A stretch of DNA of 59,907 nt, filler included, from Basidiobolus ranarum (taxonomy: Eukaryota), in assembly GCA_040143965.1 (NCBI GenBank). It is 3 parts of 3 records of this genome, joined end to end, with 100 filler letters (N's around TTAATTAATTAA, not from the genome) between each part and the next. Parts side by side here need not be neighbours in the genome. Positions count along the whole stretch, not along the records: positions 40,038 to 59,907 come from JASJQH010007116.1; 2 more parts are not named here. The stretch is one strand, 5' to 3'. Both the position numbers and the translations under genes were made by a program. Positions 1 through 59,907 of this stretch are shown one piece after another. Each line of letters starts with the position of its first letter. The first letter of the stretch is position 1. Below the pieces are notes generated by a model, which was given only the letters and a program-made list of their open reading frames with translations, had not been told where the DNA came from and ran no database searches.

Positions 1-12
1 AACAAACTAACG

Positions 13-233
13 TGTAGAATATGTCAAGGAAGGTCCCAGGAACATGTGTGCAAAGTTTGGGGCTTCTAGCACAAGTTTGAAAAATCTATATATCTGAGAA
101 CTTCTAAGTTGGTAAAAAGATTCTAAGTAAATTCTGATTGAGAATAATTGATAATATCTTAGTGAACTATAAGATAACTAAGTACTAAGCTATATATGAC
201 TATATAAATGCTTAGGCAATGCTAATTTCAACA
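13..233 (+). repeat. LTR-like sequence (TGTAG...TTCAACA), probably of a copia family
   Basis: TG...CA termini. Positions ~120-233 recur as a reverse complement at 1825-1937 and partly at 19403-19445; 32-100 resembles 19335-19402. No target-site duplication seen. Confidence 0.6.
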
Positions 234-699
234 AATTCCTCCTACTGAGGTGTTGAAGTTTATTGTCTTTATCATATTTGTTATCTCTGTCTTTATACAC
301 CTAACTATTTCATATATCACATATAAGTTAGTTAACATAGTCAAATATCACTTAACTGAAAATTGGAACATATATTATATATATATGTGAATAATGTGAG
401 AATCAGCAATTTCATATTGGAAATTTCAAACTTGTCCAAATTGCCCCAAAAATAGCTCATTTTACTCCCACAGATGTTCTGAGCACAATCCCAGCATTAG
501 TTTTCTGTATTACCACCAAAATGTATAAATGCCTTATTTGTGAACAATAAATAATTATCTCACAAAGCTATTCACAACTCCACTTTTCTAAAGTTCCTCC
601 AGACAGCCTATATTTTCCCAATATGAGGTGCCCAATTCAATGCCAAAAGCTGTAGTACCTCTATCCCAAACCAGTAGATCAAATTAGATTGGAAATAGC

Positions 700-1824
700 C
701 CTGATTACTATATAAATGAATCCCAAAATTGGGCCTATGCATGCACAGCTCAAATACATGAACCTCAGACTGTAAGTGAGGCCCAAATGGCCCTCACATA
801 AATTTTGGAGATTTGTAATGGCTGATGAGCTCCAGGCTTTGATTGATAATCAAACCTGGATTTTAACCAACTTACCTGATGATAGAAAATCAATTGGCTT
901 CCAGTGGGTGTTTAAAGTAAAATATAACTTTGATGGCAATATAGAGAGGTATAAGGCTAGACTCATAGCCAAAGGCTGTTCCTAAGCACTAAGAATAGAT
1001 TACATAGAAACTTTTGCTCTTGTAGCAAAGTTTAATTTGATTAGATTGATTTTAGCAATTTCAACTAAATATCAGTTTGTTATACATTAAATGGATGTTA
1101 AAACTGCTTTTTTGAATGGTGAGCTTGCTGAGAGGATCCATATGGACCACCCAGACAAATATATTGACCCAGAAAACCCTAAAAAAGCTTACAGACTCTT
1201 GAAAACATTCTATGGCTTAAATCAATCTCCAAGAGCTTGGAATAGCAACATAGATGCTTTTTTGGAAACACTCAAATTCCAAAAGAGTAATGCTAACTAT
1301 AGTATGTACATCAGGCCAGATAACACAAACCCAGTTCTACTAGCCTTATATCTAGATGGCCTTATTATAGCAACCAATGACTTAAAGACTCTAGAGAGAA
1401 CCAAATCCAGCTCATCTGCCAAATTCAAAATGACTGATCTTGGTAAACTCATGTACTATCTGGAAATCCAAATTAAGATAGATAGAACTACCAAAACAAT
1501 AACTTTAAACCAGTCTAAGTATATTCTAGATACACTAAAGAAGGTTAAAATGGAAAAATGGAATTCAGTATCTATCCCAATGGAGACAAATCTTGACTTG
1601 ACCAAAAATGGCTCAAATTAGATGTTCATGTATTCAAATGAAAGCCAGAAATTTCCTTATCAATCTATGTTTGGTAGCTTGATATATATCATGGCTGGAA
1701 CACAGTTAGATATTGCATATTCTGTGGGAGTTATGTGCCAATATCCTTGAAATTATGGATCTGTACTAATTGTAATCATAGCAGTTAAGCAGATTTTCAG
1801 ATATTTTAAAGGTACTGTGGAACT
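700..1824 (+). mobile_element. Degenerate Ty1/copia pol remnant (reverse transcriptase)
   Basis: Motifs WVFKVK...RYKARLIAKG, MDVKTAFLNG, YGLNQSPRAW, LYLDG (decayed YVDD), KFKMTDLG; several stops and frameshifts. Confidence 0.92.
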
Positions 1825-1940
1825 TGTTGAAATTAGCATTGCCTGAACACCTATAAAGTCATATATAGTTTAGTACTTAGTCATCATATATCTCACTAAG
1901 ATATTACCCATTATTCTCAATTGGAATTTACCTAAATATT
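1825..1940 (-). repeat. LTR fragment that truncates the copia RT
   Basis: TGTTGAAATTAGCATTGCC... is the reverse complement of ~120-233. Homology to the sister RT copy near 39680 stops at this point. Confidence 0.7.
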
Positions 1941-2251
1941 TTGCAATATTCACTATTTATAGAAGAAATTTTAATCCTAATATCAAGGTTTGAAATAATG
2001 AGTGCATTGAGTGTACATGTAGCAGATGTGAATGATATTTAACTATTGAAGAATTCACACATGCTTTGCTTTTGATTTATTTACAAGTTGATCGGATCAT
2101 TGAATATTTAGTTAATCAGAATATGGATTAGTTTCAGTTGGGGAGATGAGGTTCTATGATTTATCATGGAAGTTCAAGTACGAAGGGATAGGATAGATGG
2201 ATAAACAATGAATGAATAAGGTCACAATGATGATAAAATTTTGGAATTCCA

Positions 2252-4024
2252 TTATTTGGAAGCAAAATTTGCTTTCAATGCCTCAATAGCGTCTTTAGCG
2301 CCCAATACACATCCAATGAAACCGATGATGATGATAAATAGGCACCAGATTAACTCCCATATACGTACCGATCTCCAACCATATAATTTTAGATAGAATA
2401 CTACGGGTAAAACGAATACAATCATACAGTTGGAGAGGGCCCCGATGAGTGACATAAAATCAGCAAAATAGGGGATGTTCATCGCGATAAGTGCCACACA
2501 AATTACAATCAAGGTTCTTAATCCAAGTCGAGCCGTGAATTCCCGAATTTTGGAGGGATATCTCTGGTCGAAATTCAGCATCGACTCCACCTTAATTTTA
2601 AAGTGTGAATGAAATTTCATAGGAAAGAGAGAATAGAAAAGGAACTTTACCTCGTTAGCAAAGGTGGTCATCATCAAAGGAGCAGCTATGATAACATGTA
2701 TGGTTATCATGATCTTGGCGACATTTAAAGCCGCCCCTGAAATTGAAGATTGGAATTAGATGGACGCCTTGAATGAGTTATTTGTAAGCGAATACCTGTT
2801 GGTAAATTATCTAGAATGGGTGAGGTAGTGGCATTTCCATAAACGTAATATCCCGGGATACCAAGAACTAAGTACATCACTAATATGGTACCCACGGAAA
2901 GGCTTAAGATTTTGGTCCATTGCTCTGGATTTTTCATGGACTTCTCAACGTGTGCATAAATCACATTCCCTCCGAACGAGAAACTGATGGATGCTAGAGC
3001 CACAGGAAGGCCGGATAAGACCACAGCATCATGGGTTTTATCCATGTTACGAGGAAGATCCAACAAGCCTAATACAACTGTCACTACAATCACTACAACA
3101 GTTGCCAAAACACCAAATATACTGCATCTTGGTTAATCCAGAAATCATCTAAATATCGTTTGAAATCGGTGCTTACGATAGGAATGCGACCTCTCTTAAA
3201 GTCTTCAACGCGATAAATGGAACCCATGCGATGATTGCGGCTATAGTGATCCTGGATATGATTTAAGCACACTACCAACAGAGCAATATATATTGACTTT
3301 GTATTCTTACCACAATTTTAAACTCAAGTCGACGCCTAGTTGTTGTGTCATACTTTGAGCATTAAGACCGGTCAGCATAATGTATATACATGAGGTTCCA
3401 ATAAGAATAGAATAGTGGAAGAGTTGAACGGTGATCTTGCCAAATCGTCCGAAAGCTGCTTGTCCGATGGCAGGATAACTTTCTAATCTATTGACACTGT
3501 AGAGAGTTTTATGGTCAGATGGATATTGCAAGTGTTTGGTGGGCTTAATATGTTACCCATTATAGTACAAGCAGCGAATTAGCAGATGACCGGAGTATAT
3601 GGCAATGATAGCTGATAAAACCATAATCCCCACTCCGATCCAACCGCCTTGCTTCAGTGAATATGGTAGCTGGAGGTGAATATCAGTTAAGGACTCTTGA
3701 AATTTGCCACTGTCATGTAAGACATATTATCATTGATAAAAAGGATATAATCCCGGTACCAGCAATGACACAACTTGAAGCGTGATTCAATATGTCAATA
3801 GGAGATTCATGCTAAACAAAATATTGACATAAATAATTACATTATATTAAAGTAAGCCCCGAAATTCGACCCGATTCTGTCACTTCTATGCTGAATATTG
3901 GTGATCTCTCCCTCACCCTTGACTCTGACATTTGGTAGCTCGTATTCTGAAGTAAAAGTGAAATAAGCACACTGCGCAATACGTATGTTGGTCAAGAAAA
4001 CTCACCAGCTTTGGACTCGTTCAT
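2252..4024 (-). CDS. Amino acid transporter (Aa_trans/AAAP, AVT1-like), multi-exon
   Basis: ATG at 4024 followed by a GTGAG donor. Exons encode CVIAGTG, LPYSLKQGGW, SYPAIGQAAFG, FSFGGNVIY, IPYFADFMSLIGA; multiple TM helices. Confidence 0.9.
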
Positions 4025-5642
4025 ATCGTTTCTTAAGCTAATTTACCTTCTTAGTGCCCCTTTTATATGAATATAAGGTTTGGATACAATTATCGAAGTT
4101 TCTATGCATTTGGAATTGGCTAGAATGTATCAACGTTTCACGTAAACATTTTTTCTTTCCCATTTCCAGATACACACTTCACATCTTTCACTCTTAAAGG
4201 AAACCATCTCTTCACCTTGGTCCAATGGAGTATCTATCCTATCCGAATATGTAAAATCCAGGGGTTATGAAGGTTGATAAGTCGGGTGTAACCTGTCGAT
4301 TTTGGTGAGTTTAGTGAGGTTTGGATTGGGTTGATCCTTAGACAAATGTGGTGTTTTCCGCGATTTCATTTTCCGCTACTTTCATATTTTATTATATCTG
4401 ACGCAATGACTTTTTCATTCATACTCATCCACTACATAGTACATAAGGACATTGAACTTCATTCACTTTGTAGTACAAATGGGCACCATTCACTGCATAA
4501 CTTTACTGCATAGCTTGGTAATATCACATTTGGAGTGTTTAGAGTTAAACGCTTACATTTATTCAACAGAGTTTGGGTTGGTCACCTTTATTAAAGTAAT
4601 ATCTAAAGAGTGAAGACAAGATGAACATATTATATTATAGGTTGCGTAACCTCTTAAACATAAATACAAAGTAGGATGGTTCGTGATAAAGAGATAATCT
4701 GTACTTATATTGGACATCTATCCCTTGGGTCATAGTCCTAATGAATAATGATGTTAGTTACTTGAGCGAGATTAGTGCGATAGGATCTAAATACCTGAGA
4801 AGTCAGCCTTCGTGAGTTCAACCTTTCCATGATGCCGCAAATTCTGGCCAGCTCTAGATGATCCTGAAGCCCATACTTCACCACTACACACTGATTGTAA
4901 AGGGAATGGCGCGAAGAGGAAGTGACATACAATTGAAGCTCGTCCGTAGCCGCCTCACAGCGATTAATATCATGGTTACCATCGCAGTATGAACAAATGA
5001 CAGATACGTCGTTATGAGGCTTGGAAGGAATCTTAGCATAGCGCTGTGGTCGAGTTAATTGCATGTAAAAAATCAATACCAAAAAGAGAAGGTATATTCA
5101 CGTTCCAAATGACACTGGCATAAGTTATATACATATTCACATCACATCAGATGAAACGAAGCCCCTGTTCACAAACGATGAATCGCGATATAGCTAGCTC
5201 TTTAATTATCTCAGCCCAATTGACGATTTATGTTGAGAAATACCCCCTCACTACTGGCATTTACCGGTTGACATCGAACTCTAATTTATACGATATGCAA
5301 TGGGACATGCAAAGGGATATATATGATGGAAGAATTGATCATTACTCGATTTTAAATTTGGTTGACGGTTAATGATTCATTCGAGATTGAGTTTCACTTG
5401 GAAAGAAACAATACAGAAACACAATAGGTTCATCACTTTAGCAATCGAAAAGGTTTTGTAGAGATTCTAGGGGCTTCGTGAACAGCGTAAGAGAAACTTG
5501 GTTAAAATGAAAAATCAATTAAACGAGTAATGAATCCAGTATTATTATTGTTTAATTTCATCCCAGCCCTTTCTACCGAGTATTTATTGACTTTCAAGGA
5601 ATCTCTTTCATTATTGATTTATCTGTTTAGTAGGAAGTGAAA

Positions 5643-6188
5643 ATGATACCCTTGGATGGCAACATTGATATTTCGAGGATGGCCTCGTACGTTTCTACTC
5701 GACTCTGGCTGGGAACTCGCCAGGCAGCTGGATCGGTGGAATTTCTAGAGGAGCACAACATAACCCACATACTCGTAGTGGGGAGGAATTTAGCGCCCGC
5801 TTTCCCATATAAATTCGTTTACGAGACAATACCCGTGTTGGACAGAGATGAAGAGAACATTCTACAATATTTTGATCAAGCATTTGAATTTATCAACAGT
5901 GCAATTATCCAGTCACCATACAACACAGTACTCATCCATTGCTCCATGGGGATATCTAGTAGCGCCGCCATCGCTGTAGCATACTTAATGCGTCGTTATC
6001 AACTGCGATTCGAGCATGCTTTGGAGAGAATTCGACAATGTCGAAAGTGTGTATGTCCAAATCAGAATTTTCGACGCCAACTAGCACTATACGAAAGTAT
6101 GAACTATCGAGTTCGAAAAATGAGCTTTTCTTACATCAAATTCTCTACTGCTATGGCCTTTGAAAAGAATCGAGGAACTTTGGTTTAA
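5643..6188 (+). CDS. Dual-specificity phosphatase-like protein with a non-canonical active site
   Basis: LWLG, HNITHIL, VLIHCSMGISSS, AYLM, CPNQNFRRQL are DSPc motifs; the CX5R Arg is replaced by Ser. Confidence 0.85.
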   Translation: MIPLDGNIDISRMASYVSTRLWLGTRQAAGSVEFLEEHNITHILVVGRNLAPAFPYKFVYETIPVLDRDEENILQYFDQAFEFINSAIIQSPYNTVLIHCSMGISSSAAIAVAYLMRRYQLRFEHALERIRQCRKCVCPNQNFRRQLALYESMNYRVRKMSFSYIKFSTAMAFEKNRGTLV

Positions 6189-7211
6189 CATTAGCTCCTT
6201 CTATCTGACATATTATCTCTAGTTTTCTTTTCATTCTTTCATTTACTTTGCGAACTCTTATCCATTGTTTAATACCGTCCAATGTAATTATTCACAACAT
6301 TCTATTAAACCCTTGATATTGCTTTTGGCTAATTCATTGATATCTGACACTCCTTAATTCGTAACAAATTCAATCGGATCGGAGAGATATTAAGTATGTG
6401 ACGTATGCACTCATTCTAACCGTATCCACTCATTCTAACCTGTAATAAACATACTTCCCAACGTTTCTCAATAATCACTGATGAAATCTGACAGTTTCAT
6501 AAGTTGTGTGAGAATATCTACTGTAACAAGCATTTACACTCGCCCTCGCCCTCTTTGGCACTCCTTGAACATTATCTCAAAAATGTCTCTTGAACGAATA
6601 TTTCCTTATGTAAAAATTTCCTTATTGGATGGGATGGATGATGATTGGGTAGAGGTGGGGAATCATGTCGAATAGTATCGTCATTTCTGAATGAGACTTC
6701 GGGTCTAGACCTTTGAATTTGTATAGTAAACCGTCTGGTAGGTCAAGTTCAAGTTCGGTGAGGTTAAATGAAGTTTAGGGCTATCGATGGCAGGTGGCAG
6801 ATGAGAGGAGTGAAGGATATGATTGTACTCGGTATAACTAGAATATCAGTGTTGGGGTTTCATGACATGTTTAGAAGAAATGACCTATGAAACTTCATCT
6901 AAGCCTTGATAACTGTGTCTCAATAGATTCTACCAACACCTTGATTTTTATCTCCCTCCATCAACCCTTTTTGGTGGAGATGATTGACTCATATATCTAT
7001 ACTTTTTGCTAACTCCTTAGGTTACTTTCTATATGTTGGCTAGTAGAATGAATGAGTGCGCATTAGGTTGTTATGAATTGTAGTTATGAATTGTAGTTGG
7101 TATTACGTTTATTATTATGACTATGTCAAATAAATGTATGGGGTCAGGCAACGGCTGAGATACACATCAATTGAATATCACCCGAGCTTATAATGAGGGG
7201 AGATGCTAACT

Positions 7212-8319
7212 CTAGGTAGATGAGATGCTAAGTCCAAGAATAAGCATTATGACCGTTGACCAGCTGACCACTGACATCATAGCAGTATTAGAGGAGACAA
7301 TGCTAGTCATAGGAGTAATATTGTTGGTAGCGGTAGGTGAGGATTTAGACATTACAGAGGTAGTATTTGTGGGTAGAATCGTAGAGTTGGCTTTTTTGTT
7401 ATTATTCTGAGCATCACGGTACATAGGAACTCTATTTCCCAAACAATCAGCCACCGTCTCAAAAGTATAATTCTTACCACGAATTAAATCAATAATTCTA
7501 CCGGTCATACTAACACTAAACTCCTCAATATCATGTTGTAAAGAAATGAAACTACTGGCGGGTGTACCAAGTTCTAGCTCCTTCTCAATATTGGTGTACA
7601 CTAACTCGTATTTCGATGGATCTCCATGATAACGCCAATCTACGAATCGTTAATAAAATGAAATTTTAATTCAATCTAACGATAAATGAAACTCACCATT
7701 GGAATCAACATTCCAGTTGATAATTGTATAGTTCATCCGTGTCAAGGCTAATCTAGTATTTTCGTTACACTCGCCATGGGGTGGTCTGTTCATAATGGGT
7801 TAGTCATAGACGGTAGAGATGGAATAAGGATTCAACAGTTAATACCTCATGAAATTAGGTGTAACTTTGATGACATTTTGCACTGCCTTCTCCACCTGAG
7901 TCATTTCTTCTCTGATCTGAGCTTCAGTTAATGTATTGAGATGTGGATGTGTGTGTGTATGTAGTGCTATTTGATGACCATCATCATAGGCTTGCTTAAG
8001 GAATCCGGAGATGGTAAGATCAATGACGTTAACTCCGAGAACAAAGAAAGTCACAGTCACTTGCTTTTCTTTGAGGGTTTTGAGCAGAGCTGGTGTGTAC
8101 AGACTTGGCCCTGAAAGAAGAAACGAAATCTGTCAGTTCATAGGAAGTAATTTAATAAATGAGACCAAGTGTGAAATTACCATCGTCAAATGTCAGTGCA
8201 AAAACTCCAGGCTTTTCACAGGTGAGAACAATCCCTTCACCAATATCTTGTGCATGCATACCACCCATGAGGGATATAGCAGCAATGAAAGAAGCTGAAA
8301 TAAGACTAAGAAGTTTCAT
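7212..8319 (-). CDS. Chitin/polysaccharide deacetylase (CE4/NodB), secreted, probably GPI-anchored; 3 introns
   Basis: Signal peptide MKLLSLISASF; motifs ALTFDD/GP, VTFFVLG, HTHTHP, R/PPHG, WNVDSN/DW, ISLQHD; Ser/Thr-rich stalk and hydrophobic C-terminus. Confidence 0.92.
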
Positions 8320-8864
8320 TTTAATGAGTTCAACTATTTGTATCTATGGTATTAGAGGTGAATATGAATGATGATTCTTAAAGAATTGTCGCTTCTTGGC
8401 GGTCTATTTATTTAGCTTTGCTGGAATAGCTCAGTCGGCCATGCAGGAGAGTGAGGGTTCAGTGAATAAAGTATTAAGAAAATCTGTTTGTAATACTGAA
8501 ATTCAAAAGAATGATCGACCAGAGGCGTCTATTGTCCGCGAGAGCAAGCAATATTAAATCAAGTGCATGTTGATGTTCTGATATCTGGTAGATAGCTCGG
8601 CATGATTAGTAAACGAAGGGTTATCATCAGAAAGGCATATACGCGACTCCTTACTCAAAATATTGGTCAAAAACTCCTACTTCCAAATGTCAGGCACAAT
8701 GTAAAACCCCTACCAAAAGTTGCTCACTAGCAAGAACAAATGGAAAATAGTGGTTATGCATGTTTATGTGACCCATATATGTAGATATCCTTAGCTAGCA
8801 TCTATGTGCTTATTTTCATCTAGATCGACGTAACTTGTTTAATGAAGTGCGCAATATATACAGA

Positions 8865-9075
8865 ATTGATTGGTTCCTGAATAGTGTCAGAAGTTGAGCA
8901 AAGGTGACATGAATTCACTTATCTTCTAAAGATGCTTATTAATCATCACAACTCATTCAAATTCTACAAGAAATATTGGAAAGTCTGGAATTCGAGAAAA
9001 AAAATGGAAAGTGAAAAAATTTTCCTGATAATTCCATATTTCGTCAGTGCATTGAATTCCTCTATTGATTGGTTG
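8865..9075. promoter_or_regulatory. Two reverse CCAAT boxes (ATTGATTGGTT) upstream of cytochrome c
   Basis: Identical 11-mers at ~8865 and ~9064; fungal cytochrome c promoters are established CCAAT-binding (Hap) complex targets. Confidence 0.5.
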
Positions 9076-9328
9076 AATTCCACCCCAAGTTTCACCCGAG
9101 ACGCATTCCGAATGGAGTGATGGATTAGGGAATACTATTTTAGTGAATTTGGTTCGGGTCGATCCAACAAAGTAAATAAAGAAAAAAACTTGGGTAACTA
9201 CGGAGGGAGGGAAAAAATATGGGGTATTCCATGGGGGTGTTCAGTAACTATATATTGCAAATACGCGGGGAATTCAAGTCTTCAGTAAATCGTAAACTCT
9301 CTCTTACTTTTTTAACTAATTATTTACA

Positions 9329-9652
9329 ATGGCCCCTGTTGGTGATGCTAAAGCCGGAGCTAAGCTCTTCAAGACCCGTTGTGCCCAATGTCACACTGTT
9401 GAACAAGGTGGTGCCCACAAGGTCGGTCCTAACCTTAGTGGACTTTTCGGTCGTAAGTCCGGTACCACTGCTGGTTTCACCTTCACCGCTGCTAACATCA
9501 ACAAGGGTGTAACTTGGGATGAGGATACCTTGTTCGATTACCTCGAGAACCCCAAGAAGTACATTCCTGGTACCAAGATGGCATTCGCTGGTTTCAAGAA
9601 GCCTAAGGATCGTGCCGACTGTGTCGCTTATCTTAAGGAATCTACTGCTTAA
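9329..9652 (+). CDS. CYC1: Cytochrome c
   Basis: CAQCH heme motif, [28 protein letters not shown]; intronless. Confidence 0.99.
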
Positions 9653-10521
9653 GCTAGTTGCATCATCATACATATAATACTGCATTACGTTCTATCCATC
9701 AACAAACTCATGTACACAATTTGACCCTTATTTCTTCCATAAACGTCATTGAACTTGAATAAACTAAACTGTTTGTCAACTCATTTCTTACGTAAAATTA
9801 ACTATCTGGTCTTGTATGGTGGAAAATCAATCCCTTAATCCCCTGTCACTCTTCGCATTTGCTTGCTGCTCAAACCTTTGCGAAACAAGGTGAACCCTGC
9901 ATCGATGCATTGCTTGGTTCGGAACATGTCTTGTTTAAACGACTACAGTGTACATAGTTGAGAATATGATGTAAAAACAAAGGTATTCAAGAGTATTTTG
10001 TAGAAAGGTTGATTTCAGTTGATCGAATAAAATATTCCATTGTTCATCCCAAAGAAAGGTAGATACGGAAAGGGAGAGTAGAAGGGGAATAGGAAAGAGT
10101 GGAGAATATGTATAAAATCAAAATATATATTTACTTGGAAAGAAATAGTAGATGGTGAAATCAGATAACATCTCAAATAACACTGAATTTGAATGGTCGC
10201 AAAGTCTAAACAACAATGAAAAAGCGTAAAACATTGGAAAATCATTCGTTTGCTTATCCCGGTAAGAAGTCTATGACACAGTATGAACGAAAGATGGGTG
10301 AAAATCGGAGGAACGTCAAAGACGTGGAAAGTTAAAAAGAATTTACAGAAACTAGCAAATCTTTTCTAAGCGGTCATAACCTAGATACAGGTTCATATAG
10401 AGTGGCTTGAGTTAAATTAGGTAAAACAGTGGTGAAGAAATAGTTTCTATTCCAACACAAAAATACAAAGACCATTCGACCATACCATTCAAACTTCAAC
10501 GTTGTAATCTTGGCCTGATCT

Positions 10522-11414
10522 TTACATTACAATACAGCAACAACCGCCACTGCCTGATTCTTCACCATAATGACTATTACTATTGGCCCCATTCGCACCG
10601 TTACCATTTTGTGACTCGCGGTTGAATTTTCGGATTTCTCGGACGATATTGTAGAAAGCTTCGTCAACATTGATCCTTTGCTTTGCGGATGTTTCGATAA
10701 ATGGACAGTCAAACTGCCGAGCAAGATCTTTACCCTCTATATTATGGAAATTCAGGGTTAATTCAAAAGAATACATTCGTTTTGTAAAGAAAGTATTATT
10801 GACCTTGAGAAGAGACTTGTCTTTCGCTTTCCAAATCACATTTGTTGGCAACGATAATGATAGGGAAATAATCCACATCATTTACGCGTAAAATTTGTTG
10901 CTGGAAAGTGCTGATTTCCTCAAAGGAGTTTCTCGACGTGATACTATAGACTAAGAGAAAGCCTTCGCCTGTACGCATATATTGCTCTCTCATAGCACTA
11001 GAAGCAAATCATTTTGTTGGTTAATGAAGAGAAAATCAACACTCTATCAAATAAACGTTTACTTGTATTCTTCTTGACCGGCGGTATCAAGAACATCCAG
11101 CATCGAGATTTCGTCGTCAATTACACATTGTTTACGATAGGAATCTACAGGATAAAATTCAAGTCAGTTCAGCGTACAAACACCAAATGTTAGAGTAAGA
11201 ACGAACCTTCAATAGTGGGATCATATTCATCTACAAAATGGGACTGGATAAATTGGATTGTAAGTGCAGATTTACCAACGCCTAAAAGAGTTCAGAAAAA
11301 CGAATGGTTATTTTTTGGACAGTGTGAAGTTTGAAACGTGTAGATTCAGATTAACTACTTACCACCACCACCAACAACAACTAGTTTATATTCTCTATGG
11401 ACTTTAGCAGCCAT
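10522..11414 (-). CDS. RAS1: Ras GTPase; 4 introns
   Basis: [43 protein letters not shown] and a C-terminal CCCIVM CAAX box. Confidence 0.97.
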
Positions 11415-12250
11415 GACTAAGTTTGGGGAGATAAGATAGTATGAAGATAGGGATCAAAGAAGTTAAAAGTATATCGAAGAAGTTTCAAAAAGGCTCTGAA
11501 GTGAGCAAAAGGTTTAGAGTGTCAAGCGAGTAAGGAGAGAAGTTAAGGAGATCAAGAGAGCTATTGCTAGATATGGACTGATGAAGGTAGATTACTCCAG
11601 ATAGTTGTTCAATGAAAGATTAGTTTAAATCAACAAACTAATTATCATATTTGATTAAATTAAGATTGGATGCGAATGGTCATTCATTTGTCACATTCAC
11701 AAATGAATAATATAGCCATTTTATCAGATTCTGATTAAGTTTGGGATATGGAAGCTACATGATAATAATAATAGCCCTAAATCTAAGGATGTTACAGCAA
11801 ATAACCAAGAGCTGTATATAGTCCGCTACATAACATCCGTTTGAGAGGAAAGAGCATCACGGGCGGTGATACGAGGGTTGCTAATAATAATGAATCGTGA
11901 TCAGATAGAGCTAGGGTTAGGGTTGGAAGTAAGGATATAAAGATTGCACATCTCTGCGTTTGAAACATGTTTGAGATGCATTGCTTCTCACCCTCGATGG
12001 TTGTACCTGTTTAGAGTGCCTTCGACGACTGATGGAGGCAGCTCATTAGACAAATCAAACTCAAGTCAACTAAACCAAGGGGTCAAGCGGCAAAGAGATA
12101 GGGGTAGGAGTAACAAAGATCGTATACATATGTTCCAGAATAGACTACTCTTCTTGAAACATGTCCATAGCTTTATGATACGATGTAATGAAAAATAATA
12201 TCCATTCTACATTATAAGGAAAGCCAAATGCTCCTTGATCACCAAAGATC

Positions 12251-13340
12251 ATGAGAGTCAAAGGGTGCACAGTATTTTCTGTGCTTGTAATATTTTCCAA
12301 ATCAGTACTTGGAGGGGACGATTGGAAGAGCTTGGATAGACCTGTACTTGATAAAGGGATATTTGATGTTGTACGATTGCATGCAGAATATGCTGGTGTA
12401 GCTACCTGTTCAAGTAGCGCAGTTACCGACTGGAGTTGCTATCATTGTGTTGGGAATGGAGAGAATATTGGCCAGTACAAAGATTTACTAACAGGTGGAT
12501 CTTCATATGTTGCCATCGATAGAAATCTGAAGAAAATCATTTTAGGGTTCAGAGGGTGAGTTGAGCTTCATCCATTTATTTATTCATACTATACTGACAA
12601 ATGACTGATAATGTTGGCAGAACCATCAATCTTATGGGGGTCATTTACGACCTCGACTTTATCCCGATTCCTTATATACAAAACGGGATCAAGGCTAGCA
12701 TGAAGGTCCATGGAGGTATCTGGAAAAGTTTTGAGGGCCTGAAAAAAGGGTATAGGAAACACCTGCTTAAAGCGTTGAAGATAGCCATAAGCGACGGAGA
12801 ACCGGAGAAATATGAGATTGTGGTGGTTGGTCTTTCGCTGGTAATTTAAGTGGGTTTTTTGAACTCTCCAGAAGCACGCTTAACCTTAATTGTATTTAAT
12901 AGGGAGCAGCGTTAGCAACACTTGCTGGTTTTGATATCAAACTCATGATGAATAACTATACCCGAGTACCTGAGTTGAGTGATGCCTTGAAACACTTTCG
13001 CAAAGATAAATTTTATCTACATACCTTCGGTTCTCCAAGAGTTGGGAATCGTGCTATGGCGCAATTCATGTTCGAAGTTATTTCTGACGGTGAACTTACA
13101 CCAAGGGTACTACGAGTAGTGAATGCTAACGATCCGATTCCGCATGCTGGCATGCGATTCCTCGGCTTTCATCATATCCCCCATGAGATATGGATTGGAT
13201 ACGATCGCGTTACAACGTTTGAATGTAATGATGTGATCAATGGAACGATTCGTGAGGATCCTCTATGCTCCTCATCCATAGACAGCTACAATGCCTACAA
13301 ACACATAGAATACTGGGATGCTACATATACTTTATGTTGA
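12251..13340 (+). CDS. Secreted class-3 lipase; 2 introns
   Basis: Signal peptide; GFRG/T oxyanion region, VHGG, nucleophile elbow GLSL/G, TFGSPRVGN, RVVNANDPIPH, C-terminal His. Confidence 0.9.
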
Positions 13341-13386
13341 TAGGTTTCTTTTACTCTGCTAGCATGTCTCTTTGATGTATGTTTAT

Positions 13387-14400
13387 TTACAGTCGCAGGA
13401 AGTCCCAAATGGCCCATACCATAATTAATGCCTTAAAAGAATAAATATTGTCACGAAAACTTGTAGAGTCACTAATGCATGTCGTATCCAGTCTTTCTTG
13501 ACCAGTCAGTTGATGTTGGTAGCTTATCAGTCTAACTGGAGTGGATAGTTGTAAATTTCCGGATTGTAACAGATTCGTAAAGTCACTTATTCTATCAGCT
13601 GTGGCTGGCCAAACTGTATTGGGAAAGCAACACAGCATTTTTCTACGAAGTTTCAAGAATCTATCGAGATATTCAGCCTCAGTGATGTTTAGCGATCCTG
13701 TCATTTTAATTAAAGTTCGTAGACTTATTCCATCGTCGACGTCGTGTCCATGCTGTACTGCGGTGTCGTAAAAGATTGCCTTTCCCAGATTGCTTCGGAT
13801 TCCCACCTCCCAGGCAAGATTCATAGCAGGTACGATGTATCGTCTATGACCCACTCGATCCTGGGCACGTCTAAACAATGGATCACATGAAGCCTGTCGC
13901 CATGCTATTGGGAAACCGCGTAACTTACTAACATCCCCTTTTACGGAAATGCAGTCATTGGGATCGGCTAAGTGACGCAACTCACTTATGTACTTCCCAA
14001 ACGGGCCATCGGTAACGGTGTTGTTCAGCATTCTTAGATATTCCTCTATAACCATCAAAGCGTCTCCATTCGCTGTAGTAAAGCCAGCATAACCGCAAGT
14101 AAACCCTAGGCCATCCTTAATGTTCCTACAGAATGGGTAGTCTAGGCTGACTTGGAAATTCTCGAATACGTTGGTTATGGATAATATCAGTCTACGAATA
14201 GATTCAGGTAATTCCGAAGCAGAATTTTCAACCTGCTGAATTGGTATAGGTGCGCAAGTGGCGGTTGGTATACGTCGAAAATCAAACTGGCCGCAATTTG
14301 GAGCGTTCACCGCATATTGGCCTTGACAATAAGGAAATCCAATTCCATGTACAGATTTAATGAGATAAATGATTACAAGAAATGAAAATATTGACGCCAT
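13387..14400 (-). CDS. Chitosanase, glycoside hydrolase family 46; secreted, intronless
   Basis: NVFEN (catalytic Glu), NIKDGLGFTCGYAGFTTANGDAL (catalytic Asp), DPLFRRAQD, IFYDTAVQHG; signal peptide and hydrophobic C-terminus. Confidence 0.88.
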   Translation of the reverse strand: MASIFSFLVIIYLIKSVHGIGFPYCQGQYAVNAPNCGQFDFRRIPTATCAPIPIQQVENSASELPESIRRLILSITNVFENFQVSLDYPFCRNIKDGLGFTCGYAGFTTANGDALMVIEEYLRMLNNTVTDGPFGKYISELRHLADPNDCISVKGDVSKLRGFPIAWRQASCDPLFRRAQDRVGHRRYIVPAMNLAWEVGIRSNLGKAIFYDTAVQHGHDVDDGISLRTLIKMTGSLNITEAEYLDRFLKLRRKMLCCFPNTVWPATADRISDFTNLLQSGNLQLSTPVRLISYQHQLTGQERLDTTCISDSTSFRDNIYSFKALIMVWAIWDFLRL

Positions 14401-15215
14401 GGAGAGTATAAATGGATGTTGTGAAGACGTAGTTTTCGAGTTACAAAGTGAGATGAGACCAACCTATATATGTGCATGAATAGATAAGGGTTCTCAAACT
14501 GACAGTACAAACCAACTTCTCGAGGTACAAATCGGCCAGTAAAGATTCTAATAAAAGGATATGGTAAATGGTAAAAGACAACTCAAAAATAGATGTATTC
14601 ACGTAGTGAAGTCATGAATCATCCATTATATGCCATTTAAAGCTGTGGAAAACGGGCTTCCTCAAGTTCTTCGGTTCCTGCTTTTCGCTACATAAGCCCC
14701 CCATCCTGTCGGCTTTTGTGCAAAGGCGGATATTTTTATCGCAATGCATATCAATTGGAGTGCATAAAGTATCCATAGCAAATTTAAGATATGGATGTCT
14801 GGTTGAATAAAAGAACTCGTAACTAGATTAAAAAGATTTGTTTCTACTGAAAGAACTCATAAGTAGTTTATTAAAAAAGAGGGTTTCTATAGTATGATTT
14901 CGAATAGCTTATAAATTTCAAGTAAATGATCGTCTTGTATGCTATTGAGTGAGATTGTCTTACATCCTTTTGTGTCGAAATAGATGAGGTCAGATGCGAA
15001 AGTCAGAAGTTAGCCAGAATAGGTAATGCTACGCAAGTGTTTAATTGAAATGGACCTGGATCGATAAGTTCATAATTACTTCATGATCCCAGAAAAATGG
15101 AGGCAGATATCGGAAATCGTTTGATTTGTTTGTAAACCATATAAAACCCCCTACGAGTCAGGAACTTAGAAGTAAACCTAACTACCTGACTACCTACCTA
15201 CCACAACTAATCATA

Positions 15216-15675
15216 ATGGCTTTTTCCACTAATGAAGCAAACATTCACATTGGATGTATTTTCGCTACGTTTCTCATCTGGTTTCTCACCTTGGTCCCTG
15301 TTCGTTTAGCACAACGCCGTGCTGGCTTTGATAATGCCAACCCTCGCCAGCAGTACAATAACTTGGTAAATGCTTACGTTTTATTATTCTCATCTTATCA
15401 CAACTAATACTTCGTTATAGTCTGGATGGGGTAGCCGCGCAGTAGCCTGTAACAACAACACATTTGAGGCTTTTGCATTCTTTGGAATCGCTGCTTTAGT
15501 TCATTACTTTGGAAACCCAAGCTCCACTGCCGGTGTCGTTTTCTGCATCCTATTTGTAGTTGTTCGTGGTGTTTATCCATTCCTCTACATCTTCGATTAT
15601 AGCTCTACTCGCTCCGCAGTCTGGGTGATTGGCCTTGCTTGTATAATGGGACTTTTTATTGATTCTTTCTTATGA
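15216..15675 (+). CDS. MAPEG-family membrane protein; 1 intron (15366-15420)
   Basis: Spliced product contains FDNANPRQ, GWGSRAVACNNNTFEAF, VRGVYPFLYIFD, RSAVW and four hydrophobic segments. Confidence 0.85.
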
Positions 15676-16284
15676 TCCTTTAGCGAGTTGGGTAAAGAAT
15701 CGAGATCCAATACGTCATTTTGACCAATATTAATCCAATGTATCATAGCAACTCCAAATTGGCAAAGAATATCCATCAGCACCAGCATCAGCATCTTCAT
15801 ACGTTTTTCAATTTTGCATTTTGCCAATAAACACACTGATTGACTGACTGATCCAGAGATGAATAACCCTAACCCCATTAACCTGATTGGTTATGTATCT
15901 GATTGGTGGATAATATGTTGATGATTTGGTAAATATTACATTATTATGAAGCATTGTTGTTTAGTATGCGATTAAAGTCAATTTAAATTACTAAACATCT
16001 AGTTAGACATACTAGATATAAATACAAAGAAGTATTTACGGGAACCTAACGAGCTTTCCAACATAGGAAAGAACTCACTACTATAACTTCCTTTTTCTTG
16101 GATGAATCCTAATAAGGATTGGCTAGAGATGCGTATGGAACTTCTAACTAGATATTACGCAAACTGACAATTATATTCTTACATACTAATTGGCGTGTTA
16201 TCAGCTCGATTTTCGAACAATCTTCTAGCCATTGTTAGAACTGTCCAAGCCAAAACCTAATTTAGTATCTCTAACGGACATCAG

Positions 16285-16356
16285 TATCCAATGGCTTATA
16301 TATCTCTAGATCCTCTATCCAATGGCCTAATTACCTTACCACTTCTATCCAATAGC
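16285..16356 (+). promoter_or_regulatory. Three phased CCAAT boxes (TATCCAATRGC) upstream of ATX1
   Basis: Copies start at 16285, 16316 and 16346 (31 and 30 bp apart); TATA-like TATAAATA at ~16448. Confidence 0.55.
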
Positions 16357-16507
16357 GTAATAGTCGCAATGAAATGTCAGTTTGTTCGGTATTTGTAATC
16401 TTCCCTTTGGTAAATATAGAACATGGAAATGAGCGATGATGATGAGATATAAATACGACCGAGTTTCACCTTGAATCGACAATCTCAATCTTCATTACTA
16501 CAACAAA

Positions 16508-16842
16508 ATGTCTGCTTCTGTGAGTACTTTTTATCATTATCGTCTGTGATATTCAGTATTGCTAATATTCAAATATTCAGCAAATCTACAAGTTCAAGGT
16601 CGGAATGACTTGCGCCGGATGCTCTGGTGCCGTTAACAGAGTTCTTAACAAATTGAATGGTATGTTTCTCTGCTACTGGCTAACGAACTGAGTACGTTAT
16701 ATTAAATCAGTTGTTTATTTCAGGTGTTGAGAAAGTAGATATCTCTTTGGAGGATCAAACTGTAATTGTTGAAGGAACCGCTTCTCAGGAAGATATTCTT
16801 AACACCATCAAGAAGACCGGAAAAACTGTCAGCCCTCTATAG
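16508..16842 (+). CDS. ATX1: Copper chaperone Atx1 (HMA domain); 2 introns
   Basis: MSAS/QIYKFKVGMTCAGCSGAVNRVL..., with the MxCxxC motif and C-terminal KKTGK. Not in the ORF track. Confidence 0.95.
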
Positions 16843-17934
16843 ACGCAGAAGATCGATGGATACTTCGCCAAGAAATTGGATTCCTACTTTCGATATCTTT
16901 CATCATTGAATGCGTATTCCACAATTCAGAAGTCAATTAGATATCATGAAGATGGAAGTATATATCGGCTGTACATTCTTTCGGCTGTACATTCCAAATT
17001 TTTAGAAATATTTATAGAAATAAATACTATATACTCCTAATCGTCACCTTTATCAACGATGCTTATTATGTATATGAAATCAGTAATGCATTTACTTTGG
17101 GTTCACTGTGGGTATTCATTCTATATTCTCATTACGATCTGGCCGCTTTGTGTTTCTTCCAGTAATAGGATTTCCTTTCTGTTTCTCGTTGAGTGACTGG
17201 CTGGATTAAAATGGCATCGAAATATTCAGATGTAACTGATGAAATCAGATAAACAGAGGGAAGGTTGTGGGGCGACCTAGAGTCAGAGAGCAAAAGATTA
17301 TCACGAAACTCATAGCAAAGCTCATCCATTTTTACCAAAGCATTTCCTATTACCAGTAGTTAATAAGGCTATTCAGTAATTGGTGGTATAATATTATATA
17401 TTCCATAATATTGCTATGCATAGTTATAACAAATCGCTCATTTTATATTGACACAATTTATATCAACTCTCACAAATCAACCTATATTTATTACTGATCT
17501 GTTGCGCAACAATCTGTTTAGCAAATACTAAACAGCTTTTAACTGATAACACTTATTACTATGTTCATAGTATATTATGGACTCATTGGCTGGCCAATAT
17601 TTCTTGCATATATTTTGTGATTTGCTATTGGTTGATATGTTGAGATTGTCCTACTAATGTTTCCTAATCCAATCTCAATTTACTGCCCGTATGAACCATC
17701 ATTGCCTTTTTGAGGGTTAGACAGTTTTTTTATATTGTAACCCTTTATTTTATATTGTAACCCTAAGACTATAGCTTGGAGAGTATGATTCTGGATATAT
17801 TGCAGTCAACTCATCTAAAACCCATAATATATTGACACTTCTGAGCTATTGAGAAAGATTTGCCTAAAAAGTTCTTATTTGATTTAGGAAAGGACTATAA
17901 GTGCGGCAAAATGAAAACTTAGCATGGTAGTAAA

Positions 17935-19029
17935 ATGAAAATTCCCTTTAGACCAAAGATACTCTATGCTATACCTATTGTTTTCTTGTTTTTTGCTACA
18001 ACTGCATACTTAACTCATGTGGCTATTATTAGACGGTTCCAATCTCTAGCTGACTCTATTCTACGTGTCTCAAGGTATTTATATTTATCACTGTGGTAGC
18101 CAAATAGTAAATATCTATTGACAGTCTTGCAAACTTAGTACCAATACAAAAAAAGCAGTAATCTTTGCTCTTACAACAGAAAACAATTTACCTACAAGAG
18201 GGAAGGCTGTGGGTGAAACTTGGGGTCAGCAAGCAAAAGATTATCAAGAGGAAGGTATTGAGGGTTCCCCTATTGATGTTGTATTTGCAACAAGCCATGA
18301 TACCACACCCTATGGACTTTCACGTATTCCTATTGAGGATGTTGGCTATGGAGATATATATAAAAAGACATATGCTTCTTTCTATTACTTATATAAATAT
18401 CATCTTAATGATTACAAGTGGTTTATGAAGGTCAGTGTAATAACTTTAAAGTCAATTTATTAATACTCCAAAATTAACCAAGATATGCTAGGCGGATGAT
18501 GATACTTTTGTCAAGATTCATAAACTGATGTCTCATATTAATAGTCCACTAGTAAAGCCAAGGGTGCCTCTGTTTGTTGGCAGACCAATGGACTTTGGAT
18601 GCTGGGGTGGTCCAGGTATATCAGATTCATATTCAACAATAACAGCATCAAATGTTGACATTACATTCTCTTCATGTAGGTTACCTTCTAAATCGTGAGG
18701 CACTTAGTATTGTGGGTCCATATCTTTTTTATTGTGAGAAAAATTTCCCCGGTTTTGAAGATGTTGAATTTGGAAATTGTGTTGAATATGCCTTTAAAAA
18801 AGAGCGTCCTAATCTTCATTTTCCTGGCTGCACAGACTTTCCAGATGGTAATGGGCATGAGTTTCTACCTTTAACATATGAAGATAAAGAGTGGAATAAC
18901 ATTGCAAATGCAAGCTATACAATGAAGATCACATTTAGTGAAAGTACTGGTTGGTCTTTTGGAAAAGCAGTTGCAATTCATACTGTCCGGGGTGAAATGA
19001 TGTATAAGCTAAATGCTATATACTCTTGA
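17935..19029 (+). CDS. GT31 (C1GalT/fringe-like) glycosyltransferase, type II membrane protein, multi-exon
   Basis: N-terminal TM anchor; RAVGETWG, YKWFMK/ADDDTFV (DxD), GGPG/YLLNREAL, EDVEFGNC, AVAIH. Confidence 0.8.
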
Positions 19030-19334
19030 AGCTCATCAAAACTTTATTATTAAATCATTCAATTGTAATATACAGAATATACCTTAAGAATGATAATCAA
19101 TACCATGTATATCTTTCAATGCATATTCATTAATACCAAAAGTAAACTTTAGGATATTCTTTTTTGATCTCGAAACCTATGCAATTGATATTGTGGAAAT
19201 ATTTCAAAGTGTTGAAAGTGATTTAAAAAACTAAAAGAATTGATGGTTTTCACTAAATTATTTATTTAGTGTGAGTAGTTATTTATACTTTTTTCAAGAC
19301 ATATATAAGCCCAAATATAAAATATATTTAGTTG

Positions 19335-19830
19335 GGTACCAGGAACATATACACAGAGCTATAGATCCCTTGAACAAGTTGGAGAAAATTATATATTCTG
19401 AGTGTTGAAATTAGCATTGCCTAAACATCTATATAGTCATATAAACTAATCTTAAGAAAGGTCTAAATTTCTCAAATTTCTGTTTAGCTAATGGTTTGGT
19501 TAATATATCAGCAATCATGTCTTCTGTAGAACAATAAGTTAAGTCAATAAACTTATTCTCTGTAGTCTCTCTAAAGAAGTGATGCTTAATATCTATGTGT
19601 TTGCTTCTATTATGAAATGTGGGATTTTTAGCCAATTTGATACAACTTTGATTATCTTGAAATATTGTAGTTGGTGAATTTTGAGAATAACCTAAATCTG
19701 CTAAGAGTCTTCTTATCCATATTGCTTCTTTTGTTGCTTCATAGACTGCCATGTATTCTGCTTCTGCTGTTGAAAGTGCTAAGATAGGTTGTTTCTTTGA
19801 ATACCAAGAAATAACTCTGTTGGATAATTA
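19335..19830 (-). mobile_element. Ty1/copia RNase H remnant with adjoining LTR fragments
   Basis: ISWYSKKQ, ALSTAEAEYMA, KEAIWIRRLL, QDNQSCI, HNRSKHIDIKHHF, MIADILTKPL; runs into the LTR end ...TTTCAACA. Confidence 0.92.
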
Positions 19831-19926
19831 ATCTTTATTCAACATCATAGTTAACTTTAGTTATGATACATATATCAGAAACAGAAAGCAACGTATCTAT
19901 AGCCCCTATATTCTAAATAGGAATAT

Positions 19927-20026
19927 NNNNNNNNNNNNNNNNNNNNNNNNNNNNNNNNNNNNNNNNNNNNTTAATTAATTAANNNNNNNNNNNNNNNNNN
20001 NNNNNNNNNNNNNNNNNNNNNNNNNN
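19927..20026. other. Artificial 100-nt contig spacer
   Basis: N run with a central TTAATTAATTAA (stops in all frames). Confidence 0.98.
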
Positions 20027-20277
20027 CAAGTAAAGTGCCATTAACGACTATAGGGTAAGGAATTTTGCAATAGTTGTGGCCAATATTCATGCTATATATT
20101 ACTTTCCAGAATTATGGTTTGATAACCTAGTTTGAACAAGAAATGTGTTTATTAACTGTGTGAGAAAGGTTTATCAAATGCGATAATTGATATGTGGTTG
20201 CCCTCTATATCTAACGTCAATCAAATACTAAGTGAGGTAGTGGAGTCAAATAAAATGCAAATGAACAAGATCCATTC

Positions 20278-20880
20278 TCAGTATCCACACTTTTCTTTTA
20301 CTTGGGAAATATCTGTCCCATTTGCGAAGAACTCACCGTAACTTTTTGAATATTGATTATACATTTTCACCCAGTTTTGAACACATTCGGTGCACAGTTT
20401 CTCATTTGGGATATCTTGCAAGTCTACATCTTGATGGTCCTTCAGTTCATCTCCTTCTACAATGAGACAGTACTGCTGTTGTGAATTCCGAGTACATCCA
20501 ATAGCGACGATTGGTTCATAATTCTTCAACATGTACTCAAGTGCTTGAATCACGACTTGGGATGAGTCTTTAGAGCAATCTGTTTGAATTTTCGTGGAGA
20601 GAGTATCTGTGGTAGATTTGTCACATCGTGGAGCTGAACATATTGTGTCTAGAAGAGAAGAGTATTGTTCGACTTTACTGATATCATAGCCGTCCAAAGC
20701 AATAGAGTTAGCTTGTGACCAGATCTGACCGAAGGGAAGACAAGGCTCAATATCTGTTACTATGGAAAGTAGTGATTGTTTACATGTAACTGAGAGTTGT
20801 CCAAGCACATTGTCTATAGGGGCAGGATTAACCCACAGAATAGAAGTAGTGATAAGTGTGAATGATAGAGTGGACTTCAT
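20278..20880 (-). CDS. Secreted 10-Cys protein, paralog A; intronless
   Basis: Signal peptide, 10 Cys, colinear and highly similar to 21453-22064. Confidence 0.88.
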   Translation of the reverse strand: MKSTLSFTLITTSILWVNPAPIDNVLGQLSVTCKQSLLSIVTDIEPCLPFGQIWSQANSIALDGYDISKVEQYSSLLDTICSAPRCDKSTTDTLSTKIQTDCSKDSSQVVIQALEYMLKNYEPIVAIGCTRNSQQQYCLIVEGDELKDHQDVDLQDIPNEKLCTECVQNWVKMYNQYSKSYGEFFANGTDISQVKEKCGY

Positions 20881-21452
20881 AATTGAAAGGAGATGTTGGT
20901 ATCACTACTTTTTGTGGGTTTAGTTATAAAAGATACGTAATTTTCTTGCTTAAATAGCGGGGAGGTAAATGGAGCTTTCATAGTACACACACACTGATGC
21001 CATGGAACGTGCGAATTCGGTACGCGTCGGGCTGAGTCGATAGAGTTCATATTTGTCATCTATCTTGAAATACTTTTTAAATTAATATCAAGCCCACTCT
21101 ATATTATCCACAATAAAAACAGGGTTTTAGTTTATCATCTCAGTTTTAATTGCTTGTCACATCAACCCTATATCTTTATATTGTGATATTCTCGCTAAAA
21201 GGTAAACGATATCCGTAGAAGTATAGTCAATACAAAGTCATTTATTGATTCTGGGAATATCGTTCCAAAGATACTTGAGCTCATCATATTTATATTATTA
21301 GTAAGATTAGAAAATGAATGATAGAATTGGTTATTTATTAATTCGAGTTCTGATGATATAGTGTACAGCAGATGGATGTTTTCAAATGTAGTGGATGTGA
21401 AGTTCAAGTAGGTAGAGGTACCAAGCTAAATGTATGTGTACGTGAAGGTATG

Positions 21453-22064
21453 TTAGTAACCACATCGCTCTTTCACTTGAGCGATATCAGTCACATTTGC
21501 AAACAGATCTCCGTAGCTATTTGAGTACTGATCATACACTTTCACCCAGTTTTGTACACAATCAGTGCACAGTCTTTCGTTAGGAATATCTTGTAGGTCC
21601 ACATCTTGATGGCCTTTTAGTTCGTCTCCCTCTACAATGAGACAGTACTGTTGTTGTGAATTCTGGGCACATTCGACAGCTATGAGTGGCTCGTAGTTCT
21701 TAAATGCATACTCAAGTATTTGTACCACTGTTTGTGATAGATCCTCCGAACACTCTGTCCGAACCTTTGTGGCTAAAGCATCCGTGATCGTCTTGTCACA
21801 TCGTGGTGCGGAACACATTGTGTCTAAGAGCGTGGTGTACTGGTCTACCTTAGTTGAATCATAGTTCTCCCAGTCGATCGAGCTAGTTTGTGACCATATC
21901 TGACTGAAAGGTAAGCAAGGTTCATTACCTGTTACTATAGAGAGTAGTGATTGTTTACAGGTAGCTGAGAGTTGGCCAAGTATGTTATCTACTGGTGCAG
22001 CATTGGTGAACAGAGGTGCGGCAGCGATCAAAGCTAATGAGAGAGCGAATTTCATGGTGGACAA
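21453..22064 (-). CDS. Secreted 10-Cys protein, paralog B; intronless
   Basis: Signal peptide and the same Cys spacing as paralog A. Confidence 0.88.
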   Translation of the reverse strand: MSTMKFALSLALIAAAPLFTNAAPVDNILGQLSATCKQSLLSIVTGNEPCLPFSQIWSQTSSIDWENYDSTKVDQYTTLLDTMCSAPRCDKTITDALATKVRTECSEDLSQTVVQILEYAFKNYEPLIAVECAQNSQQQYCLIVEGDELKGHQDVDLQDIPNERLCTDCVQNWVKVYDQYSNSYGDLFANVTDIAQVKERCGY

Positions 22065-22344
22065 TGCTGTTGAATGTTATATTGGTTTTATATTTCTGTA
22101 TAGAATATTGACCGGGGTAAGGCGCTTTTATAAACTCAAAGGTTTGAGTGGGCACTTGCTAAGCCCATAAGAAAATGATTTTTGGGCTGATTTTACATGA
22201 GTACGAATCAAATGTGAGTGGTGTTCTTACGTTGGTTGGATATTCATGTGAGGCTAGGGGCAGAGTTACAGGAAGGGAAGGGAAAGGAAATTAATATACA
22301 GAAGTAATTCATCTAGCAGTAATTAAAGAGTAGCTTTGTCTTGC

Positions 22345-24157
22345 TTAGCAGGCTGGTACATTCACTGCAAGGCCACCTAAAGATGTTTCTTTATATTTGG
22401 ATTGCATATCCAACCCAGTCTGTCTCATAGATTCAATTACTTGATCAAGTCCTACTCGGTGTAATCCATTCCCATTGAGCGCTAAATGAGCAGCAGTAAC
22501 AGCCTTGACTGCTCCAAGAGCATTTCTTTCAATACAAGGTATCTGTACCAGACCATCAATTGGATCACAAGTCAAGCCAAGATTGTGCTCCATACCGATT
22601 TCAGCAGCGTTTTCAACATGATGTGGAGTGCCACCCATAACAGCGGCAAAACCAGCAGCACTCATACTGCATGCCACTCCAATCTCACCTTGACACCCTA
22701 CTTCGGCAGCGCTAATACTAGCACCTCGTTTATATAGCATTCCAACGGCAGCTGATGTCAATAAGAACTCCATAACATCAGTTTCCGGATCCTCAGATAA
22801 AAATTCAAGATAATATTTGAGTACAGCGGGTATCACCCCCGCTGCACCATTGGTAGGTGCAGTAACCACACGACCTCCAGCCGCGTTCTCTTCGTTCACA
22901 GCTATAGCGTATACAGAGAGATAGTCTAAGGCCGGAAGTGATAGATGTTTGACCTTAGGCTTAGGGAGAATGCTTTTACTTATAAAGGCGGTCTCCTCTA
23001 CTACCGAAGGAGGGCTCGATGTATTACCAATGGTCGTGGAGATGCGTGTAGCTTTTCCAATAGTACTGCGAGAATACAAACCACGAAGTAATTTTTGGTA
23101 CAAAACTGGGGCACGCCTCTGGGTATTAAGTCGGCCTGGAAGAGATTGATCCATTGAAAGGCAACCATTTTTAATAGAAAGATCCATGGTATTCCAAATT
23201 TGGAATAGTTTGTCTCGAATCTCTTGCTCTGAGCGCCACTGCAATTCATTTTCATAAATTACTTGAGCAATAGTCATATTTTGTCGGTCACAAATTTGAA
23301 TTAGATCTTGGGCATTTTTAAATGGTAGTGGAGCCATAACAAAGGTTTTCTCTTCGGGTGTCTCGTCAAGTGAGGAAGTTGTATCCGAGTGGGTTTCTCT
23401 AAAGTAGACATTCTTTCCGCCAGCAATCTGAGTTTCTTCCTGGAAAATGAAGCCTCCGCCTATTGAGAAGTATTCATTTGTAGCTAACATATCCCCATTT
23501 TCATCGAATACGGTGCATCTCATACCGTTGGGATGATGAGGTAAACTTTCAAAGTAATGGAACTGAAGATCTTCACTGGGCTTGAATTGAATTTTTTTGG
23601 TGCCATTTAAGCTAATGGACTCGGTATCCTCCATAGCCTTAACACGAGATTTGATGGAACTAGTCTCCACGGTTTCAGGTAATTCACCCTCAATACCCAT
23701 TAATGTAGCTTCGGGAGTGGCGTGACCTACACCCGTTAAAGCGAGAGAACCATACAAGTCAATTCGTAATTTTGTAACTTTGTCGAGAAAACCTTGACTA
23801 ACTAAATCACTAACAAACATTTTTCCCGCACGCATTGGGCCAACTGTATGACTACAATAGGTAACGGAATTAGATGGCATAACTATTTTGGACAACGTTT
23901 GTATATTGGTAAAAATTTTACCTAGATGAGGGGCCAACTCCAATAGAAAACATATCAAAGGTGGAAACAACACCATGCTCAGCCTCCTCATGCACACGGT
24001 CGCTACTGAGCACTTCCGGCATTGGTGTATTGCCTAGAGAAGAGTAACGACATAAAGTGGGGAATAATTTAAGAGCAGTTTTGGCACCTCTGCGAGAGAT
24101 TACTCTCGTAGTGAGGGATGTTAGGTGACGGTGTAAAGGAAGGTTCGACTTGAGCAT
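22345..24157 (-). CDS. Fe-S-dependent L-serine dehydratase (single-chain SdaA type), likely mitochondrial; intron 23852-23921
   Basis: [86 protein letters not shown]; Arg/Ser/Leu-rich N-terminus. Confidence 0.95.
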
Positions 24158-25170
24158 AATACAATAAAAAGGATGAGGTCAAGGGTTTCTGGGATTTTGT
24201 ACTACTCGAATCGTACACAAGATTATATGCGGCGATATGATTGTTGCGAAAGGTATCTTGATCTGGCAATATCCGGAACGTAAGATAATTTTGCCAGATC
24301 TCGGAAACATTGATCCGGTTATTTTAGAATGGCTCATTCAAGTTCCCGTAATCTGGCTATCAACTAGTGGATCTGGTTTATATTTGGTATAGATGCCAAC
24401 ATCCTTAATCTGGTATCAGTGAACCGGTATATATTGGCCACAATTATGTGAACTAGTATATATTGGTAATAATCGGGTGATCTATGTATTCATGTCTAGC
24501 TACATTAATCAGTTTTGGTTTGGTTCATTCTGTTTTAGTTGGGTTCATTCTTCTGTAACCATATTAGCATTGGTCATTAAACTTGAAATATCAATATAGA
24601 GAGAACTGGGTTCCACCCTTGGTACACGCTAACAGCTAAGGTAGGTTGAAAATTATAGAATGATTGTCAAGTATACCATATAAATTGGTTTAAATTGAGA
24701 TTAATCATGTTCAACATCATCTTAACCATCTGTTTCCAGTATATATCTGTGGGCTGTACAACTAAGCTAGGTAGATATTATTCTGATCAGCATAAAATAC
24801 TGCAAACAAGCTACTCAAATATATGAGGAATTATATGCTTAGCTACACTACCCCAGCATTAAACGATACACCTATATACTTGTAATAGTTGTAAATATTT
24901 GTAAAAGATTTGAAGACTTCTCCTTAAAGTGGTCACACAAGATAAACTACAATCCCAGTATTTTTAGACAACTATCTAGCATCTTTGGAATTCCTCTTTA
25001 CTTAATCTCAAAATAACACCTAAACATAAAATATAGATATATATATTCAAATCTGTTCAATATAAAAACCCTATTTCTGTTCCAACGATATTCTTTCATT
25101 CACTTTTCAACTCAATTTATATACTGAGCAAAATCAAAACCATCTCTGAGGCTTGGTTCGTTATGGTTAT

Positions 25171-25194
25171 CTAACCCTAACCCTAACCCTAACC
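25171..25194 (+). repeat. Interstitial telomere-type repeat (CTAACC)4
   Basis: Four perfect units that read TTAGGG on the minus strand. Confidence 0.8.
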
Positions 25195-25659
25195 ACTGAT
25201 TGGAGGATATTAACGATCTAGGTGTTTGAATACATAAGATCTTCAGTAAAGCTACAGCTCTTTCCCCGGCTATTGCTGGCTGTACTTGGTAAGCGGTTTA
25301 ATGCTGATTTCTATTCTCGACTATTATTCCACCTTCAATTGATCGGAAGCTAAATGCTAGTAAAGCCAGTAAATCATATCCATGAATGCATGGAAACGTC
25401 GATTACATCGTAAATCCGGTGATGTCATGTCAACCCAGCCAAATGAGTAAGAGAAGATCAAGTTTTTTAGGGAGAATTTGAAATCTTTAAGCCATCTGTC
25501 TTTTAGGCAAGCAGGTTTAATATAAGCTATAAAAGCAGTTACCTATGTAGATGGTCTTCCTAAAATATAAATCGCTGCCGTATCACGTCCCACTACAAAC
25601 GTTACACATACTACGCGTTCCATCATAGGATTCGCTCGTACCACTATTCAGTTTCTATA

Positions 25660-25676
25660 TTATCAGATTATCAGAT
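25660..25676 (-). promoter_or_regulatory. Two overlapping ATCTGATAA GATA sites
   Basis: TTATCAGATTATCAGAT, ~340 bp upstream of the subtilisin ATG. Confidence 0.45.
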
Positions 25677-26013
25677 TATTTAACAAGTAAATCCTGGCAT
25701 GCATCTATAGAAAAAGTAAAGAATCGGCGAAAAACATACGAAAAGAAGTTTCTCCTTTGGGGATCATGTCCTTGAATTGGGATAAAGTGTTTGCATCGTA
25801 TGCTGTGCTCGCTTCTTGCTTCATTCGAATCTCCTTTCCTGCCCTTTGAACGTGAAAGAGTAATGTACTTTGGACCGTTACTTTTTTTCTGAAACGCACC
25901 CTTCCAAAATTGAAGTGGTTGCATGTACTGCTATATTTAAAATATCTATAAAATCAACCAGCTTCGTAGTAGTTAAGGTATTCAGCTCGCAATCCAGGTC
26001 TGCACAATTGACT

Positions 26014-28760
26014 ATGAAGCTTCAACAATTGTTCCTACTATCGGCGCTGATAATGGCCGACGCCATTCATGGGCGGGAAGCTTTTCTCAAAAGGTCCATT
26101 TCCGAAGCTCATCAAGATGCTAGTAGTGACAATAGGAGTATTCTACCAAACGCTTTTATCGTTGAATTCAACGAGTCTGGCAGCGAATCCGTTCCTGAAC
26201 AAGAACATCATCAGTTCCGTACTACTCTGAATGATATGGGAATTGCTTTCAAAGAGCGTACTTCTTTTACCGATTTTATGAATGCTATATCTATTCATGT
26301 GGATCCCAAAGATGTGGGATCACTCCAATCTTTACCAAACGTGAAAGCTATTTGGCCTGTAGTAAGTGGAAGTGGATTTTGTATCTAATATACATTAATA
26401 TAACATAGTTTTATTTTAGATCAATCATAAAAGAGGAGTAGGCCTGTCTAAAAACCCTAGTAAGGAGAAGAAGAAAGAGGAAAAGAAGCCCAAAAAATTG
26501 GTCCAATCTCTGCCCTCGAACTTGATCGCATCTCCTCACTTACTGACCGGCGTAGATAAAGTCCACAAGCTACTTAAGAATACTGGGGCTGGTATTAGGG
26601 TTGGTGTAATTGATACAGGTATTGATTACACTCATCCTGCTTTGGGAGGTTGTTTCAAAGGGAAACACTGCAGAGTCCAATATGGCTACGATTTTGTTGG
26701 TAACGGATATGATGATACTCCAGAATCTCTAGCTCCCAGTGCTGACCCAAAGGATTGTGATGGTCATGGTACTCACGTTGCCGGAATCATTGGAGCTAAT
26801 GATAAAAATTTCGTGGGTGTCGCACCAGAAGTAATCTTTGGAGCTTATAAGGTGTTTGGTTGTGATTCAAACTATCCTGAAGATATGGTCATTAAAGCCA
26901 TCGAAATGGCAGTCAAAGATAAAATGAATGTCATCAATCTTTCAATGGGTACCTCATCACCTTTCCCGGATGATCCCTTGACTAGAGCATTAAACAAAGC
27001 AGTGGATAAGGGAGTGGTCGTTGCAGTAGCAGTCGGAAATAGTGGAAGCGGTGGACTCTGGACCTCAGGTTCTCCTTCTACTGCAAAAAATGTCATCAGT
27101 ATCGGATCCGTGGACAATTCAAAATATCCTGGACAAACATTTAAAGTAAGCGGACTAAAGAACAAATCTGATGTGAATGAATTCGGTAAGTTGGTTTATT
27201 CTGTGGGATATTTTCTACCCTTTCCGAGTCTAATCAATGTTTTATTATTTTGTTTCCTCAGTTGCTGGTTGGGATGGCGCAAAACCAGTAAAGCTCCAGA
27301 AGGTACCTCTCATAGTTACCGAAGGCAACCCTTGCGAACCATTTGTTGGCCAAGACTTCCGTGGCAAGCTGGTACTTCTAAATCCATTCCATCACAACTT
27401 CTGCAGTCATGGACAGCAGGCACTATTCGCTCAGGAAGCGGGTGCTGTGGGGGCTCTGTCCTACTATTCCAACTATTACATTCCTTCCTCAAATTTCCCC
27501 GGTCTCAAGATTCCCTTGATGGGATTACATGATAGCTATGCTGAAGCTCTTAATACCTATGTTGCCGAAGGAAGAAATCTAACCATTTCTTTCAACTCTA
27601 CTCCAAAGTTATTTTCAGTTCCCAACGGTGGAAAACTTTCTGACTTCACATCTTGGGGACCAGATTTCCAATTGAATATCAAACCTGATTTAGTCGCTCC
27701 CGGAGGTACCATATACTCCACTTATCCAGTTAGCCAAGGCTCTTACATCCACATGGACGGTACTTCCATGTCTTCACCATATGTAGCTGGTTCCGCTGCT
27801 TTATATCTCAAAGCTAAAGGAAAGGTACCTGCCTCCTCTGTCCTTGGTGCCTTCCAGAACACAGCTAAACCTCTTATTGAAGGAAAGAATAATACTTTAG
27901 CGACCATAGTGAAGCAAGGAGCGGGATTATTGAACGTTTATGATGCGATTGCGGCAAAACTTACCATAACTCCATCCAAGCTGAGCTTGAATGATACAGT
28001 TCACTTAAAGCCAGTGCAAACCTTGAAAGTGAAAAATAACGATAAAAAGGCGATCACGTTCCGTATCTCTCATGATTCAGCATTTACCGTCAACGGTTAC
28101 AATAATAAGCAAAAATTGTTAACTAGAAGCGAAACAACTTTCCTTAAGACTTCTGCTAAAGTTAAGCTTAGCAGAACTAAGATAACTATTCAACCAGGCC
28201 GTACAGTTTCTATCACAGCCCACTTCACCCCTCCAAAGGTCAACAAAACAGATTTCCACTTGTATAGTGGATTCATTCGTTTCACTCCCGTCAATTCAAA
28301 GGCTCAAGTCCTAAGAGTTCCTTATCTTGGAGCTAGCGGTGACTTCCATAGTAGATTTGTGATTAAGAAATCTAGTGGAGATGAACCATTTATGTTCAGC
28401 GAAGGTACCCGTGAAGAACAGACTGTCTACACATTCAAAGACAAGGATCATCCCTTGATTTATCTTTTTAACAATCACCCTACAGCTTTGGTGAAAGGAA
28501 CTTTGCTGAAGTCCGGAAAAGAGATTGGCAGCTTTGTGGAGGCCCAAAACATTCCCCGTCAGATTGGCTTCAACTATTCATTTGTCAGATTTGATGGCAC
28601 AGTGGTCAAATCTGTCCGTGGTGTTAAGAAGGAAGTTTCAGTACCCAATGGTTCAGGATATCGTGTCAAGTTAGAGCTACTTCGGCCATTAGGTAATCCT
28701 AATTCCAAGAAGGATTATGACGTCTGGACTTCGGAAAAATTCCAAATCCAAAGAAAATAG
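26014..28760 (+). CDS. Secreted subtilisin S8A protease (I9 prodomain, PA insert, Fn3-like tail); introns 26362-26419 and 27186-27261
   Basis: Catalytic triad in VIDTGIDY, GHGTHVAG and GTSMSSP; SWGP, KPDLVAPGG, QGAGL; signal peptide. Confidence 0.95.
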
Positions 28761-28870
28761 AATAATGCCGCTAGAAATGATTAATGCTGCTGGATGATGA
28801 AATCCCAGTCAAGAATATTTCAATATACCATTTAATACTTACTGTTAGTTGAAACTATAATAAATTCCCT

Positions 28871-28980
28871 TTATCAGATTTGATTTAAGCTTATTCGTTA
28901 CTCAGTTGTGTAATATTACTAAAAGTAGCAATGAAACAGCCCAATACAAAATACGAAATTATCTGATTGATTTATCAGAT
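28871..28980 (-). promoter_or_regulatory. Cluster of three ATCWGATAA GATA sites
   Basis: TTATCWGAT at 28871, 28959 and 28972. Confidence 0.5.
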
Positions 28981-29550
28981 GCAGATGTGAACTAAATGAT
29001 CAAGTGAATATATAGCAAAATGATCCTGAAGCTAGAATACTTGTGGTATTAATGTCTCTTATACAAATTGAATGTTGGGTCCAATACCTCACAGCATTTC
29101 CCTCAATATCTCAATTGATGCATGAGCGTACTTGTCGGCTGATGAAAGTGGAAAATCACTTAATGGGAAATATATTCCTTCCCATAGTCTCTAATGGGGC
29201 AATTCAACACATTTGGCGCAAGAATCACCAGCAGATCACAATCGGAATTCTGTAACTTTCTCACCCACGAAACACGTGTTTAGTAGTCACCGAATTCATC
29301 TAGAAACCCCTCTCCATATCACTTTGATACTTAAAATTTTTCAATGGTTGTCAAAGTTCCACGAGAAAGTAGTTTATATCCGAATTGAGTAAATGCTTGG
29401 TGATACATTCCATGAGTACCCATGTTAACTGGGGAAGAAAATGTGTGGGCAATGTATATAAGCTCGACCTTCCACACTCTAGTTAATTCGCAATTCATCT
29501 TATCTTGCAATCCATCTCTTCAACTTTCAAGCAATTGAAACTGTACAAAA

Positions 29551-30705
29551 ATGTCTCTCGCTACTACTGCTGATGCTTACTATTGCAATGCCCAAAAGCC
29601 CTGCACACGTGAAGGATTTACTTGCAAAGATAATAAGTACTGTACCGCTGAAGTGTCCTCCGCAAGCTGTGCCACTCCATTTGTTGCTCGTATTAGCAAT
29701 GTGTATACTCAGTTCTGCAACGTACCCGATACTCTTGCCGCAGAAGTAACTGATGCTACTGGTTGCGCTTCATTTGAAAGTTACCATCAAGGTGTCTGCC
29801 TTTTAAAGGAACCCACTACTAATATTGTAGCCAAAACAGTAGACTCATACTTTTGCAGTGCCAGCAAATCCTGCCCCATCGCCGGACATACTTGTAAAGA
29901 CAACAAGTACTGTGTCTCAGAGGTTGAAGCCACTTCTGATTGCGGTAAGCAGGCTTTTGTTGCTCGTGTCAATGACGTCTACACCAAGTTCTGTAAGGTT
30001 CCTGAGGTTCTTAACGCTCAAGCAGTTGATGCCTCTGCCTGCACATCTTGGGAAACTTTCCATCATGGTGTTTGTCTTTTAAATAATGCCTCCCCTCAAA
30101 CTGCCACTAGCATGTCCGCTTACTTCTGTAACTCAAGCAAGAGTTGCCCCCTACCTGGTTATAGCTGCCATTACAGCAAATACTGCCTCCCAGAAATGTC
30201 CACCAACTCAGTATGTGCTAGCGAAAGTGCTAAACCCTTTGTCGCTCGTATCAACGATACTTACACCTACTTCTGTGATATTCCTAACTCTCTCGATCAA
30301 TATGCCGCTAGTAGCATCGATTGTGCCAACTGGGAAGATTATCACTCCGGAATTTGTATGTTGAAAAAATGTAGCCAATCTCAAGCTGCCTGTATCAATG
30401 GTGATAACGAAATGTGCTCTATGCTTGGTGCCCAAGCTGCTGACATCAACTGCTATGGCCATAACGCTCATGGTGGCATTATGGAGGCCAAATCAGCTGG
30501 TTTAAGTGGAGGAAAAATTGCTGGTATTGCCATTGGCTCCATCGCTGGTATCGCCCTTCTCGGTGCCGCTGCCTTCTTTGCATTCCGTCGTAGCAAGAAG
30601 AACAAGAAGACTAATGTCACTCCTGGAGTTCCATCTATGGAAACTCTTCCTAACTACTCCTCCGGCAATGTCCATGTTGTTGTAGATGAGAAAGCTCGCA
30701 TTTAA
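29551..30705 (+). CDS. Single-pass membrane protein with three 8-Cys repeats; intronless
   Basis: Three ~90-aa repeats, a GxxxG-rich TM followed by RRSKKNKK, and an LPNY tail; TATATAA at ~29455. Confidence 0.9.
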   Translation: MSLATTADAYYCNAQKPCTREGFTCKDNKYCTAEVSSASCATPFVARISNVYTQFCNVPDTLAAEVTDATGCASFESYHQGVCLLKEPTTNIVAKTVDSYFCSASKSCPIAGHTCKDNKYCVSEVEATSDCGKQAFVARVNDVYTKFCKVPEVLNAQAVDASACTSWETFHHGVCLLNNASPQTATSMSAYFCNSSKSCPLPGYSCHYSKYCLPEMSTNSVCASESAKPFVARINDTYTYFCDIPNSLDQYAASSIDCANWEDYHSGICMLKKCSQSQAACINGDNEMCSMLGAQAADINCYGHNAHGGIMEAKSAGLSGGKIAGIAIGSIAGIALLGAAAFFAFRRSKKNKKTNVTPGVPSMETLPNYSSGNVHVVVDEKARI

Positions 30706-31089
30706 ACTGGTTTCCTTTAATTCTAAACCGCATAAATTCATCCTTTAAAGCATATTTGGAAAAAGCAATTCCATCTATTAGTTCGACTAAATATATCAGC
30801 ATTTTCATCATAAACATTTAAATAAACTACTGATTAACTGCACAAATCATATATATATATTTAACTGTGTGCCTATTATCTAGCAATCAATAAACGAGTT
30901 GCGATTGAAAAAGATTCATTGAAACCTCTGCTACAAAAAGATAGCACAATATAGTCTTCCTTAACATACATCTATGGAAACCACTCCATCACCGATAGCG
31001 ACAATCTTGCATAATTACGCAGAGCATTTTGAGAGTATTCATAACATGTCAATGATTTAATTGTTTCTGGAGGTCTAACAGCTCTTGCA

Positions 31090-31430
31090 GACAACGAAAA
31101 GATCGGTCGAGGGTCCTAGGAACCCCTTACCAACCTTAATATATTCTGACAGGATAGGTTTATCCTTGCCACGGGAAATTTTCTCAACATCTCTGGTCCT
31201 GATTCTTTCTACTGCTTCTCTTTCTAGGATCTCGTCTAAAAAGAATTCCTCGACACAAATAGACCAGAGAATAGCTCCAAGAGAGTGGTTATCAGACTTA
31301 CGGGCTCTTCATATCTGCATATTTCTCAGGAGATACGAATCTTGTGGTGCTGGTAATATTTCCAGATGTTCTATCCTCAAGCTAAGTGAACTTGGATAAT
31401 CCGAAATCCAAAAGAGCCAAGATTTTTCGG
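31090..31430 (-). pseudogene. Protein kinase pseudogene fragment (subdomains VII-XI)
   Basis: Minus strand reads LLDFGLSKFT*...TTRFVSPEKY, then after a frameshift KSDNHSLGAILWSI. Confidence 0.7.
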
Positions 31431-31564
31431 TTGAGGGCCAAATAGTAAAGAAACTAAATTACCAAATTAAATCCAGGTGAATAGGAAATGATTACTTTAG
31501 AAAATGGATTTTATTAGGTGATATATGGATGCTGATGAATTGGTACAGTAATCTAAAACCAACT

Positions 31565-32142
31565 TTAAAATTGAGTAACAACGGCGGCAAAAAGACTAAC
31601 AAGAGCTAACATGCCACCAGTACGTAGAGTGGCGGCGGAGTTGGTGGCTTTTGGTGTTGTTTTATCACCAGTAGGAGTGGAGTTGGTAGTTTGAGAGGCA
31701 CCGCTAGCGGAGCCAGTAGGCTTAGGATTATTCAATGCATTGGTGGTGGTATCCTTACCAACTAGTTCACCGTACCAGTTGCAAATAGGTCTGAAGTTCG
31801 TCATAAAGATATCGAGGTCAGCCTTTGGACAATTTCCCATACATTCCATGGCCTCATTCATATATTTGTTGTAATTTGCGCCAGTCTTGTCACAGAAAAG
31901 ATCAAGAGACTTCAAGAAGTTAGGACTCTTAGGGTCCACAGTATATCCATCAACAAGCTTACTACCGGTTGTCTATTAAATACATCTGTTAGTATATAGC
32001 TTAGGCTGCAAGATGACACTAAAAATTTACTGACCATACTGCACTTGTCAATGCACTCAGGATTCTGAGGGAATGGATATTCGGTTTGAGCGGATACCAA
32101 GGCGGCAACGAAGACAGTGAAGAGAGTGGAAGTCAAATGCAT
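31565..32142 (-). CDS. Small secreted 6-Cys protein with Ser/Thr stalk and GPI signal; intron 31973-32034
   Basis: Signal peptide MHLTSTLF...VSA; C-terminal NSAA followed by a hydrophobic tail. Confidence 0.88.
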
Positions 32143-32260
32143 TGTTGATGGTTCAAGTGAATGATTTTCTATGAAGCTGTCGAAGGTTTTTATATGGATT
32201 TTTATACTTCCAAGATCTAATGAGGTAGTTTAAGTCAAATTGGGCTTGGTGCAACCTATT

Positions 32261-32281
32261 TTATCTGATGATTTATCAGAT
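32261..32281 (-). promoter_or_regulatory. Paired ATCWGATAA GATA sites upstream of the GPI protein
   Basis: TTATCTGATGATTTATCAGAT, ~120 bp upstream of the ATG; nearly identical to 28959-28980. Confidence 0.55.
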
Positions 32282-34069
32282 GGAGAATTGATCTTAGATT
32301 TTCTTCGGATCTGATTAATTTCTCTGATTAGTTCCTCTAAAGCTTTTATATCTAGGAACCAATTGCATTCAAGATTCCATTTGAAGATCAATTTGACTTG
32401 TACACAACATATCTGATTGCTAGTAATAACATATCTATTAGTCTCCGTGCCGTGGTATGTTTGTGGTATGTTTGGTGTTCTTCAATTACTAAATTATCTC
32501 CTTTACTCCGATTCGTAAGCTCGGAGTTACCTTTTATGGATAGTTACGAGTGGGAATTACTGCTTAAAACCAGTCGTAGAATCCAGTCGTAGAATCCAGT
32601 ACAATACCTTAACCGTACTGGTCATAAAGTGGCAACAACAACAGTACTAAAAGCATTTCCAGGATTGAAAATAGTTTTGGACGGGTAATTACGCTACCTT
32701 GAAACCGACATTTTCACATGTATAAGGCTGCAGTATAGACTCATATCTACTAACCTTGGAATATGAAAGAATGTTCATTCATCGCCTTGAACCAGTGCTT
32801 ACACGGAGACCACATTTTCCTAATTCAAATTAATATCAAAGGCTATGATATGAATACCTAGCTTACAATATGATGGTTGTGACATAAGTTTCCTGATACA
32901 CATGCCAACAAGTTATCCCTTAGGGGTAGTACACCTGAGAGACTACATCACAGTGCTGCTTTGAGTTATAGTTACTGAAAATATCCCTCTGTAACCAGTA
33001 AGCAGCAGCAATCAGATCTTTTGTCTTAGACCATATGATAGAGCCTGAGATACTCTTCCAATTCTACATACTCTTCCGATTCTCACCAGGGTTATCACTG
33101 TACAAGAAAATAAGTACCAAGAGGTTCAGTTGGAAGAGTTGATCAAAAAAGCCACTGCCATCCTTGATATAGTTATCATTACAACTATGAGCAAATAAGG
33201 AATAAACTGGACTAGCCTACCTGACCAGTACAATTTCTCTTGATCCCTTTACGACCATTAATAGAGGAATATGCAAGGCTATAGTCAACTCGAGCTGAAA
33301 AAACCAGGGATCAATATCTTTCCCACGTTTATTTGATCACCAGTATGGCAAGATGAGCAGGACAATGAATACTAATACCACCCATTCTCTTTCCGGTTAT
33401 GGCCATTAGGATAAATATTACCACATATAGTTGTTAAATGAAAGTATATATATTTTTCATAATTTGGGTACCGTCAAATCTTGATGGTTCTAGTATAAGG
33501 TAAACCTTTTCGCAAAGAATCATATTGAAAGAACCTTCTTATCACTTTACCATAATGTAAGTTACAGCTTGCAGAAATTAATTGAAAATAATGTTGTAAA
33601 TAAAGTAATATTAGAATGGAAAATTTATTAAACTATAAAACATGGCAGTTGGCCAATATCCTATCAACAAATGGAAATAGACAAGAATTAGGGTACATTC
33701 AGCACTTCTATCACTTCCATTATCTTGCCTGCAATCCTTACTGCTTCATGCCATGTATTCCTCTAAGTGTACTTCTCTGGAAATTTCCCATTTTTGGTTG
33801 GAATTAAGGTCAAGTGGTCCTTGAATAAGAAATTGGTATAAACTGTGACGTACTTCACTCAATTAGGTATTCGCTGTAGATGACTGTATTCTATTATGAA
33901 TATTAACTATCGTCCACTGAGAGCAGCTACGGTGTGTTTGGGATCATGATGAACTCCCTTCAAAACGTATAGTGCGTGAGATATCTATGAATTCTTTGCA
34001 AAAATATCGAGATGAAAGAGAATTACAAGGAATGAGACTCAAAATTGGTATTTATTTTGTATATATATA

Positions 34070-34690
34070 TTACCCGTGATGAGTTTGAATCTTGATGTGG
34101 ATTAACCTTACTGGCAACTGCTTCCAAACTCAATATCTCAGTATTTGAGATGGGCAGCCACACTCATAGGAAATTGCAATTCGAATCCTCAACGATGGTA
34201 CCATTGCCAATAGCATGACAAAGGACAGTGGATTCATCATAATTAATCCAAACCACTTGTGGAGTGTGAAGGAATCCCAATATTTCCGCAGGAGCTCTGG
34301 GGATTACGCATTAAAATAACTCCACTTCTTAAATAAAAACAAAGATGAGCATTGGCATAGATGAATGCTTTAAAATTTTCTTCAAGCTCGCCCTCTGAAG
34401 CTCACAATAATCTTCTCTTGTTGATTGCATCTAATATATCCAGCCATTTCGCTATCACTATTTTCTATTTAAGTAATAACGTTAAGATCACCGACACACC
34501 GGCTCCCACGGGACCAACCTAAAATTTTGTCTTCAAGGCAGTAAGCGACCGATGCATATTTAGCTGAAGTCTTCAACATGGACGAAATGGAATCCTCAAC
34601 CGGATAATACGGAGCTATAGGCTTAGAATGATCCCAGGGGAATGAGGCCGCATGGCCACAGAATAAAAGGTAGAAACTCTTGGATAACAT
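34070..34690 (-). pseudogene. Class-3 lipase pseudogene with internal deletion
   Basis: SAKYASVAYC...GW...C and VIPRAPAEILGFLHTPQVVWINYD...C...EDSNC* resemble the lipase at 12251. No GxSxG core found; in-frame stops present. Confidence 0.7.
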
Positions 34691-35323
34691 CGTTAGGTAA
34701 GCGTCTCCTAACATTTTCTTCAGTTTATATACATTTACTTCAAGTGAAAGAAGTCCTTCGAATAGTCTAGATACAAATTCAGGTTTCTTGAAGCTCAAAT
34801 ATTATTGGATTGCAACGGTTATTTACGTCAGGTAGTATACTGAGTATTATACGGAAGTTATGGTCTCTCCATATTAGTCGACCATTCTTACCAAGGTATA
34901 TGTGATCGAAACAAACCAAGCGAAATAGGATTTAACTTGTATGGAACGAACTGTAGCAGCTGTATCTACTAGTTCCATAACCTGACAGGTGAGCCATAAT
35001 GCTATCACTTACAATACTACATGACTGGATCTATTCAAATTGAAATAATTATTAAACCAAATAATACAACCACGATATTCAGATCTCCTATTATAATGTG
35101 CCTACTCACCGATTCATGTTGCCTACTAACATACACTGCCTCGGTAACAATTGCTTTACTTAGGCCATGGAAACTAATGAGAAGTAATCTTAAGGTGAAT
35201 TTTCCTTCAATTTTATTATCGCTGAATGGTTAAGAATTTAAGTGGTCTGACTATGAAGTGGATATGATATTATGATATAACACCCCTCTTGTGCTGGGAG
35301 TGCTTTAAAGATTGAGCTGTCAG

Positions 35324-35773
35324 TCAAACAGTTTCAGTTGACGGAGAGTCTAGTTCTGGCTCTGGCTCTGGCTGTGCATATGGGAGTTCTTGACTTATTT
35401 GCTCAGATCCTGAATCGGTTGGATTTTTTAAATCATCTGGATTTCCATATGCTGGCTGTGTGGATTCCTCTTCGATTTCTGCACTGGGAGCGGTTTGATA
35501 CTCAAAACTACTCTCTTTCTTCATTATTGTCTCGACTGTATTAGGGTCTTTCTGTTTTCTGGAAATTGTGGTGAATACATGCTTCCAGACTGGGATTTGT
35601 GTTTTCTGCTTAGAAGTAGAAGGCAACTGAGTTGATGCTTCTGGCTTCAATACATCACTGTGACTAGTAGCCACAGATGGGTTGGCTGTAGATGCAAGAT
35701 AATTGACAGGAGTCGAATATACTACTTGAACTAAAGCAGCGCATGTGAGTAATTTGGTGATAGTGAGTTGCAT
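35324..35773 (-). CDS. Small secreted low-complexity (Ser/Thr/Pro/Glu-rich) protein
   Basis: Signal peptide MQLTITKLLTCAALVQVVYS; 149-aa intronless ORF. Confidence 0.65.
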   Translation of the reverse strand: MQLTITKLLTCAALVQVVYSTPVNYLASTANPSVATSHSDVLKPEASTQLPSTSKQKTQIPVWKHVFTTISRKQKDPNTVETIMKKESSFEYQTAPSAEIEEESTQPAYGNPDDLKNPTDSGSEQISQELPYAQPEPEPELDSPSTETV

Positions 35774-37339
35774 GTTTAGGTGGTGCTAGAATGTTACAGT
35801 CCAAACCCCGCTTTTATTACCAAAATTGCCTTGAAATTTAGTCACAAACCCATAATTCTATGATGAGCAAGTCTGATGGAATTCCAGTCGAGGTACTATA
35901 TTAGTTAGTAAGATCTCTAAAATATCTCTACGTGATTAAATCTGAGTATTTGGCCATGATTCCATCGCTTTAAAGCCTATTGAAGTATCAATTTTACTGT
36001 AAATTCGTCACAATTTAATATTCATACTATAATTTAGACTTGCACAACATTGATGGAACTTTTTCGATGTAGCAGTGCTCCAAGTTTGATTCATCTACTT
36101 ATATACTTCGTAGTTTCAAGCATGACTTGAAGCCTATATATTCCAATGTAGTTTTTGCTTCAAGAAAGTTACAGTAACAAGCATTATCTATACCTTGCAT
36201 GCGAAAGTAAATGCATTGCAAGTTGTAGAACAATATGCTGATACAGCTGCTATCAATCTGCTAGAGAGTTTAGATGTACCTATCAGTTCAGAGGCATTTG
36301 CTTGATATTAGTCATCTCAAGCTATCAACTTTGAGCATGATTTGTCTGCAAACATCAACCCATATATACACTATTGTCCAAATATGATTCATTTTTTGCA
36401 TGCATTTTTATCACTAACAATATCTTGTCATTTACTTCGTGCTTTATAGGGATATTTATTTAAGCAGAGTCTAAATAACAGTTCTTTATCCTATGATGGT
36501 CATTTCAGCAATTTTACTAATATCATATACACTGGTATTCAAGGCAGTAAGTGAATCAGTTATGAGTGCAACATATTTTCAGTAAAAGTTTGCATTTCCA
36601 GCTATATTTCCAAGTTCTGTAATGTATAAAAGCAAATATTTTAACATTATGCCTTTACCCATGGTTACTACATGTCCCATACAAACTTTGCTGGCTAGTA
36701 GCAAGTTAAAATATCTCAATAAATAAATGCTGATCAGTTGTTTATCAAAATATCAGAAGTTCAGCATGTTGAGATTATGCACATTGGCAGCTATTTTAAC
36801 CTCATATATGGAAAGAAAATGCCACTTCTTAGCAAGCAATGCATTAAAAGTGACTTATGATTCAACAACTATCACAAACATCTTCAAAATTTGCTATACA
36901 CTATTGACAAGGAATCAATTTATAAGAAGTAGAACTTGAAAGGGCAATCTTCTATATCCCTTATAGCTGCAAATATATCTACTAAAAGAGGCTTTGTTTA
37001 AATGACTCTCTGTAAGGTTAGGGAGGATGAAAAGCACCAGGTGGTGTTGACTTTATTTAGCTTATATACTAATCTAAACAAACTGACAATAAGACATCAA
37101 TCATTTAAAATAATGTGACAAAATGGTTCATATCCTTACTTAACTTCATGATCAATGTAATCCAGTTCTGAGGATGTAAATATAGTGTTAAAGGGCACAG
37201 GTGGTAACCAGAAAGGAAGATACTCAGGGTTAGGTTTTTAGTAACATTGTTAAGCATCACCTATATATGGTGTACTTTAAGATAATCAAACAAGGTAAAA
37301 AGTAACAGTAAATGAAGAAGTATGAAATTCCAGTAGAGC

Positions 37340-38120
37340 TTACTAAGGAAAGGATGGTATAAAGAATATGTTGAGCAATATATATAGGGCCAAAGCTAGT
37401 GAACCAAAGAGGCTGTCAACTTGGTGGACTGGGAGTAGGATGGGGCTAATGGCAGAGATCAAAGCACTCAGTCTTTGCTTCAAAGTCTTCTGTTTGTGAA
37501 ACTGAAAGAGAGCATCTGTATCTTTAAACACAAAGCACTTTTCAGCATGAGTGTAATGGAAGGGATGATGGCATTTTGGACAGTTTGAGCCCAGACAGAA
37601 AGTATTCATTCTCCATCTGATGGCTTGAATGGCAAAGTAGCTATCTTTGATGTAGGGTCACACATCAGCACCACTGTGTGTCTGAGAGCTCTCATCTTTA
37701 ATGTGAGAATTTCTATATCTCCTAGTCTTAGTGTTGAATTGATTTCTTATGTTTCTCTGAAGCATAGCCAAAGACAGTGTCAACTTGTTGTCTGGAGAGT
37801 TACCACTGTTAGTGGCAAGATATTAGATGTAACATGCTGGCTTGTAGATTTTCTTCTTAACAAGGGAAAGAGCAGTAACAGCAACTTCTTCCTAGTATAT
37901 GGCATTTGCCACTTATCTTATTGGATTGGAAGAGAGTGATTTGGCAAAGTGTAAGGCAAATATGATACCTAGAGTCTCAAATCTGTCTGGTACTGTCTGA
38001 ATACCAGTGAGACTATGAACTACTCTATGGTATAGTTTGGGGTAAAAGTCTGAAGCACTGACAACCTAACCAAGAGTATTTCTTTAAAGAGCTTCAAATT
38101 TCCTAATTCAGTCTGAGGCT
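37340..38120 (-). mobile_element. Non-LTR (LINE-like) retrotransposon 3' remnant
   Basis: RKFEAL*RNTLG*VVSA...LTGIQTVPDRFETL resembles the post-RT region; IRWRMN...CPKCHHPFHYTHAEKC resembles the C-terminal CCHC finger; strongly CpG-depleted. Confidence 0.5.
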
Positions 38121-39259
38121 GGGTGACCCATTACGTGACGGGTCCACATCTGAAGAAGAGACCGTAGATAGAAATGAACCACAAACTAGACCAGACAAGC
38201 CAATGCATACCATGGCACATTGACCTCAAGCCACAACCCATGCTGGCTAAGGTAGATGAACTTCAGCAAGATCAAACTGACCAACATAGCACAGAGATTC
38301 AAGCAAAGTTCCTTTGATGGAAATATCAAGGTGACAACAAAAATAACAGAAGTGAATCAGCATGTGCTGCTTCAAACCTGGGCAACTGCTGAATGCTCTT
38401 GTTAATACTTACATTATTCTATCTTTATTGTTCAGCACATCATGCAAAACTGATATGGATTGCAGTTAAATATAGCACAAATTACTTTAGTAAGATCATG
38501 ATTGCTTATGTCTTTATGGAACACTGATAGCATGAAATTGTCATATATCATAGAAATCAATGATAGCCTATCAATACAAGTGAATTCACTACAATTAAAT
38601 GAACAATGTCTGTCAATAAAAAGCTTGTGCAGCCATATTGGCATGATATGGCTCAATCCATTCACACTCTCACCCAATTAGAAGCTTACATGATTGAATG
38701 AATAATTTGCTGATGTAAAAATGATGAATCAAGTGATCCTGATCATTACTATCATACTGCAGATTGATCCATAATTGAGTGCTGTGATTTGTCACCAGTG
38801 AGGCAAAACTACTGTTTTTCATAATGCAGGAGCCATTGGCCCAATTGAAGATCAGGATATTATGTGAGTGAGAGCCAAATGATTGGCCTAAAAATACATG
38901 AATGTCTTGGTTATACATTTGATTTGGTAAGTTACAGTATAAATTGTTTATTGTTGCATGTTCAATTATCAGTAAGTTGCAAACTAGGGATGATCTTGCT
39001 TTGTGAGTTACCCAAAATCTTAATTTGGCAATACTAAATTGGATAACTTGGTATGGGCTGGCACAATATCTCCAAAAAAATCATTGTGTCCAATTGTGGT
39101 GGGATAGTGCCATATTGTTCCTTGTAGTGTCCAATCAAGTGTTATAGGACCCAGCCATGGTAATTCACAGATTGCACCAGATGGTGTACTGGCAGGCTGG
39201 ATCAAGCGGCACAATCTGACCTGGTCCAATGGAACAAGTCTATTAGTAACCAAAACATG

Positions 39260-39937
39260 AAGACTTTGGAGAAAACCAAATCCAGCTTATCTGCTAAATT
39301 CAAAATGACTGATCTTGTTGAACTGACATATTATCTGGGAATCCAAATTAAGATAGATAGAACTACCAAATAATAACTTTAAACCAGTCTAAGTATATCC
39401 TAGATATACTAAGGAAGTTTAAAATGCATGAATGTAATCAAGTATCTACCCCAATGCAGAGAAATCTTAACATGACAAAAAATGGCTCAAATCAGACATT
39501 TCTGGATTCAAATGAAAGCCAGAAAATTCCTTATCAATGTGTGGTTCGCAGTTGGATATATATCATGGTTGGAACATGGCCATATATTGCATATTCTGTG
39601 GAAGTTTTGTGCCTACATCTTCAAAATTAAGGATCTGATCAGATCATATCAGTTCGGCAGATATTCAGATATTTGAAAAGTACTGCGGATCTATGCTACA
39701 ATACACATGTTCCGGATCAAATTTTGATCTGATGGGATATTCAGATGCAAATTGGGGGAGAGATATTGAAGACGGGAGATTTAAAACAAGATAATTATTT
39801 CTTTGCCATAATGGAGCTATTGCTTGGAATTTGAAGAAACAACCTACTGTAGCACTTTCAACAACAGAAGCTGAATATATGGCTGCCTGTGAAGCAACAA
39901 AAGAAGCACTATGGTTAAGAAAACTCTTAACAGATTT
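39260..39937 (+). mobile_element. Ty1/copia RT-RNase H remnant, same family as 700-1824
   Basis: Nucleotide-level match to ~1385-1820; [29 protein letters not shown]. Confidence 0.92.
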
Positions 39938-40037
39938 NNNNNNNNNNNNNNNNNNNNNNNNNNNNNNNNNNNNNNNNNNNNTTAATTAATTAANNNNNNN
40001 NNNNNNNNNNNNNNNNNNNNNNNNNNNNNNNNNNNNN
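39938..40037. other. Artificial 100-nt contig spacer
   Basis: N run with a central TTAATTAATTAA. Confidence 0.98.
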
Positions 40038-40685
40038 TGGTGACGGAGTCGTTGACGTTGATAGCAGGGCCCTTTAGAAGACCTTCCTTGAGCTTTTGGT
40101 AAAGGTGGTGAACCCCAGTGGTGGTTTCCTCGGAAATACCCTTAATATCAGCAAGGTATTGAGGATACTTCTCGTGAACAAGGTTGGTCAAATCACCTCC
40201 ATCATCAAGGATCAAGTTAAGGGATTTTCCATCCTTGAAAGCAGCAAGGGATTGTTCAATGCACCAAAGGTATTCCTCATCGGTCTCACCCATCCAGGCG
40301 AAGACGGGGACACCAGTGGCGGCAATGGCAGCAGCAGCATGATCTTGGGTAGAGAAAATGTTGCAAGAACTCCAAGTAACCTCAGCACCAAGAGCAACGA
40401 GGGTCTCAATGAGAACAGCGGTTTGGATGGTCATGTGGAGACAACCAGCAATACGAGCACCAGCCAAAGGCTGAGTAGGACCGTACTTTTGACGGAGGTT
40501 CATGAGACCAGGCATCTCATTCTCAGCGAGTTCGATTTCCTTACGACCGAATGCGGCCAAGGAGATATCAGCTATAATATGACGTTAGTTAGAACTTGTC
40601 AAAAACCAGAAACTATAGATTGTGTTCTAAACTTCAGCATTTTCACTGATCTTAACTTACCAACTTTGTAGTTTTGGGAGGCCAT
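40038..40685 (-). CDS. SAH1: Adenosylhomocysteinase, 5' part (cut by contig end); intron 40572-40660
   Basis: [65 protein letters not shown]. Confidence 0.97.
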
Positions 40686-41608
40686 AGTAGAAAATTTGTT
40701 GGAGAGGAGTTGATAACTTGAAGCTCTACGAATTTCTCTGAAGGGTAGAATGCAAGTATTTATTGGAGCATCATCAAAAGGGGTTTGTGCACTTCATGCG
40801 AAAAAAAATCGTAACAAATTTTGATTGGAACATGCGCTGGATTACGACACTGACACCAGGGTGATCAATTCCGACCATCTCTACTAAAAAGGGACTTCCC
40901 ATACAAATTAAAGTGAGACTAATCAATAGAGTTACATATACGGAAGAGGGGTGATGTTACTGCGACTTTATAATCACAAACATCGGGAGAAAGGAGATGT
41001 TTAATCAATAAGCATACACACATATATTAGTAGTAGTGACTAAATCACTCATTGAACATCGATTTCTGAAAGATTTGGAAAACCATGTGATTTTGACTGT
41101 TGTAGAGTCAGCGTCAAAGGAACACGTATCCGTACAACACGTTCAAGTTACAGGAATTTGCTTGAGCCTATAAAGAAATATTACGTAGTGTTGGCCATCG
41201 TTTGTTAATGTTGTCGCTTTTTTATTGTTTAAAAATCTCCACATTTCAGGTTGATTCCAAATTTGGTGAGTTTTATAATGGTATTTTTACTGATTGATTC
41301 GTGCTAATTAGATCCCGCTAGTTTCCCTAGGCGCCATGAGGATTATACACAGTTACTATGGCACGTTCAACTTTGTATGGTAAAGTTCTGAGAAGGTCTT
41401 TTTTAAAAGAATAAAGTCTCTTTGCATTTATTTATAGACTCATGTTTGGCACTATCGTGACTATATGTCTAGTTCGTCTGAGGAATTCTGAGAACATGTT
41501 TCTTTATGCACTTGTGGATATGTTACCGCTCTGAAATGGGCTCAAAGCACTATCAGAGCTATAAAAGTAATCGAGATTGTTAATAATTTCGACACGTTCA
41601 ACCACTAA

Positions 41609-42907
41609 ATGCTTTTGATTCCTGTAGTCGCGTTTGTGCATGGTGTATCGGCTACGAGTTCCTTCCTCGTATTGATATGCATGGTTATCATACAAATTCA
41701 TCAACGCCCTTTTACATACCGAATTTCGTTTCGTTTAACCATGTTCTATACGTTTTTCGTGTTCAACAGGCATTTATTGAAGTTCATTCGTATAGTTATC
41801 AACGCAAAGGAGTCGAATGATAAAAACACTTTCGAGATAACTTTACAGGAGGATTACATGAAGAGCTTGACGTTTTGGTTGACCGTATTTGCTGAAAACT
41901 TGCTACTTATCACTGTTCTCTACACACTTGCTATCGTTGTTAATCTTCAGTTGGTGTTACTCCATAATGTGCGTTCTGTCCTTAAATACCAATTAGCCTA
42001 TATAATTACACCCATTGCCGTTGCACATGTTGTTTTCATCGTGTGTGTCATCAGGGGTGCGTCAGATGCGGAATATTGGAATGGCCATACCTTTATCACT
42101 ATGGCAATATTTCTAGCCGTATTGATATACACCTCGATTCTCTCGATAATAATTGTCAAAAAGCTATACTCGATAATGTGGAGATTTTCAGCAACAATCC
42201 CCAAGACAAATCAATCTGAAACCTCAACCCTGGATTTCCCTTCCTTCGACGATCTTCCAGCGAGAACATCCTCCAAAAGCTCTAGTTTATGTTTAACCAA
42301 CAGGACAATACAATACGCAGTTGCACGGATCTTATTGTATCCCCTAGCACTGGCATTGGTGGGCTTTCCAGTGTTTGTCATCAGACTGGTAAATCTTTTC
42401 GCGCCAGATGCCTGGGACCTCGACATTGTAGAGTATTTTATGATGCTACAGGGTACTGTCAATGCCGTTGCTTTCCTCTTCGATCCAACTTTACTTGCCG
42501 CTATAAAATCCTTCAATTCATATCTTTTAATCAACCATTCAAATCACTTATGCAGCGACGGAGTTGGAGAAAGGCTTGAAATCAAAGTGGAGTCTAGATC
42601 GTGTATGGATCGAATGAAACAACTGGCCATCGCCTGTTATATAGACTGGTTCATATTAAGAAAGCTCACTCGAACAACGGACTCGGATACAGATAATACA
42701 ATGAAAACCCTTGTAGCGGACGACTCAACCAAGCCAAAAGTAGGAAATTGGGATCCGGTAAGAACAACATATTCGATGGATTCACTGCATATAGAGGAAA
42801 TGTCGAATCAAGTAGACTTTACTACGGAAGTCAATGCTGCTTTAGAACAGATCCAAGTGGGTATAGCTAATTTTGAAAGAAGTAAAAGTGAATTGAGTCT
42901 TTTATAG
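41609..42907 (+). CDS. Seven-TM GPCR-like protein (cAMP-receptor/Git3-like)
   Basis: About seven hydrophobic helices, RISFRL after TM1, RILLYP in TM6, QGTVNAVAFLFDP in TM7. Start codon uncertain. Confidence 0.75.
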   Translation: MLLIPVVAFVHGVSATSSFLVLICMVIIQIHQRPFTYRISFRLTMFYTFFVFNRHLLKFIRIVINAKESNDKNTFEITLQEDYMKSLTFWLTVFAENLLLITVLYTLAIVVNLQLVLLHNVRSVLKYQLAYIITPIAVAHVVFIVCVIRGASDAEYWNGHTFITMAIFLAVLIYTSILSIIIVKKLYSIMWRFSATIPKTNQSETSTLDFPSFDDLPARTSSKSSSLCLTNRTIQYAVARILLYPLALALVGFPVFVIRLVNLFAPDAWDLDIVEYFMMLQGTVNAVAFLFDPTLLAAIKSFNSYLLINHSNHLCSDGVGERLEIKVESRSCMDRMKQLAIACYIDWFILRKLTRTTDSDTDNTMKTLVADDSTKPKVGNWDPVRTTYSMDSLHIEEMSNQVDFTTEVNAALEQIQVGIANFERSKSELSLL

Positions 42908-43446
42908 CGTATAGCGTATAACGGTTGTTTACTATAAAATTTATCGAATAAAGCTTTTCAACCAAGAAAACTGATGGATATTCATTTCCTAAATCAACAT
43001 TAACACAATACATGGAAATCATCGGCGGCTACGTTTCAGGACAAAACACGACAAGTAGGAAGGCAATTAAAATAAGACAGGGGGAAATAGGAAATTTCAT
43101 TTTTTCGATAAACTACAAGTACTGAATGAAAACATATGTAAGCGGGCGATAGACAAATGTGACGATACAATAAAAAACGACGAAAACAAAAAAAAGTAGA
43201 AGGGCGGAATGTATGGGAAAGAGGATCGGGAGATGGGAAATAAATAAAATGGTTTCTTGTATCTTTGATTCGGTTCAGCAAAGTGCAATAAATGTATAGA
43301 TCGGTCTGTGAAGCTATATGTAAATCAAATGTAAAAAACAAAGAAAGGTAAGGGGTTGGTCTATTTGTGAATAACAATGGTTGAGAGTTGAGGGACTATA
43401 AATAGTGGCTTGTAATAAATGAAAGAGCATTAGTCTGGGGTTTGTA

Positions 43447-43491
43447 TGATTTAACGATGTCTGATTTAACGATGTCTGATTTAACGATGTC
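43447..43491 (-). repeat. 3 x 15-bp tandem repeat spanning the CHD1 stop codon
   Basis: (TGATTTAACGATGTC)3 on the plus strand. Confidence 0.95.
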
Positions 43492-46400
43492 TGCTACTGC
43501 GTGTATGCTTTCTATGTTTGCGAGACCCAAAATCCGAACCAGAGTCGTCATCATGATCTCGGGATCTGCGTCTTTTGTTGTCATTGCTAGAGCGTTCACT
43601 TGAACGGCGATCGCTCTTTCTTCTATCACTACTTTTGGAGGCTGACTTTCCAGCTTCTAGTTTTTCGTAAAGAGCAACCAATTTCTTATGAGAAACTGTC
43701 CTAGGCCAGAAGTAGGATGCAAATACCCAGAGATGTTTGCGCCATTTATCTTTCTCGTTTCTTTTCTGTTGTACGAGTTCCTCGATTTTACGCCCAATTA
43801 TGGTCATGCACTCTTTGATCATGGCAACCTTGTCACTCTCAGAGTTGCATCGATTAGAATCTTCTCGAAGGCGACGAAGCTCGCGTTTAACTGGACGAAG
43901 CATATCCTTACATACCATCTCATCCATACTTTCGTATTCAGAACCGTTACTGGAATCCTCTTCCTCTGATTTAGGCTTGGGAGAGGGTGATCTACGTTTA
44001 TGCTTGTGACTGGCCTTCTTCTTTTCGGGCAACTCTATATCTGCGGTTTCTTTGGTTTTTTTCGACGCGGAGGGTTTAGGTTGATGTTTACCGGTGGCCC
44101 GACCATCCCTTTCTTTCTGATACTTTTGTTTGGTTTCCTCAGATTCGCGTAATGCTTTAAGGAGATAATCACCACGTCTCACAAGAGAATTAGCTGTCTT
44201 AGTAGATACTTTCGTGGCATCTTCTTTGGTAAATTTAGAATGCAGTCCGAGGCTGCGATCCTCCTTGATCTTATCCCAATTACCAAAACCATGTTTGAAT
44301 ATACCAACCAGAAGCATGGCATCATCTTTTTGCCCCCACTTGCTACTTAATTTATAAGGCTTAAGCGGAAAAGAGAGTCTAAACTTCTCCAGATTAGTGT
44401 CGTCTAGACGATTGGAGAGACAAGTCAGATCTGCAACCCGCTGTACCAAAGCACCGGCATTAATAGCAGGCACTCCATTGAAGACAGCATGGACTACCTT
44501 GCCGCCACGCTTATTAGATGCTTCCTCCTCGCTACCTTCTTTTTTCAGAGCTTTCTCGCAAGTTTTGATTAGCTCATCAGCTTGCTGAATGATCATTTCC
44601 CGGCCTTTTTCTTCCAAATCCGCATCTTCCACGATAAGATCGTAACGAAGCCGGATATCGCCGAATTTTAACATAGAACGAACTAGCGCTTTGACATCTT
44701 TGTCATTAAGTTCATCATCTGCCTTTCCTCTTGTTCGTCTACTAGCTGCTCTGCGACGTTTACCCTTCTCTTCCACCTCGCCGTTATTCATAGCGGCTCG
44801 GCCGTCGTCGGCATATGAAACTACATTTCTTTTACGAGAAGTCCATAGTAATTCATCCTCTTGGGCCTTCTCCTCTTCTTCGATGCGCTTTCGTTGACGT
44901 TCAGGTATAATATCCTCCCATGATAAATCAGCACCAGCCTCGTAATCGGTAACTACAAACTGGTTCAAGAAATCCGCACCACCATCAGTCGCTCCCTGTT
45001 CCTCGGTAGTCTCATGATGTTCGGCTCTAGCCAATATATCATCGAGATCCAAATCATCTAGCTTCTTTTGGTTGTCATGTTCTTTGAACATATTTGAAGC
45101 ACCAAATTTCAAAATGGCCGACAGCTCTTCTTTACTAAATGGGTTTCCGGTGCTTTTTGGTACAGATTTTTGAAGAAGACTTAGCCCCGATGTATCCATC
45201 TGTTTGATAATACAATATTCAAGAACCATCTTACGCTTAGCACGTTCGATAATGTCTTCTTCCATTGTATCCTTGGAAACGAATCGATAAACGTTGACAT
45301 GATTCTTTTGCCCGATACGATGAGCACGAGCCATAGCTTGAAGATCGTTTTGAGGATTCCAATCAGAGTCAAATATAATAACAGTATCTGCAGTTTCAAG
45401 ATTGATGCCCAGGCCACCAGCACGAGTTGAGAGAATGAATACAAAATCTGGAGATCCAGGGGCATTGAAATGCTCAATGGACTTTTTACGAGCTTCTGAA
45501 CCAACACTCCCATCCAAACGTTGGAAGGGATAGCCGCGCAAGCTAAGGTAGTCACTCATTATGTCTAATAAGCGAACCATTTGAGAGAAGATCAATACGC
45601 GATGCCCATCTTTGCGTAGCCGGGTGAGTAATTTGTCTAACAATACCATTTTACCACTGTTCATAATGATTCCTTTCAGCTGTTCGTTCTTCTGAGAACT
45701 GTAAACCTCGGCACTGGGGAAAAGATATGGGTGATTGCTGGCCTTTTTTAGTTCGACCGCGATATTGAGAAGACTTAGTTGCCCCGGGCCACTCACGCCC
45801 TTGTTGAGAACGTTGAAATTCTTGGAGAGGATATTTTTGTAATAATGAATTTGCAAAGGTGCCAGTTCAACACGTAAGATACGTTCCGTTTTACTTGGTA
45901 GTGACTTTTCGACATCTTTTTTTAGTCTTCTCAACATGTAGGGTCGTAAACGCTCATGCAGTTCGCGAATCTTCTCTTCTTGATCCTCTTCACCGACATT
46001 AATCTCAAAGCTTCCACTGAGATCAAATTTATCTGGCATCAAGAAATGAACTAATGCATAGAGTTCTTTGACAGAGTTTTGAAGTGGTGTACCAGTAACA
46101 AGCAGGCGATTGACTGTATGGAAATCTTTGAGCGTCTCATGTAACTGTGAGTCATTGTTCTTTAACCTGTGGGCTTCATCCACCGCCAAGTATTGCCATT
46201 TGATGGCTCCTAATTCAGCGCGGTCTTTCAAAACTAACTCGAAAGTGGTCAAACATACATTCATCTTGAGCTTTCTGGTAGCGGCATTAGAGTTGACGTA
46301 GAACTCATGCTCGCGAATGATCCCTCGAGATTTGTTGTCACCAATGTAACAGATAAGATTCATGTCAGGCGCCCATTTGGCAAACTCTCGCTGCCATGCT

Positions 46401-49009
46401 CCAATAGTAGAAAGCGGAACTACAACCAAGAAGGGGCCATATATCTTCATTGTATGAAACAAATAGGAGAGGATTGCTATTGTTTGCACCGTTTTACCCA
46501 ACCCCATCTCATCAGCCAGAATACCATTTTCATTACGCGACCATAAATATGCCATCCAGTTCAAACTGTGTAGTTGGTAATCACGAAGCTCACCACCAAT
46601 AAGATAATCTGGCTGTTGGGTAATCTTTTTGAATGTTGGACGTTCTTTGCTGTAGGACGTACTTTTGAATGGTAAGGTTTGACTTCTATCACGATCCAGA
46701 AACGCATCGATTTCATTTTGAAAGTCCCCGGATATAAGATCTGCAGGCTCCCAAGTCGATGCTTGATATGGAAGTCTCCTCCACTTGCAGAAGTATTCAG
46801 TAATGGGATAAGGTCTCTCCTCCGAAGGCTCTGTTTCTCTGGAGGCAATGATGCGCTCCACTGTTTTGTAATCTTTGAGCATATCCCTTTCGATTTCCAT
46901 GTTGATGTCATGCTGCTCTATCTCCTCGCGACTAACCTCGGGATCTATTCTCATTTGCTGATCCTCCATGACTATATTACGGATATAATTATCCAGCTTC
47001 TTGATTCCTTTGAATCCTTTGAGGTACTCGTATTTGTCCCAGGTATTATGGAGATGACTGTATTTTTTCCACTTGATAAGAAATTCAAGATTCTCGATAT
47101 ATTCGTCAGGATCCTCTACACAAGAAGAATCTAGCTCAAAGACATTAACAATCAGATTGAAGATTCACTAATAAATATTCAAACGTACCAGCGCCTTCAA
47201 CGAGTCTAAAGTCATGAACACTATCAATGACATCACCTTCATCCTCTTCGGTGACTGGTGTAGGGGCATAACCTTCATTGAAACTATTCTCTCCTTCGGA
47301 ACTAACTCCAAGAATGTCATTTTCGTTGTAGCTTTTAACTGAGCGATTTCGCGTTGAAAACCGAACTTCAGGTACGGGAGACTCTGTGGGACTACGGAAG
47401 GCTCTTGAAACCACTAAAGGATAGAGATTCCTTAGATTAATAAACGATATCAAACAATACCACAGCTAACTGAGAACGTACACTTCCTCCTTCGTGAAGC
47501 CTTTTTCTTAGATCCCCATTCTCCATCACTAGAATTAGACTCTAGACCGTTTTGTATACGAACATTTTCCACCTCATCATCTTCATCCATAATGAATCTG
47601 CTTCCTATAATAGTGGTAATGTATTGGGAATGGCTCATTTCAACTTGCTCGATATACTTGGCTACTTACTTTTGGCGGCTGTTCTACGAGTGTTAGAAGT
47701 CTTCAAACTAGTTTTTTTCTTTTTGTTTCGAGAACCATAATCACTACCACTGTCTTCTCCGGATTGTTCAGATTCATCACTTGAAGGTAACGATTCAAAA
47801 TCATCCTCAGACTCATCTTCAGACTCAGAATTCTAACAAGGTGAAGAGAACCGAATTAATACTAATACTTCCATAGCTAGAGTGTACACATATTTTAAAA
47901 AAGGATGTACTGTACCCTATTTGTGTCATTTGGTAAATGTGGACGCGATGAACGACGCAATCCGAAGAGGTCTGGATCATATGCACTTGTATTGGATTCA
48001 CGACTTGCTCCAAGAGGATTGACACGTCTCTTTGGTGGTGGAATTTGCATGGAATCATCAGAACCAGCAATCTCTTCGAAAGTATCTTCGATTATATGAT
48101 TATCTTGAGAAATTTCATCGGAAAATTCACTTTCGGAGTGATGAATATCTTTGTTGGCTTCGAATCCATCTACCTCTTCACTACACTCTTCTTCGATGAT
48201 CCTTTTGTTGGATTTAAGTGTTGGTTTTCTCTCCATTTCACTTTCACTACTTCCTTCTGGTGATCGAACAACGGGTGCGGACCGATTCTGTCGCCTCAGA
48301 TCAACTCCACTAGAGCCACCAAGGTCAGAGTCATAATCAGACGCAGATACTGATACTACGCTTTCGTTGTCCTCTTCACCCTCACTGGCGCTTCTGAGTC
48401 CGTCATACGGGGTATCTACCTCTGTTGCTATTATCAATTCGAGTAAATAACAAGAATTTGAACAACATGAAAGTAACACGAATCGAAAAAAAAAATAGAA
48501 AGCAAAAGGTAAAATGGTTAGATGAAGATCTAATGATACACGTATAGTCTATAAAATGTTAATGTTTGTCTTGATCATCTGATAGTAACAAAAAACAAGA
48601 GGGGTATGAACAAAAAACGTTTAGACAAAAGAAAGTGTTATGTAATAATAACAAACGGTTTTCAGAGAACTTGGATTTACTCTTGATGCTCAGAAAGCAC
48701 GTACGAGTATTTCTTTTACACAAATTCGAAATTATCTAAGCCATTCAGGGAAATAAAAGTATCTAAAGCTTCAATATATCTTTAAATAGGAAAAAGGGAA
48801 AGGAAATATGGGTGTGTTTAAGTAACACACAAAATATTCACGTTAGGAGGATAACCGAACATAACGAAAGGCTCGATTATATATTCTTGTGAAAAGTATA
48901 TTACAAAAACGACTTGTTTGATTGAAAAAAAAACCAGAAAGAAAAACAATACAGTGCTAGATGATCAAGACACACAGAGTCGTTGGAGAAAAAGAAACAT
49001 ACCAGCCAT
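43481..49009 (-). CDS. CHD1: Chromodomain helicase CHD1/Hrp1-like remodeler, multi-exon
   Basis: Chromodomains, LADEMGLGKT, DEAH, FILSTRAGGLGINL, QAMARAHRIGQ, SANT/SLIDE region, C-terminal helical domain. The 7-nt first coding exon (ATGGCTG, 49009-49003) splices in phase to 48427. Confidence 0.96.
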
Positions 49010-49800
49010 ATACGACGCCAATATAACAAAACAGTTGAGGGTAGGCTTTAAGGGCTAGGCAGGGTCAGTCCAATATAATATATAGAGGGGATACAGTGAG
49101 TGTAAGTTGAGTAATAACACTAAGGATAGGGATTATATTGAGGAAAAGCGTATATCTAGTCTAAATGGTTAGCCAAGTTAGGAGGGTAGTTTAGCTGAAA
49201 GAAGGTAAAAAATTTCAAATCATCGATGATTTATTTTACTTCGGTATATTCTAAGCACCAAGCACCCAGTATCCTATTTTGCCCTAGCCCTCACAACCAT
49301 TTCTCCCGTGCCATTCATTGATTGAATAATTTTGACGAATAGACATTAAACGAGAAAACTTTTTTAGAATTTTCTTTTACCTAGTTTGTTTACACTGCTA
49401 ATTGGAATACCTCTCATTGTTTTCGAGAATTGACGACAGCAACCAATGGTAAAATTGCTAAGACGCGTGAATATCTACTCATTTTGCTTTCCTTTCTGAA
49501 TACTGTGAATTATTTTTGTCCACGTGTATAGGTCTATTGAGGTCGCTTAGTTGGACAATCACGAATTCGCATTGAAATTTTAAAATCATCGCTTTTCAGA
49601 TGACTTTCGTAATGTGGATAAAAATAGTAGAAACAATCTACGATAATAGAGTTGAACTCCAATAATTTATTTTACCAAAGTCAAATGAATACCGCGCATC
49701 TGTTTCTTGTTTGCGTACCCTGTTACTTTGTTATACTTGCCAAGGCATCATCGTTGTAGATTGTATATCTTGGTTATATACTCCTTCAGATTAGTGATCT

Positions 49801-51236
49801 ATGCATTCTTTAAGTCAAAATAATGGGAGCCAACAGCTTCAACAGTATCTACAACTAAACCAGGGTGGGTTCAAGAATTCCAGCTCTTTAGGTGGTTTAA
49901 ACCAGAGCAACTCGAATTCTGTTATGACCAAAAACCAATCCTCTTTAGCTTTGAATAGTGGTACCACAAACATACAAAGCTCAAATAACGCGTTGAATGA
50001 TTCATACTATGGCGTGAATAGCGTCGGAGGTGGCAACGGCAGTGGTACTTTACCAGTACAATATGGACAACAGCAAAGATACACAATGTTGGAAGAGGAG
50101 ACCATCTATTCCTTTATCCTGGATCTCTTTCATCCTGATGCTCGCGAGCAAGCTCTAACGCAGCTGGCGAAAAGACGCGAGACTTTTGAAGATCTCGCTG
50201 TGGTTTTATGGAATTCTTATGGTAAATCTAAACTGAAATATTATTTTTTTGTGAAACGTACTAAATATTCTTTTCGACCAAAATCAGGGGTTATGTCGAT
50301 TTTGCTCCAAGAGATTGTCAATGTGTATCCACTCCTTGACTCTGAACTCCCTTCTGCCATTTCGAACCGTGTTTGTAATTCACTCGCCCTTCTTCAGTGC
50401 GTCGCGAGTCACACTGAGACGAGATTACCTTTTCTTAGTAGTATGTGTTGAAATTAACCATTCACTTATTACAATTCTCTAACCTAATATATTGGACCCC
50501 ATAGCCCATTTCCCCTATTTTTTGTATCCCATGCTAAATACTACTGACAATGCCAAACCTTTCGAATATTTACGTCTTACTGCGTTAGGGGTTATTGGAG
50601 CGCTTGTCAAGGTACGTATTTATTTATACTTGGTATTCTACTTGCTCAATTATAAATACTTCTACATGGTATAGCAAGATTGCCCTGAGGTAGTCAGCTT
50701 TTTGTTGAACACCGAAATCATCCCAATCTGCCTTCGAATTATGAACCACGGGGCGGAGCTTTCAAAAACTGTAAGGTTTCAATGCTATTTGCTTATATAC
50801 TTCTTTAACTAAATCGAAATTACTTAAATCATTAGGTCGCTATTTTTATTTTGCAGAAGATTCTCCAAGATGACTATGGATTGTTGTATATTTGTCAGAC
50901 TTACGAACGCTTTTCTGCTGTTATTACAGTGCTTGAAAATATGGTCATGCATCTTACTGAGAGTCAATCAAGTCGGCTATTGAAACATGTTATACGCTGC
51001 TACCTTCGCCTAACCGAAAATCAAAGGTTTGCTACTTGCAGGTTACTTTAATTATTTATGTTGGACACTAACGCGTACTGATTGTGTTTAGAGCACGCGA
51101 GGCTCTTCGTGCTTGTTTACCCGTGCCTCTGCGTGATAATACCTTTGCTCCAATATTAAAGGACGATATAGTTGTTAAAAGAGCTCTTAATCAACTGCTA
51201 GTCTCGTTTTCTGAAGGTGGCATGTCTGCCAACTAG
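49801..51236 (+). CDS. CAF40: CCR4-NOT subunit Rcd1/Caf40/CNOT9, multi-exon
   Basis: [80 protein letters not shown]. Confidence 0.96.
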
Positions 51237-51836
51237 TTGTAGAGTCATAAGAGCCCATTATATCATATATACATTGCGCTGTTCCTAGCGCCCGGTTTCT
51301 TTGTATTTGTCTTTATTGTAATCTTAATTCCCCTTTTCTTGCTTGGATATTCTCTTGTAACGCTTCAATTGCCAACTCTCATATCATCTTTTTAAACTAT
51401 GACCAAGTGATATGCCATTGGATTCTGCTGTATTTGCATCAATTGCATGAAGGGAAAGTCAGTCCACCTTCGCTCATATTTTGTCAAAAAGAGCGCTGCT
51501 CAAAAGTCTTTATTTTTAACAATCTCCATATCACAACTTATCTGCTCATTTGTTACCTATTTCACTTTCCTTTGATACGCTTGAGATAATCTGATTAGAA
51601 TAGTGGGATTTAGTATACGTTTTTTTGGTGTTTTCGTTCAATGTGCATTAAAGTGTAAACAATTCGACATGAACCACACTGAATTGGGCGTATTTATAGT
51701 TCTTTTTAGTTATTTTCTATTGATTTTCTATTAATTTCCAACAAACAGCCGTCTAATAAGAAATATATTTGTAAGACTATAATTTACATAACCACAGCTA
51801 CAGGTACTTCGAGTGGAGTGATGGTCGCAACAATCT

Positions 51837-53530
51837 TTATAAACCACCTCCTAATCCCACACGACTTCTACCACGTACAATGGCCTCAACTGGGGTGGTT
51901 CTACCCGAAGATAAACCCTCTCCAGGGGACCATCCCATCTTCTGCAGCATTTGGTGACCGATGTTCGACTCCCCAATAGGTTCAGCAAACTGTCCCACCA
52001 CAGAGCCGATAGGTGGTATGGGTGAGTTAGGATTGTATACTCTAGAGGCTTTTGTTGGAGTAAAGACTTGATTTTTTGCATTTCCTTTACCATATCTCTC
52101 TTTCTTTGTCGATTCAAAAGGACTCTTGGCCTTTCGTGGAGTAGTGTTGGCACTTCTTAGGATTTGTCGAATTTTAGCAGGGTTTACTGGATCCATCGTA
52201 TACTTAGTACGATATAGTACTGGATATCTAACATGGTTTGTAGCTTAGAAAGGGTTCATTGACAAACAGTTAATGTAATATATATACCTTTTGTCTCCAG
52301 CACCCATGCTTTTGGATTTAAGGTTATATGCGTTAGCAAGAAGGTGTACAGCTTGTCGCTTATTTTTATCCATACACTCCAAGGGAATACTTGTCACACT
52401 AGAATCCTTCAAAAATTGAAGTATCAGCCCATTGATATGATACATATTAAATGGCTCCCATTTAGGATCATCTTCTTTCTGTTTCTCCTTCTTTTCTACA
52501 CGTTTCCCCTTTTGACTTGGATTTTTGCTTTTTACATTCGGTGCCTGCTTTGTGATAGTGATGGATCTTGAATTACGAGTGGTTTCTAAAATCAAATACT
52601 ATCAATAGTTGAACCATAGATCGATTATAGACATTCGAATATACCTCGAGTATTTTTACTTAATGAACTTCGGAAATCAGGAGTATCGCTTTCTTCTGAA
52701 TCAGAATGTATCAAGGGATCGGGTTCGCGCCAATTTAGTTGCTTTGGCAATGATTGGCTTGTATTAGAGGAGTTCTTTTTCTCTTTATTGACATGACTGT
52801 TGTCTTTGGTCATATTAGGTTGAGTTTGGTGCTTGACAAATGTTCCATTCACGATGTTGTATGATGTTGATTCTTTCTCCAACTCTAGCTGATTCTTTTT
52901 CGGTTGTGTTCGATTCCAATTGCTACTACCTCTTTCCGTTGAAGAGAAAGTTCCATTTAGGACTGATAGAAATCGTGCGTTTTCGTCGGGAAGTATTTTT
53001 TTTCCAACTTTCTTTTTACTGTTGGTAGGTTTGGAGACAAGAGAGCCCTCTAATGAATCTTTGCTTTGACTATTTTTAGCACCCTTGGTTGAGGTTTTTT
53101 TTGAAGTGACCAAACTCAGTTCTCTAATTTTCTTCCATAATTCTTCTTCCTCGTTATCTTCTGAACTATCGGAAAAAGTGTTCTTAAAGTCTACTACAAC
53201 ATTATCTTCAAAATCAATACTAGGGGAGGTTTGTACACTATGTGTAGGTAAAGCATCTACTTCAACTTCTTCAAACGAACTGATATCTTCGTTCGAACTT
53301 GCCTCCTAAAAGAGAAAATAGTAACAAACTTAATATCACCATTTTTCACCATACTATACTAGTATAGGACTTCCAACCTCACCAAATTCGAGTACTTCTT
53401 CGAAACATAGCCCAGTTTCTTCAGCTAGATACTGAGCTAATCGTTTTTCGCGCTCTCTAGTTGAATTGTCAGTATAAGCACTCTTTAGAGAGACTTTGGA
53501 CTTCCTGTTGCTTCCGTTTTCTTTCTTCAT
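51837..53530 (-). CDS. R3H + G-patch domain protein (Sqs1-like), multi-exon
   Basis: RQAVHLLANAYNLKSKSMG (R3H) and IGESNIGHQMLQKMGWSPGEGL...GLG (G-patch). N-terminal start approximate. Confidence 0.85.
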
Positions 53531-53738
53531 AAAATGTCTGACTATGGATAAAGCCAGTTTGATTGATTATGGTTCCCTTATGTTAGAAAATGATCCCTCC
53601 AATGGGTATGAATACCAAATCTACCTATCAGGGGTGATTGTAATTTCCAAGGTGTAGGTTTATTTGTATTTCATAATTTAATTCAGCTCAAATGCAATAA
53701 ATAAATAAACATTCCAATAGATCCAAAATTTATCCACC

Positions 53739-56228
53739 TCAGTATCCACAAGCCACTCCTTGCTTTCTAGGATCACTCACCGCTAAATAATTTGAAAACA
53801 ACAGAAATGAGTTCAATGTTTAAGTGATGATTAGTTCTAGGAATTTACCATGGATTGTTCCATCCGGTAATCTTCTAATGGCCTGTACTACAGCATGAAA
53901 GGGCATCGCCGTTACCTAGAAAGAGCAGTATTAGTAGCAGTTTTCGACTCATGATGGTATTAATCCCTCACGTTGTGTTGACGCTGACTCAGCTGATATA
54001 CAAGATCACTGGAGTATAGAGGCTCGTAAAATGCCACGTTAGGGTACAATTGGTGGTGCAAACGAGGATATTCTACAGCATCAGCTAAATTCATCTGAAA
54101 ATCAATAGCGTTCATCAGAATTTGCAATACAGCAGTGGTAATACGGCTACCACCGCTAGCACCCACAGCTAGCTCCAGTTTCCCATTATATTCGGTAATT
54201 GTAGGGACACTTGAAGAGAGTGGTCTTTTCTTGGGTTGTATGAAGTTATTCGGAGAGGGAGGTAGATCAAATGCATTGGATACCCCCGGAATTGAGAAAT
54301 CATCCATCTCGTTATTCAAAATTACTCCAGTATTTAAGTCCAAAACCTGAGAGCCAAAGTATAGGTTTACGGTGGAAGTAAGTGCCACACTCTGATTTTC
54401 TTCATCCACTACTGATAGATGGGTAGTGCCGGGGCTTTCCTCGACGTCAAATTTCGGTTTGTAATAGGAGATAGGAAAGGTCTGGCTATCGGATATATGG
54501 TGACGAATTGACGCAGCATGATCTTTACTGATAAGCTCAGCAACACGTGCCCTAATGTCGACAAAGGTAGGGTCACCAAGTTCGGTGCGTTGAGCATATC
54601 CAAATTTGAATGCCTCCACAATATGATGGGCGTGTAATGGAGTCAGACCGTCTTGATCAATTGGATAACCCTCAAGAATATTTAAAACAGATAGAAGCAC
54701 TGCGCCGGATGCTGGGGGAGGGGCAGTGAAAATTTTATGACCTCGATAATTACCCACTAATGGTGGCCGAATTAATGCTCGATAGCTTTTGAAATCTTCA
54801 AGCTCAACGATCCCGCCTGTTCTTTGGATTTCTTTCACTAATGATTGGGCTATTGGTCCTTCGTAAAAGGCATCTGCCCCTTCGTTAGCTACTATTTCCA
54901 GTGTATCTGCGAAAGTCTCTCGCTTCATGAAATCCCCTTCTTTCACAAATTCTCCATTAGGTGCAAAGACCGCTTTGAAGGACTCGGATTTGGAAATGTA
55001 AGGTTTCATTATCTTGAATAAAACTTCGGTCAGCAGAATATTTTACAAGACAAAAGTAGACTAGAGAAACAATAAACCTCAATACGCTTGGCCAGCTCGG
55101 ACGTAACACGAAATCCTTCTCTTGATAATTTGATTGAAGGCTCAAATAGTTTTTTCCAGGGTAGTCTCCCGTACCTACATCAAGAGAAGAGATGTAAATG
55201 GCTATTTAGCATCCAAGGTAAAAAACGTTCGATTACTTTCTGTGAGCTAGTTCAAATCCTCTCAATTCGCCACTACATAGTTAATTTAATTAATATTGGA
55301 AATCCGATTGAGCCTAAACACCACACTTACGGAACACCCACTGCGAGGCCACCCACTTGCGCTAGTAGTGGATCATTTTCGAACATATCTTTATGCGCTC
55401 TGCCCGGAGCTTCCTCACGAAAGTCGATCACTTCAGCTCCAGTTCCATTTCGGATCATCATGAAGCCACCACTATAATAAAGTATGATCTGTAAGTGATG
55501 CGAGGTTTCAACACAAGACCTGTGAAAACCGGTTACCCTCCAATGCCTAGGATAAATGCAAGATTTAGATTTCAAGACTATCAATGTTGGGTAGAGTCAA
55601 ACCTTACCTGATGAAAAACTGTTGATCACACCAATACACAAAGCACCTGCAATGGCCGCATCGACAGCATTACCTTGTTCCTTCAAAACTATGCGTACTA
55701 AGTGTTAATGTTAACTTATTTCAACTATTTCGAGGCTTGCTTACTTTCAACTCCAATCTGTGAACATGTTTTGTCATCGGCCGCAACTGCTCCATGTTGA
55801 GCTTCTATTAAGACAGCTTTATGGGGAAGTATTACTGACGCTTTTTACACCGAGATTTGTAGTTATGTATTAGGAACCAAAACCGGTCACGCGACACTGT
55901 ATTATTAAAAACTTACGAGACGAGCTCCTGAAAGAGTAAATAATGACACCGACACCGACAAGTAATAGGCCAATTACAAGAAATCTTCGACTTCTTGGGT
56001 TACTTCTTGGACTTTGAGCATGTGGTTCAGTGCTAATGGGTAAGAGTGGCTCCTAATGATTTACAAAAGGTATGAATGAAATATATCTTTGGAGTAGATA
56101 CAAGAATGTAAAATACCGTATGTCTTTCCAAATCACTCTGGTCTCTATGACCAGCCAGACTCCTTTAAAAAACGAGGATAAATTAGGAATTATATTTAAT
56201 AATTAATAAGGGATATTTTGGGTTACAT
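53739..56228 (-). CDS. Gamma-glutamyltranspeptidase (ECM38/CIS2-like), type II membrane protein, multi-exon
   Basis: HGAVAAD, GNAVDAAIA, IDFREEAP, GTTHLSVVD (Thr nucleophile), LNNEMDDFS, RPLSSS, GASGGSRI, PRLHHQL, SDPRK. Confidence 0.95.
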
Positions 56229-57406
56229 TTCTAGGTGAGAACAAGTTTGTGCTACTTGGTGTAAGAGAGATAATATATCCCTTGGTGTGTCCCAATAGTG
56301 ACACTGAGTTGTTTAGAAGCCACTCGAGCATGGTTTGTCATTTATAGTTGACTAACGGGTACCGGTGACAAGAAATTCCACCATCATAGTTGAATTTAAT
56401 AGGCAATCAGCACACCATTATGAAATGATCTAGATAGAACTTGATTGGGCTAACTGACTTTGACTCGAGATTACCACTCTAGTTCAAAAGCAACTATATC
56501 GCTCAGAGGCTGTAACACTTGTGATCACTACCTGAAACATCAAGTAACTTCATTCTAAAACTGGAATTCCGAAGTCCAACTTCGCCAAGAGGTACGTCAT
56601 ATGATCCCATAGCCAATTTAATCCATCTTCTGCGCTGTTTAGTGACATTTTCTTCTTTCGTAAGGCGCAATGCGTAATGCGTAACGCATAACACCAGACA
56701 CCCCAATCGCCTAAATTCACCACACAACATGGAGCAATCTAACCTTTGCAGTTGCTAAGGAATCCAGCTAAGGAGCCCAGCCATTGCCGAAAGTCTAAAT
56801 AAATTTAAGATTTCGTAAAAATTCCAAATAGGTTACACTGGCAGTAGATTCGGTCAATTCGGATATTAATATGCCTTCTTTAGGTGGAATAAGAACGGTT
56901 CAAACCTTCATACCCTCATAGCACGCGTGGGTAGAGCTCCTTTTCCCGATGATTCCGATAATCCTACCTTCATCGACCCTGGCACACACCTAGCGCACTA
57001 GATTTATATTGCTCAGAATAGCACTATAACATTCACTTCGTTCACGCCAGACTAATCCTGATTCACGATCAATCTGAAAAGTGGCTAAATTTGACAGAGC
57101 CCATACACAATGGGGCTAATTTAATGCTGTTCATCACTGGTACACTTCAGATATAGAGTATGCTATATTGGGCAGATCCTCATCGAAATGTCCTACCCTT
57201 CTCGATATGTACTTTCTGGCCCCTAGACCTCATCGCCTTCAGTTTATGCGAATATATTAGGCACTACTTTGCCCACCGAACAGCTCTGTTTATTTTGTCG
57301 CTTCATTCTTGGTTGTCGTTTTTTTGTTAGACAAATTTTCTTTCGCGTTTACGCTGGTAAACCTATTGTATATATATATATATACATATTATTTATTTAT
57401 AGTCTA

Positions 57407-59548
57407 ATGAACCCGGACAGTAACGAATATTCAGCTTCTTCAAAACGTAAAAGACTCACTCAAGCATGCGATTGTTGTCGCAAAATGAAAGTTCGCTGTG
57501 ACGCTATAAAGCCCTCCTGTAGTACCTGTTGTCGCTTGAATATTCCTTGTACTTTTTTAACAGGAAACAAACGTAGAGGCCCGCGACAAAACATGATGGA
57601 TGAATTTGGGTTCCTCTCCGGAGTGTCTGGAAATTTTCAACAAACTGTGTTGAAAATGGATGGGGGTAAAATTTTCGAGGTAACTTCTTCCCAGGTTGCT
57701 GAGGAGGCTAATGAGTTGGATATCGAGTCACCTCAGGACCAATTCTCTCAAAATTCACCAATGTCTTCTAAATGTTTGGAAAACTCCCCGCCGGTTAAAT
57801 CAGAAACACCTATTGACTTTAGTATACAGAAACCTACTTTCTTAGTCGAGAATTCACCAAGCGAGGTGAAAAGTCCTACATTCTTACCTCCAACAACTCA
57901 GTTGCAGGTGCCTTCCCATTTTTGTCTCCCTAGTCAATCCCCGCTTCTTTCAGATTCGACCGAGGAATTCCCGAACTCTGACCCTATTAGTCTTCTTATT
58001 TCTATCTTCTTTAATTACATTCATGTTCATATTCCAATCATACACAAATCAACTTTCATGAAAAATTACTTTGAAGGAAAGGTTGAAAATATTTTGCTGA
58101 GTAGTATATGCGCCCTTGCTTTAAGGTTTCAACCACAGAATAGTGAGGATTCTGTAGATCCAACACATGCCAGGTATTTTGAAGACAACATACTTTCTTG
58201 CTGTGAGAATACATCCATTGAGGTTCTTCAGGCGCTCCTATTGATGAGTACATACGAGATTTCTTATGGACGACAAAACCGATCCTGCGTTTATATAGGT
58301 ATGTTAATCGACTTGATAATCATAAACCTTTGCAGTAATAACAGTTTGTTCAATAGGCATGGCTACTAGGTTAGAAACCCAACATTTCCCTGTGCTCACA
58401 GAACCAGATTGTCAGAGTTTGCCATTTATCTGTTTGTATCTTCTAGGTTAAGTCAGATCATGAAAATTCACCGAATAGATGAATACTCCAATCCTCCAGA
58501 AAAATATGATTCTTCGGCATGGATCAATGTCGAAACAAAAAGAAGAGCTTGGTGGTATTGTTGTACCTTGGATCATATCCTTTCGGCAGAGGGGAAATAT
58601 CCAGTAGGAGTCGATGTTACTGCTTCTACTGTCTCGTTGCCAGTAGAAAGCTCAAACTGGGAGAGTGGAATACCAACGCATAATCAAACTCTCAAGTTAA
58701 GCAACGGTTTACCGTTGTTTCAAGCAGAGAATGATGTCGAACTCACTCCATTTTCTGCATTGGCCACTCTCTCAATCATTGTTGCTAGAGTAAACAAATT
58801 TTATGCTGAATGGGAATTCTTGAATTTCGATGAGAGACGTCAGGAGTTTGAGAGACTGGATGAGGCTATCAATAATTGGGAGTCAGCTTTGCCACCAAGT
58901 ATACGCTACGTGCCTATACAGGATGCTCAGCGGACTGAGGTTTTCTTATTTAATTCATTTCTATTCTCTATGGAGCAGGCCACCATCATCAAACTTAATG
59001 CTACGAGGATGCGTGTTCCAGGCCAAGAGATGGCTTATGATATCAAATCACCCTATTTTGGACAAGCTTTAAGAAATTCCTTTATTGCTGCCAAGCATAT
59101 TCTTTCCGTGGTCCACGAAATCAAAGATCAACCAAGTGTTCGTATTCACCCATTTTTTGGATTTTCAGTGTTTAGTGCTGCGACCTTCTATTTACATGGC
59201 GCCAGATCCAAGAACCCTGAACAATCCCAAAGATCGTTACTGTGCTTCAAATTCTTAGTCAAAGTATTGAGACAGCTTAACTCTTTCTGGAAAAACTGTG
59301 GAAATTATTGTAATTTCCTTTTAGAAACCCTGAAGATACTTAAGAAAGAGGTTGCTCAAACTGAATTTACCCGGATGAGTATTGGGAATCCATTGAGAGA
59401 TTTGACGGCCACTTCTGTTTCTCAACCCAGTTCCCCATTCAGTCCAAGATCCAACTCAACTCTATCAGAAAGGAATATTGATGAGGTAATTACCGAAGTT
59501 ATCGTTCAACGATATCCCTTTCAAAAACCACCTGAAAAGCAAGACTAA
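57407..59548 (+). CDS. Zn(II)2Cys6 transcription factor with fungal TF middle-homology domain
   Basis: ACDCCRKMKVRCDAIKPSCSTCCRLNIPC, PIIHKSTF, LQALLLM, ETKRRAWW; two introns flank a micro-exon near 58357-58369. Confidence 0.95.
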
Positions 59549-59907
59549 ATGCTTAGAACTCAATCATTTTTCCAAATCAAGTGGCAAATAGAGATCAAAA
59601 ACCGACACTTACATACCTCACTTTTAGTCTAGCCTTTCTAGACCATTTTTGGCTTACATAATTCTTTCGGATCTCATCAAGATTCACAACGTGTATATTA
59701 GTTTTGGTTCTCTCTTCAGAGGCTTAGTCACCGAAATTACCATGTAAATACATAATACCACTGTATATTTGATTCCAAGCAAGCTCTTTATTTCAATGTT
59801 GGAAATGGCATAAAATCCATTGGATATCCAACCAAGATCTTACGAGAATTGGCTGCTCAAAGCTGGATACTCTAACGAGTACCTCAATCTATTGTTCATT
59901 TGACAAT

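Follow-up and report, generated by a model that had tools for sequence, protein, structure and literature searches.

In fungi, the GATA factors with two zinc fingers are iron regulators, and their extra N-terminal finger reads the ATC half-site located beside GATA. The extended site ATCWGATAA has been published for SreA, Fep1, and Urbs1 and, according to the available portion of that source, the in vivo sites from U. maydis (sid1) and S. pombe (str1 and fio1-fip1) conform to it as well (PMC2610380). In the SreA regulon, as excerpted from Schrettl et al., this extended form was over-represented and plain HGATAR was not (PMC2610380). Outside the Dikarya, the GATA proteins Znf4 and Znf8 of Rhizopus microsporus "showed homology with SreA" in the accessible text of PMC12638772; for the zoopagomycetes, we found no described iron regulon in the literature. 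Among surface proteins, S. pombe Shu1 is described in the available part of PMC13135908 as a GPI-anchored haem receptor bearing four Cys residues in a CFEM-like pattern, and its gene is repressed by Fep1 as a member of three adjacent iron-repressed genes, hhy1-str3-shu1. A conserved Asp is the axial haem ligand in CFEM haem receptors (PMC13586796, in the portion available).

The window analysed here comprises 59,907 nt, filler included, in three joined parts from Basidiobolus ranarum records, and the locus of interest corresponds to K7432_005805 to 005807. This region harbours the 9-mer identical to that of SreA (Aspergillus), Fep1 (S. pombe), and Urbs1 (Ustilago), and the original prediction that it is a SreA/Fep1 site agrees exactly with the published consensus (PMC2610380, excerpted text). 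As in the SreA regulon, to the extent that the same text describes it, the sites form pairs and clusters in the 5' regions of neighbouring genes and the extended form alone is over-represented. Unlike the SreA/Fep1/Urbs1 systems, the host is a zoopagomycete and the sites flank genes other than the usual ones for siderophores or reductive uptake. Our leading, though tentative, reading of the sequence is that the seven clustered ATCWGATAA copies most likely would serve as sites for a repressor of the SreA/Fep1/Urbs1 class over a three-gene haem/iron set.

Clustered Copies of the Extended Site

The original prediction had allowed that the motif might be equally common in random DNA or belong to a dispersed repeat. 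Exact TTATCWGAT was found 10 times in the window against 2.82 ± 1.70 expected, and none of the 100 dinucleotide-preserving shuffles, built from the whole window and not from intergenic DNA alone, reached 10 (maximum 8). All seven copies first noticed in three intergenic clusters were recovered there, at 25660, 25668, 28871, 28959, 28972, 32261, and 32273, every one on the plus strand. Three further single sites, at 10160 (-), 11721 (+), and 17244 (-), are positioned 3' of genes or near housekeeping genes and amount to about the chance level, and the whole excess is due to the seven clustered copies. If 10 sites were placed randomly, four adjacent pairs within 120 bp would be expected with P ~3e-5 and seven of the 10 inside 6.63 kb with P ~8e-4, and the expectation for the three promoter regions (2.4 kb) is ~0.11 sites (2.82 x 2404 / 59,731).

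Each cluster lies upstream of one of the three genes, as had been proposed. Cluster 1 (25660..25676) consists of two overlapping exact TTATCAGAT sites, with the GATAA core on the minus strand, inside an 8-bp tandem of the unit ATTATCAG repeated 2.5 times; being overlapping sites of one tandem, the two copies are not independent. It is located 338-354 bp upstream of the subtilisin ATG (26014) and ~271-287 bp upstream of a TATA-like box at 25947. Cluster 2 spans 571-680 bp upstream of the membrane-protein ATG (29551) and 111-220 bp after the subtilisin stop, comprising a single exact TTATCAGAT site (28871..28879; 111 bp past that stop and 672-680 bp upstream of that ATG) and the paired sites TTATCTGAT-TGAT-TTATCAGAT, a 22-mer at 28959..28980 whose starts are 13 bp apart and which lies ~475-496 bp upstream of a TATA-like box at 29455. 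The distance from cluster 2 to the next gene's TATA box exceeds that to the 3' end of the subtilisin gene, which was counted against the iron reading. Cluster 3 is formed by the paired sites TTATCTGAT-GAT-TTATCAGAT, a 21-mer at 32261..32281 with starts 12 bp apart, 119-139 bp upstream of the GPI-protein ATG (32142, minus strand) and 54-93 bp beyond TATA-like boxes at 32188-32207.

The pairs starting at 28959 and 32261 are nearly the same element, as first noticed, since both composites (22 and 21 nt) read TTATCTGAT(T)GATTTATCAGAT followed by G, a single T being the difference. In the repeat comparison, their likeness spans ~26 nt at 85% only and the flanks do not align further. A longer dispersed repeat as the source of the two composites was ruled out by this short similarity, and the motif does not derive from a dispersed repeat. 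A small piece of duplicated promoter may be common to the two composites, and this, along with the tandem in cluster 1, implies fewer than seven independent events.

Specificity for the Extended Form and Alternative Readings

Of the 4-mers that precede the 200 GATAA copies of the window, ATCT and ATCA are the two most frequent, and together (ATCW) they account for 10 copies. One-mismatch forms of TTATCWGAT gave 67 matches (10 exact included) versus 62.3 expected, a number reached by 27 of the 100 shuffles. HGATAR is no denser in the three promoters (2.5-5.1 per kb) than in the window on average (4.16 per kb), and an unbiased k-mer comparison detected only two 8-mers common to all three promoter regions, each a piece of the motif. 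The motif signal is confined to the extended form and does not simply reflect an overall abundance of GATA.

These observations bear on the best surviving alternative, which we nevertheless consider unlikely, namely that a single-finger GATA factor of another circuit, either nitrogen (AreA/Gln3 activator or AreB/Dal80 repressor) or WC-2 light, acts at this locus and that the genes answer to nitrogen or light and not to iron. HGATAR is found inside every site, and one of the three genes encodes a secreted subtilisin, a classical nitrogen-regulated class. B. ranarum is phototropic; against the white-collar circuit, we know of no match of these sites to a published white-collar site. Counted in favour of a single finger as well are the expansion of GATA families in several early-diverging lineages and the behaviour of Rhizopus GATA factors, which have similar binding regions and act on genes of amino-acid biosynthesis (PMC12638772, both from the accessible text). 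Generic HGATAR, however, is not enriched in the three promoters, where the full 9-mer makes up seven of the nine HGATAR sites (within-window test), and the chance-level frequency of one-mismatch forms argues for selection on the ATC extension, needless for a single finger. The amino-acid transporter and gamma-glutamyltranspeptidase genes of the window display many plain GATA or no extended sites. Moreover, the exact site is absent from the 5' regions of the amino-acid transporter, gamma-glutamyltranspeptidase, chitosanase, and lipase genes in the window, all of classes typically nitrogen-controlled in other fungi, and this lack was counted for the iron-type reading. As to iron itself, the window harbours no classical iron-uptake gene (FTR1/FET3, ferric reductase, or siderophore transporter) as a positive control, and no site occurs 5' of the Atx1-like copper chaperone gene (16508-16842), both points being counted against iron control.

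Somewhat less probable again is that an unrelated and possibly lineage-specific factor recognises the palindromic core ATCWGAT, or the composite of 21-22 nt, as the true element, with the surface set serving wall remodelling, development, or gut colonisation instead of iron. The core is perfectly palindromic, cores devoid of the TTA flank occur beside cluster 3 at 32309 and 32411, the shared 21-22 nt of the composites include the spacer and exceed what two independent GATA sites need, and no function is known for the families of two of the three proteins. On the other hand, the TTATC (GATAA) half is exact in all seven clustered sites and is followed by A or T, as a GATA finger would require. 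The window contains 25 ATCWGAT cores, and in 15 of them the GATAA flank is incomplete; apart from 32309, 32411, and one group at 39633-39727, these 15 lie scattered. Least probable, and by a wide measure improbable, is that the sites are functionless, a chance excess in AT-rich intergenic DNA swollen by 8-bp slippage and a small duplicated promoter fragment: the tandem origin of cluster 1 and the near-identical composites reduce the independent origins to perhaps only three or four, and the shuffles drew on the whole window and not on intergenic DNA alone, but with ~0.11 sites expected even three or four origins are very unlikely, the composite flanks are unalignable past ~26 nt, and the lack of excess among one-mismatch relatives indicates that the exact copies are not decaying repeat copies.

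Gene Identities and Recurring Gene Order

The gene identities assigned at the outset were upheld, comprising an I9-S8-PA-fn3_5 subtilase, a single-pass membrane protein with three 8-Cys repeats, and a 6-Cys protein that combines a signal peptide with a GPI-type tail. The subtilisin-like protease gene (26014..28760, plus strand; exons 26014-26361, 26420-27185, and 27262-28760) was modelled at 871 aa and corresponds to K7432_005805 (870 aa), with 100% identity over exon 3. Its Peptidase_S8 (1.1e-33 and 4.5e-15 on two exons) and fn3_5 (5.9e-16) Pfam domains, accompanied by a weak I9 propeptide and a weak PA domain that score below their cut-offs, identify a Vpr-like S8 subtilase. Domain order and length are those of the fungal and bacterial Vpr-type subtilases (I9-S8-PA-fn3_5), and the nearest relatives outside Basidiobolus are Vpr-like S8 peptidases of Mucorales and bacteria; compared with these, the protein is ordinary and its promoter context alone is noteworthy. 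Nitrogen-type GATA control is classical for secreted proteases, and, to our knowledge, subtilisins are not typical SreA targets; both points tell against iron control.

The second gene (29551..30705, plus strand) encodes a 384-aa membrane protein with 28 cysteines, in which three ~92-aa repeats of 8 Cys each are followed by a 4-Cys juxtamembrane stretch, one transmembrane helix, the motif RRSKKNKK, and a conserved tail of ~40 aa. No N-terminal signal peptide, Pfam family, or recognisable fold was detected in it, and its relatives are confined to Basidiobolus. Both this protein and the subtilisin are tied to iron or haem by the motif alone.

The gene order recurs in a second B. ranarum contig, in which the consecutive tags K7432_005632, 005633, and 005634 encode the GPI-type protein (86%), the membrane protein (96%), and a subtilisin fragment, and the GPI and membrane pair recurs in B. 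meristosporus under the adjacent tags K493DRAFT_348774 and 348775 (63% and 65%, respectively).

A Possible Distant CFEM/Shu1-Like Protein

The third gene (31565..32142, minus strand; exons 32142-32035 and 31972-31565) encodes a 171-aa protein, K7432_005807 (P0005), in which we read a hydrophobic N-terminal signal, then a four-helix domain at about residues 21-110, and finally a linker rich in Ser and Thr that leads to a hydrophobic C-terminus of GPI type. The family to which it belongs has no name and occurs in early-diverging fungi (Basidiobolus, Mortierellomycota, and Mucorales). Out of the six domain cysteines (C30, C34, C63, C80, C84, and C100), only four (C30, C34, C80, and C84) are fully or almost fully conserved throughout the family, and six Cys depart from the eight that define CFEM (PF05730). 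D49, conserved at no less than 90% in 42 family sequences, lies between the second Cys and the next and is CFEM-like by its place in the pattern, as a candidate counterpart of Csa2 Asp80.

The Pfam CFEM profile (PF05730) did not match this protein even at E <= 10, nor any of its 42 aligned family relatives. Among 57 scanned relatives it matched one, P0016, a clear homologue (E 9e-23), in the second domain copy and at 23.1 bits against a cut-off of 22. In the Atlas, the nearest clusters are CFEM-named, with scores of 0.92 and 0.91 where 0.9 arises by chance 4-10 times per 100; PF05730 is carried by 12 of 30 matches, and the shared features (160 and 153) fall short of the 170 that true family members typically show. 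The AF2 model of the domain (residues 21-110) is confident, with pLDDT 93-98 and four helices. When it was compared with 48,161 chains by VIA-align, Candida Csa2 (4y7s_A) ranked first over 73 residues (rmsd 3.2 Å, 16% identity), at a Z of 4.5 that falls in the range the tool itself labels common for helical models and with unrelated rows tied at 4.3. Foldseek searches with the model produced nothing at E <= 0.001, and a profile search of PDB sequences with the protein found no CFEM.

The domain would share with the Candida albicans CFEM haemophores (Csa2, Rbt5, and Pga7; PF05730, PDB 4Y7S) a helical, disulfide-rich, extracellular character, a succeeding Ser/Thr-rich linker and GPI-type signal, and a nearly invariant Asp, and differs from them in having six Cys versus eight and four predicted helices versus the six of Csa2 (PMC13586796, in its available portion). 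Compared by description in the accessible text of PMC13135908, Shu1 offers a direct precedent: it is, as the Basidiobolus protein is predicted to be, a small GPI-anchored protein of the surface whose CFEM-like pattern has fewer than eight Cys, and its gene, like the Basidiobolus one, has iron-type GATA sites and stands in a trio of adjacent genes, under the same control in S. pombe and predicted to be so here. The neighbours differ, being an MFS haem transporter and an amidohydrolase-like haemoprotein in S. pombe versus the subtilisin and the Cys-repeat membrane protein in Basidiobolus. Three lines of evidence weakly suggest that the GPI-type protein is a distant CFEM/Shu1-like relative, and with this likeness the CFEM analogy is closer than originally supposed.

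Proposed Iron Switch

The locus is a credible predicted fragment of a SreA/Fep1-type regulon, and the clustering of a motif used by iron-sensing repressors in other fungi makes the three genes, by analogy, a plausible iron- or haem-scavenging set. The iron module first proposed stands in part, borne out in its motif match, enrichment, clustering, and gene identities; we infer iron control, and likewise the nature of the bound factor, a response to iron, the binding of haem, and any joint action of the three proteins. The putative factor would be a two-zinc-finger, iron-sensing GATA repressor of B. ranarum, which, when iron is plentiful, would occupy the paired sites and keep the three neighbouring genes off and, when iron is scarce, would leave them, allowing the genes to be expressed together. 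The GPI-type protein, with its cysteine-reduced and putatively CFEM/Shu1-like domain, would come first among candidates for a haem or iron receptor at the surface, the subtilisin might release haem or iron from host or food proteins, and the Cys-repeat membrane protein could act as a receptor or hand-over partner.

A bolder version, which we regard as speculative and on balance doubtful, is that an ancient SreA-type switch governs a lineage-specific haem-harvesting module in Basidiobolus, a gut-dwelling zoopagomycete, composed of a six-Cys, Asp-bearing GPI haemophore resembling a CFEM ancestor, a 28-Cys membrane receptor lacking a signal peptide, and a dedicated subtilisin stripping haem from dietary or host proteins. 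If this were true, CFEM-type haem capture and its GATA control would be older than the Dikarya.

Clustering of extended GATA sites upstream of three genes

Scanning both strands of the 59,907-base window for TTATCWGAT (ATCWGATAA on the opposite strand, the extended SreA/Fep1-type site) returned 10 exact copies against 2.82 ± 1.70 expected, a count that none of 100 dinucleotide-preserving shuffles reached (maximum 8). The original prediction had placed seven copies at positions 25660, 25668, 28871, 28959, 28972, 32261, and 32273, each of which we confirmed as an exact match. All seven are plus-strand reads, which puts their GATAA core on the minus strand, and they form three clusters (25660/25668, 28871/28959/28972, and 32261/32273). 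The remaining copies are isolated sites at 10160, 11721, and 17244: one falls between the 3′ ends of a cytochrome c gene and a Ras-like gene, one precedes the Ras-like ATG by 306 bp, and one (ATCAGATAA) lies about 400 bp downstream of an Atx1-like HMA gene, outside its promoter. Three isolated copies correspond to the number expected by chance, and the whole excess therefore sits in the three clusters. Under random placement of ten sites, four adjacent pairs no more than 120 bp apart had a probability of about 3e-5, and the confinement of 7 of the 10 sites to 6.63 kb one of about 8e-4.

The first cluster precedes the subtilisin gene (26014–28760, plus strand), the second the gene of a Cys-repeat membrane protein (29551–30705, plus strand), and the third the gene of a small GPI-type protein (32142–31565, minus strand). 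TATA-like boxes were found 67, 96, and 46–65 bp upstream of the respective ATGs, and the clusters lie further upstream, 271–287, 475–584, and 54–93 bp beyond these boxes; the second cluster is also just 111–220 bp beyond the subtilisin stop codon.

Products of the three genes and their conservation in Basidiobolus

The subtilisin gene, interrupted by two short introns (GTAAGT...AG), encodes an 871-residue subtilase identical to K7432_005805, in which Pfam detected Peptidase_S8 on two exons (1.1e-33 and 4.5e-15) and fn3_5 (5.9e-16), along with weak I9 propeptide and PA matches. The small protein (171 residues, identical to K7432_005807) is encoded with one intron bearing a TACTAAC branch site. 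Both of its termini are hydrophobic, and it contains six Cys and a Ser/Thr-rich stretch.

The 384-residue membrane protein comprises three repeats of ~92 residues with eight Cys each, four more Cys, and a single transmembrane helix, after which come RRSKKNKK and a conserved tail. Its 90% cluster is represented by K7432_005633 (96% identity), and its only four relatives are all from Basidiobolus. The membrane protein lacks a signal peptide, and none can come from an upstream exon, given the in-frame stop at 29536–29538 and the lack of an AG between this stop and the ATG; all five family members begin alike, each without a signal peptide. By the positive-inside rule, the Cys-rich part would face outward. 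Across the family, the single transmembrane helix is preceded by ~315 residues that include 28 Cys, a topology that would be odd if the Cys-rich part were extracellular, and each repeat retains a YH-G-C motif with a conserved His. The protein had no credible Pfam match, its best Atlas score (0.79) indicated no family, and its AF2 model was poor (pLDDT 50, pTM 0.28) and was left out of the fold search. Among PDB sequences its profile matched only a transmembrane-helix look-alike, and kinship with the small GPI family (hhalign probability 34.7% over 34 columns) was not accepted.

Another B. ranarum contig, of 20,495 bases, has the consecutive tags K7432_005632, 005633, and 005634, which correspond to the small protein (86%), the membrane protein (96%), and a subtilase fragment of 303 residues (77% across 23% of the query). 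In B. meristosporus, the small protein (K493DRAFT_348774, 63%) and the membrane protein (348775, 65%) have adjacent tags on one scaffold, and the subtilisin orthologue (73%) is on another. Judging by locus tags, the small-protein/membrane-protein pair is thus conserved within Basidiobolus, with the subtilisin added to it in B. ranarum only.

The small GPI-type protein and the CFEM domain

A phmmer search of 1.84 billion representatives retrieved 81 relatives of the small protein at E ≤ 0.001, 43 of them at E ≤ 1e-10, and several bear 2 to 6 domain copies. Of the ten whose taxonomy was looked up, five belong to Mortierellaceae, four to Basidiobolus, and one to the mucoralean Gilbertella. A metagenome pattern search built from four Basidiobolus family sequences gave 176 matches and no true relative. 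Three long tandem-domain relatives, P0009, P0010, and P0011 (780, 530, and 753 aa), have 4 to 6 copies, and Linnemannia exigua and Mortierella sp. GBA30 are among their sources. Tandem CFEM domains likewise occur in Dikarya.

A Pfam scan took in 57 of the 81 relatives, and the second domain copy of one, the B. ranarum homologue P0016, passed the CFEM gathering score (23.1 vs 22 bits, E 7.6e-5); the remaining 56 all fell short of it. No CFEM match was obtained for any of 42 aligned members, even at E ≤ 10; this alignment holds the small protein itself (P0005), its relatives P0006 and P0007, and 39 other phmmer relatives, mostly single-domain. Within it C30, C34, S58, and C80 never vary, and conservation is 90% or higher at G39, D49, F55, C84, and W102. 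AlphaFold2 run with this alignment predicted a confident four-helix domain at residues 21–110 (block means 93–98), for which Foldseek found no match at E ≤ 0.001. In an exhaustive VIA-align comparison with 48,161 chains, the top rank went to Csa2, a CFEM haemophore of Candida (4y7s_A; Z 4.5, rmsd 3.2 Å, 73 residues, 16% identity), with unrelated rows next at Z 4.3 and the tool itself cautioning that Z values in this range are commonplace for helical models. CFEM-named clusters also topped the Atlas language-model search (0.92 and 0.91), PF05730 occurring on 12 of 30 matches, at scores where chance matches arise. Against PDB sequences, the small-protein profile retrieved no CFEM, matching only antibody light chains, and phmmer with P0016 retrieved no match. 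These lines are individually weak but concordant, and sequence and model comparison together suggest that the small protein is probably a true distant CFEM relative.

CFEM domains are described as having eight Cys and six helices, with a conserved Asp as axial ligand in the haem binders (passages of PMC13586796), whereas the Basidiobolus protein has six Cys and four predicted helices. According to PMC13135908, the Schizosaccharomyces pombe haem receptor Shu1 is GPI-anchored and "reminiscent of" CFEM with just four Cys. The same source has shu1 repressed by Fep1 and placed within a run of three adjacent iron-repressed genes.

Other features of the window

The N blocks at 19927–20026 and 39938–40037 (each 44 N, 12 letters, 44 N) delimit three pieces of ~19.9 kb, the middle one of 19,911 bases; as these are separate B. 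ranarum contigs, genes across the blocks are not true neighbors. The middle piece also harbors two tandem DUF7729 genes (20281–20901 and 21456–22076, minus strand; E 6.9e-08 and 7.6e-09) encoding secreted Cys-containing proteins, a short distance upstream of the gene for a bacterial-type Fe-S L-serine dehydratase (22348–23991; SDH_alpha and SDH_beta), and no extended GATA site was found at any of these genes. The Atx1-like copper chaperone gene (16508–16842, plus strand) has three exons, an MTCAGC metal site, and Pfam HMA matches on two exons (1.2e-05 and 2.5e-07), and the start of the first contig carries a copia-type reverse transcriptase fragment (1091–1618, plus strand; RVT_2 1.4e-39). Telomere-type repeats occur in intergenic DNA as (CCCTAA)3 at 25175–25192, between the serine dehydratase and subtilisin genes, and as TAGGGTTAGGGTT at 11914–11927, upstream of the Ras-like gene, with AACCCT pieces at 17738–17766 (~17.74–17.77 kb); either telobox-like promoter elements or interstitial remnants of telomeres could account for these repeats.

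Regulatory interpretation

According to passages of Schrettl et al. (PMC2610380), ATCWGATAA, and hardly HGATAR, is 5.4-fold over-represented upstream of 49 putative SreA-regulated genes, and the same sequence matches the sites used in vivo by Urbs1 and Fep1. Excerpts of other reports mention ATCWGATAA in the Mucor rfs promoter, in silico only (PMC9226013), and SreA homologues in Rhizopus (PMC12638772). A GATA phylogeny including B. meristosporus describes the siderophore-type group as "well conserved across evolutionary space", and its text supplement lists no Basidiobolus GATA factors (PMC5311114). Our literature search found no publication connecting Basidiobolus with SreA, nor any that links SreA and HapX to Zoopagomycota, a group whose iron regulation and haem uptake are essentially undescribed.

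The most economical reading, which we advance tentatively and with a predicted factor, is that a two-finger, iron-sensing GATA repressor would bind the clustered sites and, under iron-replete conditions, co-repress all three genes, the small protein acting as a Shu1/CFEM-like surface receptor. The sites might instead serve a different GATA circuit, for example one for nitrogen or light, which we regard as unlikely. Over the three 5′ regions (25200–26013, 28761–29550, and 32143–32942), HGATAR sites number 2, 4, and 3, respectively, a density of 2.5–5.1 per kb that is not above the window mean of 4.16, yet seven of these nine are of the extended form; around an amino-acid transporter gene, by contrast, HGATAR occurs 18 times and always in the plain form. 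An ATCW prefix precedes 10 of the 200 GATAA pentamers on both strands of the window, ATCT (6) and ATCA (4) being the commonest four-base contexts. The excess is limited to the exact 9-mer, since allowing one mismatch gave 67 matches against 62.3 expected, a number reached in 27 of 100 shuffles.

Somewhat less probable still is an unrelated factor reading a palindrome or composite. The two paired elements, TTATCTGATTGATTTATCAGATG and TTATCTGATGATTTATCAGATG, are alike over only ~26 nt, and a comparison of all 8-mers found just TCTGATAA and ATCTGATA, both pieces of the motif, common to the three 5′ regions. Searching metagenomes for the composite TTATCTGAT-N3-4-TTATCAGAT gave at least 120 loci, and among those listed none resembled the window past the 23-nt motif (one 23-nt blastn match); these composite matches are due to chance. 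Dispersal by a repeat was ruled out, as the likeness of the paired elements stops after ~26 nt and no repeat family covers the sites beyond that. That the sites are functionless is the least probable alternative.

Several points count against iron-sensing co-repression: no iron gene that could act as a positive control lies in the window, proteases are not usual targets of SreA, the CFEM evidence for the small protein is weak, and the independent site origins are fewer than seven, with 25660/25668, an 8-bp tandem, counting as one origin. Should the iron reading fail, the locus would be an ordinary co-regulated surface-protein set. Basidiobolus ranarum also causes human and animal basidiobolomycosis. 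If iron-sensing co-repression holds, the known range of the SreA/Fep1 circuit, exact 9-mer included, would widen to an early-diverging lineage, the subtilisin and the Cys-repeat membrane protein would become two new candidate partners in haem/iron scavenging, and the unnamed small-GPI family (81 representatives; Basidiobolus, Mortierellaceae, and Mucorales) would gain its first functional handle, as CFEM/Shu1-like receptors.

Follow-up and report, generated by a model that had tools for sequence, protein, structure and literature searches.

A predicted long-range helix in the oversized first intron of a Basidiobolus ranarum CHD1 gene

The first intron of CHD1 and its host gene

The CHD1 gene of Basidiobolus ranarum raises the question of how an intron far longer than its neighbours is removed directly behind a coding exon of 7 nt, and what part a long-range inverted repeat inside this intron may play. 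The gene is located on the minus strand of the window, i.e., the whole stretch of DNA that was analyzed (59,907 nt including filler), and its features are collected in Table 1. Its first intron is about eight times as long as the neighbouring ones (58-83 nt for the other CHD1 introns), the local norm being taken from the introns of CHD1 and from a few other clear short introns; a window-wide prediction of introns by joining ORFs was too noisy. The unusual length had been pointed out in an earlier note on this DNA, and it is borne out, as are all sequence features listed there, which were found at their coordinates when the minus strand was read and checked by script.

The assignment of the host gene to CHD1, also made in the earlier note, agrees with its Pfam domains and with an orthologue from Basidiobolus meristosporus, the nearest annotated relative for this gene. 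The product carries the domains SNF2-rel_dom (5e-88), Chromo (two stretches), Helicase_C, HTH_CHD1_Hrp3, Cdh1_DBD_1 and CHD1-like_C. It thereby shows the double chromodomain, the SNF2 ATPase with Helicase_C and the DNA-binding/C-terminal region of the CHD1 class, and it is 91% identical to the CHD1-type protein P0001 of B. meristosporus. Removal of intron 1 and of the four short introns leaves a single open frame of 1559 codons.

Splicing of exon 1 to exon 2 gives a protein starting with MAATEVD, and the model of the B. meristosporus protein P0121 (ORY08126.1) begins with MAAATEVDTPYDG (N-terminus MAAATEVD). The junction between exons 1 and 2 is the one implied by this orthologue model, and the remaining exon junctions agree with P0121 as well. 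At the level of predicted proteins, the N-terminal model from B. meristosporus supports both the 7-nt coding micro-exon and the 575-nt intron. Exon 2 is 73% identical to residues 5-174 of the same protein (E = 4e-68). Protein searches with exon 2 matched P0121 and, weakly, a metagenomic fragment of 114 amino acids (P0122) only, with no transcript-derived N-terminus among the matches. Of the 81 pattern stretches matched when metagenomes were scanned with the N-terminal alignment, none was confirmed as a relative.

All five CHD1 introns end with TAG. A U12-type intron was ruled out for intron 1, as its 5′ site reads GTATGT rather than [AG]TATCCTT. The downstream CTAAC at about 48520 and the U-rich tract, both claimed in the earlier note, are present. 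Because this distal CTAAC is followed by an AG-free zone of 102 nt, which reaches the used TAG (no AG between 48531 and 48429) and comprises the U-rich tract, it is the putative branch point of intron 1. The distance from the 5′ splice site to this branch would be 484 nt. A weaker alternative branch motif, TTTAC at 48447-48443, is located 16 nt from the 3′ splice site.

An Rfam scan of the intron (E up to 10) yielded no credible family, the three matches being implausible (E = 7-9) and far below the gathering scores, and a canonical box C (UGAUGA) was not seen in the intron by eye. Since the scan gave no family and the window holds no second copy of the arms of the repeat or of its interior, there appears to be no other element that would account for the length of the intron. 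A T-rich direct similarity between 48921-48964 and 48482-48525 outscores all 500 mononucleotide shuffles; it is of low complexity, and nothing is concluded from it.

Table 1. Features of the CHD1 gene and its first intron, with positions along the window
Feature	Coordinates	Strand	Description
Exon 1, coding part	49003..49009	-	ATGGCTG, coding for Met, Ala and base 1 of codon 3; 7-nt micro-exon
Intron 1	48428..49002	-	575 nt, GTATGT...TAG, U2-type signals, 45% T, 13% G
Helix, 5′ arm	48959..48976	-	TGTGTGTCTTGATCATCT; begins 26 nt past the first intron base
Proximal CTAAC, branch-point-like	48842..48846	-	Inside the loop; next AG 62 nt downstream
7-bp hairpin	48812..48830	-	GTGTGTTACTTAAACACAC (GTGTGTT/AACACAC); downstream of the proximal CTAAC, ahead of the candidate acceptors
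Candidate acceptors	AAG ending 48780, TAG ending 48763	-	Read from the sequence
Candidate pseudo- or poison exon	48705..48779 (75 nt, AAG) or 48705-48762 (58 nt, TAG)	-	In-frame stops
Donor-like GTACGT closing the candidate exon	48699..48704	-	Same hexamer opens CHD1 introns 4 and 5
Helix, 3′ arm	48563..48580	-	AGATGATCAAGACAAACA; its end lies 44 nt upstream of the branch A in the distal CTAAC
AG-free pyrimidine-rich tract	48430..48530	-	Leads to the 3′ splice site TAG (48430-48428)
Distal CTAAC, putative branch point	48517..48521	-	Branch A 48518; 90 nt from the 3′ splice site
Exon 2	47916..48427	-	Acidic, serine-rich CHD1 N-terminal region
CHD1 introns 2-5	47833-47915, 47605-47669, 47414-47481, 47131-47188	-	83, 65, 68 and 58 nt
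Rest of CHD1 (introns 2-5, exons 3-6, stop codon)	43481..47915	-	Pfam, comparison with P0001/P0121, reading frame

The inverted repeat and the segment that it encloses

The two arms of the repeat, each 18 nt long and separated by 378 nt, are 94% complementary. Inverted-repeat analysis reproduced the 17 pairs out of 18, 14 of them contiguous, that had been claimed for them. The duplex has an energy of -22.7 kcal/mol, and the helix is predicted to form: the MFE and centroid structures computed for the intron both contain it, and the pair probabilities over the 17 paired positions are 0.72-1.00 in a context of 775 nt. The 5′ arm contains the donor-like hexamer GTGTGT, and a pyrimidine-rich block free of AG ends with the AG formed by the first two bases of the 3′ arm. 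No clear contrast in predicted accessibility was found between the real and the decoy splice sites. The helix is confirmed as a feature of the sequence; its formation in vivo and any effect on splicing are inferred.

Outside of runs of N, this is the sole exact inverted repeat of at least 14 nt (loop up to 800) in the window. Any inverted repeat with 17 of 18 pairs arose in one of 300 dinucleotide shuffles of the intron, and among 214 pairs of donor-like and branch-like sites in the window the runner-up has no more than 10 contiguous base pairs in the same zones, compared with 14 bp here. Some exact inverted repeat of 14 nt was found in 46 of 200 shuffled windows, and therefore the helix is noteworthy for its location, not for its existence. 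The RNAduplex energy was dropped as a statistic for bridging (zipper) stems, as loose, loopy duplexes in ordinary genomic sequence score equally: in the 80-nt zones the real pair ranks 55th of 214 (mean of the window pairs -22.1 kcal/mol), and in 112 of 2000 shuffles these zones likewise yield a duplex of -22.7 kcal/mol or lower.

The enclosed segment contains everything that the earlier note had listed between the arms, i.e., a CTAAC, the 7-bp hairpin, a pyrimidine tract, both acceptors and GTACGT, and the reuse of this hexamer by other introns is likewise real. Together these signals would delimit an exon of 75 or 58 nt. Its inclusion would be translated as MADILKL* in the longer and as MADTFISLNGLDNFEFV* in the shorter version, in keeping with the stop codon that had been claimed for either of them. 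The full set of signals occurs in 15 of 2000 shuffles under strict and in 216 of 2000 under relaxed criteria of exon-likeness, both of which were chosen after the case was seen.

Possible roles of the helix

[quoted passage not shown] Most likely it just aids the removal of an oversized intron. Intron 1 would then be an ordinary U2-type intron, in spite of its length and its position directly after the micro-exon. By joining a site 26 nt past the 5′ splice site to a site 44 nt before the distal CTAAC, the stem would leave a linker of ~70 nt, which is within the range of the other whole introns of the gene. The loop-out of 378 nt with its decoys (CTAAC, pyrimidine tract, AG, then GTACGT) would be a by-product, and the internal 'exon' a pseudo-exon that is skipped as a rule. 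The signals of this pseudo-exon are somewhat better than chance by the strict shuffle count, which a plain zipper does not need. The stem may go back to an old insertion with inverted ends, and its mode of action would be unaffected by such an origin.

Provided that the distal CTAAC is the branch point, the distances of 26, 44, and 70 nt all agree with the positional criteria for zipper stems in S. cerevisiae, and the 17 of 18 pairs with 14 contiguous ones and -22.7 kcal/mol agree with the pairing criterion (PMC12350175); these criteria derive from modelling of the yeast spliceosome and may not hold for Basidiobolus. According to a rough hand estimate, random placement of two arms in the 484-nt span gives this geometry in ~1.5% of cases. 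With the branch at TTTAC (48444) instead, the linker would be 144 nt long and exceed the S. cerevisiae limit of 85 nt. As the RPL28 case described in the same study indicates, not all yeast zipper stems promote splicing (PMC12350175).

It is somewhat unlikely that the helix has no present function. In that case the repeat would have arisen by chance or be what is left of the terminal inverted repeats of an insertion of ~414 nt (MITE or foldback) in a former intron of ~160 nt, with the internal signals incidental. The frequency of exact 14-nt repeats in shuffled windows fits a chance match, against which the rarity of a 17/18 repeat among the intron shuffles has to be set. An insertion would agree with the AT-rich, non-coding interior and with a copia-type RT fragment, which attests mobile DNA in the window. 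The earlier note had raised the possibility that the arms match the terminal repeats of a multi-copy MITE. The inverted repeat is present, but no duplicated target site is seen beside the arms, as the flanks ...AACGACTC and TTAACATT..., read from the sequence, have no common direct repeat of the kind expected for MITE or TIR insertions. Other copies were not found in the window either, neither of the interior nor of the arms, which have no extra exact match and two matches with two mismatches, compared with about one expected. Moreover, even an insertion-derived helix of 18 bp with a pair probability near 1 would act on the pre-mRNA anyway.

The earlier note had favoured a structure-gated poison exon, a reading that we consider improbable. 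[quoted passage not shown] The loop does hold a complete set of signals (CTAAC, 61 nt free of AG, a pyrimidine tract, AG and GTACGT 75 nt further on), this set is rare in shuffles, and both versions of the exon bring an early stop; however, what counts as exon-like was fixed post hoc, and stops and pyrimidine tracts are cheap in a T-rich, AG-poor intron. The first acceptor after the proximal CTAAC is AAG, unlike the TAG of all five CHD1 introns, and even the two sub-introns (223 and 277 nt) would greatly exceed the local norm. The position of the arms on both sides of the candidate exon is matched by human exons looped out by complementary regions, which are described as less included (PMC8052449), and long-distance pairing is described to govern alternative splicing in a large intron of N. 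crassa (PMC3597705). In fungi, by contrast, skipped or cassette exons account for ~3% of alternative-splicing events (PMC3925392), and the fungal SRSF5 orthologue is reported to employ intron retention and no poison cassette exon (PMC4379411). A variant in which the helix acts as a switch instead of a fixed brace is given slightly less credence still: in transcripts with unpaired arms the 5′ splice site would be joined to the proximal acceptor, and the mRNA would gain the stop exon of 75 or 58 nt and be destroyed, whereby the dose of the remodeller would be tuned. The proximal branch site and acceptor are transcribed ~200 nt ahead of the 3′ arm, and pairing might fail, for example, because commitment is fast, because of the temperature, or because a helicase acts or a protein occupies one of the arms.

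Unproductive splicing in fungi usually takes the form of intron retention. If intron 1 as a whole were retained in a regulated manner, the product would be MAGMFLFLQRLCVS* and the transcript would decay, the stem only tuning the efficiency of splicing. The unspliced frame indeed ends after 14 codons (frame 1 ORF 49054-48968), 61% of fungal alternative-splicing events are given as intron retention (PMC3925392), and the NMD-triggering retained intron of fungal SRSF5 orthologues is described as notably long (PMC4379411). Nevertheless, this is very unlikely, as the sequence has no specific pointer to regulation over constitutive splicing. Most unlikely of all is a stepwise or nested removal (stwintron-like or recursive), in which two to three consecutive reactions would use internal sites and the stem would order the steps. 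Nested fungal introns with inverted termini are on record (PMC8469720), and intron 1 comprises three AG-free pyrimidine-rich blocks, each with a CTAAC- or CTAAAC-like motif ahead of it and an AG at its end (48780, 48579, and 48428), as well as internal donor-like hexamers at 48975, 48830, and 48704. However, none of the 17 internal AGs precedes a T[AG]NGT with which the G of exon 1 could form a new donor, the best being GTAAAT, which also rules out a [D1,2] stwintron with an internal intron splitting the outer donor between G and T. Multiple steps are not demanded by anything in the sequence.

Comparison with known systems

In another fungal pre-mRNA, pairing of introns with themselves reportedly decides which splice sites are joined, each intron pairing within itself so that the middle exon is retained. 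Unlike this system, the single CHD1 helix spans the candidate exon and would exclude rather than keep it. A preprint reportedly concerns the zipper stem of the S. cerevisiae RPL7B intron, and a study by Raker et al. from 2009 is said to deal with the looping-out of animal exons by flanking complementary intronic regions.

Zipper stems are described for long introns of S. cerevisiae, e.g., in RPS17B, RPL7A, and RPL7B (Rangan et al., 2025; PMC12350175). As in the yeast introns of 400-500 nt treated there, the CHD1 helix would tie a site soon after the 5′ splice site to one soon before the branch point, it falls within the criteria for all three distances, and it is well over the minimum of 6 bp. 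In contrast to the yeast cases, it belongs to the Zoopagomycota and not to the Saccharomycotina, in a genome whose other introns are short and numerous; it is predicted from sequence and folding, with a putative branch point, and its loop holds a full decoy exon.

In animals, exons are described to be looped out when the introns on either side contain complementary regions (Kalmykova et al., 2021; PMC8052449). Two complementary intronic boxes around an exon-like segment are common to both systems, and looping accompanies lower inclusion in the animal exons described there, whereas the enclosed 'exon' of CHD1 is a candidate and Basidiobolus probably splices by intron definition. The large intron of N. 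crassa NCU01977, in which long-distance base pairing over ~530 nt is under the control of a TPP riboswitch (Li and Breaker, 2013; PMC3597705), is a fungal intron of similar size, and its helix near the 5′ splice site is described to determine whether splicing is productive or not. The N. crassa helix belongs to a ligand-binding aptamer, whereas no riboswitch or other Rfam family was found in the CHD1 intron by the Rfam scan.

Poison cassette exons coupled to NMD are described, e.g., for animal SR protein genes (Lareau and Brenner, 2015; PMC4379411). Like these, the CHD1 candidate would be a short stop-bearing exon within an intron of a dosage-sensitive regulator; unlike these, it is a prediction from the DNA, and the fungal orthologue treated in that study shows intron retention instead of a cassette. 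Symmetrical introns and stwintrons of the Hypoxylaceae carry terminal inverted repeats of 45-55 nt (Fekete et al., 2021; PMC8469720). These are spliceosomal fungal introns as well, whose inverted repeats are able to fold the intron on itself and which, as described, lack flanking duplications. Their repeats are terminal, longer, and from proliferating multi-copy families, whereas the CHD1 arms are located 26 and 135 nt inside the intron ends, are single-copy in 60 kb, and come without a split donor.

Measured against these sources, the earlier claim that the arrangement is undescribed in fungi stands for the full combination only. It fails for long-range intron pairing that controls splicing, which is described in S. 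cerevisiae (PMC12350175) and N. crassa (PMC3597705).

The whole picture amounts to a well-formed prediction at the sequence level. If the helix were a switch, early-diverging fungi would have their first case of a structure-gated poison cassette exon, and a poison exon, if real, would add decay coupled to RNA-structure-gated exon skipping to a fungal repertoire that is thought to be mainly intron retention. If the bridging reading is true, zipper-type stems would not be peculiar to ribosomal-protein introns of budding yeast, and the case would come from Basidiobolus (Zoopagomycota), a lineage far from the Saccharomycotina. With one strong helix and one decoy exon, the intron would be a clean test case, in which breakage of the stem is predicted to give a stop-bearing mis-spliced form. 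On the bridging reading, stems of this type would be a general means by which fungi with short introns tolerate an occasional very long one.

CHD1 and its first intron

The host gene was identified as CHD1, as the earlier note had it, by its Pfam domains (see table) and by 91% identity of its large downstream ORF to P0001, a related protein of Basidiobolus meristosporus CBS 931.73 (second-best match 57%); the DNA of the window accordingly derives from a Basidiobolus-type fungus. This CHD1-family gene lies on the minus strand, with the 575-nt intron and the two arms at its 5′ end, and its six joined exons form a single open frame of 1559 codons with the N-terminus MAATEVDTPYDG. Introns 2–5 measure 83, 65, 68 and 58 nt, which makes intron 1 exceptional within the gene. 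All five introns end in TAG, and two of introns 2–5 begin with GTACGT, so the donor hexamer noticed inside intron 1 is indeed used by other introns.

A query with exon 2 against 1.84 billion representative proteins returned one clear relative, P0121 (B. meristosporus ORY08126.1, 299 aa; E = 4e-68, 73% identity), whose gene shares a 287,976-bp contig with that of P0001. It starts with MAAATEVDTPYDG and matches exactly the junctions predicted for exons 2|3, 3|4 and 4|5; the relative's annotation thus also has, before the same acceptor, a tiny exon encoding Met-Ala(-Ala). This annotated protein model lends good indirect support to the predicted micro-exon and first intron. Transcript-derived proteins spanning the CHD1 N-terminus were not found in the protein collections searched. 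The B. meristosporus orthologue is annotated as two models on one contig, of 299 aa (N-terminus) and 1260 aa (rest), and the single frame in the window (43481-49009) suggests that the relative's gene was mis-split.

Upstream of the CHD1 start (~49161-49250, minus strand) the sequence ...CCTCCTAACTTGGCTAACCATTTAG resembles the 3′ part of another short intron in the 5′-UTR, with branch point and acceptor, and GTAAAA near 49247 may be a weak donor. Two motifs of this region, CCTCCTAAC and CTAACCATTT, are found again within intron 1. CHD1 and its divergent Rcd1/CAF40-like neighbour may share a bidirectional promoter, as the distance of ~790 bp between their start regions suggests. Elsewhere, the window carries remains of a retroelement, as a reverse transcriptase fragment shows.

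Features of the CHD1 locus and of the rest of the window
Feature	Position	Strand	Details
CHD1 exons 1–6	49009-49003, 48427-47916, 47832-47670, 47604-47482, 47413-47189, 47130-43481	-	joined reading frame
Large downstream CHD1 ORF	43484-47164	-	SNF2-rel_dom (5e-88), two chromodomain stretches, Helicase_C, HTH_CHD1_Hrp3, CHD1-like_C
CHD1 intron 1	49002-48428	-	575 nt
5′ arm / 3′ arm	48959-48976 / 48563-48580	-	17/18 pairs, 14 contiguous
Proximal CTAAC	48846-48842	-	
7-bp hairpin	48830-48812	-	
Acceptor-like AAG / TAG	ending 48780 / 48763	-	
Donor-like GTACGT	48704	-	
Distal CTAAC	48521-48517	-	followed by U-rich tract
Rcd1/CAF40-like gene	49798-50448	+	PF04078, 2e-24
ORF fragment, copia-type reverse transcriptase	1091-1618	+	RVT_2, 1.4e-39
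Tandem paralogous ORFs, 207 aa	20281-20901, 21456-22076	-	both match DUF7729
Two 100-nt N runs	19927-20026, 39938-40037		~20 kb apart

A long-range helix in intron 1

The complementarity of the arms was confirmed, and the predicted energy of their duplex is -22.7 kcal/mol. The helix is present in both the predicted minimum free energy and centroid structures of intron 1, and when 775 nt of pre-mRNA are folded, its 17 pairs have predicted probabilities between 0.72 and 1.00. The whole intron has a folding z-score of -2.16, with 4 of 100 shuffles folding equally well or better. With the N runs set aside, the window has no exact inverted repeat of at least 14 nt (loop at most 800) other than the arms, and a 17/18 inverted repeat of any kind arose in 1 of 300 intron shuffles. 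As genomic background, each donor-like hexamer of the window was paired with each branch-like motif 300-700 nt downstream (n = 214 pairs); in equivalent zones the next best contiguous helix has 10 bp, versus 14 in intron 1. By permissive RNAduplex energy in 80-nt zones, intron 1 ranks 55th of the 214 and is not separated from this background, and -22.7 kcal/mol is reached by 112 of 2000 shuffles. Since 46 of 200 dinucleotide-shuffled windows hold an exact 14-nt inverted repeat of some kind, the helix is notable by its location, not its existence. A 44-nt direct similarity (48482-48525 versus 48921-48964; 73%, with a 26-nt core at 85%), mostly T-runs, joins the tract directly past the 5′ arm with that past the distal CTAAC.

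The 5′ arm begins 26 nt past the first intron base, and the 3′ arm ends 44 nt upstream of the putative branch A (48518) in the distal CTAAC, which is followed by a U-rich tract as the earlier note described. Zipper stems, which link the 5′ splice site side to the branch-point side in long S. cerevisiae introns, are defined by Rangan et al. (2025; PMC12350175) by a minimum helix length of 6 bp and three further conditions, including a total linker of 42-85 nt. The helix falls within all of these limits, with a linker of 70 nt, if 48518 is taken as branch A. Once formed, it would shrink the 484-nt distance from 5′ splice site to branch to roughly the size of an ordinary CHD1 intron. An AG-free stretch of 102 nt between the distal CTAAC and the used TAG fits first-AG selection from that branch. 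As a caveat, the 90 nt from this putative branch point to the acceptor is long for the gene. There is also a weaker candidate, TTTAC, at 16 nt from the acceptor; as branch point it would give a linker of 144 nt, outside the yeast-derived range, and the helix would still take 396 nt off the path. That the helix acts as a zipper-type bridging stem, letting the oversized intron leave accurately in one step and excluding a decoy exon, is a tentative reading that falls a little short of an even chance; by analogy, the favoured mechanism would be that of the S. cerevisiae zipper stems (PMC12350175).

The candidate exon and other explanations

The earlier note had proposed that pairing of the arms loops out a poison exon (48705-48779 or 48705-48762). 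Its component signals were all recovered: the proximal CTAAC, the hairpin, both acceptor-like AGs, the donor-like hexamer and, on inclusion, an in-frame stop after DILKL or DTFISLNGLDNFEFV. They form a coherent order of CTAAC, 61 AG-free nt, pyrimidine tract, AG and, 75 nt further on, the GTACGT donor. Dinucleotide shuffles of the intron interior produced a comparable set in 15 of 2000 cases under strict and 216 of 2000 under relaxed criteria, and the true significance lies between the two because the exon-like criteria were chosen after seeing the case. Against a regulated poison exon, the acceptor nearest the proximal CTAAC would be AAG, whereas all 5 CHD1 introns use TAG, and both sub-introns (223 and 277 nt) would be well above normal length. 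Moreover, intron 1 is 45% T and 13% G, which makes pyrimidine tracts, AG-free zones and stops cheap. Three AG-free, pyrimidine-rich blocks of ~91-102 nt exist within 48428-48873 (minus strand), each after a CTAAC- or CTAAAC-like motif, with closing AGs at 48780, 48579 and 48428; the 3′ arm opens with the AG at 48579, so that a further cryptic acceptor, the third, would be covered by the helix. Fungal alternative splicing comprises ~3% skipped exons versus 61% intron retention (PMC3925392), and in the fungal SRSF5 orthologue, unproductive splicing takes the form of a notably long retained intron, not a cassette exon (PMC4379411). A regulated poison exon is judged improbable; regulated retention of the whole intron 1 is judged less probable again, and its stepwise removal very improbable. 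A nested intron with a split donor was excluded by the sequence, as T[AG]NGT follows none of the internal AGs.

A chance match or insertion relic of no present function is unlikely but deserves more weight. If a MITE or foldback element of ~414 nt had entered a once 160-nt intron, this would account for the present length as well as for where the arms lie. However, no target-site duplication was seen adjoining the arms, and the window holds no second arm copy (2 two-mismatch matches versus ~1 expected) and no other copy of the intron interior. An insertion origin would, besides, leave the effect of the helix on the RNA intact. An Rfam search of 48200-49400 with E up to 10 gave nothing credible, so this region contains no recognisable snoRNA or riboswitch. 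A metagenome scan for orthologous DNA, sought for covariation, gave 81 pattern matches, 0 of them confirmed.

Precedents and meaning

The loop-out idea corresponds to a principle documented for human exons (PMC8052449). A fungal precedent for long-distance pairing is the N. crassa TPP riboswitch, where pairing over ~530 nt determines which splice sites of a large intron are used (PMC3597705). The proliferating intron families with inverted termini of Hypoxylaceae differ from CHD1 intron 1 in the length and position of the repeats and in copy number (PMC8469720). Literature searches on fungal poison exons and on Basidiobolus introns or transcriptomes gave no paper that describes a fungal poison cassette exon gated by structure. 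The claim that the arrangement is undescribed in fungi therefore holds for the full combination, which would be new, but not for its components, each of which is already known. The features listed in the earlier note are all in place, and its interpretation is partly supported. The bridging-stem case yields a sharp experimental prediction.
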